IMG/VR virus record: IMGVR_UViG_3300020711_000011
Span: 1-58,446 of that record
Source: a virus
Lineage: Duplodnaviria > Caudoviricetes
Length of the DNA stretch: 58,446 nucleotides
Direction: 5' to 3' (one strand)
Part shown: positions 1 to 58,446 of the stretch, in pieces
How the letters are laid out: every line of letters starts with the position of its first letter
Position numbering within the stretch: position 1 is the first letter of the stretch
Made by a program: the position numbers and the translations under genes
Notes under the pieces: generated by a model
The model's input: only the letters and a program-made list of their open reading frames with translations
The model's database searches: none
Told to the model about the DNA's origin: nothing

Positions 1-12
1 TCTTCTGATATT

Positions 13-963
13 TTATAAGTCGAGGTCATTCAAAAAAGAGTCTAAATCATCAGAAGATTCTACGTTTGCTGCTGGAGCCGCTGCCTTTGTAGGTTTCGTT
101 GCAGTAGCAGTTGTAGTTGGAGTTGTATCGAAAGAGAAATCATCTGTGCTTTCAGCAACTGGTGCTGCAGTCTTTGCAGATTTTCTGCTACTTACGATTT
201 CATCCATTGCGCTTCCTGGATTTAAATACTGTCTTAAGATTGAATTAACAAAGTCTCTTGTTTCATCATCCCATGCTTTAAATTCGTATGGAGTTAATGT
301 TGGAGCTTTATCTAATTCGGCTCTGATTGCAGCCATGTTCTCTGCATTCTTTTCAGCTGGAGTACCTTTAATTAAAAGAGCACTTTTTGTTGCTGAGAAT
401 TTAGACTTATCATAATTGTTATAGTCACCTTGACGGGTGATAATCAATTCGAAGTTCTTACCTTGGAATAGGTCAAATACCTGGGTTGGTTCACCGAATG
501 CTGGTTTTAATTCTTCATCGATCTTCTCTTTGATTTTGTAACCAAATTTGAATACCTTGTAAGTACCTTCAAATTCTGGGAACTGAGGATCTTTGATGAT
601 TTTAACCAATGCATAATATTGTTCTCTTCTCTTTAATGTTTCGCTCATCTTACGATCCACTGCTGAATCAGATTTACGTAACTTGAAGAATGCATCTGCG
701 ATTGGACATTTTTCGCCAATAGAGGATGGAGAATCAACTAATTTACCTTCACCGCCGGCATCTTTAAGCCAATGCACGTACTTCTTAATTAATGAATTGC
801 GGGGGTTGGTTGGGTTTGGAACAAATCTAATAAGTGCTTTGTAAGTTCCGTCTTTGCCTTGATCGGCTGCTGGTTTGTAAAGGTCATTACCTGAACCAGA
901 TGATTGGGTTTCGTGGGTGTCAACATCATTGACCCCGAGATTGAAGATGTCAAAATCTGCCAT
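13..963 (-). CDS. T4 gp32-like single-stranded DNA-binding protein
   Basis: ALIRFVP, CPI, YYALVKIIKDP and VFKFGYKIKEKI motifs, YNNYDKSKF, and an acidic C-tail (DDLDSFLNDLDL) typical of gp32. Confidence 0.9.
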   Translation of the reverse strand: MADFDIFNLGVNDVDTHETQSSGSGNDLYKPAADQGKDGTYKALIRFVPNPTNPRNSLIKKYVHWLKDAGGEGKLVDSPSSIGEKCPIADAFFKLRKSDSAVDRKMSETLKRREQYYALVKIIKDPQFPEFEGTYKVFKFGYKIKEKIDEELKPAFGEPTQVFDLFQGKNFELIITRQGDYNNYDKSKFSATKSALLIKGTPAEKNAENMAAIRAELDKAPTLTPYEFKAWDDETRDFVNSILRQYLNPGSAMDEIVSSRKSAKTAAPVAESTDDFSFDTTPTTTATATKPTKAAAPAANVESSDDLDSFLNDLDL

Positions 964-1030
964 GTCTTTAATACTTTAATTTTCTTTAAATTGGTTAATT
1001 CGTTAAACGTTTAATCGTTGATAACTTTAA

Positions 1031-1057
1031 TTATAAGGAGAATCTTCCTATTGTTTC
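1031..1057 (-). promoter_or_regulatory. Putative middle-class promoter GAAAC-N16-TTATAA upstream of the gp32-like gene
   Basis: Same bipartite motif with 16-nt spacing recurs at 41356, 44073 and 48508. Confidence 0.6.
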
Positions 1058-1257
1058 ACATTCATAAACAATAAATCACCATCTTCGTTCTTATATTGAC
1101 CTGCCTTTATTTTAATTAGGCCAGATTTACTCAATAGATCTTCCATCTCAATAGATGTGATCTTATTAAGAGAAACCATTTTTGCTAACGCGTCGAATAG
1201 GTCAAAATGATCTGATGAGTTTAATGATGAATCTAAATCGAATACTTGATTTTCCAT
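1048..1257 (-). CDS. Hypothetical protein (likely start MENQ at 1257)
   Basis: ORF; GATATATA motif at 1264-1271 just upstream of this ATG. Confidence 0.55.
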   Translation of the reverse strand: MENQVFDLDSSLNSSDHFDLFDALAKMVSLNKITSIEMEDLLSKSGLIKIKAGQYKNEDGDLLFMNVKQ

Positions 1258-1321
1258 ACATATTATATATCTCACTCTCTTATTGTTTCCCAAAATACTT
1301 TAAAAAAACTTTAAGAATCTT

Positions 1322-1349
1322 GAAACAAAAGGGCCTACACAGAATATAA
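1322..1349 (+). promoter_or_regulatory. Orphan antisense middle-class promoter GAAAC-N17-ATATAA
   Basis: Matches the recurring motif but points into the 3' end of the resolvase gene, with no plus-strand ORF downstream. Confidence 0.45.
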
Positions 1350-1376
1350 GTTATGGTTCCATTGGTTGAAAGGGTT

Positions 1377-2042
1377 CTAGGAGGGGCTTAAAGCCAGAGA
1401 CTGGATATACAGGGACAGGAAATAGGCGTCCACCAAATCATCAAAGGGCTTCGGGACCTTAGCACCGACTTCAAGCGCTACCGCGAACTTCCAAACACCG
1501 CTTCCCGACAGAGAATCGTCTTCTAATGTATTTTGAACAAAAACATCCCAGAGCTCTCTTTTCTTTAATCTACCCCCACCAGCATGCTTCTTGATCGAAG
1601 TCGGAGCTACCGTAAGAATATTATTATCAGGATGCTGAAACCGAATTAATAAAGAATATTTAAAGATGGCTGCAGCCGCCGCTAGATCGATTAAATTATT
1701 GGTTCCTCCACCCCCACTACCATAAGAAACACCTTCGAATGCAAAGATCGTATGTGAATCAGTTGCAACTCCAGCCGAGATAATCATTTCGATCATGTCT
1801 TCAGCCATAGTAATGTACCGATTCAATTTGGTTAACTCTCTTTCGGAGAACTCTTTACTGGTTTCAAATCCGGGTTGAATCTTAAAGTCTATATCATTTT
1901 GCAGAGTTAACTCTTCCTGCATCCTAATTTCTGACTTGGTACCACCAGCTTTCATATAAGACAAGAATTTGAGCTCATTTTCATGAGTTCGAACTACGAT
2001 ACCAGGAGAGTTAAGTGAAAAGTCGATTGCGACTATGTTCAT
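1377..2042 (-). CDS. RuvC-like (RNase H fold) Holliday junction resolvase
   Basis: IVAIDFSLNSPG, FAFEGVSYG, PTSIKKHA and DDLVDAYF acidic-residue pattern; start revised to MNIVAID. Confidence 0.8.
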   Translation of the reverse strand: MNIVAIDFSLNSPGIVVRTHENELKFLSYMKAGGTKSEIRMQEELTLQNDIDFKIQPGFETSKEFSERELTKLNRYITMAEDMIEMIISAGVATDSHTIFAFEGVSYGSGGGGTNNLIDLAAAAAIFKYSLLIRFQHPDNNILTVAPTSIKKHAGGGRLKKRELWDVFVQNTLEDDSLSGSGVWKFAVALEVGAKVPKPFDDLVDAYFLSLYIQSLALSPS

Positions 2043-2043
2043 A

Positions 2044-2424
2044 TTAGATTCTATTGCCAAGAGCTGCACCGACTGCGGCACCAACTAATCTTGATGTTAA
2101 TAAATCATACAATAATCCAGATTGTACGCCTAATGCTCTAGCAACTATTTTACCAACTGTAGATCCAAGAGCAAATCCAGTTAGTCCGCCGATGATTGAA
2201 CCTAAGATACCTTCATTTGTAAGTTCTTCATTGAATCTTTCGATATCAATAACTCCATTCGCATCGGTATAGTTGCTCATAAATTCATCAATCGCAAGAT
2301 CAATTTTGCTTTCCAATTGCGGAGTTAGTTCCGAAGTCAATGACTCACGTAACATTCCCCATTCTTTATCGGTAACATTTTGCTCGTTTAGATAATCTTC
2401 GAACGTTTTAAAATCTTGTTTCAT
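2044..2424 (-). CDS. Putative internal virion protein with glycine-zipper membrane segments
   Basis: N-terminal FKTFEDYLNE motif; C-terminal GxxxG repeats (GSIIGGLTGFALG, GAAVGAALG); late promoter 2429-2436. Confidence 0.6.
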   Translation of the reverse strand: MKQDFKTFEDYLNEQNVTDKEWGMLRESLTSELTPQLESKIDLAIDEFMSNYTDANGVIDIERFNEELTNEGILGSIIGGLTGFALGSTVGKIVARALGVQSGLLYDLLTSRLVGAAVGAALGNRI

Positions 2425-2434
2425 ATTCTATATA

Positions 2435-2986
2435 TTAGTCTATTTCTAGGATAACACTGTATCTATTGTATTGGAATTGGCATGTGAACGTATTAAATTC
2501 TGCAGTATTGCTGCTCATGTTAAGATCTAGTTCTGAAATTTCTTTTAGTAGAGGTCTTTCAAAAAGAACTGAAGCCAATGCGATACCTTCAGCATCTAGC
2601 AATTGTAATTTTAAATCTTCAATGTATGGCTCATTTTCACCCTGAGAATAGTAATACAACATAGTGTCTCTCATGATCCAATAATTGATAAATCCATCAA
2701 GCAATTGCATTGTTACTGTAAATTCTCTTTGTATCAAATTTTGTATTGGTTGAGATCCTCTAAAGTATCTTATGGTACCATCAAAATTTTGTTGGGTGGT
2801 CGGCTCATACGTTAAACCTGGAAGATTAATTCCTTGCACTGCATAATTTACAAAATCTATCGGCTCCGTAATAATATTACCAGGCATCCTGTTCAAATAC
2901 TTTGAGTATTGATCAGATACTTCCTTAGGTACAAAGTTCCTTGGGAACTGGAAGTTGAATAAATTATTTCTACTATTTAATATCAT
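2435..2986 (-). CDS. Putative tail-tube-like/tail completion protein
   Basis: VQGINLPG...FTVTM...FTCQFQY pattern resembles the tube (gp19/gp3) fold; structural context. Confidence 0.45.
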   Translation of the reverse strand: MILNSRNNLFNFQFPRNFVPKEVSDQYSKYLNRMPGNIITEPIDFVNYAVQGINLPGLTYEPTTQQNFDGTIRYFRGSQPIQNLIQREFTVTMQLLDGFINYWIMRDTMLYYYSQGENEPYIEDLKLQLLDAEGIALASVLFERPLLKEISELDLNMSSNTAEFNTFTCQFQYNRYSVILEID

Positions 2987-5049
2987 TATACAATGTTGAC
3001 TATTCCGTAATATAAGGTTGAAGAACTTCCACCATTCGTTAAGTTAATGTAGAACTTATCATTTGCTGCATTCACATCAGGTTGATCGAATCTCGTTGCA
3101 ACTGATTTCGGTATTTTAAATATTACCTCTCCTTTGCTTAGATCGATATCTGGAAATGTATAGTCTGCGGCAATGCTTTGTTCTACTGAGCCACTCTTAA
3201 TTAAAAGATTCACTGAATCTGCATTCACTAATGAAACTGCAGTCATCGAATCTCCTGTTTGTTGAGCAATTATAAATTTAATAAAATTATCTGCAACTTT
3301 AGAAAGGGTCATAACACCAGATCCTTGCGGTTGATAATTTAATGGGCTTGTTGTTGTTATTGTGGTACCGTTTAAAGTAGCTTGAGAATTTCCAGCCATT
3401 ATATTTACAGTTTCAACTGCAACTGGAACGTATCTGGTTTCTCCAACAGTAGGTCTAATTGAATTGATAAAGGTTTCTATTGCTCCTGTTGCTGCAGTAG
3501 ATACGATCGTGTTATAAACCTTGTTCACTACATTATTTCCAATACCAAGTTGCAACATCTTTTTGCCATATTTCGATGGCTTATTATAGATTAAAGAAGC
3601 TTGCTTTAATATTTGAGTATTATCAGTTTCATTGTAGATTCTTAAATTCAAATTAATCATAAATGAAGCTGCAATATTTGCATTTTGAATTATTGGTCTA
3701 AAATTAATTGGAGTATCAAAGTTTTGAGTTTGAACATACGAACCTGTAAAGGTTGAAGCAAAAGCCAAACCAATTTGTTCTAAGATTTCAATATCATAAA
3801 ATACAGTGATGTCATCGCTACTAGTAGTCAATCTATTTAAAATATATTGAGAGAAGTTAGATATTGAACCATCTTTTTCTCCATATAATTGAAAGTAATC
3901 TCCATCTCCAGCTTCTGCGATTACTGCAGTAATATCTTGATATTCATCTTGCTGTGCAATAGTAACATCAGTTTCATGGCCAGTATCTGCATAATAAACA
4001 TTATTAACTTGTACTAAGCTATTAATTAATTTAAATGCAATTTCATAGTTTGCAGTTGGATTTAATGCTATCGAACTTGTAGGATCTGCTGATCCAAAGA
4101 ACGCAGTTTCAAAATCTAAATTGATCGCTGAATTAAACATATCCACCAATGATGGAACTTTAACTTCGATAAATTTAGAGAATGGAGTTCCAGCTAAAAC
4201 AAATGGTGAAGGATTCTGAACTTCATAACTTGAAAAATTCAAGTACGCTAAAGAGGTAAAGAAGTTATAGATTCCAGAGTTTCTCTTTGATTTAATTTGA
4301 AAGATAAAACCCTGTAAGCCTCTTGCTCCAAATGAGAATCCAGTTCTTAAGTGTAGTCTAACGGTATCATAATTTACTAAATTGTTAGTAATCGTTTGAT
4401 ACGTTAAATTTTGAGCAGTTGTACCAGTCCAGCTTGGATCAGAAAGATAAGTTAATGCATTGTCCAATAAGGCAAAACGGGTACCGTCAGTGTTATCAAC
4501 AATCGCATAATATCTTCCAACCTCTCCAACTCCAGTTTTAATGGTGTTTCCAGTTTCTTGTTCTGGTAAAGTATAGTAAGGATTTACTTTGTTTCTAACT
4601 TGAATGGTTCCAGCATTGTAATTTACATTTGCTGCTCCAGTATATGAATATTGATATGTTCCATTTGTATTTGGAGAATAAATCAAGTTAGTTCCTTGCA
4701 CTGTTAAACTTCCACCTCCACTTATTACAAAGTTTGATGGTGTTGGTAATGCTGAAAGGTTAAAAATATAAGTATTTCCGTTTTGTAATTGTAATTCTCT
4801 CGACGCAAAATCGTTAATAACGATGTATGCACCATTTAACGTAACTGTAAAGTTAACAACATCTCCACCCAATTCATTTATTAAATAACGGGTTTGAGTA
4901 TTGTCAGATGCTATAGTATTTAAAAATTTGACATGGCTTCCGCTATTGCCAACTGTAATTTCAGTAGCAGTAGGATTCGATTGATCGTGATAGATGAATT
5001 CTAATAAGACATCCGGATCTAACCTTAAAAATTTAGAAGATTGAGCCAT
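2986..5049 (-). CDS. Virion structural protein (hypothetical)
   Basis: 687-aa beta-rich N/T/S-rich ORF in the structural operon. Confidence 0.55.
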   Translation of the reverse strand: MAQSSKFLRLDPDVLLEFIYHDQSNPTATEITVGNSGSHVKFLNTIASDNTQTRYLINELGGDVVNFTVTLNGAYIVINDFASRELQLQNGNTYIFNLSALPTPSNFVISGGGSLTVQGTNLIYSPNTNGTYQYSYTGAANVNYNAGTIQVRNKVNPYYTLPEQETGNTIKTGVGEVGRYYAIVDNTDGTRFALLDNALTYLSDPSWTGTTAQNLTYQTITNNLVNYDTVRLHLRTGFSFGARGLQGFIFQIKSKRNSGIYNFFTSLAYLNFSSYEVQNPSPFVLAGTPFSKFIEVKVPSLVDMFNSAINLDFETAFFGSADPTSSIALNPTANYEIAFKLINSLVQVNNVYYADTGHETDVTIAQQDEYQDITAVIAEAGDGDYFQLYGEKDGSISNFSQYILNRLTTSSDDITVFYDIEILEQIGLAFASTFTGSYVQTQNFDTPINFRPIIQNANIAASFMINLNLRIYNETDNTQILKQASLIYNKPSKYGKKMLQLGIGNNVVNKVYNTIVSTAATGAIETFINSIRPTVGETRYVPVAVETVNIMAGNSQATLNGTTITTTSPLNYQPQGSGVMTLSKVADNFIKFIIAQQTGDSMTAVSLVNADSVNLLIKSGSVEQSIAADYTFPDIDLSKGEVIFKIPKSVATRFDQPDVNAANDKFYINLTNGGSSSTLYYGIVNIV

Positions 5050-5063
5050 TCTTTTTTATTATT

Positions 5064-5858
5064 TTAAAATTGTAAAAACTTAGGACTCCAGTACAATCCA
5101 ACTCCGATAGTCGGTCCGAATTGTATTATTTGTCCATTGATTAAAGATGCGCCATAGCCAACCCCAAATCCGATCGACCATCTTGCTTTCTTTTGGATTT
5201 TTTCGTTTAGTTTATTATTTATCAAGTTTATATTTTCAATAGAATCAAATTTAATTCCAGGATAAGAAGTACTCATTTTAAGAGACTTGTAACCATTATT
5301 GTCTTGTATGTCTGCATACAATTTAATATTTTCTTGAATATCAAACTCTGAATTTTGAACACTAAATTTATTTTTAATAAAAGAAAACTTCACGTTTCCA
5401 TTAAATGTTCTATTGTTTCCATTTCCATAATCTTTAAAATCATTGATCTTAAAAACATCTGTTGTATCATTAATTGTAGCGATCGATCCAGAAACTTTAA
5501 TTGTATCTTTTAAAGTCAATTGAGATTTTAAAAGTGAATTAACGTTAGACAAATTTTTGTTTAAAGATAGAGCAGTTGAATATTGATTACTTAATTTTGA
5601 ATATTGTTTTTCAAAATTTTCAGTATCAAAAGTGTAACTTCTTTTTTCAGCTACCAAATCTCCAGCAGTATTTTTATATACCTTGATGGTATCTTGTGCT
5701 GCTAATAGGTTATTATAATTGGTAGTTGCGGTTGTATTCGCGGCTACTAATTGTTGTTTCAAATTTGAATTTGAATTACACTCTCTTAGAAATAGTAGAA
5801 TAAAAAGAGCTACTACTACAAAAATAATTGTGTTTCGTGTAAGATTTAAATTTAACAT
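5064..5858 (-). CDS. Membrane-anchored coiled-coil protein, spanin-like candidate
   Basis: N-terminal TM helix, coiled coil, C-terminal amphipathic beta-hairpin ending in Phe. Confidence 0.5.
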   Translation of the reverse strand: MLNLNLTRNTIIFVVVALFILLFLRECNSNSNLKQQLVAANTTATTNYNNLLAAQDTIKVYKNTAGDLVAEKRSYTFDTENFEKQYSKLSNQYSTALSLNKNLSNVNSLLKSQLTLKDTIKVSGSIATINDTTDVFKINDFKDYGNGNNRTFNGNVKFSFIKNKFSVQNSEFDIQENIKLYADIQDNNGYKSLKMSTSYPGIKFDSIENINLINNKLNEKIQKKARWSIGFGVGYGASLINGQIIQFGPTIGVGLYWSPKFLQF

Positions 5859-5869
5859 AGATTAAAGAA

Positions 5870-8089
5870 TTAAGATATTGATGCATTATTGCCAGCAGAA
5901 CCATTATGCCCTGTTAAAATTAATGTATATGAATAAGTTCCATTTGAAGATATATCAAGGGTTTGCGTATCTGTTAAATATCCGTCTGCATATCCATTCA
6001 CCTGTCCAATTCCACTTATATTTAATTGTGAACTTGTCCAATGTCCAGAACTTGCACCACCAAACGTTTTTAATGTTATTGTTACTGGAGCATTTTGTAC
6101 ATTGATAACTCCACCGACGTTTGTATTATCTAGATCAACATATGTTGGACCTAAAATAGTATATGGAGCAGCTACAATTAATGATATTGCATTTGATTGG
6201 AAATATACTCCGTATGATGGAGGTACTGCACTATTGTCTTGCAATCTAATCAATACTCTGTATAAATAAGTTCCTACTGCTGATTCATTTGCATCATACG
6301 TTGCACCCGTTGCCCCTACAACATTACTCCATGTTGTTCCACTGTCTGCACTTCTTTCCCATTGATATGATGGACCAGCATCGTATCCTACGGGTAATAA
6401 TGTTTTAGATGCGTACATCGTAATTGTTGTGTTCGCTGAAGTCGTATATGTATGAACACCAGATCCAACGTTATCAAATTCTGCAACCGCATTTACACAT
6501 GTCATTGCATTTGTTCCCTCTAATGTACCAATTGGATTTCCAATCAATACTCCAGAAGTAACGTATCTGATATATCCATTGATTGCATAATATCCTGAAG
6601 ATACTTTATTTGTTGTACCTGTATAATAAACATATACCGTAGAACCAGTTTCAGAAAATGCAAGTGTATCATCTCTCCATGCCGTTGGGAACGTTGAATT
6701 ATTGTAAGCTTGCCATGCTGCAAATGTTGAATTCGTAGAAGGTATTACAATGTCATATCCAGCAGGTGTACCACTACAAGAATCAGTTGTATTATTAGTA
6801 TTATTTAAAAGCGTTATATTTGTGAATGTTACATTAGATCCTGATCCTCCTTGGTTTCCAGCATCTTCCCAATATAAATTATCAGCTCCTAAATAAACAA
6901 TGTACACCATTTTGTATAGGTTGTATTGCGTTCCACTTCCAGCAGTGTAGATATTATCTGTTGCGGTATTTAGCGTTGTTGTTATTGTATATGTAGGAGA
7001 AGCGTAAGCTGCAGCCATCGATGTATCTGAACCTCCTGGTATTGCAATGATGCTATTTGTTACCGATGCAGCTCCTTGACCGGATCCCGCAGGTCTATTT
7101 GTGTTATTATCAATTGTATAACTAAATGAACAAAGATCTACCGTTGAAAATGAAGTAGCACCATTCTCCCATGTTTTACCATTTGAAAGATACCATCCTG
7201 CATAGTTTCCAATACCTCTACCATACGCAACTTCTAATACATCAGAATCTGATGGTAATGTAACGCTTTGCGCAAAATTACTAGTGTTTGTAAAAACAGA
7301 TGTTAAGATTGGAATGATTGTACCAATTGGAACTGAACCTCCTAAATCTGAAACTGATTTCCAAGCTACGGTACCATTTGTATCAGTACTAGCTAGAATT
7401 TGTCCAGAAGCAGGTGATCCAACATTAACTTTTAAGTAGTTATTTATTGTTGCTCCTGCATTAAAGATTGCTGGTGTATTTGCAAGTAATTGACTTGCAT
7501 TTATGGTAACGATGTCATTGGTACCATCAGAAAAAATATATTTAGATGCATTCTTTTTAGAAAGAGTTGCTATTGTTGTATTATCAAATCCTTCTGTTTT
7601 TGTAACTACATTTCCGGAACCAAGTTCAATTCTTAAGAAGCTAGTTGCTGCGGTAACTGCATTTACGCTGTCATCAGTCATTTGTATGTTATCGATATAA
7701 ACATTAGACTTTTTATTTACCAACATCGCCGTATCAGAAATCACATCTCCATAAATAGGATCAGTTGAATCAACACCAATCATAATGGTCGGTGGATTTA
7801 TCTTTCCGCTTACCTGGATCGGTACTAAAGTATCATTGTTACTTCCAATATTTGAATTCCAATATTCTGAACCGATTGTACCTTGAGCACCTTGAGGTCC
7901 TGTTGAACCTTGAGCTCCCTGTGGACCGGTATCACCAGTCAAACCATCAAAACCCTGAGCACCTTGAGCGCCTTGGGATCCGATTGGTCCACCGCCATTC
8001 ACCAAAATTTGGTCAAAATTATAATTAATCTTGTCCAACTTTTGCTGATCAGAATCGGTATTTAATATTTCTTTAAGATTGTCAATCAT
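5870..8089 (-). CDS. Collagen-repeat tail fibre protein with collar-like domain
   Basis: KINYNF then G-X-Y repeat; VPIGTII...GWYLSNG collar-like motif; Ig-like C-terminal part. Confidence 0.75.
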   Translation of the reverse strand: MIDNLKEILNTDSDQQKLDKINYNFDQILVNGGGPIGSQGAQGAQGFDGLTGDTGPQGAQGSTGPQGAQGTIGSEYWNSNIGSNNDTLVPIQVSGKINPPTIMIGVDSTDPIYGDVISDTAMLVNKKSNVYIDNIQMTDDSVNAVTAATSFLRIELGSGNVVTKTEGFDNTTIATLSKKNASKYIFSDGTNDIVTINASQLLANTPAIFNAGATINNYLKVNVGSPASGQILASTDTNGTVAWKSVSDLGGSVPIGTIIPILTSVFTNTSNFAQSVTLPSDSDVLEVAYGRGIGNYAGWYLSNGKTWENGATSFSTVDLCSFSYTIDNNTNRPAGSGQGAASVTNSIIAIPGGSDTSMAAAYASPTYTITTTLNTATDNIYTAGSGTQYNLYKMVYIVYLGADNLYWEDAGNQGGSGSNVTFTNITLLNNTNNTTDSCSGTPAGYDIVIPSTNSTFAAWQAYNNSTFPTAWRDDTLAFSETGSTVYVYYTGTTNKVSSGYYAINGYIRYVTSGVLIGNPIGTLEGTNAMTCVNAVAEFDNVGSGVHTYTTSANTTITMYASKTLLPVGYDAGPSYQWERSADSGTTWSNVVGATGATYDANESAVGTYLYRVLIRLQDNSAVPPSYGVYFQSNAISLIVAAPYTILGPTYVDLDNTNVGGVINVQNAPVTITLKTFGGASSGHWTSSQLNISGIGQVNGYADGYLTDTQTLDISSNGTYSYTLILTGHNGSAGNNASIS

Positions 8090-8130
8090 GTTTGTATATC
8101 TTTTTCTATATAGCTATGTATCTATTTTAA

Positions 8131-10203
8131 TTATGTGCAAGTATTTTTGATGCCTAATATTCCATTGCTTATTGAAAACCTATTATACACTGTTCCTTCA
8201 ATATCTACTACCCAATCGCTATAGTAATATCCTTGTGTTATTTGCAACATTGCTTCTGTTCCTTCGGCAGTAGAATCACTATTTGAATTTATATATGCAG
8301 TTAGTGTTGAATCTGCTGTATTTTCTAAATTACCCAATAGTGTATAAACAAACATTTGAGTTCCAAAACCCAAACATGCATTTGATGCCGTTGCGGATTG
8401 TACACATGTAAATCCTGTGACCGGTGCATCTGGTACACCTCTATTTGCATTCATTATTATGGTTCCATCTATATTTGTTCCATCAAATGAATTTAATCCA
8501 TTATCCCAGAATCTTAATAGTGTACCGACTCTGTACCAACCTGTCGGTGCTGGAATTGTTCCTTGTGCATTTGTAAATAATTTGGTAGCACTAATTAAAT
8601 TTGAATTATCACCATATAAAGTAACATTAAATCCAGTTGGAGGATTTCCATTTGAATAATTTAGATCAAAAATAACTGCGCTATGCATCGCATTTAATAT
8701 CTGAGATGTTGTTGGACATGATCCAACATAATTTGAACCATTAAACGCAGGAGAAACCCAATATCTAACCACTCCGCCGTAACTGTAAAAACCAGATGTT
8801 GCAAGAGTTACTCCATCAATATTATAAAGATGCAGACCAATAAGATTGTTACTTAAATTCGTCCAATCTTCTACAGAAAAATCTGCTTTAAATGTATTTG
8901 TTCCAGCAGCGCATGCAGATGCTTGAGAACTTGTATCATAACCTAAATCAATATTATTTAATGTAGGAGGAACATAACTTCCAGTTTCCCATGTAAATCC
9001 AGTTTGTCCTAAATAACATATATAGATCAATTTTGTATCTCCATATTCAGTTCCAGTATTCGGAAAATCTATCACTCCTGGTTCTCCAGTGCTTGCAAAA
9101 TCTACAATTGTCGAAGTGATTGTATATCCACTGGAATACGGCATTGTTAGCGTAACTTCTGCGCCTGCAAGCATTGAAAGATCTGCAGGTCCAAATGTTT
9201 GTTCTGTCTGTCCTCCGTCATTTGATGCAATGTTATATTTAAATGCATTTATGTTTGGAAGAGTATAATTAAGAGTTCCAATAGTCCAGGTTTGTCCATT
9301 ACATGCATACCATCCTTCGAAAAGGGTGTTTGCCATACCGGCTCCGGTTCTATTTTGTAGAATTGGAGTTCCTGTTTGTTGTATTGTCTCGTTTAAATAA
9401 AAATTAGTTGAATTAAAATACGAAGGATCGATTCCAATAATTGATCCGATTGGAAACAACGCGATTAAATCTCTTAATCTTGCCCAACTTACGCTCCCAC
9501 TACTATCTGAAGATCTTACAACATAGTTTGCAACTGGACTCGCTACATTAAATTGAGCACCTATGTGCATCTCTGATCCTGAATTTAAAATTGAATCAAC
9601 TGAACTTGTTAATCCACCATCAATTTCAATAAAACCAGAATAATTATGTTGCGATGCAGCATCCACCAAAATTCCAGATGCATTTTCATCAAAGCTCTCT
9701 TCTAAAACTATTTGTGATCCAACTGAATCATAATAAAAATTATAATGAGATCTATTATCAGAATCTGAAGTTTTTAAAGAAAGGTTATATGTGTTCTTAT
9801 CAGAAGTATGTAAAGTTTTTAATCTGGTAGTCGGATTGTTATAATCTGCTGATGAGCTTGACACTCCAATTTCAATCGTGGTTGGATTTAACTTTCCAAA
9901 TTGATTTGTCTTTAGGGTATCATTATCGCTTGTTATAAGTGTATTCTTTAACCAAACCGATTGTCCTTCATCTCCTTGTGGTCCAGCAAATCCATCATCT
10001 CCAGGGTCACCTTGCGCTCCGGTTGTTCCTTTGGATCCATCATCTCCAGGGTCACCTTGCGCTCCTTGTGGACCATTTGGTCCTCCATGATTCAATTCAA
10101 TCTGCTGGAAGTTAGCATTTATTTTTTCAACCTTTTCGGGTGATAAAAATACGCCAGATCCATCGGCATCTGAATTGTATATTTCTGTAATTATTATTGA
10201 CAT
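8131..10203 (-). CDS. Collagen-repeat tail fibre protein, paralog of 5870..8089
   Basis: KINANF, G-X-Y repeat, FPIGSII...GWYACNGQTW collar-like motif, SGFYS/TGWYR...RYW repeats. Confidence 0.75.
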   Translation of the reverse strand: MSIIITEIYNSDADGSGVFLSPEKVEKINANFQQIELNHGGPNGPQGAQGDPGDDGSKGTTGAQGDPGDDGFAGPQGDEGQSVWLKNTLITSDNDTLKTNQFGKLNPTTIEIGVSSSSADYNNPTTRLKTLHTSDKNTYNLSLKTSDSDNRSHYNFYYDSVGSQIVLEESFDENASGILVDAASQHNYSGFIEIDGGLTSSVDSILNSGSEMHIGAQFNVASPVANYVVRSSDSSGSVSWARLRDLIALFPIGSIIGIDPSYFNSTNFYLNETIQQTGTPILQNRTGAGMANTLFEGWYACNGQTWTIGTLNYTLPNINAFKYNIASNDGGQTEQTFGPADLSMLAGAEVTLTMPYSSGYTITSTIVDFASTGEPGVIDFPNTGTEYGDTKLIYICYLGQTGFTWETGSYVPPTLNNIDLGYDTSSQASACAAGTNTFKADFSVEDWTNLSNNLIGLHLYNIDGVTLATSGFYSYGGVVRYWVSPAFNGSNYVGSCPTTSQILNAMHSAVIFDLNYSNGNPPTGFNVTLYGDNSNLISATKLFTNAQGTIPAPTGWYRVGTLLRFWDNGLNSFDGTNIDGTIIMNANRGVPDAPVTGFTCVQSATASNACLGFGTQMFVYTLLGNLENTADSTLTAYINSNSDSTAEGTEAMLQITQGYYYSDWVVDIEGTVYNRFSISNGILGIKNTCT
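9990..10065. repeat. Perfect 31-bp direct repeat (45-bp period) in collagen-coding segment
   Basis: atccatcatctccagggtcaccttgcgctcc at 9990 and 10035. Confidence 0.9.
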
Positions 10204-10204
10204 G

Positions 10205-13200
10205 TTAAGAAATTATATTGACTAGGAGCTCAAATTGATAATTATAACCTGGCCTCTTATTATATATTAGTCTAAATCCAAGTCGATCCGTAGGAAATGT
10301 CTGAGTCTGATAATTGGTTTGCATTGTATATACTGAGGTATCAATCAATGATGGATTATCAACACTTAAAAATTCTGTTGAAATATCTTTACCCTCTCTG
10401 GCATATACAACAATGCTGCCTAAATTAAATCTTGGTACAATATTATTATCAGTATAAACTATAAGATCATCCAGGGTTGTCGTTACATCACCGTATGAAT
10501 GATTAGCACTAACATAGTCATCGAATTTATATTTAATACCATCTGCTAATAATTTAGCAAACATAGATTTTTTAATGTAAACGTCGGCATATACTTTGTC
10601 CGTATCTTCGAACCAAACTATCGAACTGGTTTCTGAATCATTTGTTCTAATCGTATTCATTTGATCCAATGAACTAACGTTCATCGAAGTAAAATTAGTT
10701 ATTTGATATTGACTTTCAACCTTCATTATCGTCGATGCCAAGAACGCTGTCTTTTCAATAGGACTTAGGGTTCCATATGCCGTCGAAGAAATATTATTCG
10801 GAGAAGCTTTTGTAAAATATGTTGGAGAATACTTAGATTCTAAAACATTCATCGTTTTCTTATCAATCGCGATCTCACCAATTTTTGGATATAGAGGTAA
10901 TTTATCAGATGATGTTGACAATTTCAATGTAGAATCAGGTGCCTCTGGATTTACTTTATGGAAATAATAGTTATATAATAGACCAAATCCATTTTCATTT
11001 GTAGAAATATAGGTATCAAATGCGATTCCTAATCTATTAAATTTATCGTAGATTAATTTCTTTCTATAATCTACCGATCCGCTAGTATCATAAGCTTTGT
11101 ATTCTGTAAAAATATCTGTGAATGCAACAACATCTTTTACCAATGGGTTATATAAACCATTCATTCTTCGCATCGCCGTAAAATATGGATCACTTCTTTC
11201 AGTAATAATCTTACCGACATCCTGTGATGTAATTTTGTATGAATTAGGTTTATCTGAATCCACAGAAGGTTCAATGTAAGAAGCCTTTGCAAATGCAGTA
11301 CCATTATCGATTTCTAATACAAAATTATTTACTGATTCTGTTCCATCAGCGCTAATTGTTGTATAATTAATATTTGTTGAAAATTGATTAAATAAATTTG
11401 CAAAGCTCGATGCCTGTAAAGATTCTAATATAGATTTAAATGCATTATAACCTCCACCGATGTAGGTGTATGGTATTACGCTCTGTTCATTAATAGAAAT
11501 ACCTGCAACACCAGTCCACTCTGTACCTAATGATCCATTTGCCCATACTCTAGGATATCCATCTACAATAATTGATGAATCATTAGAAACACTTAGAACT
11601 TTTAATGCATATTGATCTGAACCATTTAATGGCCAGTTAAAAACCAAATATGAATATCCTCCACTTTCGGTAAGAGTTAATTGACTTTCAAATTTAGTTT
11701 GATTTCCCAAATTATCTGGAATTCCATTTACGGTTACTGGACCATTTGTCCATGCTGCATGTTTTAAATCTAATGTGCCACTCATTGCAGAATTATTGTA
11801 AGTTCCATTTAATTTAGAGTGTACCAATTCATACAGAACCTTTCTAGTCAATTCGTTTACATCATTTGGATTTAATTGTAAGTTAATATAGATACAAATA
11901 AAATCAAATGCATCATTTTTAATAACATCAATAGAATATTCGTTTGATGTCGCATCTGTTAAATTAATTACTGAACCAAATTTATAATCATTCACTAATG
12001 TATTACTAATAAATTCAGTAGGATTAACCTTATTGAATTCCTTTCTTGCCTTGTAAGTATATCTTAAACCTCTAAATACTGTCGATGCAAATTTATATTG
12101 AGATCCTTTATCGAAGTTAGAGTACAACTTTTTAGATCTATCTTTTACAAAAGAAATTTGATCTTTTAAAAATAAATCATTTATTGAAAAACCTGGATTT
12201 GATCCAGAAAAGCTTAATATTGATGCTCCATCTACTGTTGAAATATTTCCAGCACTTGGAAGCGTTATAATTGCACCATCTAATCTAACTACCGTAGTCG
12301 AAGACGTTAAAATAGTTGAAGAAACGATATCACTAAAATAAATTAAGGTAACTGATCCAGTTGTTATTTTTGTAACTGAAACTGTATCTCTAAATGCTCC
12401 ATCCCAAATAAAATATTTGCTAAAGTAATCATTTGTATAACTTTTTAAATTTGCAACATTTAATTCTGGATTATTTGAATTCAATAGAATAGAATCATAT
12501 CCAATATAACTATCCAACTCATTAATATTTGAATCTGTATCTTTAAAAATAGTAGGGATTCCATAGATATGAAAGTGTTCCATGCTATAGTCTAATGGAT
12601 TTCTAGATTTTCCGCTCTGAATATCAGGAGATATATTGTCAGTTCCAAATGCCTCATTAACATTTAAAAGATATGGTTTCATCCTTGCATTAAATGCATC
12701 CTTAAGAGCAAACTTATTTATTGTAGGAACCATCCTACTTAAAATTGCAGTTTCTTTTAATTCATTTTCATAAAGTCTATCATATTCAGAATCTGCAGTT
12801 ACATCTTTAATAATTAAAGTAGCATCCTGGGATAGATCAGTTATTGTTGATCTTCTATTAACTATTTCCGGTTGCAAAACTGAATACAGTGTTGGAAAAT
12901 ATGAAGATGCTTCCTCTGTAAAATTAGAGCTACATGCGCCCGCATAATTATTATAATAAGAAGAACTTAATAAAAGGTCCTCAAACGATAATTCACCTAA
13001 ATTAGAATTAGAAGTGTCATAAAAATCAAAGTCAAAGTCTTTAATTGCATATGCACTAAATTTACCGTATGTCGTAAAAGATTCAGCGTATACGTTTAAT
13101 ACTTTAGATTTCGGTACATCTATTACATTTTCTAAAATGATTCTGCTCGTAGCAGTTAAAAATGGATCAGCAATAATTTGAGTAATTTTAGAGAATGTAT

Positions 13201-14938
13201 TTGAAGTAGAACTCATTAAGAATTCACCAACAGCAACAGTTCCTTTGTTTTGATTCTTTACCAAAACTGCTCTATTTTGTATTGCTCCTCCGGTTGGAGT
13301 CCATATAGTCCATTGAGTAAAATCAGTATGCGATCCTACTGGAAGTATTGAATTTGTTAAACCAATATTATTCTGTAGACCTACATTTATTTGAATGAAA
13401 TCAGAAATATTACCATTTAAAATACCTAATGCGGTCAATTTTCTATTATTTCCAACTCCATAATCTTGTAAAATTATTCTATCTCCGATCTGTTGAACCG
13501 TATAAGGAAGCTCTGATAGATTAATTGATCCAGCTAGGGCACTTGCAATATCACTCGGTGTACCGTGGATTGAGTAGGTATTCTCAGTAAATTTGCCAAT
13601 TGGTAAATTAGCTATTGCAGTAAACTCAAATCCGTGCAACTTATAATCAAAGCCTTTCAATTCTGATTTGGGTGCAATAAATATTTTATCACCATCGTGT
13701 GGAGTGTCGATTATTTGAAGATCGATAAAATCATTTAGGTTAACTCCAAACTCTTCAATTTGAATCGAAGATTGTTTAACCATATCCGTAAATTCATTAA
13801 GACTTGCTCCATTTAATGAAACCGGTAGATATTGAGTATTATTAAATCCAACACCATTTCTGATATGAAAGAAATTACCAACTCCAGATTTTACCCAGTT
13901 TAGGGTTGGAATTGATAAATCACTTTGATTCAAGAACATATCTTGATGAGTCAAACCATTTGATAAAGGATATAAAGTAGAAACCGAATCAGCCTCAATC
14001 TTTAAGATTTCAGTTGAATCATTTTTAACCAGATCGTATGTTGTAAATTGTCCTTCTTGGATTGCATCAACATATAAACCAAAATATCTATAAATCTTAT
14101 AGGTTTCTGCAGTTGGATCATTGAATAAAAATTCAAGATTTAATATGTTTGCAACTGCGATATCATTTCTTTGAAAACCAGAAGTTAAAAGATTATTATT
14201 TAAGATTTCTATCTTATCAACGATAAGATCTTTATTCGTGTATTCATTTCTATTAACAAAACCACCCTTTGCCGTATCGATACCGCTAAAAATAGTAGGT
14301 TGCGATGGATCAAAGTTCTGTGTTATTGCAGCATCTGGAAAATTAGAATCATTTATATGAGTACTAATATATTTACCAATTCCAGTTTTTGTAGTTAAAT
14401 CAAATGAAGTAACGATCGTAGCCTTGCTTAACAATTCCATCACTCTTGTGTTTTGTGATGATATTGTCGTATCCATTTGTTTAGAGTAGTCAACATCTTC
14501 AACTCTATAAATTACAAAGTAAGAAGGTGTATTCTTTTCCAACCAAATAGGAGCAAAGAATCTATATTGTTCTAAATAAAATTTTGAAGTATTAAAGAAG
14601 GCACCGTACTGATATTGAGATTCATATTGCTTTGCATAATCTCCATAAACACTCAGATCAGAATCTTCTCTTAAAACATCGTATTTAATAGAATTCGGAG
14701 CAGTAGAATAGAATGCAGAAAGATCTTGCGAGTATGATCCTCCAGAATTGATTGGAAACTTTTTAAATGCAGAATTTGAGAGAGTACTATTCGCGTCAAT
14801 TGAATCCATATAAATGGATCCAGTAGAGTCAACTACTAATTTTACGTTCGTAGTTAATACGGGATTGGTTCTTAATAAACCAAATGATAGAGCGTCTAGA
14901 TTATTCTCAGACGCATCAAAGTTTGTTGTTATACTCAT
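10205..14938 (-). CDS. Large virion structural protein (baseplate/tail-associated)
   Basis: 1577-aa ORF with GATATATA late motif at 14965-14972. Confidence 0.6.
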   Translation of the reverse strand: MSITTNFDASENNLDALSFGLLRTNPVLTTNVKLVVDSTGSIYMDSIDANSTLSNSAFKKFPINSGGSYSQDLSAFYSTAPNSIKYDVLREDSDLSVYGDYAKQYESQYQYGAFFNTSKFYLEQYRFFAPIWLEKNTPSYFVIYRVEDVDYSKQMDTTISSQNTRVMELLSKATIVTSFDLTTKTGIGKYISTHINDSNFPDAAITQNFDPSQPTIFSGIDTAKGGFVNRNEYTNKDLIVDKIEILNNNLLTSGFQRNDIAVANILNLEFLFNDPTAETYKIYRYFGLYVDAIQEGQFTTYDLVKNDSTEILKIEADSVSTLYPLSNGLTHQDMFLNQSDLSIPTLNWVKSGVGNFFHIRNGVGFNNTQYLPVSLNGASLNEFTDMVKQSSIQIEEFGVNLNDFIDLQIIDTPHDGDKIFIAPKSELKGFDYKLHGFEFTAIANLPIGKFTENTYSIHGTPSDIASALAGSINLSELPYTVQQIGDRIILQDYGVGNNRKLTALGILNGNISDFIQINVGLQNNIGLTNSILPVGSHTDFTQWTIWTPTGGAIQNRAVLVKNQNKGTVAVGEFLMSSTSNTFSKITQIIADPFLTATSRIILENVIDVPKSKVLNVYAESFTTYGKFSAYAIKDFDFDFYDTSNSNLGELSFEDLLLSSSYYNNYAGACSSNFTEEASSYFPTLYSVLQPEIVNRRSTITDLSQDATLIIKDVTADSEYDRLYENELKETAILSRMVPTINKFALKDAFNARMKPYLLNVNEAFGTDNISPDIQSGKSRNPLDYSMEHFHIYGIPTIFKDTDSNINELDSYIGYDSILLNSNNPELNVANLKSYTNDYFSKYFIWDGAFRDTVSVTKITTGSVTLIYFSDIVSSTILTSSTTVVRLDGAIITLPSAGNISTVDGASILSFSGSNPGFSINDLFLKDQISFVKDRSKKLYSNFDKGSQYKFASTVFRGLRYTYKARKEFNKVNPTEFISNTLVNDYKFGSVINLTDATSNEYSIDVIKNDAFDFICIYINLQLNPNDVNELTRKVLYELVHSKLNGTYNNSAMSGTLDLKHAAWTNGPVTVNGIPDNLGNQTKFESQLTLTESGGYSYLVFNWPLNGSDQYALKVLSVSNDSSIIVDGYPRVWANGSLGTEWTGVAGISINEQSVIPYTYIGGGYNAFKSILESLQASSFANLFNQFSTNINYTTISADGTESVNNFVLEIDNGTAFAKASYIEPSVDSDKPNSYKITSQDVGKIITERSDPYFTAMRRMNGLYNPLVKDVVAFTDIFTEYKAYDTSGSVDYRKKLIYDKFNRLGIAFDTYISTNENGFGLLYNYYFHKVNPEAPDSTLKLSTSSDKLPLYPKIGEIAIDKKTMNVLESKYSPTYFTKASPNNISSTAYGTLSPIEKTAFLASTIMKVESQYQITNFTSMNVSSLDQMNTIRTNDSETSSIVWFEDTDKVYADVYIKKSMFAKLLADGIKYKFDDYVSANHSYGDVTTTLDDLIVYTDNNIVPRFNLGSIVVYAREGKDISTEFLSVDNPSLIDTSVYTMQTNYQTQTFPTDRLGFRLIYNKRPGYNYQFELLVNIIS

Positions 14939-14995
14939 CAGTTTTCCTTCTATTCGTTGTTAATTATATATCAAGAAATGAAGGAGACGTCTGGG

Positions 14996-17900
14996 TTATC
15001 TCAGTACTGACATTTCACCTGGTGTTGAAAAGTCATTAGAATCAGCAAACTGACCGGTATTCTTATTGTGGGAAACTAATCCTTCAACAACATACGTATG
15101 TGCATTTCCAATTTCAAGTTTAACTATTTCTGCGTTACCAACCGCCTGTTTGTATGTGATTGTAACAATTCCATTTTCTGATTGGATCTTATCTCCAACG
15201 TGTAGATCTGAGATCGAAACGTATTCTCCAGCTTCAGTTAAGAATTTATGTGAATTAGAAACTGTAACATTGCTTCCACCTGCGCTAACTAATACGATTG
15301 GTTGAATTCCTCTCGATGTATTAATCAATGGATATGTTCCCCATACTCCTGTTAATTCGTGTTTAGTGTAAACTAGATCACCAATCTTTAAGTCTCCTGC
15401 TGGTACTAAGGTATTAGATCCAGTTAAGATTCTCATGTTTGGTGTAGGACAACCTCCTCCGCCTGAAGAAGGTGCATTGTAGTTATTTAACATTGCACTC
15501 GTTACGTTTGTAGAAGAAGAACCCTCTTGTTTGTATTTCGCGTAAACTTCGACGTCAAACTGGAATGAATTTCCAGCAGCATCTAAAATATCGATACCTA
15601 TCTTTTTAGAATAAGTGATGTTTGTTAAAGTATTGCTATAGATACCACCAATTCTACCAGTGTTATTTGCAGCAGTTGCAGTTGTTGAAACTGTACTGTC
15701 AGCTATACCATAGTAATCAGTCATTCTATATTGGAAGATCAAATCTACTGAAACCGCATTTGTGGCTCCAGATGCTATTGTTTTTACACCAAATTTATTA
15801 TCTGCATCTACGATAAGACTTGTCTTTTGTAGAGGTGCAACATATAAATAGGCTCCACATGATTGACCACCTAATAGATATTGATCATTTGCATCGAATG
15901 CCATTTTCAAAGTTCTATGAACTGTGTTATTCGCATCATTTACCCATGTTGTATATTTGTATGGATTTTGGAATCCGCCATCTGCCATGTTTGCTCTTCT
16001 TGGTGCATTTTTAGACATTGCAACCATACCAGCACCTTGGATTTGCAATGGAGTGATCGCTCCATTTGACAAGATTGGATGGTCTTTATGAATGAAGATA
16101 CCATTGTCATATGCAGAACTTGATATTGGATTTGTAGCTCCTGCAAGATCAATTATCGTTATTGCTGGTGTAGTACTATTAAATGAACCTGTCCAAATAA
16201 ATGCATTTGCTAATACAGTTGGATCAGTAGGTGCATCAAATGGTGTACTTGAAGCCGCAGAATAATTTCTTTCTTTGCTAGTTGGATCGATTGTAACACC
16301 AGTAAAGATGTTTGAAAGACCATACTCATAATCATCAATACCAGTTGTTATTGATAAATCTGGCGCAGTTAAAGAATAAAGATCAGTATCATTCGCTAGA
16401 TTTCTGAATCTAGAGTTAACGAACTGTCCTCTTAATTGTCCTGACTGTAATGGTATTTGATTGAAGAAGATATTTGCTGAAATATCTGCTGCTGCCAAAT
16501 TTTGATATAATAAAGGTACTAAATCATAGTTACCTTCAGTTGTATAATATGTGTTTGTTGCAACCGCAGAATCAGGTGTTGTAGTTCCATTTGCAGAAAC
16601 TCCTAACGTTGCAGATTTACCTGAGTTATAAATAGGTTGAGTTCTATCACCTAGAATTCTTGCAACTAATTCTAAATTGGTTGCTTTAGTGTTTGCTAAC
16701 TTTAATTTAAAACTCTTTGTAACAATTGCACCTTTTCTATTTGTTTGACTTGTAATCTCATCAACATAGTAACCTGCAAATAACTGAACTGACGTATTAT
16801 TAGATACTACAGTTTGAGTTCCATTTTGATCTTCAAGGTATACTGAAAGTTCTCCAAGAGTACCAGCGATTTGAGCAGTTAGTGTTTGAATTTGATTTTG
16901 TAATTCAATCAACTTATCAAATACTGAAACTGGATTTTGATTTGCATCTAAGAATCCTGAAGCTATTGAGGTACCGATGTGCGCAAAATATTTAGAGTTT
17001 GCAGTAAATGAATCACCAATGTGTGTATAAACTCCACCAGTTGTTAGATCCTGATCAACTTGAACCTTTACCAAATCGGTTTGATTTTGATTGATAGCAT
17101 CTAATAATTTATCTCCAGTGAATTGTCCTTCTGGGAAAACAATTTGAACGATCGAAGAGAATTCTGATTCTGCTGGATTCGATGGGAAACCTGCCTCAGA
17201 TCTTGAAGCGATCATGATTTCAACAGCCTCTCCAGATTCAATTGGAATATCTAATGAATTAAAGTTTACGGTTTGAGCGTCTTCTTCATTCTCATTTTGC
17301 CATTTGTACTTTCCAGTAGTTGGATCCAAAGCTCTTTGTCTAACAGGTCCTAAAATTTCATTCCAGTTAGAGAATGCCGCAGTTTTAACGGTATTAGTTG
17401 TACTATCATTAAAAGGGATCTGATCAACTTGACTGGTTTTACCATTTACTGAAAGATATCGATATCTTATTTTAAATTGTACAACCTCTTGAGGTACGGT
17501 GTTTGCTACATTTTTTGGAAGTGGCACTGACCAGAAACCTCTTACGCTAAATTTAGGAGCTACATTCGTTAAATTGTTTGAAGCTGCTATAGTTTGAATT
17601 TGCGTAACTATTGATGCATATAAATTTGATTCAGTTGCTCTTTGAGAAACTAAAGCATTGTATTCATTCGTGTCTCTATCTTTATCAACTGAAGACGTAT
17701 ACTTTTGTGTATTGATTTGCGTTTTCTTTTGAGCAATAGAAGTATCTAACTGAGCCAATGACTGCTCTGCCGCAGCTTTATCTGACTGCAATTGAGTAAT
17801 CTTGATAGTCGAATCGTTATCTGTTAAGTGATTGTTTATTTGAACCACTTTAAAGTTATTTACATCCAGAACCGGCGCATCTGGAGGAACTGCCATTGCA

Positions 17901-19087
17901 GCAGGTGGAATAAAGTCTACTTGTAAACTTTTAATGAATTGACCAAAATCTGCAACCTCTGATTTATAATAATCAGCAAGTGTTACAACGCTTCCATCAG
18001 CCATGGTTATTTGCAAATCATTTGAATAGAATGCAACACCCGGTGAAAAATTAGCCGCTTCGATTTTAGAAACTGGATCAATTGCTTTAACAAATACAAC
18101 CTGTCTTTCATCGAAATTGATATTTAATTTAATATCAGTTGCAATTGAATTATCTTTGTAGATTGTTAATTGTGATGCTCCAATTTTAATAGGTTCAGAA
18201 CCTTCAACCAATAATAAAGAAACTTGAGAGGTGCTTGAATTGATCGATTGTACTGTGTATCTTGTTGCCAAGTTTCCAGAATTAACAACCAATGAATCTC
18301 CAACCTTTAAGGTTTCAGTATCCTGAAGTGTTTTAGATGAATCTGAGTAAGTTAATTTATTTAATGTGAATAACCTAACAGTGTTCGTTTGACTAACACC
18401 GTTAACAATCTGTGTAACTTGAACGTTGTCTACGCTTATAACATCTAGATCTCCATAATACTGAACCATCTTAGCTGGCATATCAACAGTATTCGAATCC
18501 AATGTATATTGGTATGAATTCTGAGATAATTGAGTTAAGAATGTTTTGTAATCGATGCTATTCGATCCTTTGTAATTATTATCGAATGCAGCAGAACTTG
18601 TTTGGTCTGCACTGTTAAAGATATATCTTTCAACATAAATTTTTTCAGTGTTAACTGCAATTTGATTGCTAACGTCCATTGTGATGGTTAACAATGGATT
18701 TAAAAAGTTCTGAAAGAATTGATTGTTCTTAGTTTCAAATGCAGTTGGAGTGTATAGACTGGTAATAGTTGGAGCTGGTCCATCTAATTTACTGGTCATA
18801 ACTCTTCTATAAGTACCATCTGACAATTGAATATTCGCTGTTGAATTTCCAATTGCGCTAAGGTTGTTAACGTTATTGCTTAATCTTTCAATCTCTCTTT
18901 TCAAGAAACCAAATGATGGAACTTGAACTGTTGTAACATTGGTAGTCGATGGATCATACAAGTTAATAACTACACTATCCTTATCGGTAGTAATAGCAGT
19001 ATTTGTTTGTTGGTATGTTGCCAATGCGTTATTATACAATTCTACGAATTGTTCTAATAGTTGCGAGATTGAATTGTTTGCGCTCAT
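14996..19087 (-). CDS. Large structural protein with C-terminal Hint (intein-like) domain
   Basis: GGGG/CPTP start, SNSH block-B-like motif, VVEGLVSHN end; Hint at 15065-15451. Confidence 0.8.
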   Translation of the reverse strand: MSANNSISQLLEQFVELYNNALATYQQTNTAITTDKDSVVINLYDPSTTNVTTVQVPSFGFLKREIERLSNNVNNLSAIGNSTANIQLSDGTYRRVMTSKLDGPAPTITSLYTPTAFETKNNQFFQNFLNPLLTITMDVSNQIAVNTEKIYVERYIFNSADQTSSAAFDNNYKGSNSIDYKTFLTQLSQNSYQYTLDSNTVDMPAKMVQYYGDLDVISVDNVQVTQIVNGVSQTNTVRLFTLNKLTYSDSSKTLQDTETLKVGDSLVVNSGNLATRYTVQSINSSTSQVSLLLVEGSEPIKIGASQLTIYKDNSIATDIKLNINFDERQVVFVKAIDPVSKIEAANFSPGVAFYSNDLQITMADGSVVTLADYYKSEVADFGQFIKSLQVDFIPPAAMAVPPDAPVLDVNNFKVVQINNHLTDNDSTIKITQLQSDKAAAEQSLAQLDTSIAQKKTQINTQKYTSSVDKDRDTNEYNALVSQRATESNLYASIVTQIQTIAASNNLTNVAPKFSVRGFWSVPLPKNVANTVPQEVVQFKIRYRYLSVNGKTSQVDQIPFNDSTTNTVKTAAFSNWNEILGPVRQRALDPTTGKYKWQNENEEDAQTVNFNSLDIPIESGEAVEIMIASRSEAGFPSNPAESEFSSIVQIVFPEGQFTGDKLLDAINQNQTDLVKVQVDQDLTTGGVYTHIGDSFTANSKYFAHIGTSIASGFLDANQNPVSVFDKLIELQNQIQTLTAQIAGTLGELSVYLEDQNGTQTVVSNNTSVQLFAGYYVDEITSQTNRKGAIVTKSFKLKLANTKATNLELVARILGDRTQPIYNSGKSATLGVSANGTTTPDSAVATNTYYTTEGNYDLVPLLYQNLAAADISANIFFNQIPLQSGQLRGQFVNSRFRNLANDTDLYSLTAPDLSITTGIDDYEYGLSNIFTGVTIDPTSKERNYSAASSTPFDAPTDPTVLANAFIWTGSFNSTTPAITIIDLAGATNPISSSAYDNGIFIHKDHPILSNGAITPLQIQGAGMVAMSKNAPRRANMADGGFQNPYKYTTWVNDANNTVHRTLKMAFDANDQYLLGGQSCGAYLYVAPLQKTSLIVDADNKFGVKTIASGATNAVSVDLIFQYRMTDYYGIADSTVSTTATAANNTGRIGGIYSNTLTNITYSKKIGIDILDAAGNSFQFDVEVYAKYKQEGSSSTNVTSAMLNNYNAPSSGGGGCPTPNMRILTGSNTLVPAGDLKIGDLVYTKHELTGVWGTYPLINTSRGIQPIVLVSAGGSNVTVSNSHKFLTEAGEYVSISDLHVGDKIQSENGIVTITYKQAVGNAEIVKLEIGNAHTYVVEGLVSHNKNTGQFADSNDFSTPGEMSVLR

Positions 19088-19088
19088 A

Positions 19089-21053
19089 TTATCTTAAAAT
19101 GTCAAGTTCAAATATTTTATTCACTGGATCAACACATACTAATTCAACATAAGGTTTTGCAGTGATCATTGAAGAGGAATTAAAGTTTCCAACCAATGCC
19201 CAACCTGTTGAGGTTTTGTTGCTGTAGATATTTAAACTGAATGTACCCAAATTCAATATTGAATTGAATGCAATTTTAACAGCTTGACCTAATTTCCAGC
19301 CAGACGAGGTATCGTCTAAGTATATATTGATGTTATTTAAAGTCGTATTTGCCGAATTTAAATTCAATGAAATTCTATTTGTATATGGTTTTAACCTAGC
19401 ATAGATGCCAGTGTTTGCAGCCGCACTTGGATTGTATAAATTACTTGAAGTAATTTGATCTGCTACCGTCCAATTTAAAAATGATGTACTAGCAGTATTA
19501 TAATTATAAATAGGTGCTAATGAATATCCATAAACTGAATTGCTGATCTTAATTTTACCAGGTACGCTTTTATCATATAAGATACCATCTCCTTGTGTTA
19601 ATACATCGATATTGTATTGTACACTTGTAGGAACAGTACCATTTAACATTTGATTGATTCTGTCATTAGTTGACTGGATCAAAGATAATAGGGATGATGA
19701 AGTTGCATAGTTTAGTTTTGCATTTTCTACATCGGTTTGTAAGGTAGATAATTTATTTTGAATATCTGACAACTGACTTGTTGTTAAGAATAAACTTTGT
19801 AGATCTTGAACCTGTTGTGAAAGTGCAGTATAATTGTCATTTGCACTCAATAATAGTTTAGTTGCATTATCTAATGCTGATACGGTATCTAAGAAAATAT
19901 CCATACCGAATGTAGAGAAATCGTTAATATTATTTTCAACACCAACATTCTCTAAAGAAGTATTAAATTTAACATTCAACTTTAGGGCAAATGCATTACC
20001 ATTCAATGAAGTTATATCATTTGGTTTGTATTTGGTTTGAGTTGGAATGTACCATCCATTAACGTTAGGATCTTGTTTGAAATTATCAAGGATCAAGATA
20101 CCATATAAATTTGTTGATCTATTCGCTGGAACAGACTTAGAATATAAATCATAGTAAACTAAGATTGCATTGAAACTAAAGTCTCCACCATTAAGTGAAT
20201 AATCATATAAAGTATTTAACTTTGTTGAATTTACGATTTGAGCATAAGACGTAGGATCCCAATCGATTCCAACCGCATTTTCAACAAATCCATTTTCATG
20301 TGGATCAATTACCATTTCTCCATCTGCCTGATCTACAACTGAACGTAGATTTAAATTTGCATCTGGATGGGTTTGTCCTGCTCTTCCATCGATATAAGTT
20401 GATGGAGTATAAGATAAGGTTGAAGTGTTATAGGTTCCTTGCTTTAATAAAACCGTTGGAGTGTAACCAACCGAAGAAGGTACATTAATAAATACCTCAT
20501 TGTAAACATCTCCCAAATAATTTTTGTCATTCGATACATCGATATTACCGACGTATTTAACAACTCTTTCATATTCAGAACCTGTTTGTAAAGAAGTATC
20601 ATCTTCAACAACTCTGCTAACTGAAGAAACTGACTCCTGTTGAGTTGCAGTTCTTACTCTAAAACCTCCAATTCTATTTAGATATTTAAAGAAAATCTTT
20701 TCTGCGTCAGAACTTAATAGAGTAGAATCAAAATTGCCATCATTGATAATCAACTGTTCAAGATTCAATGCATAGTTTTCGAAAGTTTGTGCAAAGTGTA
20801 CGTTTGCATCATCTATTGTAGCATCATCGTATGGAGATCCACCAATATCATATAAGTCTTTGAACTGCAGATAGTTATTAGTAGAACCTGCACTAGGAGT
20901 TGTCACCACTGGAATATTCAGTAGCGCAAACTTTGAAAATTCAAAGTTTAGATCTGGATTGTAATAAGATCTTGTCAAATCTCTAGAAGCTCCTGCAAAT
21001 GCATAAAGCGTTCCTCCCTGTTCTTGTGGTATTCTAACTAATGGTGTTGCCAT
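19089..21053 (-). CDS. Virion structural protein with central coiled coil
   Basis: 654-aa ORF; NLYGILILDN motif; structural operon. Confidence 0.55.
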   Translation of the reverse strand: MATPLVRIPQEQGGTLYAFAGASRDLTRSYYNPDLNFEFSKFALLNIPVVTTPSAGSTNNYLQFKDLYDIGGSPYDDATIDDANVHFAQTFENYALNLEQLIINDGNFDSTLLSSDAEKIFFKYLNRIGGFRVRTATQQESVSSVSRVVEDDTSLQTGSEYERVVKYVGNIDVSNDKNYLGDVYNEVFINVPSSVGYTPTVLLKQGTYNTSTLSYTPSTYIDGRAGQTHPDANLNLRSVVDQADGEMVIDPHENGFVENAVGIDWDPTSYAQIVNSTKLNTLYDYSLNGGDFSFNAILVYYDLYSKSVPANRSTNLYGILILDNFKQDPNVNGWYIPTQTKYKPNDITSLNGNAFALKLNVKFNTSLENVGVENNINDFSTFGMDIFLDTVSALDNATKLLLSANDNYTALSQQVQDLQSLFLTTSQLSDIQNKLSTLQTDVENAKLNYATSSSLLSLIQSTNDRINQMLNGTVPTSVQYNIDVLTQGDGILYDKSVPGKIKISNSVYGYSLAPIYNYNTASTSFLNWTVADQITSSNLYNPSAAANTGIYARLKPYTNRISLNLNSANTTLNNINIYLDDTSSGWKLGQAVKIAFNSILNLGTFSLNIYSNKTSTGWALVGNFNSSSMITAKPYVELVCVDPVNKIFELDILR

Positions 21054-21083
21054 TTAAAATTAAAGATTAATATTATTTAAAAA

Positions 21084-21632
21084 TTAGGCAATAGTACATC
21101 CATGTTGACCAACGATATACCATTTTGTTCCGATAAACTTAAGATCAATTGCACCATATTGCGCAATAGTTAAGCTTGAAATACCAGCAATTTGTGTAGT
21201 ACTTACTGCTACTGATCCAGCTTCAGAAATAATTGTGATTGCTTGACCAGGGTTACCAACATTAAGATTTACTGAAGTAATTCCAGAACCTGTAATATTA
21301 TAAACGTTACTTGTAAATTGATTTGCTGCTGGTAAATCGCCAGAAGCAACATTAGTTACTGATTTAACTTCATCAGCTCCAAGAGTAAAGGTTGCATTTA
21401 CCGTGGTCGGTACTGCTGAAACCATTGCAGTTGAATTGATGGTTACTTTGTTTGTTGCAATTGCTAATGAACCAAAAGAACCAGCACCTGTTAAAGTGAT
21501 AGTTTCATTGTTTGTGTCCAATAACGCTTCAATATTTGCAAGATCTGAATTGATCGATGCAAAGTTATCGTTTATTGTAACTCTAGATGAAGATACGCTG
21601 TCGGTACCTAAAATTGTTGTAATTGTTGCCAT
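21084..21632 (-). CDS. Small fibre-like structural protein
   Basis: SRVTINDNF N-terminal trimer-like motif, beta-rich, ends KWYIVG. Confidence 0.5.
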   Translation of the reverse strand: MATITTILGTDSVSSSRVTINDNFASINSDLANIEALLDTNNETITLTGAGSFGSLAIATNKVTINSTAMVSAVPTTVNATFTLGADEVKSVTNVASGDLPAANQFTSNVYNITGSGITSVNLNVGNPGQAITIISEAGSVAVSTTQIAGISSLTIAQYGAIDLKFIGTKWYIVGQHGCTIA

Positions 21633-21641
21633 TTTGAACAG

Positions 21642-24416
21642 TTATGTTATTGTTAATAAATTCTTTGTTGTCGAATTTGTATTTCCATTGCAGTCAACCA
21701 ATTCTAATCCTATGGTGTAATCACCTTTATGCGGAAAGAGATATGTTAACCACTGATTATTGTAATATATATCACTATCATTTCGACTATTGTTTTTGAT
21801 TGTCCATCGTTGGCCTACAATTCCCGGCATTTTCGTATGATCCCATGAGAATGTAACATGTGTTAATAGACCTAAGTTTTGGTGACTAGTTAAGATATTA
21901 ATATCATTATAAGTAGGATTGTAACCAGTATAATTTACCTTTCCAGTTATTGAACCACCCGATACTGCGCTGAAAGATATGCTTGTAAAATCATACGTTG
22001 AAGAATAGTTTCTTCCTACTCCCACGATAAATTTACATTCATCTTCAGTTCCAGAACCAGTAGAATCATAATATGCTGGATTGAATTCAAACTTACTTAA
22101 AATTGGATTTGTAATTGGACTTAAAGCATTTAATTCATCAGTAACATTTTGCCATGCAGTTAAATCTGCATAATTTAATGGATAGGTCGAAGTTATGGTA
22201 TAGTTTTCAGTAATTGTTTTTCCAGTAGCTTGATTGTACCATGAAATTACGATAGTTCCACCACTTGTATATCCTTGATCCTGTCTAACATCGATCACAA
22301 ACGATGCTGCAAGATCTCCACCAACTCTCATCATATCCCAGCTTAAAGATCCATCGTTCCATGTGTGTTCCTTTAGATAATTCCAAACATAAGGACCTGG
22401 TGTCTCAGAGAAACCAGTCGATGATGTGTGGTCTAAATATCTTAAAACTGTAGAGAATTGTGTACCATTTGAATTGTCATGCACGTAATTTGCACGGTCT
22501 AAACTTTCATACCAAGTTGCCAATGAATCATCCATTGTTGTTGGACTCTCTTGCGCTAGATCGAATGTTCCTCCTGCTTTATTATATTGAGTTGTATAGT
22601 AATCCCATGTAATTAATGGTTGTTTTGATTCAAAGATGCCATAGATTTCGATGGATTTGGACTGAACTGTTACCGCCGATTTGATATTAGTATAAGATCT
22701 GGCATTATATAAATCATATAGATTCAACATGATGTCATAAGATCCAGCATATGGTAATATTATCGCAGATTCAAGCATGTTATCGATTCTATCTCTTTTA
22801 GAAAATTGATACCCTGCAGGACCACTAATAATCCATTCAGCTTCGTATACACTTTTATGCCACCAATTATTCCATGTCATAAAACTATTTGTATTGCTAT
22901 TATAGCCATTGCTAGAGAATCCAGCGTCATCCCATGTAAATTCGCATGAATCCCAATCAGTTGGAAGCGATGTATTTTTCAAAATAATCGGACATCCAAT
23001 TGGTGTTGCGCTTAACGTTGGAAAGCTATTTAAATCATGACTATAATAATCTGCATAAAATGTGTTTATCGCATCAATTGCTACATTTTGATTTGCTGCA
23101 ACCCATGCTTCATCGCAATTAGGATTAATGTATCTTAAATCTTCAATAAATACCGATCTTTGCGGTACCACTTCAAAGGAAACCTCAACTCCTGAACTTT
23201 GTACTTGTATCGAGTGTTGATTGTTCCATACGCTTTGCTTAAATTGAGAGAAGTAGTCGCCTTCACCAGTAATATCTACAATTCTAGATTGATGGGGCAA
23301 ATAAGATTTTTGTAACTTATTCTTAAGACCATATAATTTAACCAAAATTTCTTGAGGTGTAAATACTGTGGTCTCAACAGTAGTTGGAATGTCCCATTCA
23401 TCTACATTTCCTGTGGGTTCATTGAGTCTATAAACTAATGAAAATCTATTTGTTTTCTTTTGATTTGAGTTTGGTAACTGAAACCTATTCGATTTCTCGA
23501 TTAGAAATCCTTCTTGAGTTTGATTTGGTACTGCAACCGCCATTAACTTTCCAAAGTATGGAGATTGCTCATTTATATTTAACCAATATTCTTTTAGGGT
23601 TATATCATTATAGCCATAAAATTTGATTGCATTTAAAATTGCTTTATAGGTACCGATATATGGTTGAATGTTTGCATTTTCCAGCAACAATTCTTTTTTC
23701 TTATTGTTAATGATTTGCCAGTCAACGCCTAATTCATTCACATCAGTATCATTAAAGATCATCATATCTTCTTCTGGAATTGAAAGGCCCATATTACCTA
23801 ATAGAACGGTCAATCTCTCGTCATCTGCGACAGTTTCACCGTAAAATCTAATTGCTGCAACTGGCGCAGTTTGAACTCCATTTTGAACTTCATAGATATT
23901 TAATACTCTAACATGAATATCTTCACTGATTGAATTGATTGCAATATTACAGTGAATTGCATTTTTATCATAGATTCCAGAAACGGTTTTGTAATCAATA
24001 TTTTTTGTTACACTACCATCCGAAGAATTTGATTCAGTATATGTTGTAATTCCATTGCTTTCAGTGCTTGACTGCATTTGATCATCAACATAACTTGGTA
24101 TCGATATCTCATAGTTTCCTTGAGCATCTTTAACCATGTCATACACAAAGATTGCATCGCTTGAAGTTTCATCATCAATAAATTCAAATCTTAATGTTGT
24201 TGTCGCTGCATTTTCTGAAATTGGTCTAATATAATCTATGTGACCTGTTGAGGTTATAACCTCTTCAAAGATGTATAAGTTACAAGTTTCATAAAGACCA
24301 GACGCTACCCTTGGCAAATAGATATTACCTGACCAATATTGATTGGTCTCATCATAGTAAAAATCTAATTCTCCTGATTCTCCATTAAAAAATCTCAGGT
24401 TTTGGTATTTCAACAT
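21642..24416 (-). CDS. Baseplate wedge protein (gp7-like) with PKD-like domains
   Basis: GTYKAILNAIKFYGY wedge motif; PKD-like YAGSYDIMLNLYD and KGDYTIGLELVD; follows the gp6-like gene. Confidence 0.6.
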   Translation of the reverse strand: MLKYQNLRFFNGESGELDFYYDETNQYWSGNIYLPRVASGLYETCNLYIFEEVITSTGHIDYIRPISENAATTTLRFEFIDDETSSDAIFVYDMVKDAQGNYEISIPSYVDDQMQSSTESNGITTYTESNSSDGSVTKNIDYKTVSGIYDKNAIHCNIAINSISEDIHVRVLNIYEVQNGVQTAPVAAIRFYGETVADDERLTVLLGNMGLSIPEEDMMIFNDTDVNELGVDWQIINNKKKELLLENANIQPYIGTYKAILNAIKFYGYNDITLKEYWLNINEQSPYFGKLMAVAVPNQTQEGFLIEKSNRFQLPNSNQKKTNRFSLVYRLNEPTGNVDEWDIPTTVETTVFTPQEILVKLYGLKNKLQKSYLPHQSRIVDITGEGDYFSQFKQSVWNNQHSIQVQSSGVEVSFEVVPQRSVFIEDLRYINPNCDEAWVAANQNVAIDAINTFYADYYSHDLNSFPTLSATPIGCPIILKNTSLPTDWDSCEFTWDDAGFSSNGYNSNTNSFMTWNNWWHKSVYEAEWIISGPAGYQFSKRDRIDNMLESAIILPYAGSYDIMLNLYDLYNARSYTNIKSAVTVQSKSIEIYGIFESKQPLITWDYYTTQYNKAGGTFDLAQESPTTMDDSLATWYESLDRANYVHDNSNGTQFSTVLRYLDHTSSTGFSETPGPYVWNYLKEHTWNDGSLSWDMMRVGGDLAASFVIDVRQDQGYTSGGTIVISWYNQATGKTITENYTITSTYPLNYADLTAWQNVTDELNALSPITNPILSKFEFNPAYYDSTGSGTEDECKFIVGVGRNYSSTYDFTSISFSAVSGGSITGKVNYTGYNPTYNDINILTSHQNLGLLTHVTFSWDHTKMPGIVGQRWTIKNNSRNDSDIYYNNQWLTYLFPHKGDYTIGLELVDCNGNTNSTTKNLLTIT

Positions 24417-24418
24417 CC

Positions 24419-24700
24419 TTATTTAACTTTTTTGTAGTTTTTATCAACCGTATAGTTCTTAAAGATCTTTAAGTACGATACGCCGTTTATATATTTAACC
24501 AAAATATTTTGAAGCAACACGATGAAATCGCTAACAAATGTGTTCTTATAGATTGATGGTGAAATGCTATTAAAAAGCAAATCCTTGGAGAAATTTCTTC
24601 CAAGGTTTAATCTATTATCTTTAATTTCAGTCTGTATGTCATAGATACTTTTTCGATCTGACTTGAATAGACCGTGATATAAGTTTTGCTTTGTTGCCAT
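24419..24700 (-). CDS. Small baseplate-associated protein
   Basis: ORF translationally coupled to the gp6-like gene. Confidence 0.5.
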   Translation of the reverse strand: MATKQNLYHGLFKSDRKSIYDIQTEIKDNRLNLGRNFSKDLLFNSISPSIYKNTFVSDFIVLLQNILVKYINGVSYLKIFKNYTVDKNYKKVK

Positions 24701-26535
24701 TATAGAGCTTTTCTATTTTGAGTCTGCAATGCAGAGAATATAGTGCTAGGGATCGGTGGATTATCAAAATAAACAGTCATTGCCGCCATTTCTCCAGTTC
24801 TTGCATCATCTATTACTGCAGCACCATTTCTATCCAACCAACCTCCTCTGAATAAAGCAACCTCTTCCGGTTGTAAGATAATATCTCCAAAGCTATCCAT
24901 TCCGATTATTGATTCTGGTAATGGATCGTTTTCTGCAATATTTACCGTAGTTGTCTGTGTTGTTTTCTTAAAGAAAACATATGATTGTTGTCCACTTCCG
25001 TCCGTTGTAAGGATTGGAGTAGATGGTGTTGTAATTGTTGTTGTTACGGTGTAGTAGCCATTTCTTCTAGCATCTTCTTCATCTTGAGATATAAATCTAA
25101 TATTTACCGAATCAATACCTTCAATTGCTTCAATTATTGCAATCAAATCTGATTTTGGTAAAGAGTCTCTTCTTGTAATAGTTAATAGATACTGAGATAC
25201 TGCACCTCTAATCACATTAAATAATTGTGATGTTGAATATCCTTCAAAGTATTTAACTTTGATGTCCATTCTATAATATTTAACGATTGGATCTACGATC
25301 TTGATTTCAGAATTAATCATCTGTTGACCTGAGTTTTCAATAACTCCTAAGATCGCATTGTTCATATCTTGAGAAAAGAAAAATTCGTTTTGATCAATAC
25401 TAAAATAATCTTGATTGCTTGTAAGTCTCTTATTCACGTCTGGCAACATAAATAAATAAATTATATTATCATCATCGATCGAACCGTCTGCTGTTGTAGT
25501 ATATGCATCTATATAAGAGAACATGCCATATTTGGCTAAGAAATATTCAAAATTATCTGGTGTTGCTAACACAAATGACTTAGAAGCCAAAGGAGCAATC
25601 AACTTAGTTAGGTTAATGTCTTCTGGATCGGCTCCCATTCTTGGAGCAACTGTACATGTTGAATCTAATAATAAATTAAGATCATAACTTGTTCCTGTTG
25701 AATCAAATCCCTGATCGATAAATTTAAAAGTTAAATCTTTAGAATCAACCAAGTTACCGATTGATCCTGCTGTAATAACGTATTCTATTATTATAGTAGT
25801 ACCAAGGTCTGGAATCATTCCAAAAGATCCATTACCAAAATAAATATCAATACCACCTGAGATTCCAGTCTTTGCTAAGAAACCAGTATCGGTTGGAAGC
25901 ATGTCATACAATGAATCAAATTTGGTCCATTTCTGTCCATTTACTGAAACTGTAATATTGTCATGATCCGCATTTCCATTGATCAAAATATTAAATGATT
26001 GCAATGCTAATCCAGTACCAGTTACGGTTTGACTTTCCAATGTACCTTGAATTATTGGAATATAAACATAATTTGCATTTGTTTTATCGATTCTAAACTG
26101 ATCTGCGCTGGTTTTTAATAAGTAATATAGACCATTTGAATTTGATTGTATCTTTGAATTTGCTGGAATATTAAGAGCATCACCTGCGATATCATTAATA
26201 GATCCTGCATTTAATCTAACTGCAATCTCTCCCACTGAACTTGCTCCTCTATATGGATCATGACCTGCTAATCTAGCAAGACCATAAATAGATTCTGGTT
26301 GCTGCGCAGTATAAATATTCTGCTCAACCGTAGAATTTTCAATATAATAAAATATCAATTCTCCGATCTCATTGATAACATCTATGATTTGAGAATAAGG
26401 AGACGCCGCAGTAAACATTTCACCCAAACGTCCATATAATCTGGCGATGTAGGTCTTTGTGTCAGCGACCATCTGTCCTGCCAAAATCCTAGAGGTTTGC
26501 AAAAAGCTTAAATTTGGTGGGTTTGGGTTTGCCAT
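24700..26535 (-). CDS. Baseplate wedge subunit gp6-like (baseplate J family)
   Basis: SIYGLARLAGH, IYFGNGSFGMIP, MGADPED and LATPDNFE motifs. Confidence 0.85.
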   Translation of the reverse strand: MANPNPPNLSFLQTSRILAGQMVADTKTYIARLYGRLGEMFTAASPYSQIIDVINEIGELIFYYIENSTVEQNIYTAQQPESIYGLARLAGHDPYRGASSVGEIAVRLNAGSINDIAGDALNIPANSKIQSNSNGLYYLLKTSADQFRIDKTNANYVYIPIIQGTLESQTVTGTGLALQSFNILINGNADHDNITVSVNGQKWTKFDSLYDMLPTDTGFLAKTGISGGIDIYFGNGSFGMIPDLGTTIIIEYVITAGSIGNLVDSKDLTFKFIDQGFDSTGTSYDLNLLLDSTCTVAPRMGADPEDINLTKLIAPLASKSFVLATPDNFEYFLAKYGMFSYIDAYTTTADGSIDDDNIIYLFMLPDVNKRLTSNQDYFSIDQNEFFFSQDMNNAILGVIENSGQQMINSEIKIVDPIVKYYRMDIKVKYFEGYSTSQLFNVIRGAVSQYLLTITRRDSLPKSDLIAIIEAIEGIDSVNIRFISQDEEDARRNGYYTVTTTITTPSTPILTTDGSGQQSYVFFKKTTQTTTVNIAENDPLPESIIGMDSFGDIILQPEEVALFRGGWLDRNGAAVIDDARTGEMAAMTVYFDNPPIPSTIFSALQTQNRKAL

Positions 26536-26548
26536 TTCTTTCTTTATT

Positions 26549-26902
26549 TTATATCACTACTTGCATTTGATATTGATTGTCTATCACTATATCGATAAAG
26601 ATTGCATCTCTATCAGGACCACTTAAAAAATCTACAGATGTTGTAACTGCGTATTTTTGTGCCAATGGAACAAATTGTAGTAGCTGAGTATTTATCTCAT
26701 TTTGTAGCTGACTAGAATTATAGTTAAGTTCAAATATCAAATCTTCTAAATTACATCCAATTTCTGGTGTTCCCATAACTTCGCCCTTTCTAGTGAAAAG
26801 AACGACTTCGATCTGCGCCATTAATTGAGCAACCTCACTTACTGATTGTAATTTGGTTGGATCAAAATTTGGATCAGTGATTGATGTAATATAGAATTCC
26901 AT
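26549..26902 (-). CDS. Baseplate gp25-like (GPW/gp25) protein
   Basis: LFTRKGEVMGTPEIGCNLEDLIFE signature. Confidence 0.85.
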   Translation of the reverse strand: MEFYITSITDPNFDPTKLQSVSEVAQLMAQIEVVLFTRKGEVMGTPEIGCNLEDLIFELNYNSSQLQNEINTQLLQFVPLAQKYAVTTSVDFLSGPDRDAIFIDIVIDNQYQMQVVI

Positions 26903-26917
26903 GTTTTATATATTTTC

Positions 26918-27757
26918 TTAAGAATGCATCATCCAGTCGGTGCCTTCTTCTTTTATAATTTCTTCGATAACTGCATCTAATTCTTCTTTACCTAGATCTT
27001 GAATTACGCTTGCATTTACTTTTACATTTCCTGGTAATGTGTAATCAAAGATCTGCATTTTGTTACCTAATGAAATTTTGATTTTAGCTGCGCAATATCT
27101 AAAGAAAGCTTCATCATCAAATAGGGCACATTCAGGAATAGTTTCATAAACATCAAGCATTATGTCCTTCATAGGATCTAATCCAGTAAATCTGATCTCG
27201 TGTGTTAATTGGTTATAATTAAATGATACAGCGTTTTCAATAATCTGTCTTGTCATATCAAAGAAGCTCTCATTGATAACGTAATATTGCAAGTTTTCAG
27301 CTCCTGCAACGGTACCGGTACCGCCATAAAGACCTCCATATAACATTCTTTCTAATGCAAAGTCACCTGTTGTAAACATCAATGAAGTTCCAGCTCCATA
27401 GATCGAACCTGTTTCAAAGCATCCAAATACTGAGAAAACCTCTCCACCGCCTGTAACTGGATCCATTGCATTAAGAGTAAGACTTTTAGTTCTTAAATAA
27501 TGTTCAGATTGAAAAACCGCCAAAGGCAAATAATAAACATTCTCTCTAACACTATATTCATAATGTTTATAGAACCATTTCTTTGCTCTCTGTACGATAT
27601 TATAAACCTCTTTTTTAGGTAGGTTCATTGGAATCATACAAGATCCTGTGATGTCATCTGCCAATCTTTGTAAAAAGTTATCAAGGCACATCGAGTCCCA
27701 ACTAGGTGGGGTAGTTTCATTGGTGGTTCCACCATCAATATTAAAAATATCGCTCAT
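26918..27757 (-). CDS. Neck protein gp13-like
   Basis: C-terminal RYCAAKIKISLG...TLPGNVKVN...GKEEL typical of the T4 gp13 family. Confidence 0.7.
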   Translation of the reverse strand: MSDIFNIDGGTTNETTPPSWDSMCLDNFLQRLADDITGSCMIPMNLPKKEVYNIVQRAKKWFYKHYEYSVRENVYYLPLAVFQSEHYLRTKSLTLNAMDPVTGGGEVFSVFGCFETGSIYGAGTSLMFTTGDFALERMLYGGLYGGTGTVAGAENLQYYVINESFFDMTRQIIENAVSFNYNQLTHEIRFTGLDPMKDIMLDVYETIPECALFDDEAFFRYCAAKIKISLGNKMQIFDYTLPGNVKVNASVIQDLGKEELDAVIEEIIKEEGTDWMMHS

Positions 27758-27758
27758 A

Positions 27759-29069
27759 TTATTCTATTATGTTTACAATTTTTTGTGAAGTTACTATTTC
27801 TACATCATCGAACTTAGCGCTCTTTGGTTCATATTTACCTTCTCTAAAGATTCCACCTTGCATTGTTCCTGCAAATACTCCATCAATACCATATACATAA
27901 CAGTTTTTTAATATTACTGTTTTTGCAACGTATGATGAACCGACCTTTGAATCATTTACTTGGGTATTTTGATAGAAATTACAGTTTCTAATATCTGAAG
28001 ATTTTACATCGCACTTAAAGAAGTCGCATCTTGTAACTTCTCCCTGTACCGTGCATCCAACAAATTCATATCCATTGATTTCAAAACAATAAGGTAATGA
28101 ACCATCTTTAACTTGAATATTTCCATTGTCAGAATCATAATTAATATGACCGCTTTCAAGTTGACCGTACGTAAATAGATTTGAAACTCTTTCTTTAATT
28201 TGAGGCCAGTACAAATCTATAGTATGCGGATTATCATTTAAATCAACCGTAAATTTACATTTAGGAAAGTTCTTAGCGATATTCTTCCAATCAACTCTGA
28301 TTTCAATTATCTTTTTATTGTCAGACAATATTTTCTTAAGTTCCAATTTATTTAATTGACTAAAAGAATTATCAGTCGCAGTTTTCCATAATTGAAGTAG
28401 AAAAACATCCAATAGATTTAAAATCTTTGCAGACTTTTTGTTCCAATCTTTGCCTCCTAAATATCTAAATTCCAAATAGTTCTTTTGTAACTTATCAAAG
28501 TTTACTCCATAGTATTTTGTCTTTGGAAAGATAAAATTGTTTTGGCTAATTTGTTCTCCATTATAATTATAAGTTTCTAATCTTGGAATTACAAATTTGA
28601 TAGATTTTGCGTAGGTTGAATTCTTTCTGTTTGGAAATTCTTTCCAAACCAAATCTTCATTAAAATCTAGAATGAATTTTAGTGGACTCATCTTTGAGAT
28701 AAGATTCTTATTGCCACTTAGCTTTGGATCAAAGCTTAAATTTAGGTGAATTGAAGATCTATCGGTAGTGTAACCATTTTCAGTAATCCAGTTGCACATT
28801 TTGATAATCATCAATCTTGCTGCCGAGTAAGGCATTGCACCCGTTACCAGTTCGATAAGTCCTGCCCCGCCGCTCATATCTGGTTCCATTTTGAATTCGT
28901 CTGCCGTAGGAGCAAATTCGCTATGGGCCTTCTTTTCGATACGGATCTTTTTCTGTAGGAGTTTTCCTATGCTTTTTGCCGTATCATCGATACTAAGGTT
29001 GGAGTAAAGTTCGAACTCTACTCCAACCAAAGCTTTCGATAATATATCTGAATCCTTAAGGTTGATCAT
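27759..29069 (-). CDS. Putative amidoligase (COOH-NH2 ligase) with C-terminal beta-helix-like repeats
   Basis: GVEFE, IELVTG, SIHLNLS, KYYGVN and LEFRYLGG motifs. Confidence 0.8.
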   Translation of the reverse strand: MINLKDSDILSKALVGVEFELYSNLSIDDTAKSIGKLLQKKIRIEKKAHSEFAPTADEFKMEPDMSGGAGLIELVTGAMPYSAARLMIIKMCNWITENGYTTDRSSIHLNLSFDPKLSGNKNLISKMSPLKFILDFNEDLVWKEFPNRKNSTYAKSIKFVIPRLETYNYNGEQISQNNFIFPKTKYYGVNFDKLQKNYLEFRYLGGKDWNKKSAKILNLLDVFLLQLWKTATDNSFSQLNKLELKKILSDNKKIIEIRVDWKNIAKNFPKCKFTVDLNDNPHTIDLYWPQIKERVSNLFTYGQLESGHINYDSDNGNIQVKDGSLPYCFEINGYEFVGCTVQGEVTRCDFFKCDVKSSDIRNCNFYQNTQVNDSKVGSSYVAKTVILKNCYVYGIDGVFAGTMQGGIFREGKYEPKSAKFDDVEIVTSQKIVNIIE

Positions 29070-29115
29070 ATTAGTGATTGTATTATTCCGTCACTATATA
29101 TATCACCTACAATTA

Positions 29116-30333
29116 CTACAACTTCAAGAATAACTTTCTAGTTGATTCATCGATTCGGGTTAATGTAACCGTAATTGGATCTCCTTTCTTAATTTCATCG
29201 ATTGAGATACCATCAAGTTCGCTGATATGTAATAATCCTACAATTCCTTCTTCAACCGTTACAAAGATACCGTAATCTTTTATAGATTTAACAGTTCCTT
29301 GGATCTGACATGGAATTTTGTATTTATCTGAGATGTTCTCCCATGGATTTGCAGTTTCTACAGTATCGATCTGCGTTAATGTGATTTTCTTTTCGCTGAT
29401 AACCTCTTTAACTTTGAATGAAATTTCATCGCCAGGTTGGATCGATCCTTTTGAAAGTCTAGTTGCAAATTCTTCGTTTAGATCATTGATGTGAATCATA
29501 CCGGTTAAACAACCATTAAATTCAACAAAGACTCCAAATTTTGCAGAACCAGTGACTGTACCAGAATATTCTGTCTCAGCAGGATTAATCTTTAATTGTT
29601 CAATCTCATGAGGTACCAATGCTTGTAGGTATTTTCTATGAGATACCACAACGGTTCCTTTTTCTACTGAGAAACTTACTGGAACAACATATAAATCTGT
29701 TCCGATGATAGATTCAAAGTTTGATAATTTGTTTGCACCAGCTAGAGATCCAGGCATGAAACAATCAATTCCTTGTATGTTAACGATGTAACCACCATTT
29801 GGAATCATTTGAGTAACCGTACCAGTGTAAGCTGTTTTACCATCTTCGATTGCTTTATGTAATTCAGCAAATACTGCTTGTCTGGTTCCTTCTGTAACAG
29901 ATCCAACTATGAATCCTCTTTCATTTTTATCAGATGTGATTTTAACCATGAATTCCTTCCCTGGTTGAATCAATTTTTTAAATTGTGCTGATTCTTTTTC
30001 TAAATCGATGTATATTGATTCTCTATAACCAATATCGATCATTGCCCATTTTTCAGTTACGCTGTGAATAGTTCCAGTGTGGTGTTCTCCAGTGTTAACT
30101 TGCGGAATGATTTGAATATGATCATTTCCCATCAATAGATCATAAAAACGCTGAGCATCTTTTCCTCTAGAATAGACCTTTACGTTAATAGGTGTTTTGA
30201 TTCTGTCATTGCCCTTTTTTAGGATAGATGGGCACTCCGATTCATAACCTTCCCAATCAAATTCTCCTGTTGGTAATGTCCATGGGTCGTTCGGTGAATG
30301 TACTGGTGTTTTTTGTTGTTCTGCGTTTAGCAT
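29116..30333 (-). CDS. rpsA: Ribosomal protein bS1-like, four S1 domains
   Basis: Four OB/S1 repeats: WAMIDIG; GGYIVNIQGIDCFMPGS; FGVFVEF..GMIHINDL; YGIFV..GLLHISEL. Confidence 0.85.
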   Translation of the reverse strand: MLNAEQQKTPVHSPNDPWTLPTGEFDWEGYESECPSILKKGNDRIKTPINVKVYSRGKDAQRFYDLLMGNDHIQIIPQVNTGEHHTGTIHSVTEKWAMIDIGYRESIYIDLEKESAQFKKLIQPGKEFMVKITSDKNERGFIVGSVTEGTRQAVFAELHKAIEDGKTAYTGTVTQMIPNGGYIVNIQGIDCFMPGSLAGANKLSNFESIIGTDLYVVPVSFSVEKGTVVVSHRKYLQALVPHEIEQLKINPAETEYSGTVTGSAKFGVFVEFNGCLTGMIHINDLNEEFATRLSKGSIQPGDEISFKVKEVISEKKITLTQIDTVETANPWENISDKYKIPCQIQGTVKSIKDYGIFVTVEEGIVGLLHISELDGISIDEIKKGDPITVTLTRIDESTRKLFLKL

Positions 30334-30371
30334 TGTTTTTTGTGTTTAAGTGATTAATAACTAAATATTTA

Positions 30372-31604
30372 TCATATTACAAAAGGCACAAATCCGATCA
30401 TTGGAGCTGTTCCAACTCCATAATAAATTTGTCCATTGTATATGAATTTAAGGTGTAATAAGTGATCTTGTAGTGCATAAGCCACTGCGGTTGCTACTAA
30501 ATTTGCAGCGACGTGTTTTTCTTCTGGCTTTTCATATTTTTTACCAGTGTTCCATGCTCTTCTTAAAAAATCAGCAAGCCTGGTTTGACTGCCATACGTT
30601 AAAGGAACATAGGTTCCTGGAGCCGGTATTGTTGCTGGAAATATGCTTGGAGTCTGAGCAAATGGTTGAGTTGCCGTAGATTTCCAATAATCAAGTACGC
30701 CTTTGGCCAATACCTCAAATGGATCTGTATCTGCACCCGCTTTCTCATCTTTATTTGCATTTGCACTATCAATTTCAGATTGTGTCCATTTGGTAAGCAC
30801 ATCCTTCCAATCTTTTTCTTCAGATTTAACGATATTAAGCTTATTTTGTATTCTGGTAGATTCATCTGCCTGTTCCACTTTTGGTATCAAAGATTCTACC
30901 TTTAATAGATCTGAATTAATATCTCCATCTATTTTTGCGTCATACGTATATTTCGCAATCAATTCAGGTGTTATGAATGGAGATGTTTTTTGATCTTGTT
31001 TATTTGCAAAGCTCTGAAACACCTGTTTGTTATATGTTCCAGTTGGTTTTTGCTTTAATTTAATTAGATTTAATACTGTGCTTTTAACCTTTACGGCCCA
31101 TAATGAATTGCTTCCAGTATTTAATCTATTGATCCAATCTAAATATTTTTTAGAATCTTCGCCATCCATTGCAAATAAGATTCTATCCGCCAAAACCTTA
31201 ATCATATCAGCTTCAGTAATCTTGGCATCCACCTTACCAAAATCAAAACTTAAAAAGTTTTTTGATTTTGTAGCGACTAACCATTTTATTAATTGCGCAT
31301 TTGCATCGTATGATTGAGTGTCTTGTAGAGGTTCCGTAAGATCTGCATACATTGGATCGACCATCTTCTGTTCATACGTTGGCGATGTTGAATCGCCCAG
31401 CATTTTAAAACCTCGTTTGAAAGCATCATTGAGAATTGTTTGTTGGCCAGGAATATGTTTATTTGAAAATGGTGTCTGTGAATTGGCTACCGCTGTAAAA
31501 TACTGCTGTGCCATGAAAGTACCCATCTCATCCAAATTTTGGATGGTCTGACTTTCTAGCTTTGATGCTACAGTATTGATGAAGGTTGGCCAATTTACGG
31601 GCAT
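30372..31604 (-). CDS. Hypothetical protein next to the gp5-like spike
   Basis: 410-aa ORF with late motif at 31625-31632. Confidence 0.55.
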   Translation of the reverse strand: MPVNWPTFINTVASKLESQTIQNLDEMGTFMAQQYFTAVANSQTPFSNKHIPGQQTILNDAFKRGFKMLGDSTSPTYEQKMVDPMYADLTEPLQDTQSYDANAQLIKWLVATKSKNFLSFDFGKVDAKITEADMIKVLADRILFAMDGEDSKKYLDWINRLNTGSNSLWAVKVKSTVLNLIKLKQKPTGTYNKQVFQSFANKQDQKTSPFITPELIAKYTYDAKIDGDINSDLLKVESLIPKVEQADESTRIQNKLNIVKSEEKDWKDVLTKWTQSEIDSANANKDEKAGADTDPFEVLAKGVLDYWKSTATQPFAQTPSIFPATIPAPGTYVPLTYGSQTRLADFLRRAWNTGKKYEKPEEKHVAANLVATAVAYALQDHLLHLKFIYNGQIYYGVGTAPMIGFVPFVI

Positions 31605-31635
31605 ATATTATTATATTAACAAGTTATATATTGAA

Positions 31636-33147
31636 TTAAACTTGAGGTGCTTTAAAGATTAATAAATTCCAGGTCGATGCTGGTTTAGATTTATATACAA
31701 AATATGTATCGAAATTGTTTCTAGTATCAGTGGACCATTTATGTCCATTTGATCTGGTGTGTAGACCACCTGTAAAGATTTGAGTGTGTCCATATTGTCT
31801 ACAACTATCAGCAGTAGAACCATCGGTCGCCCAATAGCATACAACATCGCCAATATCAAAATCTTGAGATAAAATTGATGCTAACTGTGATTTACTAATA
31901 TTAGAACCACCCGCAATCTTTTTATATCCTATAGATTCTAATGTTGCAAAATATCCTTTACCATTTGCATTTCCATTTGCTGGAAACGTTGCTCCTGGAA
32001 TCATCTTTTTGCCATGCAATCCTGCCACATAATTTCTAGCGATATTCGATGTGTATCTAGAACATAATGATTTCGCTTCACCTGATTTTAATGTGTAATC
32101 AACAGCATTGATGATTGAAGTTGACTGTATTCCTTTAAATTTACGATTGTAGAATGTTGTTGAAGTATCATTGCCCTTATTTTTACCAACATCGGTATCA
32201 TTGACTTCATCACCTGATGTAATACCCGATATCGGTTGAGGTGCTCCATTTGCATCCAAGATGATTTCATCTTCGGTGCTGTATGTTGCTCCTGATCCGC
32301 CCGTTGAAGTAGTTGTTCCAGAAGTACCACTTGTTCCTGAAGTACTTGCAGCTGAAGTACCACTTGTACCTGTTGTACCACTTGTACCTGACGTAGAAGC
32401 TGATGTACCTGAGGTGCCACTGGATCCACTAGAGCTTGTTGGTGTTGATGAACTACCACCACCTGCTTTGTATTGCTTGATGGTGTCCAGTTTACCTTTG
32501 GTCTCAGTAACTTGTGCCTTTTCAGGAGGCAAGGGTGGACCTGAAGGACCTGTACCCGTTGGATGCGTGTGACTTAAGAATGATGCCATAAAGCTATCCA
32601 ATAACTTTCTTAGCGTCTCTCCTTTTACCGCAGGTTCTGCCTCGTCTTTTGAATTAGAAGCAATAAAGATTTGATCTGCATTTAAGAACATCTTTCCATC
32701 TGGACTAAAACGAATCATTGGTTGCGAATTTTTATCCGCACCTGTCGTCATTACTAGACCGTCCTCTTTGCTTAAATAGAATCTGAAATTTCTTACGATA
32801 TCATAGATCAATGAAACAACATTTTGAGGTTCTGCTGAACCATTTAAAATATCATTCTTTAATTCAGGACTTTGATTGATTTGATATGAATATGTTGGAG
32901 TGTAAATATTACCATTGTCAAATGTTATTGAAACAATATCTCCTTTATTTGGAATAATGTGTTGTCCTGGAGCCATTGAATTAGATGGAGACGCCCAAGG
33001 TATCGCGTCGTTTGTTAAATTATCAAACTTGCCATACACCTTTACCCTACAACGACCATTATTTTTTGGATCGTTATTATCAACAACTTCACCCAACCAA
33101 TGGGTGTCTCTAATGTTGTCAGAACCTAATTCATTTTCTGTTGCCAT
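31636..33147 (-). CDS. Baseplate spike gp5/VgrG-like protein with C-terminal CHAP/NlpC-type amidase
   Basis: OB-fold GEVVDNNDPKNNGRCRVKVYG; SHTH tip motif; S/T/G linker; CSRY...GDVV...YGHTQI papain-like Cys/His. Confidence 0.85.
   Translation of the reverse strand: MATENELGSDNIRDTHWLGEVVDNNDPKNNGRCRVKVYGKFDNLTNDAIPWASPSNSMAPGQHIIPNKGDIVSITFDNGNIYTPTYSYQINQSPELKNDILNGSAEPQNVVSLIYDIVRNFRFYLSKEDGLVMTTGADKNSQPMIRFSPDGKMFLNADQIFIASNSKDEAEPAVKGETLRKLLDSFMASFLSHTHPTGTGPSGPPLPPEKAQVTETKGKLDTIKQYKAGGGSSSTPTSSSGSSGTSGTSASTSGTSGTTGTSGTSAASTSGTSGTSGTTTSTGGSGATYSTEDEIILDANGAPQPISGITSGDEVNDTDVGKNKGNDTSTTFYNRKFKGIQSTSIINAVDYTLKSGEAKSLCSRYTSNIARNYVAGLHGKKMIPGATFPANGNANGKGYFATLESIGYKKIAGGSNISKSQLASILSQDFDIGDVVCYWATDGSTADSCRQYGHTQIFTGGLHTRSNGHKWSTDTRNNFDTYFVYKSKPASTWNLLIFKAPQV
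32290..32465 (-). repeat. Low-complexity (S/T)GT repeat linker
   Basis: Encodes SSGSSGTSGTSASTSGTSGTTGTSGTSAASTSGTSGTSGTTTST. Confidence 0.8.
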
Positions 33148-33153
33148 GTATAG

Positions 33154-33161
33154 TATTTATA
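33154..33161 (-). promoter_or_regulatory. T4-type late promoter TATAAATA
   Basis: Exact T4 late consensus 6 nt upstream of the gp5-like ATG. Confidence 0.7.
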
Positions 33162-33165
33162 CCAA

Positions 33166-34368
33166 TTAGTGGAAGACATTACCGAGGTTTAAACCATTTA
33201 GTGCACCTCTATTAAGAGCTGAAATAATTGTTTGACCTACATTTGCGCCATATACATTTCCTAAGATAGCATTCTCCAGTTGAGCTGGATTAATTCGTGT
33301 GGCTTGATCGATTGCATTAACGCCATTCATTAATACATTTTCAGGAGTTGGAACCAAATTGCCAATAGTTCCTGTTACTGCTCCAGTAATTTCTTGTTTC
33401 TTTGCCGCTGAAAGAGTTGCTAAATCATTTGTTGCTTGTTGATTTAATTGATTTGCAGATGCTTGTAATCCAGAAGGTGAAAACTGTTTCTTTAAATTAC
33501 CAATAACTGTAGAATTATTGTTTGTTGTAAATGCTTGAACTCCTGGAGTATTTACTGTGGTTTGCGCTGTCGCATCGGTTGTCATATTTAATACTCCATT
33601 TAGATAAACACCATCAACTTGCTTTAAGTATTCGTATGTTATTGCAATTTCCTGAGATGTTATTTCAGGCACATCTGCTTTTAAACCTTCAAATGCTTTT
33701 GAACCTGACATAATATCAAATTCACAAAATTGAAGTTTAAATAGAGCAGTTGGCTTGTGGCTTATAAGATCTAAGTTTGCTGGATCTGTATCGTTTGAAG
33801 AATCTAATACCTTTGTACCTTCGTATGCATTATCATCCAATGTTCTAACATCTCCAATGTAAACAAACATTGAAAACTTTCTTAAGTTTGCTGGAAGTAA
33901 ATAAGACCATTTCTCTTCATCCCATACTGCCTTTCTGTAAAGTGCCATCAAACCAGTGATTGCCATATTTATAGATTCTAAACAACCAATTTTTAATTTG
34001 GCGTCATCACCACCCCAATAAACTCGATTCACATCATATTGAACCAATCTTTCAACTCCATCAAGAGACTGCCAGTACCAAGGCATTTGTGTATTGATTG
34101 CTAATAGAGCAGCTTTAAAATCTTTAAGATTTTGTAATCTTGTCTGATATTTTTGTATGTTAGAGCCTGTTTTTAATTTGGCTAAAAAATCTTCAGCTGC
34201 GCCAGAAAGAAATGGAGAATCATTGTTATCTCCGGTTACGAATAAAAGAGTAAACGAAAGATAGGTTGGATCTTGGTATGAATTATTAACTTGCCCACCT
34301 GGGTCCATCGGACCCTTTTTATAGAGACCCGATTTTCTAAATGAATATATGCTACCAAAATCTGACAT
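33166..34368 (-). CDS. Tail tube-like/baseplate tube initiator (gp54-like)
   Basis: WYWQSLDG, CLESIN, LRKFSMFVYI motifs; position in the hub cluster. Confidence 0.45.
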   Translation of the reverse strand: MSDFGSIYSFRKSGLYKKGPMDPGGQVNNSYQDPTYLSFTLLFVTGDNNDSPFLSGAAEDFLAKLKTGSNIQKYQTRLQNLKDFKAALLAINTQMPWYWQSLDGVERLVQYDVNRVYWGGDDAKLKIGCLESINMAITGLMALYRKAVWDEEKWSYLLPANLRKFSMFVYIGDVRTLDDNAYEGTKVLDSSNDTDPANLDLISHKPTALFKLQFCEFDIMSGSKAFEGLKADVPEITSQEIAITYEYLKQVDGVYLNGVLNMTTDATAQTTVNTPGVQAFTTNNNSTVIGNLKKQFSPSGLQASANQLNQQATNDLATLSAAKKQEITGAVTGTIGNLVPTPENVLMNGVNAIDQATRINPAQLENAILGNVYGANVGQTIISALNRGALNGLNLGNVFH

Positions 34369-34385
34369 GAGTTATATATTTAATT

Positions 34386-35906
34386 TTAAGCAGTGTAGTT
34401 GTTAAGCCTAGTCGGCCATTCTCTACGAAGCAGTGTTAATTTTTGTTGAAATGAGTTTGCAGTAAATGGATCATAAATATAACGTATCTCATCGATCACA
34501 TAATATCCTGAAACAAATTCATCCAATTTCTGTATGTTATTAGGTGAAGTTGTATCCTCTTTAAATTGTTTACCTGCGCTTTCGAATCCAGCGTTAGATT
34601 TAACTTTTTTAACCGCATCTCCCATCATATTTTCAAGAACATCATTTGCAAATATTAGTACAGGAATCTTCATAAAACGATATAAACCATGATTAATTGT
34701 TTCCAACGTAACCTCTAGTTTCATTTTATGAACCTCATTTCTGTTTATTTGATTGTGCATTGATGCATAAAAATATTGAGGATGCAAATTATCAGGATCT
34801 ACGCGTCCAACATATTTTTGTTTAACCTCATTTTTATATCTTTCTTCTCCTCTCCTACCTCTCATTGGTTCTTCTACATCTTTCATCTGTTTAGAATCAA
34901 GAGGATGAATATCAAAAGATACTAATTTTTCAGTAGAATTGTTTTCAAAATATTGTAATTTCCTTTGATAACCACTGCTTAAACTTACGGCACTTGCATT
35001 GTTTATTATCTTATTTGCGACAATATATTGTGAAGTTCCACCGAAGTTTTCATGATTGGTTAATATTAATTGAGACTTAAGTTTATTTAAATCATTTGTG
35101 TCGGTTGGCTGCGTATTAAAATCGATACCAAACATGTGGATCAATGTATCTTCTAAGTCATTATGTGAATTAAACACTTTATTTAAGTCAACAAAATTTA
35201 GATAGTAATATGGATCGATGCTTCCAAGCTGAAAGGTATCATCGCTAACATAGGAATGATCGATTGCATCATTAATAAAGTTAAGCTTCGACATGAATGG
35301 ACATAATCTAGACATTGCATCGTTTGCTGCATCCACATTGCTTGCAAATCCTAACTCCAAATCAGCTGATATTTTTTTCAAATGTTCAACTGAAGTATCT
35401 GAAGAATATCCAAAACAAGATTCTGCTAAAAGTGTTGGAACCTTCAGCATTCCAGTAATATAATAAGTTTGTATTTGTGTTGGATTCATTTTTTCTAATC
35501 CATCTCCATGTACGCTTGTTATATCAAAATCTGCTCTAATATCTTTAAATGTGTCATCTTGTCTTGCTGTGATTCTAACATTGATAACATCTCCATCTCT
35601 TGGAATGCTATCAGCTTTAAAGGATCTTTCAACATCATCAAATGAAAAGGAAACTATTGGCATAAATCCAGAGCAATCCAATATAAATGATCTAACACCG
35701 GTTGCAGGAATATAAAAGTTATTGATTCTGATATGGGGAACCCAAGTACCATTTTCTCTTGATTGCTTTTGACCTCCTTCACCTTCTGAATTCGCATCAA
35801 ACTTCATCTCATCTAGTGAAATGGTAGGTTCTAGAATGGCTAAAATATGCCTATCTAATGAAATGCCAGATTCATTTGCTGGCTGTGTATTTTGATCGGT
35901 AGCCAT
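34386..35906 (-). CDS. Baseplate hub protein (gp27-like)
   Basis: C-terminal SGYYVIDEIRY...QKLTLLRRE typical of hub proteins; neighbours gp5 and gp53. Confidence 0.6.
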   Translation of the reverse strand: MATDQNTQPANESGISLDRHILAILEPTISLDEMKFDANSEGEGGQKQSRENGTWVPHIRINNFYIPATGVRSFILDCSGFMPIVSFSFDDVERSFKADSIPRDGDVINVRITARQDDTFKDIRADFDITSVHGDGLEKMNPTQIQTYYITGMLKVPTLLAESCFGYSSDTSVEHLKKISADLELGFASNVDAANDAMSRLCPFMSKLNFINDAIDHSYVSDDTFQLGSIDPYYYLNFVDLNKVFNSHNDLEDTLIHMFGIDFNTQPTDTNDLNKLKSQLILTNHENFGGTSQYIVANKIINNASAVSLSSGYQRKLQYFENNSTEKLVSFDIHPLDSKQMKDVEEPMRGRRGEERYKNEVKQKYVGRVDPDNLHPQYFYASMHNQINRNEVHKMKLEVTLETINHGLYRFMKIPVLIFANDVLENMMGDAVKKVKSNAGFESAGKQFKEDTTSPNNIQKLDEFVSGYYVIDEIRYIYDPFTANSFQQKLTLLRREWPTRLNNYTA

Positions 35907-35908
35907 AA

Positions 35909-36418
35909 TTATTTATTTGAAGGACCATTAACCGTTATTACTCCATTTGCGATTGTGATATTTGTCTTTCCAGTCTTTAATACATTTGGAGGCAAGATTT
36001 CAGTCGCTCCATTTTTATATGCAGCGGCTTTTCTCTTTAAGTAATCGATGCGCTTCTGATCTTGAATTGATAATCTTTTCGTATCGATGAACTTTTGTCT
36101 TATTACATTTTGTTCAGTCGATTTTTGTGTTGGCTTATTAGTCCAAGGTAAAAGAGTCGCATCTCTCTGAGGAATTAATAGTGTATCACCTTCAGCAATA
36201 GAAAATGGATTTGAAATATTGTTATATTTTAGAATGTAATCTGCATAAGATGCAACACCATAAACCTGAAGCGCTATTAAATCTGGTCGACCTGCAAAAT
36301 GCGAGTCAACTAAGAATTTAGACATTACTTGTGTATTGCTACTAAATAGCACTGTCGGTTCAGTCATTATGACTACTCCATTTTCAATCCTCTTATTTAC
36401 TAAAGTTGTTAAGTTCAT
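35909..36418 (-). CDS. Baseplate wedge gp53-like (LysM-like)
   Basis: RPDLIALQVYG...ILKYNNISNPF...GDTLLIP. Confidence 0.8.
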   Translation of the reverse strand: MNLTTLVNKRIENGVVIMTEPTVLFSSNTQVMSKFLVDSHFAGRPDLIALQVYGVASYADYILKYNNISNPFSIAEGDTLLIPQRDATLLPWTNKPTQKSTEQNVIRQKFIDTKRLSIQDQKRIDYLKRKAAAYKNGATEILPPNVLKTGKTNITIANGVITVNGPSNK

Positions 36419-38220
36419 TATCCGTTTGTGAATTTTCTCATTTCATCTGTACCGTATGATGAAAGTCCTGTTATATCATTACCTCCCTTCTGATGGTTAT
36501 AAACATCGGTATCGGTTGTTTTATTAATATCTGGTCCTCCGTATGGTTTAAAGTAAAATCTACCTTTACCCGCATTAAACATGCTTTCAATCTCAGCTTT
36601 ATCTCTTGGTCGAGCAGGTTTTAGGGTAACTTTCAATTCTAATATTTCTGGAAAATCTTGAATACCTAATGGTCCTTTAAAATTTAATTCAGTTTTTGTA
36701 CAAGCTAGATTTCCAATAACTGCAATTGGATTTAATGGGTTACCTATCGTAACATGCCATTGTCCAGTTGCTTCACCAGTTAAGAATGCATTTACGATTT
36801 GTCCAGCATTTGGAGAGTTGAATAATTTTAACAAAGATCCTCCTAAGATATTATTTGTTAAGTTATTACCCATCAAACCATTTGATTTAATATCTCCAAT
36901 CAAGTTTTGTCCAAGTGTTCCAAGATCTTTCATTACTGATCCTAAGAACCCTTTATAATCTCCATTTGCAATTAATCCAGCATTTCCCAATGGTTTACCA
37001 ATACTTCCTGCACCACCTCCTGTATATCTAACAGCTCCTCCCCAGAATGGAGCATTTGAATAGGTCAATGCTAACAATTGGGACATCATATCCATAAACA
37101 TGATCTTTGGATTTGCTCCATTTAAAGATCTCATTTCATATTCAAACGTTAACGTAAATTCATGATCAAAATCCATACCTTCCTTTCTTTGCAACATTTT
37201 AGTGATCGCATTGTATGGACCAAACACATAGTTTGGATAAGTTGATGTGATTGGATCAAATGAAGCGCTATTGTATATGCTGGCTTGAACTGCATTCTTT
37301 CCATTTGCGGCAGCATCAACGCTTCTTAATAAAGAAGATGAATTCATGAATGCTCCAAACTTACCTCTTCTAGATGCATCGTTTTCGATGGTTTGAACCG
37401 CAGCTTCGACTTCATCCCAATTATATTTAAAACTAAAACCTAAAATATCTTCTATTTTATTTCCAGTTTGCTCTGACATCCACGTTACTGCTCTTGAAAG
37501 ATCTGGAGATGGTTTTAAAATCTTTTTTCCAGATGCATCTACCGTAAATGGAGTTATAATATCATCCTCAATAGGGAATGGAAATCTTCTTAGGGTAATC
37601 ATGTGATTGTTAGGAATTCTTCCTAAATATCTGCATAGAGCAAAATCAGAATAACCATATCTATAACCTAATCCTCCATTTGTAGAAGTTCTTTCTATAA
37701 TAGTTTGAATTGTTGGATTAACCAGGGTATCTGGATTAAAATCTAATTGATTGTATTCTCCATAGGGTACGCCTGTTGTGGCACCTTGTAGCGGAGTACC
37801 TCTATAATTTACTAAAGACCAAGAGTTAAAATTAGAATGTACTAATTTACCTTCACTAACATCACTCGTACCTGTACCAGTTGAACTTGGAACCTTGTAA
37901 ACTTCTGCTTGAGTTACTCTATCATAATATAATTTATTGTCACTGTTTGCAGTTTTAATATCTCCTGTTGTTGGCGTTTTAGAACCAGTTCCAGTGACAC
38001 CCGATATCGTTGGATTTGCAGTTACTGTTTCAGCATTCAGCGGTATCGATGGATTTGGACTAGCATTTGCAGCCGCAACTTCGTCATGATTCGATTGAAT
38101 GGCATCAGCTGTATTTGTTACTGTACCATTACCATTGTTGATTGTTATTCCACCTGCATTTGCGTCATTTGTTAATGGCGCATTTGAAGTTCTAATAGTA
38201 TCTATTGGTTCGAATGCCAT
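36418..38220 (-). CDS. Baseplate/tail tube cap protein (gp48-like)
   Basis: FTLTFEYEMR...FPEILELKVTL tube-like fold; late motif at 38263-38270. Confidence 0.45.
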   Translation of the reverse strand: MAFEPIDTIRTSNAPLTNDANAGGITINNGNGTVTNTADAIQSNHDEVAAANASPNPSIPLNAETVTANPTISGVTGTGSKTPTTGDIKTANSDNKLYYDRVTQAEVYKVPSSTGTGTSDVSEGKLVHSNFNSWSLVNYRGTPLQGATTGVPYGEYNQLDFNPDTLVNPTIQTIIERTSTNGGLGYRYGYSDFALCRYLGRIPNNHMITLRRFPFPIEDDIITPFTVDASGKKILKPSPDLSRAVTWMSEQTGNKIEDILGFSFKYNWDEVEAAVQTIENDASRRGKFGAFMNSSSLLRSVDAAANGKNAVQASIYNSASFDPITSTYPNYVFGPYNAITKMLQRKEGMDFDHEFTLTFEYEMRSLNGANPKIMFMDMMSQLLALTYSNAPFWGGAVRYTGGGAGSIGKPLGNAGLIANGDYKGFLGSVMKDLGTLGQNLIGDIKSNGLMGNNLTNNILGGSLLKLFNSPNAGQIVNAFLTGEATGQWHVTIGNPLNPIAVIGNLACTKTELNFKGPLGIQDFPEILELKVTLKPARPRDKAEIESMFNAGKGRFYFKPYGGPDINKTTDTDVYNHQKGGNDITGLSSYGTDEMRKFTNG

Positions 38221-38274
38221 TCTTTTGTGATATTTGTTTAAATGGGTTTAATCCCATCTAAGTATATATCACTT

Positions 38275-38871
38275 TTATAAGATCTCAATTTTATCCAGGT
38301 CGGAAGATAGAGGTCTAAATAATAATTTGTCGTAATAATCAGGATCGGTTGGAGCCCTTTGGGCTAAGAATTTCTTTAAAGAGGCCTCGAATTCACCTTT
38401 GGAGTGATAGTAGTATTGGCCCTTTGAGTAAAATGCACGATTTGTAGTTTCATATAGTTCTTTCATTGTCTTCTCCACGAAGAAGTCCTGCAACGAATTA
38501 AACAATTCAATTTGTTCAGCCTTGGTTTTCACGCAAAATACCGAGTCAACCGCAATTAAATAGGTCTCCCATTTCTCGGCAACCTGACGCTCCAGATCCT
38601 CGATTTTACGGTATAGCTGTCTCTTTAGTTTAAATTTAACCTGCTTTTTATTTTCAAAGTCACCTCTGAAAGTTAAACCAAAGAAATATCTTTTTAAGAA
38701 GTCAATATCATCATAGAAATGATTGATACGAACCAGATATTGAGGCATCAGTTCATCAAACTTAATATCATGAACGATACACTGCACTGGAAATACTACA
38801 TTTGGATGCCTATAATTAGATAATAGGGCATAGATGGTCTCACCTTTTGAAAATAAAGTATGTCTTACCAT
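38275..38871 (-). CDS. Hypothetical protein
   Basis: 198-aa ORF, tightly packed in operon. Confidence 0.6.
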   Translation of the reverse strand: MVRHTLFSKGETIYALLSNYRHPNVVFPVQCIVHDIKFDELMPQYLVRINHFYDDIDFLKRYFFGLTFRGDFENKKQVKFKLKRQLYRKIEDLERQVAEKWETYLIAVDSVFCVKTKAEQIELFNSLQDFFVEKTMKELYETTNRAFYSKGQYYYHSKGEFEASLKKFLAQRAPTDPDYYDKLLFRPLSSDLDKIEIL

Positions 38872-38873
38872 AA

Positions 38874-39284
38874 TTAATTATCTATAAACTTAACGTGATT
38901 GAAGCTTGAAAGTACACCTTTCTTTGGATAGTCATCCCGATTAATGATGATTAGATTAAATTTGTAGGAGTTTGGATAGATTGATGCGATAAGTCCTTTA
39001 AGTACATCTATGGTCTCAATGTTGAGGTTCTTAATCACATACAATATCTTCTTTTTATCAGAGATAGAGTCTTCTGACGTTGAAACCAGTGCATCGGTTA
39101 GTTGCTTAATAATATAGATTCCAATGACTGCGTCTGGGGGTTCTGCGCCATGAATGTCTGACTTCGAGAGTTTACTCGAAATTGCGTGATGGTCTATCAC
39201 GTGATCATAACAATCATCCGATTTCGAGAACTTAATAAAGTCCTTTCTGTTCGAATACCAAACACATTCAATAATTAATTCCAT
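38874..39284 (-). CDS. Hypothetical protein
   Basis: 136-aa ORF, coupled to neighbours. Confidence 0.6.
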   Translation of the reverse strand: MELIIECVWYSNRKDFIKFSKSDDCYDHVIDHHAISSKLSKSDIHGAEPPDAVIGIYIIKQLTDALVSTSEDSISDKKKILYVIKNLNIETIDVLKGLIASIYPNSYKFNLIIINRDDYPKKGVLSSFNHVKFIDN

Positions 39285-39607
39285 TAAGTTTTAAGCAGAG
39301 ATTCCAGTCTTTTGATTTCTAACTGATGAGCAGCTATTTTAGACGTGATCTCCCCAGGAGTCGGTAAATAAGATTCACCCCATTCCTGAACTATTTTTAT
39401 TTGTTTTTTATCTCTTGGATTTCCAAGCTCAAGCCCGGCATCCATCGAGATGTCGTTTAAGAATTTGATCTTCGTTTCATTAGAATTAGAAGACTCAAAA
39501 TCATAAACAACAACGGCCTCATAACTCTCTCCTGCTGCATTGATATTATCATCTGCAACGGTTTTTATGAGGCCATTGTCTGCTAATTCTAAAGTTATTA
39601 CGTGCAT
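39284..39607 (-). CDS. Hypothetical protein
   Basis: 107-aa ORF. Confidence 0.6.
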   Translation of the reverse strand: MHVITLELADNGLIKTVADDNINAAGESYEAVVVYDFESSNSNETKIKFLNDISMDAGLELGNPRDKKQIKIVQEWGESYLPTPGEITSKIAAHQLEIKRLESLLKT

Positions 39608-39610
39608 ATC

Positions 39611-39997
39611 TTATTTAGTTCTGCTAGTCAAAGATAATTTTGCATCTCTTTCAAGCTTCTTAGCTGTTTTTCTGTCGATTGTTAAGGTTTCTCTAGTTTT
39701 AACTGATCTTAAGGCATATGCCTCTTCTAACATTTTAATTTCAGCATCATTATAACCTACTTCTTTCCAGGCTTCGATGCTTTTATTTAATCTGTCTTGT
39801 AATACGCTTTCAATAGCGTCTTGTGATGCTTTTACATTTCTTTCATGTGCTGCAGCGCCATCTTGACGCATTTTCTGATACCATGAATTAGAAACTGGGC
39901 TACCGAATCTGTACGTGTTCTTGATTCTTAAGAATCCAGCCTGTTTGTACATGCTTCTTCTTTGTCTGCGGCTAGCAGATTGTCCATTTTTACTCAT
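39611..39997 (-). CDS. Basic hypothetical protein
   Basis: 128-aa ORF with Arg-rich N-terminus (SRRQRR). Confidence 0.6.
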   Translation of the reverse strand: MSKNGQSASRRQRRSMYKQAGFLRIKNTYRFGSPVSNSWYQKMRQDGAAAHERNVKASQDAIESVLQDRLNKSIEAWKEVGYNDAEIKMLEEAYALRSVKTRETLTIDRKTAKKLERDAKLSLTSRTK

Positions 39998-40553
39998 TAT
40001 AATAGTTGTTTAAGTGTGACGTGATTTTATCTTTTAATTGTTGTTGTATAGTATTTATATCAATTTGATCGATTGCCATTTTTAAGATGGCATCAATGAT
40101 CGTTTCTCGGTCGTCATCTGAATTCTCGATCAGCATGTCTACAACCTCGATCTTTGGAATCCCAATCTCGATCTGCAGATCTAATGAGGTTGAATTCTTT
40201 TTAGACAATTTGAGAATCAGTTTTTCCAGTGGCGTCTGTTCAGGGGATTTAGAGGAAATTTGTTGTCCAAAGTCGGGGGAAATTCTAGAATCAATTTTCA
40301 TTTTTTCCATTTTTTCAATAACACTAGGTCCCTCATTTTGCATTGGTAATGGCAATTCATCCCCTTCAATAACAAACATGAACTCATTTAGTACCGTTTT
40401 GAATATCTTAGAGCCGTTTGTAAAGTACACAAATTGGTCATCTTCCCTTTCGAAGATAACTACATTGCCAAATTGATCACCCTTTCTCCATTGGTATCGC
40501 ATAGGTGCATTGGATTGTTCTGATGTTTCCACTGTTGTATCGTTTGTTTTCAT
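39990..40553 (-). CDS. Hypothetical protein (start revised to MKTND)
   Basis: ORF; revised start removes overlap with 40564..40791. Confidence 0.6.
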   Translation of the reverse strand: MKTNDTTVETSEQSNAPMRYQWRKGDQFGNVVIFEREDDQFVYFTNGSKIFKTVLNEFMFVIEGDELPLPMQNEGPSVIEKMEKMKIDSRISPDFGQQISSKSPEQTPLEKLILKLSKKNSTSLDLQIEIGIPKIEVVDMLIENSDDDRETIIDAILKMAIDQIDINTIQQQLKDKITSHLNNYYNE

Positions 40554-40563
40554 ATAGTTGCTA

Positions 40564-40791
40564 TTAGTTTTCTGATAGATTTTCGAGTTCTTCAGAGACG
40601 TAATGAAATTCCTGATCTGTTTCATGATACTGTTTTGCAAATTGTTCTAAATATCTCATAGTCTTTGAGCTTCCGATAAAGCTATCAGTCTTCTTTATGT
40701 ATATTCGATAGAATTCATTAGATCCGATCTCTTTTACCCTGTCTCTTAATTCTTGTGGATCATCGGGTACATGCCATTTGTTAAATCCCAT
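40564..40791 (-). CDS. Hypothetical protein
   Basis: 75-aa ORF starting MGFNKW. Confidence 0.55.
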   Translation of the reverse strand: MGFNKWHVPDDPQELRDRVKEIGSNEFYRIYIKKTDSFIGSSKTMRYLEQFAKQYHETDQEFHYVSEELENLSEN

Positions 40792-40819
40792 CTTCTTATA
40801 GTTTATAGTGAATAATTAA

Positions 40820-41332
40820 TTAATCATTGTTCCATACAATTACTTGATTCACTGGAATCCCTGCGCGCTCCAATAGTGCAATTCCAGTCATGTCACGATA
40901 TGCTTCACAATAAAATACTTCCTTTACTCCTGACTGGATGATTAGCTTTGCACAATCAAAACAAGGGGATGTCGTTGTGAATAGAACCGAGTCTTTAGAG
41001 GACATCGTGGTCTTCGCCAATTTCATTAGTGCATTAGATTCTGCGTGTAATACTTCATGTTTAGAAACCAATTTAAAACGGCCTGTTTCATTCTCATACG
41101 GCCAGATCTCTTCAACTTCTTCTGGATCCAACCAGCCTCCAGCATCGCCATCCATATATACTATGGTTTCGCATGTGTTATCAAATTTATGCGGTGTGCC
41201 ATTATAGCCAAAGCTGACGATCTGTTCGTCCTTTACAATAACACATCCTACCTTACGCCGTTCAGCATAACTGAGCTTAGAGATTTGATATGCTATTTGC
41301 ATATAGATCTTTTCAATTGGGATACGTGGCAT
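40820..41332 (-). CDS. dCMP deaminase
   Basis: GYNGTP, HAE and PCxxC zinc motifs. Confidence 0.92.
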   Translation of the reverse strand: MPRIPIEKIYMQIAYQISKLSYAERRKVGCVIVKDEQIVSFGYNGTPHKFDNTCETIVYMDGDAGGWLDPEEVEEIWPYENETGRFKLVSKHEVLHAESNALMKLAKTTMSSKDSVLFTTTSPCFDCAKLIIQSGVKEVFYCEAYRDMTGIALLERAGIPVNQVIVWNND

Positions 41333-41355
41333 ATTACTATATTATGTTAAAATAT

Positions 41356-41382
41356 TTATATCGATTAGTCGAAGATAGTTTC
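41356..41382 (-). promoter_or_regulatory. Putative middle-class promoter GAAAC-N16-ATATAA
   Basis: Recurring motif; its downstream element overlaps a TATAAATA. Confidence 0.6.
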
Positions 41383-41399
41383 TGAGCATTACTATGTTT

Positions 41400-41543
41400 T
41401 TATGATATATCAAGAATGCCAAGGAGCCCATTCAATCTCTTCAATAATAATTCACTAAAGTTGCCGCTTTCAACTCCAATTTCTGCGCCGATTCCATTAA
41501 GACCGATGGTCTTTAAGTATTTTGGTAATTCATTTCTAGTCAT
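41400..41543 (-). pseudogene. Truncated class I SAM-dependent methyltransferase (47 aa)
   Basis: Translates MTRNELPKYLKTIGLNGIGAEIGVESGNFSELLLKRLNGLLGILDIS*; motif I GAEIGVxxG, then stop; below the ORF-track cutoff. Confidence 0.6.
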
Positions 41544-41558
41544 GATATATGTATACAC

Positions 41559-41585
41559 AAAAAAATGGACTCTTGCGAGTCCATT
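41559..41585 (-). terminator. Rho-independent terminator
   Basis: ATGGACTC-GCAA-GAGTCCAT followed by a T-run. Confidence 0.85.
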
Positions 41586-41620
41586 GTCCTTTTAGAGAGA
41601 TATGCGAGATATTAATTTAA

Positions 41621-42313
41621 TTATGCTTTAGCAGCTGGATCCTCGTCTACTTCTGGAGTTTGAGATTGTGGTGCCAAATTAGCATCCTTAGCCTCATCAA
41701 CTTTTTTGCAGAAGGCATCTTTCATAGAATTACATGCTGCTTCATAAGCTTCTGGCGCGTAATCTTCTTTTAAAGATTTAAGGGTGTTTGCTGAGTAGTT
41801 ACCGATTAAAGAAGCGCATTCAGCCATATAAGATTCTACCGTGTGCTCATCATGATCGTCTTCTTCCCATACTTTAGCCTCGTTTTTAACCTGTTCGTAA
41901 CATTCTTTCAAAAGTTCAGATACAGTTCTTTTAGGCTCGTCCTTTGGTTCCTCTACTTCAGTTTTTTTTTCAGCGTCTTCGTCTTCATTTACCTCTTTAG
42001 CAACCACATCGCCTTTGATGTCGTTCTTAAGGTCTTTATTTAATTCAGCTGAATCGTCATGTGCAGATTGATCAACAATTTTACCGTCGAATTTGATCTT
42101 ACCAGAAACGTCTTTAGTTTTACCGTCTAATTTTTCTGCAGGGATGCCGCTTTCGTCTTTAGCCTCGTTCTTTTGTTGAACTGTTTCAGCTTCAGCGTCA
42201 GCCTCTTTTTCTGATTTAACATCAGGAGTACCCATATCCATAATGTCTTTTTCTATTTCTTCAGTTCTGTCCATTTCTGAAACAAACTGATCAAATGATT
42301 TTAAACTTGCCAT
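41621..42313 (-). CDS. Acidic prohead-core/internal head protein candidate
   Basis: N-terminal LKSFDQFVSE, highly charged, several (V/L)xE sites; GATATATA at 42358-42365. Confidence 0.55.
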   Translation of the reverse strand: MASLKSFDQFVSEMDRTEEIEKDIMDMGTPDVKSEKEADAEAETVQQKNEAKDESGIPAEKLDGKTKDVSGKIKFDGKIVDQSAHDDSAELNKDLKNDIKGDVVAKEVNEDEDAEKKTEVEEPKDEPKRTVSELLKECYEQVKNEAKVWEEDDHDEHTVESYMAECASLIGNYSANTLKSLKEDYAPEAYEAACNSMKDAFCKKVDEAKDANLAPQSQTPEVDEDPAAKA

Positions 42314-42379
42314 ACTTTTAAATTTTTTTGTGATTATTTTATTATGTTCTAAGGATTTATATATCTATGTTCTCGACAA

Positions 42380-43108
42380 TTATCTAAGTTGCCCGTTTCG
42401 GTTAATCAAGTACCTAGCAGCGGATGCCAATAGTTTTTGTTGTGAAAGTGTCTTTTCAATATGAGGACTAATTGCAATGATCTCGCCTAGTCCAAATGGA
42501 GCCCAAAGTCCAGCAATCGAACCCTTTACAAAATCTGGATGCTGCTTGATATGAGGAACCTCCTCTGCAAATTTTAATAACACTTTAAATTCTCCATCCT
42601 CTTCGTATTGCATGATCGGACCACCATGATAGTATAGATTCACAATAGGATCAGAAGCCTCAAAAACTTGCTTGCCGAATGCAGTAATTTCAAAATTTAG
42701 ATATACAACATCATGTGTCAGATATTCTTCTTGGTAATCCAATCTCTTTAATGGAATTAAATTAAGGGACCAATCATGCCCACCTGCGATCAAATGATAA
42801 CCTGCACAGACTGCCAAAAGTTTACCACCGTCAGAAATCCAATTCTTTAGGTCTTGTTTTCCATCTTCTGAGATTCCCAAGCTTTCTTCATATGCTTTAC
42901 CGCCCGGTATGATTAATAGATCTAAGTCTTTAAAATTATCTAATTTAAAGTTATCAGAGTCTAATTTAAATGGAGTAACGCTAAAAAACTTATCTAGAAA
43001 ATCATCCCAAACTTGGATTGTAGATTTTTTAACACCCTTGTCATGATAGATTCCAATCTTTAATTTTTTATCGGACTGAAATTCTTCAAATAGTTTAATA
43101 CGTTTCAT
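42380..43108 (-). CDS. Class I glutamine amidotransferase-like (BPL_N-type) protein
   Basis: LIIPGG, AVCAGY nucleophile elbow, SPHIE; N-terminal IKLFEEF. Confidence 0.75.
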   Translation of the reverse strand: MKRIKLFEEFQSDKKLKIGIYHDKGVKKSTIQVWDDFLDKFFSVTPFKLDSDNFKLDNFKDLDLLIIPGGKAYEESLGISEDGKQDLKNWISDGGKLLAVCAGYHLIAGGHDWSLNLIPLKRLDYQEEYLTHDVVYLNFEITAFGKQVFEASDPIVNLYYHGGPIMQYEEDGEFKVLLKFAEEVPHIKQHPDFVKGSIAGLWAPFGLGEIIAISPHIEKTLSQQKLLASAARYLINRNGQLR

Positions 43109-43781
43109 CTACATTATTATAATATGTTTGAACAAATGATTCAAATGTTGGCATCCAACTTTCATTAGATGATTTCATCTTAACTGTCGTTGCCTTCTTA
43201 TCTAAATTTAAAATCTGTAATTTTAATTTGTTCTTTTCAATTTCAATCTTGCTTACGGCCTGAACATCTTTATTCTTTTCAGCATGCTTGTCAGATTTCA
43301 TTTTAAAATCGATACTTTTGATTTTATCTTTGATTGAATTGGTTTTATCAGCAATGTCAGTCATTTTCTTTTGAAGACGTGCAGTTTTGCTCATATGCTG
43401 TGTAGCTGCCTCGTTAGCTTGTATAGATTCATCCATTGCATCCTCTTCTTTTTTTATTTGATCCATTTTCTTCATTGCCCAATCCACGCCTTCATCTCCT
43501 CCCCAAATAAGCCATGCAACGTATCCATTGTCTTTCCATGGTTCGTCTTTGTGCTCTGGAGCTATTGATGAGTTTTTACGATGACGATTAAACTGCGCCA
43601 TTCTTGAAACAACATCTCTTGAGAGAGCTTCTCCCTTTGCAAGTTGATGGGCTCTTTGCCAACCCACTTCGGTTCCAGCAGTGACTTCGTCTCTACCGTA
43701 CTTTTCCTTCCAATCTATTGCCTTTTTCGCATTTTTAGAAGCTGCTTTAGGATAGTCAGAATATGAATCATTTTTTGACAT
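43095..43781 (-). CDS. Hypothetical phage protein, probably head-associated (GTxVGWQRA...AWLIWGGD domain plus coiled coil)
   Basis: ORF with start revised to MSKND; late motif at 43787-43794; C-terminal MPTFESFV. Confidence 0.6.
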   Translation of the reverse strand: MSKNDSYSDYPKAASKNAKKAIDWKEKYGRDEVTAGTEVGWQRAHQLAKGEALSRDVVSRMAQFNRHRKNSSIAPEHKDEPWKDNGYVAWLIWGGDEGVDWAMKKMDQIKKEEDAMDESIQANEAATQHMSKTARLQKKMTDIADKTNSIKDKIKSIDFKMKSDKHAEKNKDVQAVSKIEIEKNKLKLQILNLDKKATTVKMKSSNESWMPTFESFVQTYYNNVDETY

Positions 43782-43799
43782 ATAGTTATATATCAAACA

Positions 43800-43828
43800 C
43801 AAAAAGACCCTACCTTTCGATAGGGCCT
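43800..43828 (-). terminator. Rho-independent terminator
   Basis: GGCCCTATC-GAAA-GGTAGGGTC followed by TTTTT. Confidence 0.75.
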
Positions 43829-43851
43829 GGAATTGTGATAGGTAAATTGAT

Positions 43852-44067
43852 CTATTCGCTTGTATCGGTCTGTTTAACCGTAAATATTATGCTAAGCGTA
43901 TTTAATTTTTTATCGGCATTTACAAATTCATCAATATAACGGTCACATGCTCGTACAATTGAAGCGCTATTGTGAGAATTATTTATTAGGTTTTCAATGT
44001 TTGCCATTGCTTCAGCTTTTTCAGCTTCGTATTTTGCTTTTAGGGCAGATAATAATAATTTTGACAT
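43852..44067 (-). CDS. Small helical hypothetical protein
   Basis: 71-aa ORF preceded by GAAAC-N16-ATATTA (44073-44099). Confidence 0.6.
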   Translation of the reverse strand: MSKLLLSALKAKYEAEKAEAMANIENLINNSHNSASIVRACDRYIDEFVNADKKLNTLSIIFTVKQTDTSE

Positions 44068-44101
44068 AGGATTAATATTTAAAAAGATTAAAAGGTTTCA
44101 A

Positions 44102-45394
44102 TTACATTCCTTGAACAATCGAAATAATTTGATTGATTTGCGTTATAAATTGTGTCTTGTTTGGTGATTGCGCTGCATCAAAAGTAATATAACCTAAAGC
44201 TTCATTCAATGCTGATAAAGCTGCCGTTTTATCATCATTATTTAATATCATTGATTGATAATTATTTGTTAAGTTATTTAAAATGTATTTCAGTCCAAAG
44301 CTCATTGCTTGATTGTAATAGTTTGGTTCACCGAATGCTGAGACAGATCTTAAATCATCATACATATTGTATACATTCTTTGGTCTATTTACCATGCTTT
44401 TTAATGCAATAGCAGTTGCCAATTGAGCATATCCATATCTAGAAATATATTGGCTAATCGATTTTGTTTGATATTCATTGTTACTTACGATGGTTCCTGG
44501 AGCTCCTGCGGTACTTGTCGTCATTCCATAGTTAGTAATCCAACCAGCATAGTACCATATTGCAGCATTGTGCACAGCATCTGGTAAAACTGAGGATCCT
44601 CCTAATTCTAAGCTCCTTCGGTAAATATCTCCGACCAACCAAACTGGTTCTAATGAACTTCCCATTTGATTATCAGATGAATTGTATACTCTTGTTGAAA
44701 CTCCGGCTGCATTTGTTACCCATGCATCATTATCTACATAATTTAAGATTCCAATCTTACCGTTATGATTAATAATTTGATTTTGCATATAGATCGCAGA
44801 GATCCATTTCATCGAATTTAAAGAAGACGCATAATTGGTAGAATTTCCTGGATCTCCTGGAAAAAGTTCATAATTACCCATTGTTGCAAATAGTGCCTTC
44901 TTTATAATCATATATGAATCATCAGCTGGTCTATTTTTAAAAGCAGCATATAGATATGGCCATCCGTTCATTGGATCGATGTTACCACTAATCAAATATA
45001 ACGTACTGTCGGGCATCCAATCATTTAGAGCCACAGTATCGCTCCAATGCGGTAATGCAAATGGAAGAGCTAATTTCGTAAAGTCCCATCCATTAATTTT
45101 GGATAAACTATAAGACGTATCCGACATTCCAAGTTGAACGTCAATACTTGCAGAACCTTCAGAAGTTGCAGATGTCAAATTTGATGATGACATTGAAACA
45201 TTTGAAAGTAATCCAAGTTGCTTTATCTTCGTAGTATCAGGAAGATTTGAAGATTTAATGCTGCTTCCAGATTTATTTCCAGATGCTAATAGGGCTGCAG
45301 TTTGTTGAGTACTTGTGTTTGATAAAGGCAAACCTTCCTTTTGGCATGATGCTAATAAAATTGCACCTAATGCGATTAAGATATTTTTTTTCAT
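44102..45394 (-). CDS. Lipoprotein of unknown function
   Basis: Signal peptide II MKKNILIALGAILLAS/C, then a Ser-rich linker. Confidence 0.8.
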   Translation of the reverse strand: MKKNILIALGAILLASCQKEGLPLSNTSTQQTAALLASGNKSGSSIKSSNLPDTTKIKQLGLLSNVSMSSSNLTSATSEGSASIDVQLGMSDTSYSLSKINGWDFTKLALPFALPHWSDTVALNDWMPDSTLYLISGNIDPMNGWPYLYAAFKNRPADDSYMIIKKALFATMGNYELFPGDPGNSTNYASSLNSMKWISAIYMQNQIINHNGKIGILNYVDNDAWVTNAAGVSTRVYNSSDNQMGSSLEPVWLVGDIYRRSLELGGSSVLPDAVHNAAIWYYAGWITNYGMTTSTAGAPGTIVSNNEYQTKSISQYISRYGYAQLATAIALKSMVNRPKNVYNMYDDLRSVSAFGEPNYYNQAMSFGLKYILNNLTNNYQSMILNNDDKTAALSALNEALGYITFDAAQSPNKTQFITQINQIISIVQGM

Positions 45395-45396
45395 AA

Positions 45397-45681
45397 TTAG
45401 TATTTTGATGAGATTAAACTAAGAGGGGCACTGATCCTTTGGTTAGTATCGTTATCAACTAATACTGCTTTGGTACGTTTGATTTCGTTTACCGTGAAAG
45501 TTTTACCAGCCGCTTTAGGATGGTTAACCACTACCACTGAACCATAACTGATAGTTCTTTTAACCGAACCAGCTTCAGTTCTACGACGCAATTTAATAAC
45601 TTCGATAACATCAACATTAAGTTGAGAGAGTTCAGCGCTAGAAAGATTAGATAGAGCTGATTTGATTTGAGAATAATTCAT
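45397..45681 (-). CDS. Hypothetical early protein (SH3-like C-terminus)
   Basis: 94-aa ORF behind a host-type promoter. Confidence 0.6.
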   Translation of the reverse strand: MNYSQIKSALSNLSSAELSQLNVDVIEVIKLRRRTEAGSVKRTISYGSVVVVNHPKAAGKTFTVNEIKRTKAVLVDNDTNQRISAPLSLISSKY

Positions 45682-45700
45682 ATTGTTTGTTTTAATGATA

Positions 45701-45735
45701 TGTAAATATAAACATTTTTTCTGACACGGTAAAAT
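45701..45735 (-). promoter_or_regulatory. Early Bacteroidota sigmaA-like promoter repeat, copy 1
   Basis: TTTTACCGTGTCAGAAAAAATGTTTATATTTACA; near-identical to 46063 and 51539. Confidence 0.75.
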
Positions 45736-46041
45736 TTATTTTTTAATTAAATCAGTACCAGTAAAAATATGACCTATTACGTACAAACCATCACTTCTTT
45801 TAACCAAATATCTTTTACATCTACGGTTTCTTTTAGGAACTATTAAGTTTTCTAAATGATGATTGAGCGAACTGCTACGTCCATAATTCAGTTGACCTCT
45901 TAATTCTACTTGATAGAATTCATCCATTGTTTTATATCGAACTGGACCATTTAACTGAACAAAATCTAAAATAGATTGAGTGATATAACCGTGTTGTCCT
46001 TCTTTAAGACGACTTTTGAAATTTTTAGTTTGAATATTCAT
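45736..46041 (-). CDS. Hypothetical early protein (possible winged helix)
   Basis: 101-aa basic ORF flanked by promoter repeats. Confidence 0.55.
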   Translation of the reverse strand: MNIQTKNFKSRLKEGQHGYITQSILDFVQLNGPVRYKTMDEFYQVELRGQLNYGRSSSLNHHLENLIVPKRNRRCKRYLVKRSDGLYVIGHIFTGTDLIKK

Positions 46042-46062
46042 ATTGTTTGTTTTTAATTATAA

Positions 46063-46096
46063 TGTAATATAAACAATTTCTATGACACGGTAAAAT
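46063..46096 (-). promoter_or_regulatory. Early promoter repeat, copy 2
   Basis: TTTTACCGTGTCATAGAAATTGTTTATATTACA. Confidence 0.7.
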
Positions 46097-46099
46097 ATT

Positions 46100-47023
46100 T
46101 TATAAACTATTTTCAAAATCTTTTCTGTACTTAAGCAGTGCAAGTTCTTTTGCCTTTGATTCTAATTCTATATCAATCAAATATCCGTGTGTATTGATTT
46201 CTTCGTAGATGTAATCGGCATGAGCCCTGAAGATAGAATCTTCGTCTTCGTTAATTTTCTTCGACGATGAATAGTGCGTTATTGGAATAATGCTGCTGTC
46301 CCATGATTTGAATGCCAGTCCAAGGGCTTCTGCTTCGGTAAGGTTACCTGGGTTGCATTGATGATGCAGAAAATCGAATGTGATCGGAATTCCAATGTTC
46401 TTATAGATTCCTTCGTATAGGTCTTCTACCGTGTACATCGAAGCCTTGTCATCATTCTCGATCACCAATCTTTTCTTTGCAGTATCATCCAACAGCTGGA
46501 AGTTGTCGCAGAATGTCCTGATTGTCTTCTCTTTGTCGCCATAAGCACCACCAATATGAATATTGATTGGATAATAAGGTGTTCGTGGCAGACCCATCAG
46601 ATCCAATATCTGACCATGCTGACACAGTTCTTTGTATGCTTTTTGAACAACTTGCGGCTTTGGAGATGCCAATACGTTAAAGGGTCCAGGATGGAACGTA
46701 AGTCTTACACCATTTTTTTGTACCGTATCACCGATACGTTCTAATATGACCTGAATCTTTTTGAAGTCTGGAAGATCGGTTAACTCATATTCTGACATCC
46801 ACGGAACCATATCGCTTGACATTCGGTACACTTTGATACCTCGTTGAATGTTCCATTGAATTACCTTTTCGAGGTCTTCGACGTTTTTAAGAGTGAGTTC
46901 TGAAGAGTACTTGATGCCTTTATCGTTGAAAGTTTTTCTGATCATCGATCTATTGGTCGTCAAGTTTTTTGATTCTTGTAACGTAAGATTAATGCAACAA
47001 TAACCCAAATTTAAGTTGCTCAT
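46100..47023 (-). CDS. uvsE: UV DNA damage endonuclease UvdE/UvsE
   Basis: LGYCCIN, RMSSD, HPG, IHIGG, IENDD, FDFLHH, HYS and AHAD motifs. Confidence 0.93.
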   Translation of the reverse strand: MSNLNLGYCCINLTLQESKNLTTNRSMIRKTFNDKGIKYSSELTLKNVEDLEKVIQWNIQRGIKVYRMSSDMVPWMSEYELTDLPDFKKIQVILERIGDTVQKNGVRLTFHPGPFNVLASPKPQVVQKAYKELCQHGQILDLMGLPRTPYYPINIHIGGAYGDKEKTIRTFCDNFQLLDDTAKKRLVIENDDKASMYTVEDLYEGIYKNIGIPITFDFLHHQCNPGNLTEAEALGLAFKSWDSSIIPITHYSSSKKINEDEDSIFRAHADYIYEEINTHGYLIDIELESKAKELALLKYRKDFENSL

Positions 47024-47025
47024 TA

Positions 47026-47418
47026 TTAATATTCTTTTTCAAATTCGTAATAGTAATCTGCAGCTGCACAGTCTCTAAAAGCATCTAAGATTAAAAAGTC
47101 CATGTTTGTTCCATTTATGTTTTCAAAGAATCGATTAAATTCATCTTGTAGATTTTCAGCAGGAACTTTAGGTTGTAGATAATTTAATACTGCTGAAACT
47201 GCTCTACCTGCAACTGTACTATCATCTGTAAATCTATAGCCTCTATAATAATCTTCTCCAGCAGGAAATGTATCGAATATTTCTTGATCTGAATATCTCA
47301 TTCGATAAAGACTAACTGCAGTCTGCACTGATGCCGTTTGGCTATTGGTTTGGATGTTAGGAATGTAGGTAGATCCGTTGCATTCGATTTCATTGATGTT
47401 AATTTCTAAGTTGTTCAT
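47026..47418 (-). CDS. Hypothetical early protein
   Basis: 130-aa ORF behind a TATATTTG promoter. Confidence 0.6.
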   Translation of the reverse strand: MNNLEININEIECNGSTYIPNIQTNSQTASVQTAVSLYRMRYSDQEIFDTFPAGEDYYRGYRFTDDSTVAGRAVSAVLNYLQPKVPAENLQDEFNRFFENINGTNMDFLILDAFRDCAAADYYYEFEKEY

Positions 47419-47442
47419 TTTTTGTTTTAGTTTTTAATGATA

Positions 47443-47484
47443 TGCAAATATAAACAAAAATGCCCAGATTAAAAAATCTGGGCA
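47443..47484 (-). promoter_or_regulatory. Terminator hairpin overlapping a Bacteroidota -7 promoter (TATATTTG)
   Basis: TGCCCAGATT/AATCTGGGCA inverted repeat plus TTTTT, immediately followed by GTTTATATTTGCA. Confidence 0.7.
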
Positions 47485-47510
47485 CAACTATTTTTAAAAA
47501 AAGTTTTAAA

Positions 47511-47855
47511 TTATTTCCAAAGCAACTGGACCGCAATTAAAATAGCTGCGATTCCTAAAGAAACCATAGTTTTTGTATTAAGACCTTCATCCATTAGGAT
47601 CCAAGTCATTACGGCAAAGATTACCATTCCAGTAGCTTGACCTAAAAATCTTGCAGGCCAAAGCTCTCCTTTAAAGTGTAGGGCAATATATTGTACTGAT
47701 TGAATAAACATATAGGACGCAGAGGTACCGAATATAAGTGATACGATAAACGGATGTTCTTTAAATTTAGGATAGATGAACTGTCCATAACTTTGAAACC
47801 ACACCAAAATTTGCGCGAAAGCCATATAGAGAAATCCAATAGTTAAATTGTTCAT
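47511..47855 (-). CDS. Small 4-TM membrane protein (DMT/SMR-like)
   Basis: Four hydrophobic helices in 114 aa. Confidence 0.6.
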   Translation of the reverse strand: MNNLTIGFLYMAFAQILVWFQSYGQFIYPKFKEHPFIVSLIFGTSASYMFIQSVQYIALHFKGELWPARFLGQATGMVIFAVMTWILMDEGLNTKTMVSLGIAAILIAVQLLWK

Positions 47856-48484
47856 TAGAATAATTGTTCTGTTTTTGTTAACAGATGCGATATGAAACTC
47901 ATTCTATGATTTTTACTAGGACCTAATGTTTTAATTGCATTAATGTGCGCTGCAGTACCATATCCCTTGTTCGAAGCCCATCCATAAATCTTACCCTCTT
48001 CTTCGTTTCTCATCCATTCATCATGTTTTACCTTTGCTATGATCGAAGCCGCAGCGATGGCAGTATATTTATTGTCTCCACCGACTATTGTTTGATATTT
48101 ATAATCATGATAGCCGTGAAATTGATCTCCATCGACAATAATAAAATCAAATTGTTGGTTTTGTTCTGTTAAACTATCCAAACATTTCTTCATTCCATGC
48201 ATCGTTGCATTTAAAATGTTGATCTTCTCGATCATTTCAGGTTCTATATGGACACAAGACCATGCGATCACATTATCCATTACCACTTTATAAGATTCTG
48301 CCTTCTGTGGTTCAGAAAGCAATTTAGAATCTCTTATCGCTGGGTGTTGGAATCCAATGGGCATTATGCATGCTGCAACGGTAACCGGTCCTGCTAAAGC
48401 TCCTCTTCCAGCCTCATCGAGTCCAACCTCTATAATGCTTGTGTTCTCGTTAAACTGCGATTTCAATAAGATCAATTTTGGCAT
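47855..48484 (-). CDS. rnhB: Ribonuclease HII
   Basis: GLDEAGRG, RDSK, VDG, IAAASIIAKV and NKGYGT motifs. Confidence 0.95.
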   Translation of the reverse strand: MPKLILLKSQFNENTSIIEVGLDEAGRGALAGPVTVAACIMPIGFQHPAIRDSKLLSEPQKAESYKVVMDNVIAWSCVHIEPEMIEKINILNATMHGMKKCLDSLTEQNQQFDFIIVDGDQFHGYHDYKYQTIVGGDNKYTAIAAASIIAKVKHDEWMRNEEEGKIYGWASNKGYGTAAHINAIKTLGPSKNHRMSFISHLLTKTEQLF

Positions 48485-48507
48485 ATACGTAAATTAAGTA
48501 TTTAATC

Positions 48508-48534
48508 TTATATGAAAATATGTGTAAAAGTTTA
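48508..48534 (-). promoter_or_regulatory. Putative middle-class promoter TAAAC-N16-ATATAA
   Basis: Recurring bipartite motif upstream of rnhB. Confidence 0.55.
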
Positions 48535-49218
48535 CTTACCGTTCTCATCTTTCCACTTTTCATAGCGGTTAACAACGTCTTGTAGAATTTTAGCTCTTAC
48601 AATATCTTTTTCGCCAAAGATATGTGTTCCGATTCCTTTAATTCCTTTCAACATATCCATGAACGACGGCAGAGATACCTTTGATTTAGCGATGTCGTGT
48701 TGACTTACGTCTCCAGCAACTATCACTTTAGAATCCTTACCCATTCTGGTAACAAAAAGCATCAATTGTTTATAATCGGCGTTTTGCGCTTCATCAAGGA
48801 TCATCAATGCATCATCGAATGTATCACCTCTCATGTATGCGAGCGGTTGAAATTCAATAATGCCTTTTCCGAATAGGGTTTCAGTCTGAGAGAAGCCTAT
48901 GATTTTTTCAATATTGGATTTATAAGATTTCATGTAGGGATCCACCTTCTCATCGATCGTTCCTGGTAAAAAACCAAGTTTCTCTCCAGCCTCTTGAATG
49001 GGCTTACATAAAATAATTCTTTTAATTTTCTGTTCTTGTAATAATTGGAGTGCTACATAGCATGCTGTAAAAGTTTTAGAGGTACCTGCTGGTCCATAAC
49101 AAAATGTAATATCATTCTCTAAAACCGTATCGACATAATTAATTTGAGATTGCCTTAATTGTACGTGATTGGTTGTTTCCTTCTGACTGCTGTTCTTTTG
49201 ATTTTTAGATGATGCCAT
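48532..49218 (-). CDS. phoH: PhoH family ATPase
   Basis: GPAGTSKT, LGFLPG, LAYMRG, ILDEAQN and GDVSQ motifs. Confidence 0.93.
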   Translation of the reverse strand: MASSKNQKNSSQKETTNHVQLRQSQINYVDTVLENDITFCYGPAGTSKTFTACYVALQLLQEQKIKRIILCKPIQEAGEKLGFLPGTIDEKVDPYMKSYKSNIEKIIGFSQTETLFGKGIIEFQPLAYMRGDTFDDALMILDEAQNADYKQLMLFVTRMGKDSKVIVAGDVSQHDIAKSKVSLPSFMDMLKGIKGIGTHIFGEKDIVRAKILQDVVNRYEKWKDENGK

Positions 49219-49234
49219 GCATTTTATCTATTTT

Positions 49235-49492
49235 TTAGTCTCCTGCCATTATAACAAGATCCTTGAGCTTCATCAGTTTTTCGCACTTTTCATACTCTTC
49301 CAAGTCTTCAAAGTACTCAACCAATAAATCTATAAATTTTGATCGTTGACCAGTTCCGTGTGGGATTTCGATGGTATTCTTACCATCTTGGAATGCAATA
49401 AACCTGTTCACAGTCTTGGTAAAGTTTCTAGTTACATTGTAGTAACTAGATCTCATTAGGCTATCTTTTTCTTCGTTAGACATATAATTCAT
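49235..49492 (-). CDS. Small protein with C-terminal UVR (UvrB/C)-like motif
   Basis: YFEDLEEYEKCEKLMKL; start revised to lie downstream of the late motif at 49539-49546. Confidence 0.7.
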   Translation of the reverse strand: MNYMSNEEKDSLMRSSYYNVTRNFTKTVNRFIAFQDGKNTIEIPHGTGQRSKFIDLLVEYFEDLEEYEKCEKLMKLKDLVIMAGD

Positions 49493-49615
49493 TACCAGTC
49501 TGTTCTTTCTTTTTGTGGCTGTATACCGTTGTTCGAGGTATATATTACAGCCGAACAAATAATACAACAATTTCGGATATTTTATTACGTTAATAAAATG
49601 TAACAAAATCCCTGA

Positions 49616-49804
49616 TTAGTCTATGTTTTGTTGTTTTTGTTGTTTGTAGATTGCTTTAAGGTTCTGAGTTCTATTGATAACACTTGGTTTTTCGAACTCT
49701 TTTCTTTTTTGTAGCTCTTGGGTTTGCTTAGTTTTAAGAACCTTTCTTTTGTATTCCTTTAGAGCTTTTTCAATATTACCGTCTTTGATATTAACTATAA
49801 TCAT
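49616..49804 (-). CDS. rpsU: Ribosomal protein bS21
   Basis: NIEKALKEYKRK...RKEFEKPS...KAIY, Bacteroidia-like. Confidence 0.92.
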   Translation of the reverse strand: MIIVNIKDGNIEKALKEYKRKVLKTKQTQELQKRKEFEKPSVINRTQNLKAIYKQQKQQNID

Positions 49805-50061
49805 AGAGTTTCAATAATTTTTTTAAGGTTGTGACACTTTTCATATTCTTCGCGAGATTCAAACCATTTTATTAATATATCTAATGCTTCAATTTGAGTT
49901 TCTCGAGGTACATTTCCATCTTGTAGAGCACCCATCTTTTTTTCAATCAATGCGCGATATGTGATTTCCATCATTTGCGCCTGATTTAATGTTGCTAAAT
50001 AACTAAAGAATTGGTTTGGATTATTTCCATCTAGTATATCATCATACTGTTCCACTTTCAA
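49801..50061 (-). CDS. Small protein with C-terminal UVR-like motif
   Basis: WFESREEYEKCHNLKKI; overlaps both the J-protein gene and rpsU. Confidence 0.7.
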   Translation of the reverse strand: MKVEQYDDILDGNNPNQFFSYLATLNQAQMMEITYRALIEKKMGALQDGNVPRETQIEALDILIKWFESREEYEKCHNLKKIIETL

Positions 50062-50851
50062 CTTCCTTTATTTTATGTATCAGCTCAATTTGAGCATCAT
50101 TTAGGCCGTGGAATGTTGTGTTTAGTTTTACAAGAATCGAACCCGATTCGTGCGTATTGTATATTGGTAGTCCTTTTCCTGGAATTCTAAGTACTTTTCC
50201 AGGTCCTGATTTCGGAGGTATCTTAAATGATATTTTTCCGGTTGGAGCCGTAATTTCTGCGGTAGTACCCAATATCATATCATAGAACCTGACATTGGTT
50301 TCGAACCATATATCATTCCCTTGTATGATAAATTGTTCACTTGGTATAATTGTAACCGTGACAATTAGATCACCCCTGGGAGCGTTACTGTTCATTGGGT
50401 GATATTGACCTCTTTGCGGGTACTTAAATATCATTCCGTTCTTCACTCCTTTTGGAAAATTGATGTTTATCTTATCGTATCCCATGTCAAACACTCGTTG
50501 CGCGCCATAGATCACGTCGTAGATGGACAATTGAGCCGAAACCTTGACGTCCGGACCCTTGTTTCCTCGGTTTCCAAATATGTTATCGAAGTCTCCGGCA
50601 AAATTACTGCCGAAATTAAAGTTCTTTAGCAGATCTTCAAGGGACGGACCGCTTTGTGTACGATCGTAAGTTGCCTTTTTATTTGGATCACTTAAGACGC
50701 TATAAGCTTCTTGGATCTGTTGAAATCTGACTTTGGTATTTGCATCTGGATTTTTATCAGGATGGAATTCCTTTGCCAGATTTCGGTATGCACGCTTGAT
50801 TTCATCCTGCGTTGCAGCATCACTAACTCCTAATGTGTTGTAGTGACTCAT
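50042..50851 (-). CDS. DnaJ/CbpA-type (class B) co-chaperone
   Basis: J domain with HPD, short G/F region, DnaJ_C domain, no zinc finger. Confidence 0.93.
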   Translation of the reverse strand: MSHYNTLGVSDAATQDEIKRAYRNLAKEFHPDKNPDANTKVRFQQIQEAYSVLSDPNKKATYDRTQSGPSLEDLLKNFNFGSNFAGDFDNIFGNRGNKGPDVKVSAQLSIYDVIYGAQRVFDMGYDKININFPKGVKNGMIFKYPQRGQYHPMNSNAPRGDLIVTVTIIPSEQFIIQGNDIWFETNVRFYDMILGTTAEITAPTGKISFKIPPKSGPGKVLRIPGKGLPIYNTHESGSILVKLNTTFHGLNDAQIELIHKIKEVESGTV

Positions 50852-51087
50852 TATTTCTCGTTTTTACGTCTGTCAATAGCCTCTTGTATCTTTTCTCTGG
50901 TACCGGTAACGATATCGATTTTTTGCTGACGTTCCATTAAATCGGCAACTCGTTTAAGTTGTTTGGCTAGTTCTTGAGCGGTTGATTCGGTAATAGGAGA
51001 GACTGTGTTCTTGCTCTTTGGAGATGCCAGGGCTGTGGTCCATCCCTTTGGAACTTTAGCGGGCAATTTTACTTTTTTATCTGACAT
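50851..51087 (-). CDS. Small basic hypothetical protein
   Basis: 78-aa ORF coupled to the J-protein gene. Confidence 0.6.
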   Translation of the reverse strand: MSDKKVKLPAKVPKGWTTALASPKSKNTVSPITESTAQELAKQLKRVADLMERQQKIDIVTGTREKIQEAIDRRKNEK

Positions 51088-51141
51088 AATATTGTAATAT
51101 TTTAATCTATTTTATATATTCGGCTTTCTTTGTTTACAAGA

Positions 51142-51163
51142 ATGGGTTCCTTTCGGAACCCAT
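51142..51163 (-). terminator. Hairpin/terminator
   Basis: ATGGGTTCC-GAAA-GGAACCCAT with a weak T tail. Confidence 0.7.
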
Positions 51164-51186
51164 ATCATATCACTACCATAAAATCT

Positions 51187-51519
51187 CTAAATTTGTTCAA
51201 GGTAATCTCTAAGAATCGAACACTTTTCGTACTCTTCGGTCTTTACGAAATAGTTCATCATAAATTCCAGAGTTGCCTTTAATTTTACCATTGCTTCAGG
51301 ATCCAAATTAACCATTTGTCTTGTAGCATTGATGTCTAAACCGTGCATTTGTATGGTTTCGTAATTAAACCTAACATATCCATCGATCGCCTTTTCAAAG
51401 ATTTCATTTGCTTTCATTTTGTCTTCTGAAGAGAAGTCATCTGGAAATTCATTGTCATTGAAATTTTCTTCAAAGCCATCTTCGTCATCAAAAAAGTCGT
51501 CGTTAAAATCGTCAATCAT
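51187..51519 (-). CDS. Acidic small protein with C-terminal UVR-like motif
   Basis: D/F-rich N-terminus; YFVKTEEYEKCSILRDYL. Confidence 0.72.
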   Translation of the reverse strand: MIDDFNDDFFDDEDGFEENFNDNEFPDDFSSEDKMKANEIFEKAIDGYVRFNYETIQMHGLDINATRQMVNLDPEAMVKLKATLEFMMNYFVKTEEYEKCSILRDYLEQI

Positions 51520-51538
51520 AAGTTATTTATTTAATTTA

Positions 51539-51573
51539 TGTAAATATAAACAATTTATCTGATACGGTAAAAT
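51539..51573 (-). promoter_or_regulatory. Early promoter repeat, copy 3
   Basis: TTTTACCGTATCAGATAAATTGTTTATATTTACA. Confidence 0.75.
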
Positions 51574-51578
51574 TTATT

Positions 51579-51953
51579 TTAAGAAATTTTAACCTTTTTT
51601 ACAGTTTTTTCTGGTTTAACAGATTCAAATCCAATTGTCAATATTCCATTAATCAAAGATGCTTCAACCTTATTTAAATTTTTAATTTTAAATGATGTTT
51701 CAAAGCTTCTTTTATAAAAGGTTTCGTCTTCTGATTTGATTTCTGCTGAAATTTTCAGTAAATCATTTTCAATTTCGATGTTTAATTCTTCTTGAGAATA
51801 TCCTGGTACGATAAATATTATCGAATCATCATGAACAGTATAAGACGGATAAGAATACGTGGTCGTTGTTTTTTTCCATCCTATTGGATCATACGTTAAT
51901 AATCTTTCTAAATCATGCAGGTCGCTGGTTCTAGTGTTAAATAGTGAAAACAT
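51579..51953 (-). CDS. Small heat-shock protein (Hsp20/alpha-crystallin)
   Basis: VPGYSQEELNIEI..LKIS, ASLINGILTI, C-terminal V-K-I motif. Confidence 0.88.
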   Translation of the reverse strand: MFSLFNTRTSDLHDLERLLTYDPIGWKKTTTTYSYPSYTVHDDSIIFIVPGYSQEELNIEIENDLLKISAEIKSEDETFYKRSFETSFKIKNLNKVEASLINGILTIGFESVKPEKTVKKVKIS

Positions 51954-51998
51954 ATTTTTTAAGTTTTAATTTTCTGGATTATTCCATTACTAATATAC

Positions 51999-52051
51999 CT
52001 ATAAAAACTGTGCCATTCAATATAAATTAATATAAAAATGACATATTGTCA
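51999..52051 (-). promoter_or_regulatory. Sigma54-like -24 element plus TGACA-N3-TGTCA palindrome upstream of hsp20
   Basis: TGGCACAGTTTTTAT at 52015-52001; palindrome at 52039-52051. Confidence 0.55.
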
Positions 52052-52056
52052 TACTT

Positions 52057-52797
52057 TTAAGATTCAAATGGTAAAACTGTCATACCACTTAATCTTAATA
52101 AGACATTTCCAGTCGCTTTGACGTCTCTTTCGCAGTATTGTATAATTTGATCCAGGTTACCCTTCCAATAGTTTGAAGATACTTCACCACCTTCCATCTG
52201 TTCCTTTGGCGATGGGATCCCCAGTGATTCGCATACAACTCCTAGTTTTGCAGAGGTCCAACCACCAAACTTCCAGATCTCTGCGGTATCTAATAAACAG
52301 TTATCCCATGGTTTGATTTTTTGCATATGCAACTGATGTGGCAATTTAACTCCTAACATCATTGCCTTTCTACAAATAAAAGGTATATCGAATCCTTTAA
52401 TGTAGTGTCCTACGATTTTAATCGATGGAACCTTTGAAAAGATAGTTCCTAGGACTCCTAAGAATTCTTCCAACATTTGTTTTTCATCTCCACTGAAAGT
52501 TCTTACTTTGAAATCTACAGGTTCATCCAATTCATTAAATTTGATTTGACCCATTGAGATGCAAACCAATCTTGCCCATTCTGGATATAATGGCGACTGT
52601 GTGTTATATAAACCTTCTTCATTAAGCTTAATGAGATCAGGTCTCTCTTGCCGAATTGCTTTACATTTTTCATCCCACCAGCTCTTCATATTAGAATTGC
52701 TTGGTAATGAATCCAACCACTCATTATAATCTGCGTGCGATGACGCAGTTTCAATGTCAATAAACAACATTGTTTTTAACTCTTCTACTTTATACAT
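52057..52797 (-). CDS. PolB-related 3'-5' exonuclease (DEDDy, RNase H-like)
   Basis: FIDIET, GHYIKGFDIPF, LDT and YCERDV motifs; start revised to MYKVE. Confidence 0.88.
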   Translation of the reverse strand: MYKVEELKTMLFIDIETASSHADYNEWLDSLPSNSNMKSWWDEKCKAIRQERPDLIKLNEEGLYNTQSPLYPEWARLVCISMGQIKFNELDEPVDFKVRTFSGDEKQMLEEFLGVLGTIFSKVPSIKIVGHYIKGFDIPFICRKAMMLGVKLPHQLHMQKIKPWDNCLLDTAEIWKFGGWTSAKLGVVCESLGIPSPKEQMEGGEVSSNYWKGNLDQIIQYCERDVKATGNVLLRLSGMTVLPFES

Positions 52798-52798
52798 A

Positions 52799-53047
52799 TT
52801 ACGCTTCTTTAATGATGTCAAAAATTGAGCAAGGATAGATCCAATACGCTCTATTTAATTTCTTAGCGTCTGCTGGATCGGCTGGTACGTGGAAACTGTA
52901 CCATTTATAACCATAATGTTTGGTTAGATCTTCATTGACTGAGGCTAAAACTCCTACTCTTTGTGAAAAACCACCGAATAGAAATTCATATTCCTTGCCA
53001 ACTTTAGGATTTGCAACGTTAATAGGTCTTGCTTCTTTTTTTGCCAT
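52799..53047 (-). CDS. Hypothetical early protein
   Basis: ORF with start revised to MAKKE, behind a TATATTTG promoter. Confidence 0.6.
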   Translation of the reverse strand: MAKKEARPINVANPKVGKEYEFLFGGFSQRVGVLASVNEDLTKHYGYKWYSFHVPADPADAKKLNRAYWIYPCSIFDIIKEA

Positions 53048-53064
53048 AAGAATTAATTTATAAG

Positions 53065-53095
53065 ACAAATATAAAACAAATTTTTCAAACTAAAA
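53065..53095 (-). promoter_or_regulatory. Bacteroidota sigmaA-like promoter
   Basis: TTTTTTAGTTTGAAAAATTTGTTTTATATTTGT; -7 element TAnnTTTG. Confidence 0.7.
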
Positions 53096-53114
53096 AATAT
53101 TTTTCAATATTTTT

Positions 53115-53354
53115 TTAAAAACTTGTTCCTGTTTGATCATCCCAAGTATGGGATTGTCTTATTTTGCAAAATTGCTCGTAATTAATAGTTACTGCAACAT
53201 ATCCTCCTGTGACTGAGTAGGGGGCTTCACTCTCGGAGAACCAATACGGAGGGGTCTCTTCGATTCTATCATTTAGAAAATCGAAAAGTTCATCTATTTG
53301 CATGTGATGTACGTGGACTGTTATAACCATGCAATTGTTATTTGGATATCCCAT
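53115..53354 (-). CDS. Hypothetical protein
   Basis: 79-aa ORF coupled to the ATP-grasp gene. Confidence 0.55.
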   Translation of the reverse strand: MGYPNNNCMVITVHVHHMQIDELFDFLNDRIEETPPYWFSESEAPYSVTGGYVAVTINYEQFCKIRQSHTWDDQTGTSF

Positions 53355-54307
53355 TATTTTTGTACTTTCCAGTTTGGATTTTGTTTCATGTTCTGTTTAA
53401 TATCTGCATCTCTAAATTCTTTCAATAACTTTTCAGTATCTCCAGAAATTTGAGTTTGGTAATAATCTTGGTAGATTCTTTGGTACACCATCGACATTAC
53501 TCCAAATAAGGCTCCAGGTTCTGAATTCATTTCGAACACGTAGATCTTATCCTTCTTATCCACTGCGATATCGATCGCATAAAAGTCTAAGTCATAATGT
53601 TGCTCGATAAAATAATCGCATGCTTTTAAGAATGCATCAGAAGGTGAACCCTTCATTAAAGTATATCCAAAGTTTGTTTCATCCTCAGGATCCTTTTCAC
53701 CGATATCTTCGGTCTCTTCATCCATCGGTATTCTAGTACACCATTGTAATATCTCTCCTCTCCATAGAAAGAATCTATATTCCTGTTTGATATCGATCTT
53801 TTCACCAAAAGAAGTAAATTGACGTAGATCTGCTTTATCCATGTCTTCTTGCGTATCAAACACTTGAATTCCTAATCCGCTATGATTGTTATCCGGTTTT
53901 GCAACTATCGGAAACTTTAATTCACTAATGTCCTTTGGATCAAATACAGTTGGAATGATGTATGGACTTTTTGCGTGTAATTTATAAAATTCTGATTTGG
54001 ATGCTACTCTCTTTTTTGCATCAATCCAATTATAAACTTGTTTCTCTCTAATAGCTCCAGATTTTAAGAACTTTTGTAGGGTCTCAGTATCGTAATTTAA
54101 AACTGGTAAATCTTTCTTGATCGATGAATCCTTGTCATCTCTAACGGCAATTACCCAATAATCTCGGGTTGAATAGTCTGGGCCAGTGATAAATGAATTC
54201 TTAAGTCTTTTTCTTCTGGTAATCATTACCTTCTGAAATTCTTCACGAACATATGCTTCCTGCATAAACTGTTCGAACATCATTATTTTAGTTAGAGATT
54301 TCTTCAT
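53354..54307 (-). CDS. ATP-grasp ligase (RimK/YheCD-like)
   Basis: FPIVAKP..HSGLGI, EYR, YAIDI and FEMNSEPG motifs; N-terminal MMFEQFMQE. Confidence 0.85.
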   Translation of the reverse strand: MKKSLTKIMMFEQFMQEAYVREEFQKVMITRRKRLKNSFITGPDYSTRDYWVIAVRDDKDSSIKKDLPVLNYDTETLQKFLKSGAIREKQVYNWIDAKKRVASKSEFYKLHAKSPYIIPTVFDPKDISELKFPIVAKPDNNHSGLGIQVFDTQEDMDKADLRQFTSFGEKIDIKQEYRFFLWRGEILQWCTRIPMDEETEDIGEKDPEDETNFGYTLMKGSPSDAFLKACDYFIEQHYDLDFYAIDIAVDKKDKIYVFEMNSEPGALFGVMSMVYQRIYQDYYQTQISGDTEKLLKEFRDADIKQNMKQNPNWKVQK

Positions 54308-54340
54308 GTTGTATATATTCTCATCTCTATATATAAATCG

Positions 54341-55219
54341 ATGAGAAAAGCTATCTGGGTTTTAGAGAATGTCGATGGAAATCGTGAGTTTTATACCAGC
54401 GTTAAAATTTTAATGCTGCTTTCAAGTGTCATCAATTGGAAAAGATACAATGAAACCAATAACGCGCTGCATACGGATTCAATGACCTTGGCAGTCCTAA
54501 GCAACCTAGGAGTCTTGGATCTATGGGATGAAATTCATACCAACATAATAGACCAAGAGACTGTGATTGATAAGAGATCTTATTGGGCATCTTCTAAATT
54601 AAGAGTATTAATTAATCAAACTGAACCGGTTACATTGGTTGATTATGACTTTATAACATACACTAATTTGACAGAACTTGGAAAGGATTCCGCTTTTGTT
54701 TATTCATACGATGAAAATGGAACTCAATCATATTTTGGAGGAACTAATCCAGATGTTAAAAAATTAAATAACATTCCAGATTTTTTAAAAAGAAGTAAAA
54801 GCCTAGATGCTGCTAATGTTTCATATCTTTCTTTTAATGATATCGAATTTCAGTTAGAATATGCAAAGTATTCTTTGGCATGTATCGAAGAATTTTCTGA
54901 AATGGGAGTAAAGGGTACAAGCTATCTAACTTTTGCCGAACAAAAAATATTAAAGCAACTTGCGTTACATCTTGGTGTTAAACACGTTCCATTGATTAAA
55001 AATGAATTTAAATCTTCAAAGCAAGGATTTATAAATGTGATGAATCCTGATGGAATATGGCATGTTGATGATGCAAATTTTAAATTTAAACACATCGGTA
55101 CCGATAAAGCATTTATAAAAAATGGAGATCCAACCTTTATTTTTTTATGTAATAGTATAAGATCCAAAATCGATCAAGCTCATTTGGATAGAATCTTAGA
55201 ATTAGATCAACCGTTATAA
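54341..55219 (+). CDS. GT-A-fold glycosyltransferase-like protein (possibly DUF6734-like)
   Basis: LHTD, YWASSKL, LVDYDF (DxD) and FAEQ motifs; the only credible plus-strand gene. Confidence 0.65.
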   Translation: MRKAIWVLENVDGNREFYTSVKILMLLSSVINWKRYNETNNALHTDSMTLAVLSNLGVLDLWDEIHTNIIDQETVIDKRSYWASSKLRVLINQTEPVTLVDYDFITYTNLTELGKDSAFVYSYDENGTQSYFGGTNPDVKKLNNIPDFLKRSKSLDAANVSYLSFNDIEFQLEYAKYSLACIEEFSEMGVKGTSYLTFAEQKILKQLALHLGVKHVPLIKNEFKSSKQGFINVMNPDGIWHVDDANFKFKHIGTDKAFIKNGDPTFIFLCNSIRSKIDQAHLDRILELDQPL

Positions 55220-56427
55220 ACTAAATTCACAGCGCCTTGTTCTTCTCCATATATTGATGGAGTATCTATTGGATGGTGAGGATTTTGTTCGTATGCCCAA
55301 TCTTTAACTCCAAGCTCTTTAAATCTTTTTACAATTTTCTCGTTATAATAGAGCATGATTGTTTTGACTCTTCGTTGAATATCAGCTCTAGTACGATCTT
55401 GCGTATTCATTTCAGTTCCATCATTATATAAAAATTGAATATAAAGGGTTTTCGGTATATGAACCATTTTTGTATTAAGAAAAGTTCTTATGATTAACTC
55501 ATAATCATCTGCTATAGTTAATCCACGAGCATGTCCACCAATCTCAAAATAGGTTGAACGCCTCCATGCTCTAATATGATTTGGAACTCCAACAATATGT
55601 CTAATTGTTTTAGGATTTATAGGAGGAGTAATCGAAGATTGTACCTCATGACCCATAACATAGTCAGTTCTATATGTTCCATATCCAAGCGCAAAACCTT
55701 CTCCATAAATATTAGATTTCCAATCAATTGAAACTTCAGGTGCATCTGAATAAAAGAATCCGGCATCTGGAAACATCTGAGACGCTTTATATAAGTGTTC
55801 TGCACAATCAGGAGTCAATAGGTCATCATGATCCAGCTCTGCCAATATTTCACCTTTACACATGCATGCTGCTCGCCACTTAACCTCTCCTATCAAACCG
55901 CCACTTTTTTCTTTAAAATCATAAACTCTAACCCTAGTATCTTTATCTGCTAAATCTTCTGCGATCTTTAATGTTATACCATCATCATTTGAATCGTTCA
56001 CCATCACCCATTCCCAATTATTGTGGGTTTGGTTTTTAAGAGATTCGTAAGTTTTGTATAGTTTTTCTTTGGTATTGTATATTGGAGTAAAGAACGAAAT
56101 CAATTCCTTTCTATCGGTAATATTTAGAATATCGTGCATTGCAACTCGATATGCCATATCTCCCATGAGTGATGATTGCTCTTTAACGTTTATCCATTTC
56201 CTTCTAATTTCTAAAGGAGCTACAAATAGCTTTGGCAAACTTGATTCATCTTGAACACACGATAATATCGCATCGGGTTTAAATCGATTAATGACTTGAA
56301 ATATTTCATCATCATTATTAATATACTCAACCTCAAGTTCAGAAGATTCATAGTACACTGGATTATTTGTTGTTAGGACTGGAGTCCCTTCACCGATAAA
56401 TAGAATCCTTGGATTTCTTACTTTCAT
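55207..56427 (-). CDS. GT2 family glycosyltransferase
   Basis: SFFTPIYN, WEWVMVNDS, ELDHDD and ADDYEL motifs. Confidence 0.9.
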   Translation of the reverse strand: MKVRNPRILFIGEGTPVLTTNNPVYYESSELEVEYINNDDEIFQVINRFKPDAILSCVQDESSLPKLFVAPLEIRRKWINVKEQSSLMGDMAYRVAMHDILNITDRKELISFFTPIYNTKEKLYKTYESLKNQTHNNWEWVMVNDSNDDGITLKIAEDLADKDTRVRVYDFKEKSGGLIGEVKWRAACMCKGEILAELDHDDLLTPDCAEHLYKASQMFPDAGFFYSDAPEVSIDWKSNIYGEGFALGYGTYRTDYVMGHEVQSSITPPINPKTIRHIVGVPNHIRAWRRSTYFEIGGHARGLTIADDYELIIRTFLNTKMVHIPKTLYIQFLYNDGTEMNTQDRTRADIQRRVKTIMLYYNEKIVKRFKELGVKDWAYEQNPHHPIDTPSIYGEEQGAVNLVYNG

Positions 56428-56432
56428 ATAAA

Positions 56433-57365
56433 TTATTCTACGTCAAAGAAAAATAGTTGAAAAAATCTGGCATTGTTGATTGCATCTCCGAAATATTTGG
56501 TAGCTGCATGAATTCTTTTGGAATTAAAGAGAACCAATCTGTTATAGACATTTGCAACCTCATCCATTAATTCATATTGGGTGCTATCATAGAAGTTTAA
56601 TTCATTGCTAAGACCTTTAAATGTATCATTGAATTCTTTTTGATTTGAATCATCTACATTTTCAAATATTGTAGCACCTGTATACTTGCTCTTATAGAAT
56701 GCAGTTCCAGTATTAACTGGAGCATCTGGAGTTAAAAATACCATTGCTGCGTATGTTTGAGTATCTACATGATACACGATAGGATCTTGTGCTGTACAAT
56801 ATTGAAAAACTCCATTAGCATATCTTGGATGATTCCAATTAGTTACCTTACGACCTATAATCTTTTCAAACTTCTCTTTGGTACCATTCAAAATAAATGC
56901 ATTTCCTTTTGTACGTTTACCTTTATGATAATCAGAATCCTTGTACTCTAAATTATTAATAGCATAATCTCTAATCAAATCTGGATCCGCATAAAAATTA
57001 TCTACAACAATAAGATCTTTGTGATCCCTATTAAATCCAGAATAATACGCGATCCAAAATTTAAATGAATCCAATATCTTAATTAACGTAGTGCTTTCTT
57101 TAAGTTGTATGCTAAAAGGTTTATCAATTTCATTAGCATTGATAGTTATTTTAAATCCTATCATTGTATTGCCTAATAGAGGATACGCATCTTTCACATC
57201 AGTTCTCAGAAATTTAATATATGAAATTTCTCGGGTATCAATTACAAACTTTTCTATTTCTCTATAAATATTAAAGATCCAACCCTGTATTTCATAGGTA
57301 TCTTTATTCTGATGAACTTTATCGACATACATCCTTGTAGACGCATCAAATGTCTCGTGTGCCAT
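56433..57365 (-). CDS. 2OG-Fe(II) oxygenase-like protein (DUF6445-like) with extra N-terminal domain
   Basis: IVVDNFYADPD, HVD, FLTPDAP..GTAFY, YNRLVLF..IH and RFFQLFFF motifs. Confidence 0.75.
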   Translation of the reverse strand: MAHETFDASTRMYVDKVHQNKDTYEIQGWIFNIYREIEKFVIDTREISYIKFLRTDVKDAYPLLGNTMIGFKITINANEIDKPFSIQLKESTTLIKILDSFKFWIAYYSGFNRDHKDLIVVDNFYADPDLIRDYAINNLEYKDSDYHKGKRTKGNAFILNGTKEKFEKIIGRKVTNWNHPRYANGVFQYCTAQDPIVYHVDTQTYAAMVFLTPDAPVNTGTAFYKSKYTGATIFENVDDSNQKEFNDTFKGLSNELNFYDSTQYELMDEVANVYNRLVLFNSKRIHAATKYFGDAINNARFFQLFFFDVE

Positions 57366-57386
57366 ATTTAAAATATTTAAATGTGA

Positions 57387-57971
57387 TTATTTAAAGTGTG
57401 ATCCACCAACCCAAAGAACCAATGACTTTCTTAAGCCTTTTGTAACCGGAGTTACTCTATGTAGCACATAAGAAGGAAATAAGACTCCGACTCCTTTACC
57501 TCTTGGACCTTGTTTCGGTTCATTTCCACCAAACCAAAGTTCTAAATCTCCACCTTCGTATTCTTCGGTATCACTCATTTGAACGGTGATCGAAATTTTA
57601 CGATGTGACATATTACCTGGTCCACAATCCATGTGCCATGTGTAATGTCCACCTTCTTCTGCATAATATTCAGTGTATTGAATTAATTCAGTTGCAGAAT
57701 ATAGATCAAAATGCCAAATTGCATTATTTGCAGTTGCTGCAAGCTTGGTTAATTTTTCGTATAACCAAATCCATTTTTGATCTTTTGGAATCCATTTAAT
57801 TCTAGAACTTCTAATTTCTTTACTGCTTTCTTCTCCTTCATCGCCAAGCTTTGCTTTGGCTGAAGATACTACAGCTAAATCTTTTTCAATTTTATCTAAT
57901 TCAATATCAGTGAAGATATTGCTATACCAGTAATAATTATCTGGTGTGTTGTGTGGTTGAACGTATTGCAT
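57387..57971 (-). CDS. 2OG-Fe(II) oxygenase, prolyl-4-hydroxylase/PKHD-like
   Basis: WHMD, YEGGDL, FPS..LHRVTPVTKGLRKSLV motifs. Confidence 0.92.
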   Translation of the reverse strand: MQYVQPHNTPDNYYWYSNIFTDIELDKIEKDLAVVSSAKAKLGDEGEESSKEIRSSRIKWIPKDQKWIWLYEKLTKLAATANNAIWHFDLYSATELIQYTEYYAEEGGHYTWHMDCGPGNMSHRKISITVQMSDTEEYEGGDLELWFGGNEPKQGPRGKGVGVLFPSYVLHRVTPVTKGLRKSLVLWVGGSHFK

Positions 57972-58002
57972 ATTATAATCTTTAGTAGTTTATTTATCAC
58001 AA

Positions 58003-58036
58003 TAAAAAAGAGCTCAGCCTTTTGGACTGAGCTCTT
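58003..58036 (-). terminator. Rho-independent terminator
   Basis: AAGAGCTCAG...CTGAGCTCTT followed by TTTTATT. Confidence 0.85.
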
Positions 58037-58070
58037 AGTTTAAGCTTATGGCTTGTTATTTATATTGAGA

Positions 58071-58445
58071 TTAACTATTTTGTTTATTCTCAAGTTCTTC
58101 AACTTTAGCCGCAAGTGCTTTGATACCTTCGATTAACAATGGTACGATTTTTTCGTATTGAACCGTAATGTAGTTTTCACCACTAATACTGTTTCCATTT
58201 TCATCGGTATCGAATGGAGCAGCTTTGATAATCTCAGGCAATACTGCTTGGATTTCTTGTGCGATAACTCCGACATGTTTATTTGTGTCAGTGTAACCGA
58301 ACTGAGCCGCTAATTCGTTAGGCGTATAATAAACACCATTGATAGATTTGATCTTATCAAGTGCATCTACGATATTACCAAGGTTGTTTTTCAATCTGGC
58401 ATCTGAGTAGTATGCGATGATATCACCTGTTGCAGTGATAGAACC
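58071..58445 (-). CDS. 3' end of a tail fibre gene with intramolecular chaperone (peptidase S74) domain; runs off the window
   Basis: Frame continues upstream as GSITATGDIIAYY-SDARLK; GVIAQEIQAVLPE and VQYEKIVPLLIEGIK. Confidence 0.9.
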   Translation of the reverse strand, partial: GSITATGDIIAYYSDARLKNNLGNIVDALDKIKSINGVYYTPNELAAQFGYTDTNKHVGVIAQEIQAVLPEIIKAAPFDTDENGNSISGENYITVQYEKIVPLLIEGIKALAAKVEELENKQNS

Positions 58446-58446
58446 G

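Follow-up and report, generated by a model that had tools for sequence, protein, structure and literature searches.

A phage-specific family of small hairpin proteins and its possible link to ClpC-type unfoldases in phages predicted to infect Bacteroidota

Introduction

MecA and ClpS are small adaptors that dock on ClpC. Phage control of host proteolysis is, to our knowledge, represented by few cases, such as SPO1 Gp53 and phage ClpS or ClpP. A small gene can also accompany the gene of a J-protein, as cbpM lies directly after cbpA. The consensus of TPR hairpins has the spacing aromatic-x5-aromatic-x2-small.

Among the closest described systems is Gp53 of phage SPO1, which is reported to be an adaptor-like protein for ClpC (PMC6873191) and was the sole relevant precedent found in the searched Clp and phage literature. 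Jumbo phages that encode ClpP or ClpS have been reported (PMC7824862). In plants, UVR-domain proteins were enriched on trapped CLPC1, and the UVR hairpin accompanies ClpC association (PMC8889267). CbpM is described in PMC4063869 as a small protein that binds the J domain of CbpA.

The locus analyzed here encodes three small proteins, miniA, miniB, and miniC (the minis), and lies in a window of 58,446 bp, i.e., the whole stretch of viral DNA that was analyzed. Gp53 and the minis are both small phage proteins, and action on a ClpC-type unfoldase has been shown for Gp53 and is proposed for the minis. However, Gp53 has 25 kDa and experimental binding data, whereas the minis have 8–13 kDa and belong to Bacteroidota phages, and the comparison is one of description, not of sequence. 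A further difference is that part of the mini-carrying lineage encodes its own ClpC and ClpP. The plant proteins ClpF, UVR2-4, and EXE1/2 (PMC8889267) are likewise small and dock on ClpC, as is proposed for the minis. The UVR domain (PF02151; UvrB, UvrC, and the ClpC M-domain) and the predicted mini hairpin are both antiparallel helical hairpins of about 35 residues with the register aromatic-E-x-small-x-x-L, followed by R-D in miniC. In contrast to UVR, at least 147 of the 150 best mini representatives have Cys in place of the first Ala, and the models place the mini hairpin in a small bundle together with an N-terminal helix, in a stand-alone protein of 66–126 aa. Like cbpM, miniB is a small gene directly 3′ of a class-B J-protein gene, but CbpM is tied to transcriptional regulators (according to the title of PMC4063869), whereas the minis are predicted hairpin bundles, share no sequence match with it, and also occur in phages without a J-protein. 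The TPR spacing fits the minis, but each mini has only one hairpin, no repeats, and no TPR match above the cut-off.

Results

Three paralogous mini genes in a conserved gene block

The original prediction described three otherwise dissimilar small ORFs that end in the motif [YW]FxxxEEYEKCxxL and are interleaved with genes for a J-protein and bS21, flanked by hsp20 and phoH. All three ORFs are present on the minus strand and share the C-terminal motif, and the Pfam searches confirmed the neighbors (Table 1). The string EEYEKC occurred three times in the six-frame translation of the window, always within a mini, and not once in any of 30 mononucleotide shuffles. The supposed dissimilarity had to be given up, however, as profile-profile comparison aligned all three over 40–60 columns (hhalign of alignments A2, A3, and A4: 97.6–98.0% probability, E 1.7e-13 to 3.7e-12). 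Thus, miniA, miniB, and miniC are paralogs over 40–60 residues, and their N-terminal parts differ.

Table 1. Features of the mini gene block and its surroundings (window coordinates)
Feature	Positions	Strand	Description	Basis
UvdE	46100..47023		Kept in relatives	Pfam
PhoH-like ATPase	48532..49218	-	228 aa, closely 3′ of miniA	Pfam PF02562, E 7.8e-64
miniA	49235..49492	-	85 aa, ATG start, pI 5.2, C-terminus ...LLVEYFEDLEEYEKCEKLMKLKDLVIMAGD	ORF list
TAATATATAC	49538..49547	-	Window's copy of the AAATATATA-like motif, ~45 nt 5′ of miniA	By eye
bS21 ribosomal protein	49616..49804	-	62 aa	Pfam PF01165, E 6.8e-13
miniB	49801..50061	-	86 aa, TTG start, pI 4.8	ORF list
Class-B-like J-protein	50042..50851	-	269 aa; J domain 3–63, DnaJ_C 104–246	Pfam
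g78	50851..51087	-	78 aa, basic, pI 10.1; stop overlaps J-protein start	ORF list
miniC	51187..51519	-	110 aa, pI 4.05, 29 D/E, C-terminus ...MMNYFVKTEEYEKCSILRDYLEQI	ORF list
Hsp20 small heat-shock protein	51579..51953	-	124 aa	Pfam PF00011, E 8.3e-11

The ATG start of miniA is backed by 35 orthologues, which makes an alternative TTG form of 123 aa unlikely; in syntenic loci, the identity of the orthologues was 68–81%. For miniB, the long form is backed by the alignment with 33 orthologues (alignment A4, 34 sequences). The AF2 model of miniA (pLDDT 72) contains helices at residues 6–22, 24–29, 49–63, and 67–84 and a beta hairpin at 31–43, and that of miniC (pLDDT 79) has helices at 31–59, 63–69, 76–93, and 97–109. 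An acidic disordered N-terminus followed by a helical bundle is predicted for miniC. The last two helices of both models form an antiparallel helix-turn-helix hairpin, with a pLDDT of 93–95 in miniC. In both cases, the hairpin is packed on the N-terminal helix and not free-standing, which was counted against a role in Clp-dependent proteolysis.

The gene order ATP-grasp...Hsp20-miniC-g78-DnaJ-miniB-bS21-miniA-PhoH-RNaseHII is kept, in whole or in the portion that the respective contig covers, in 46 IMG/VR loci (L002–L047), and thus, the expected conservation of the block in related viral contigs was found. Three motif ORFs were present in 34 of these loci, two in 11, and one in a single locus. 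The genes are tightly coupled. In the window, miniB overlaps the 3′ end of the J-protein gene by 20 nt and the start of the bS21 gene by 4 nt. The respective median distances in the relatives were −8 nt (zero or less in 35 of 39 cases) and −7 nt (between −23 and +1 nt in 29 of 32), while 13–28 nt separate miniA from the downstream phoH in all 45 relatives. The J-protein had no Pfam zinc-finger match and contains no Cys, and no significant Pfam or PHROG match was obtained for g78.

These couplings would also be expected if the hairpin were only a scaffold, i.e., a UVR/TPR-like capping hairpin, and each paralog had its own neighbor-specific partner, an explanation that we regard as rather doubtful, albeit worth serious attention. 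The product of miniB might be a modulator of the phage J-protein, in analogy to CbpM and CbpA, or an escort of bS21, which is basic; miniA might act together with PhoH, and a fourth paralog, described below, with ClpP or ThyA. The conservation of the spacings fits this explanation, as do the class-B type of the J-protein, which is that of CbpA, the acidic nature of the minis next to the basic bS21 and g78, and the divergent N-terminal parts. However, miniB was kept in 7 loci that lack a bS21 match, and crAss-like phages contain a mini but neither a J-protein nor bS21. In addition, no CbpM- or MerR-type similarity was found among the Pfam matches listed, and the models of miniA and miniC had no significant PDB match. 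The charged tip E-E-x-E-K is invariant in all paralogs and in the two phage lineages, which points to one common ligand instead. A complex prediction for the J-protein, bS21, and miniB resulted in a score of 0.01 (mark 0.32), which has no bearing either way on binding.

The AAATATATA-like motif is visible by eye in most of the 35 regions upstream of miniA, and the window's copy may be promoter-like. The same pattern is found directly 5′ of four tail/baseplate gene starts in the window; it is not enriched in the window overall (6 matches versus 5.5 expected). Scans of the window for Rfam families and tRNAs gave no match, and blastn of the block yielded only short matches in the PhoH region.

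The minis form a large phage-specific family

The family comprises stand-alone small proteins in 1,426 clusters at 50% identity (E<=0.001), the best 150 of which were used for the size range given above. Its core is the C-terminal hairpin with the signature [YWF][FY]-x3-E-[ED]-[YF]-E-[KR]-C-x2-[LIV]. The original prediction had taken the Cys in place of Ala to be invariant; Cys follows [YF]E[KR] in at least 147 of the best 150 representatives and is thus near-invariant. The carriers found were large myophages and crAss-like phages, with Bacteroidota as the predicted hosts of both groups, and the family is multi-copy within phage genomes. In 401 Bacteroidota genomes, the family profile had a single weak match. 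Taken together, the minis are a phage-specific family of small, mostly acidic proteins with a predicted helical bundle fold.

The family has left few traces in reference collections. No Pfam or PHROG model matches it; the PHROG search left miniA and miniB without a family and gave miniC only weak matches to families of unknown function. Searches with tblastn of miniA, miniC, and one crAss-type member against 50,697 GenBank phage records gave no match. The string EEYEKC did not occur in the searched literature, and nothing on phage mini-proteins was found in the literature on the UVR domain, phages, and ClpC. DUF1722 (8 of 111 members) and other sub-threshold Pfam matches were rechecked in 24 members, and none was consistent. 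At E<=0.1, 55 Pfam families had matches among the 111 members; MecA, ClpS, McsB, and ClpF were absent from the 25 commonest of these, and TPR-type matches, all sub-threshold, were seen in 6 of the 111 (TPR_HPS5_insect in 4, TPR_IF140_C in 2).

The window is estimated to be 21% complete. The stretch was present in 24 freshwater DNA runs, and no RNA run was among the listed runs holding it. A pelagiphage with a SAR11 host had been considered and was dropped after the searches with bS21 and structural genes had pointed to Bacteroidota; the best 80 cellular relatives of bS21 were all from Bacteroidota (51–62% identity).

The acidity of the minis raises the question of whether they are decoys, i.e., Ocr-like mimics of DNA or protein directed against host defence or a nucleic-acid-binding protein. 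The median net charge is −13 in the miniC group and −12 in the crAss-type group, the family is confined to phages and multi-copy, and the A2 profile had a weak collinear match in two segments to T7 Ocr (E 0.43). This match is not significant, however, and miniA, the best conserved paralog, is barely acidic with a net charge of −3. Moreover, strict synteny over deep divergence would be unusual for counter-defence genes, and the decoy explanation therefore appears very unlikely.

Relationship of the hairpin to the UVR domain

The mini tails had been proposed to be UVR domains. The gathering score of the Pfam UVR model is 21.5 bits, and none of the 111 family members reached it; two had a match at E<=0.1. 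The values for miniC were 17.5–19.8 bits, and miniA and miniB had no match. Genuine UVR domains of host-type genomes scored 23–38 bits in 17 of 18 cases. In addition, hhalign was applied against 18 genuine Bacteroidota UVR segments, with bS21 and the J-protein as controls. The miniC family reached 46.6% (score 24.5) and was the only one of the three paralogs above the bS21 control of 16% (score 18.7; J-protein 0.1%). The values were 9% for miniB, 1% for miniA and the crAss-type members, 7% for all 111 members, and 13.8% for the fourth paralog. Against five phage ClpC M-domains, 0.8–1.7% were obtained (control 4.1%). The register of EEYEKC to xxFExAA was identical in every hhalign alignment. 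The family profile recovered no UvrB, UvrC, or ClpC among PDB sequences and no genuine UVR domain in the 401 Bacteroidota genomes; the PDB sequence search with profiles A2 and A5 returned only Ocr, filaggrin (E 0.4), and Trs85 (E 1.2).

At the level of structure, the miniC hairpin superposed on the UvrB C-terminal domain (1qoj_A) with an rmsd of 1.1 Å over 37 columns and 30% identity, at a Foldseek E of 5.1; TPR proteins scored similarly among these weak matches, and no match of miniA or miniC had E<=0.001. The best Z values of the VIA wide search were 6.8 for miniA (generic helical) and 7.0 for miniC. BAG, TPR-like, and designed bundles returned by the fold searches were discarded, as they were at the noise level stated by the tool itself. 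The nearest ESM Atlas cluster to which a Pfam family is assigned was viral, had a length of 63 aa, and carried UVR on 32% of its members (score 0.83); we take it as no more than a lead. In summary, the predicted hairpin fold agrees with the UVR proposal, but the sequence comparisons do not demonstrate membership in the domain family.

The explanation that the tails are true UVR domains, which form head-to-head pairs with the host ClpC M-domain and redirect the ClpCP of the host, thus seems distinctly unlikely. The constant register, the miniC values, the superposition on UvrB, and the ESM Atlas lead fit, and ClpC with a UVR M-domain was present in all five host-type Flavobacteriales and Bacteroides genomes, while no Clp genes are encoded by the crAss-like carriers. 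Against it stand the failure of all members at the Pfam cut-off, the profile scores below an unrelated control for miniA, miniB, and the whole family, the failure of the family profile to recover genuine UVR domains, the TPR proteins that score alike, and the fact that the myophage lineage carries its own ClpC. The same membership failures apply to the proposed alternative that the minis block pairing of host UvrB and UvrC in nucleotide excision repair, with the phage relying on its own UvdE. A uvdE gene is indeed part of the block and conserved in relatives, and host-type genomes have UVR in UvrB and UvrC. However, the crAss-like carriers have no repair-gene context, and the single strong context link seen for any of the paralogs is with clpP. 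Nothing beyond the motif supports this alternative, which we consider extremely improbable.

A fourth paralog is part of a phage clpC-clpP operon in relatives

A clpP gene was present in 20 of 45 related contigs, and a fourth mini paralog was located just 5′ of it in all 20; it was found in none of the 4 searched contigs without ClpP. The six operons examined consist of clpC lacking the N-domain, a thyA-like gene, the mini, and clpP; in 5 of them, the mini directly adjoins clpP or overlaps with it. The encoded unfoldase has the domains AAA, AAA_lid_9, UVR (21.7 bits), AAA_2, and D2-small, lacks Clp_N, and carries a G-IGF loop. The fourth paralog matched the family profile with 96.3% (E 1.7e-9) and has kept E, Y, and C; it has only the C-terminal 39 columns in common with the family.

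In the window itself, no clpC or clpP was found, which was counted against an involvement of Clp. The genes at the end of the window have collinear counterparts in the relative G417, in which clpP follows about 8.8 kb beyond the point at which the window stops. Judged from this collinearity, about 9 kb separate the end of the window from the position at which the clp operon is expected, and the phage of the window may carry the operon past the contig end. The relative G412, a contig of 170 kb (70% complete) in which the block is flanked by over 50 kb on either side, has three minis and neither clpP nor the fourth paralog; this was also counted against Clp. Five crAss-like genomes (93–100% complete) contain one or two minis each and no ClpP, AAA_2, J-protein, or bS21, and therefore, the family does not need a phage Clp system.

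Discussion

The position of a family member inside a phage ClpC-ClpP operon makes it plausible that the minis are regulators of protein degradation. We tentatively favor the explanation that they serve a ClpC-type unfoldase as adaptor or regulator modules. The hairpin would be an interaction module for an AAA+ unfoldase of this type paired with ClpP and would contact ClpC or ClpP, and miniA, miniB, and miniC would have the same partner as the paralog next to ClpP. A specific client or regulatory role of each paralog might stem from its variable N-terminal part and from the couplings J-protein–miniB–bS21 and miniA–PhoH. The presence of a ClpC-like protein and ClpP in the operon of the paralog makes it likely, as far as gene content can tell, that the machine is not only that of the host but includes a phage-encoded ClpC-ClpP. 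In the large Bacteroidota myophage lineage, it would be at least partly phage-encoded, with a ClpC devoid of the N-domain (UVR-type M-domain, IGF loop) and ClpP, and in crAss-like phages with a mini but without clp genes, the target would be host ClpC. Hijacking of ClpC, as put forward in the original prediction, thus gained an independent context from the fourth paralog, whereas host ClpCP is probably not the sole machine.

Further counterpoints accompany this picture. Only the 39 C-terminal columns link the fourth paralog to the family, and the common hairpin might be a structural scaffold whose partners differ. In the comparisons with UVR, except for miniC, and with the phage ClpC M-domain, the hairpin did not rise above the controls.

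A more far-reaching form of the adaptor explanation, which we judge to be unlikely, would make the EEYEKC hairpin a widespread new class of ClpC adaptors or anti-adaptors in Bacteroidota phages. The hairpin would imitate the M-domain, each paralog would hand its own set of clients to ClpCP, the J-protein and Hsp20 would feed the pathway, and the near-invariant Cys would be more than a small residue of the core and would have a function, as a redox or metal switch. For example, miniB, translationally coupled to phage bS21, would direct the removal of host bS21, which would let phage bS21 enter the ribosomes.

The analysis makes a very large, unnamed family of phage mini-proteins testable, with one conserved hairpin, four paralogs in one lineage, and a fixed position within a phage clpC-clpP operon. 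Should the hairpin not dock on ClpC, the family is still a frequent and conserved one of unassigned role in crAss-like and large Bacteroidota phages. If it does, it would be a portable ClpC-targeting tag for Bacteroidota, and docking would tie together the J-protein, Hsp20, and bS21 genes of large freshwater phages.

Gene order and conservation of the block

The window spans an entire record, a linear viral contig of 58,446 bp with a completeness of 21% (CheckV), and its minus strand carries nearly all genes. On the basis of PHROG matches to a gp32-type SSB, a baseplate wedge, a tail tube, and a sheath, it is identified as a fragment of a large T4-like myophage. tRNA and Rfam scans of the entire window gave zero matches. 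Three small ORFs with the common C-terminus [YW]FxxxEEYEKCxxL, designated miniA, miniB, and miniC, had been predicted to be interleaved with the genes for a J-protein and bS21 and to adjoin those for Hsp20 and PhoH. Both points were confirmed: the six-frame translation of the window contains three copies of EEYEKC, against none in any of 30 shuffles, and the minus-strand gene order at 48.5–52.0 kb is the expected one. Beyond PhoH, this order continues with RNase HII, a small membrane protein, g130, and UvdE.

Positions of the features of the window and of related or host-type loci
Feature	Position	Strand	Remark
Hsp20	51579–51953	-	first in minus-strand order
miniC	51187–51519	-	after Hsp20
g78 (basic 78-aa ORF)	50851–51087	-	after miniC
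J-protein	50042–50851	-	after g78
miniB	49801–50061	-	after J-protein
bS21	49616–49804	-	after miniB
bS21-miniA spacer	49493–49615
miniA	49235–49492	-	after bS21
PhoH	48532–49218	-	after miniA
UvdE	46100–47023		flanks block
RNase HII	47855–48484		flanks block
PolB-exonuclease-like protein	52057–52821		flanks block
ATP-grasp protein	53354–54307		flanks block
2OG-Fe(II) oxygenase	57387–57971		flanks block
WAATATATAH	10260–10269	-	just upstream of a tail/baseplate gene start
WAATATATAH	24487–24496	-	just upstream of a tail/baseplate gene start
WAATATATAH	26906–26915	-	just upstream of a tail/baseplate gene start
WAATATATAH	34372–34381	-	just upstream of a tail/baseplate gene start
ClpC-like unfoldase	L181 48–2018
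ClpC-like unfoldase	L182 4977–6944
ClpC-like unfoldase	L184 3489–5504
ClpC-like unfoldase	L185 3507–5477
BFN+UVR protein	L167 1492–2091
Weak cellular match	L180 1228–1626 (genome G232)		132-aa ORF ending ...QEAYETCAVIKKW / ...LLKQFVKQEAYETCAVIKKWQDHI; ankyrin-repeat-like ORF adjoining
2H phosphoesterase	L048 3233–3808

When IMG/VR was scanned with the alignment of the three proteins, more than 597 stretches matched; 159 of these were confirmed relatives, and 80 were retained. The synteny anticipated for related phages was recovered, as the gene order recurs, whole or in part, in 46 loci (L002–L047). With a looser motif, in which the Cys could also be Ala or Ser, three small motif ORFs are present in 34 of the 46 loci, two in 11, and one in a single locus; several of these loci are truncated at contig ends. 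The best-kept mini-protein is miniA (68–81% identity); the J-protein is 35–52% identical there. In the relatives, the J-protein gene and miniB overlap (median spacing -8 nt, at most 0 in 35 of 39), and so do miniB and the bS21 gene (median -7 nt, 29 of 32 within -23 to +1, the three outliers being tblastn matches to another paralog). The gap between the bS21 gene and miniA is about 106 nt, and phoH starts 13–28 nt after miniA in 45 of 45 relatives. A distant relative (L048) retains the order DnaJ-x-mini-bS21-x-mini-PhoH; it also encodes a 2H phosphoesterase with a sub-family match to the anti-CBASS protein Acb1 (PF23474, E 4.1e-7).

The bS21-miniA spacer was compared with its equivalents in 34 loci. 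An AT-rich inverted repeat, in relatives often followed by a T run, lies directly past the bS21 stop codon, a AAATATATA-like motif is found 35–55 nt upstream of the miniA ATG, and a second small hairpin is often present. This arrangement resembles a terminator with a phage promoter downstream of it. The AAATATATA-like motif resembles the T4 late promoter, which is TATAAATA. The corresponding pattern WAATATATAH also precedes four tail/baseplate gene starts in the window. As the overall number of matches was 6 versus 5.5 expected by chance, it is their placement alone that is suggestive.

The mini-proteins are paralogs with a predicted UVR/TPR-like hairpin

Separate profiles were generated for miniA together with distant single-copy forms (A2, n=52), miniC (A3, n=29), and miniB (A4, n=34). 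Profile-profile comparison joined all three with probabilities of 97.6–98.0% over 40–60 columns. Judged from these alignments, the ORFs, which the original prediction had described as otherwise dissimilar, are paralogs across most of the folded core, and not unrelated proteins with a common tail. Each of the three proteins of the window has one Cys. A second Cys is common among miniB orthologues, where it occupies the final or penultimate position in 19 of 34 sequences, and among crAss-type members, where it lies 10–11 residues past the motif Cys.

Tests of the proposal that the tails are UVR domains pointed in both directions. The Pfam UVR model scored 17.5 bits with miniC (19.8 in the genome scan), below the cut-off of 21.5 bits, and matched 2 of 111 family members at E≤0.1. 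PDB searches with A2 and with A5, the profile of these 111 members, did not retrieve UvrB, UvrC, ClpC, or McsA chains at E≤10, and the family profile found none of the UVR domains of 401 Bacteroidota genomes. A genuine UVR profile was built from 18 segments of UvrB, UvrC, ClpC (844–877 aa), and an approximately 200-aa protein that combines a bifunctional nuclease domain with UVR (BFN+UVR), all from the five Bacteroidota genomes with the bS21 closest to that of the phage. Its hhalign probabilities were 46.6% for miniC, 9% for miniB, 1% for miniA combined with the crAss type, and 7% for the full set of 111 members; because an unrelated bS21 control profile reached 16%, miniC alone exceeded the control. 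The register was constant, with EEYEKC opposite xxFExAA in every alignment. The expected hairpin was also predicted by AF2 for miniA (pLDDT 72) and miniC (pLDDT 79 overall, 93–95 within the hairpin). In both models an N-terminal helix packs on the hairpin to form a small bundle, and miniC has an additional disordered acidic N-terminus of 30 residues. Foldseek superimposed the miniC hairpin on the C-terminal domain of E. coli UvrB (1.1 Å, 37 columns, 30% identity, E 5.1), and TPR proteins scored similarly to UvrB. We read the tail as a UVR/TPR-like hairpin, for which a UVR ancestry is possible. Helix periodicity suggests that the motif Cys occupies the small helix-crossing position held by Ala in UVR.

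A2 further showed a weak collinear two-segment likeness to T7 Ocr (PDB 1s7z and 2y7c), which was not significant (E 0.43–0.84); the segments are an N-terminal helix (...Y-N-x5-A-Y...) and a C-terminal stretch (...LL-x-EY-x-E-x-EEYE).

Distribution of the family and predicted hosts

A search of 1.84 billion representative proteins with A5 matched 1,426 clusters at E≤0.001, 72 of them at E≤1e-10. The best 150 of the 1,426 clusters are all stand-alone proteins of 66–126 aa, with the match covering most of each protein, and at least 147 of these have Cys after [YF]-E-[KR], a count biased upward because the profile itself carries the Cys. The sole name of ten clusters looked up was "hypothetical protein" (on contigs of up to 260 kb), the nearest ESM Atlas clusters were 100% viral and unnamed, no family fitting miniA or miniB was found in Pfam or PHROG, and three family members had no match in 50,697 GenBank phage records. 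The family is unnamed in every database used, and neither the EEYEKC motif nor phage UVR-like mini-proteins were found in the literature searched. The 401 Bacteroidota genomes yielded one weak match, the only cellular one there. Within what was searched, the family is virtually confined to phages.

The 80 best-matching cellular relatives of the phage bS21 all belong to Bacteroidota (Flavobacteriales, Bacteroidales, and others; 51–62% identity), in agreement with Chen et al. 2022 on freshwater bS21 phages (PMC9723584). The stretch was found in 24 freshwater metagenome DNA runs, and its baseplate protein is nearest to those of an uncultured 462-kb phage and the Prevotella Lak phages. The distant single-copy members (L049–L080) belong to another phage type, with a large terminase that shares about 40% identity with the terminases of crAss-like Bacteroides, Flavobacterium, and Cellulophaga phages. 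In 5 of 10 loci examined (L049, L054, L058, L062, L077), the mini gene lies between the gene for a phrog_16390 protein (about 175 aa) and the terminase-portal pair, on the same strand as the latter, and late co-expression with terminase and portal is therefore possible. Five crAss-like genomes of 93–100% completeness encode one or two mini-proteins each, and genes for a J-protein, bS21, AAA_2, and ClpP are absent from these five. As minis occur in crAss-like genomes as well as in the myophage lineage, the family is common to two phage lineages that are unrelated to each other and share a predicted host phylum, and it is independent of the phage J-protein, bS21, and the phage Clp system.

A fourth paralog in phage Clp operons

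Of 45 related contigs, 20 contain clpP; all are fragments (4–74% complete). Six clpP regions examined turned out to be one operon, encoding a ClpC-like protein, a thymidylate-synthase-like protein, a 96–102-aa protein, ClpP (about 190 bits), and three small genes. The ClpC-like unfoldase (655–671 aa) comprises AAA, AAA_lid_9, UVR (21.7 bits, the M-domain), AAA_2, and D2-small without Clp_N, and the G-IGF loop is present. The 96–102-aa protein ends in [FY][FY]xxxExY[EK]xCxx[IV], with invariant E, Y, and C, and matched the family profile over the hairpin (96.3%, E 1.7e-9). The gene of this fourth paralog abuts or overlaps clpP in five of the six operons and is separated from it by a 279-aa ORF in the sixth. 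Its own profile detected a copy just upstream of clpP in every ClpP-bearing contig (20 of 20) and none in the ClpP-less contigs searched (0 of 4). This genomic context is evidence that a phage ClpC-ClpP machine includes one of the hairpin-family proteins.

No clp operon genes are present in the window. The relative G417 is collinear with the genes at the window end and has clpP about 8.8 kb beyond the position that corresponds to this end. The relative G412 (70% complete, more than 50 kb on either side of the block) has three minis without clpP, which counts against a simple mini-clpP rule. On the host side, a UVR-bearing ClpC was found in 5 of 5 host-type genomes and the BFN+UVR protein or homologues in 4 of 5. 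The architecture of the latter is that of plant UVR2-4, which were trapped on CLPC1 (PMC8889267).

Proposed function

miniA, miniB, and miniC would be adaptor or regulator paralogs, and the gene couplings would point to their clients or co-workers: miniB would be linked in this way to the J-protein and bS21, and miniA to PhoH. The main rival explanation is that the hairpin is merely a scaffold and each paralog serves its own neighbour, modelled on CbpM with CbpA (PMC4063869). The best-supported reading, in which we infer every binding step, is that the hairpin would serve as a module for interaction with a ClpC-type unfoldase or with ClpP. Precedents are SPO1 Gp53 (PMC6873191), the trapping of UVR proteins on CLPC1 in plants (PMC8889267), and jumbo phages with ClpP or ClpS genes (PMC7824862). 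The mini family is regarded as a small hairpin module plausibly tied to Clp proteolysis, the partner of which would be the phage ClpC where present and the host ClpC elsewhere.
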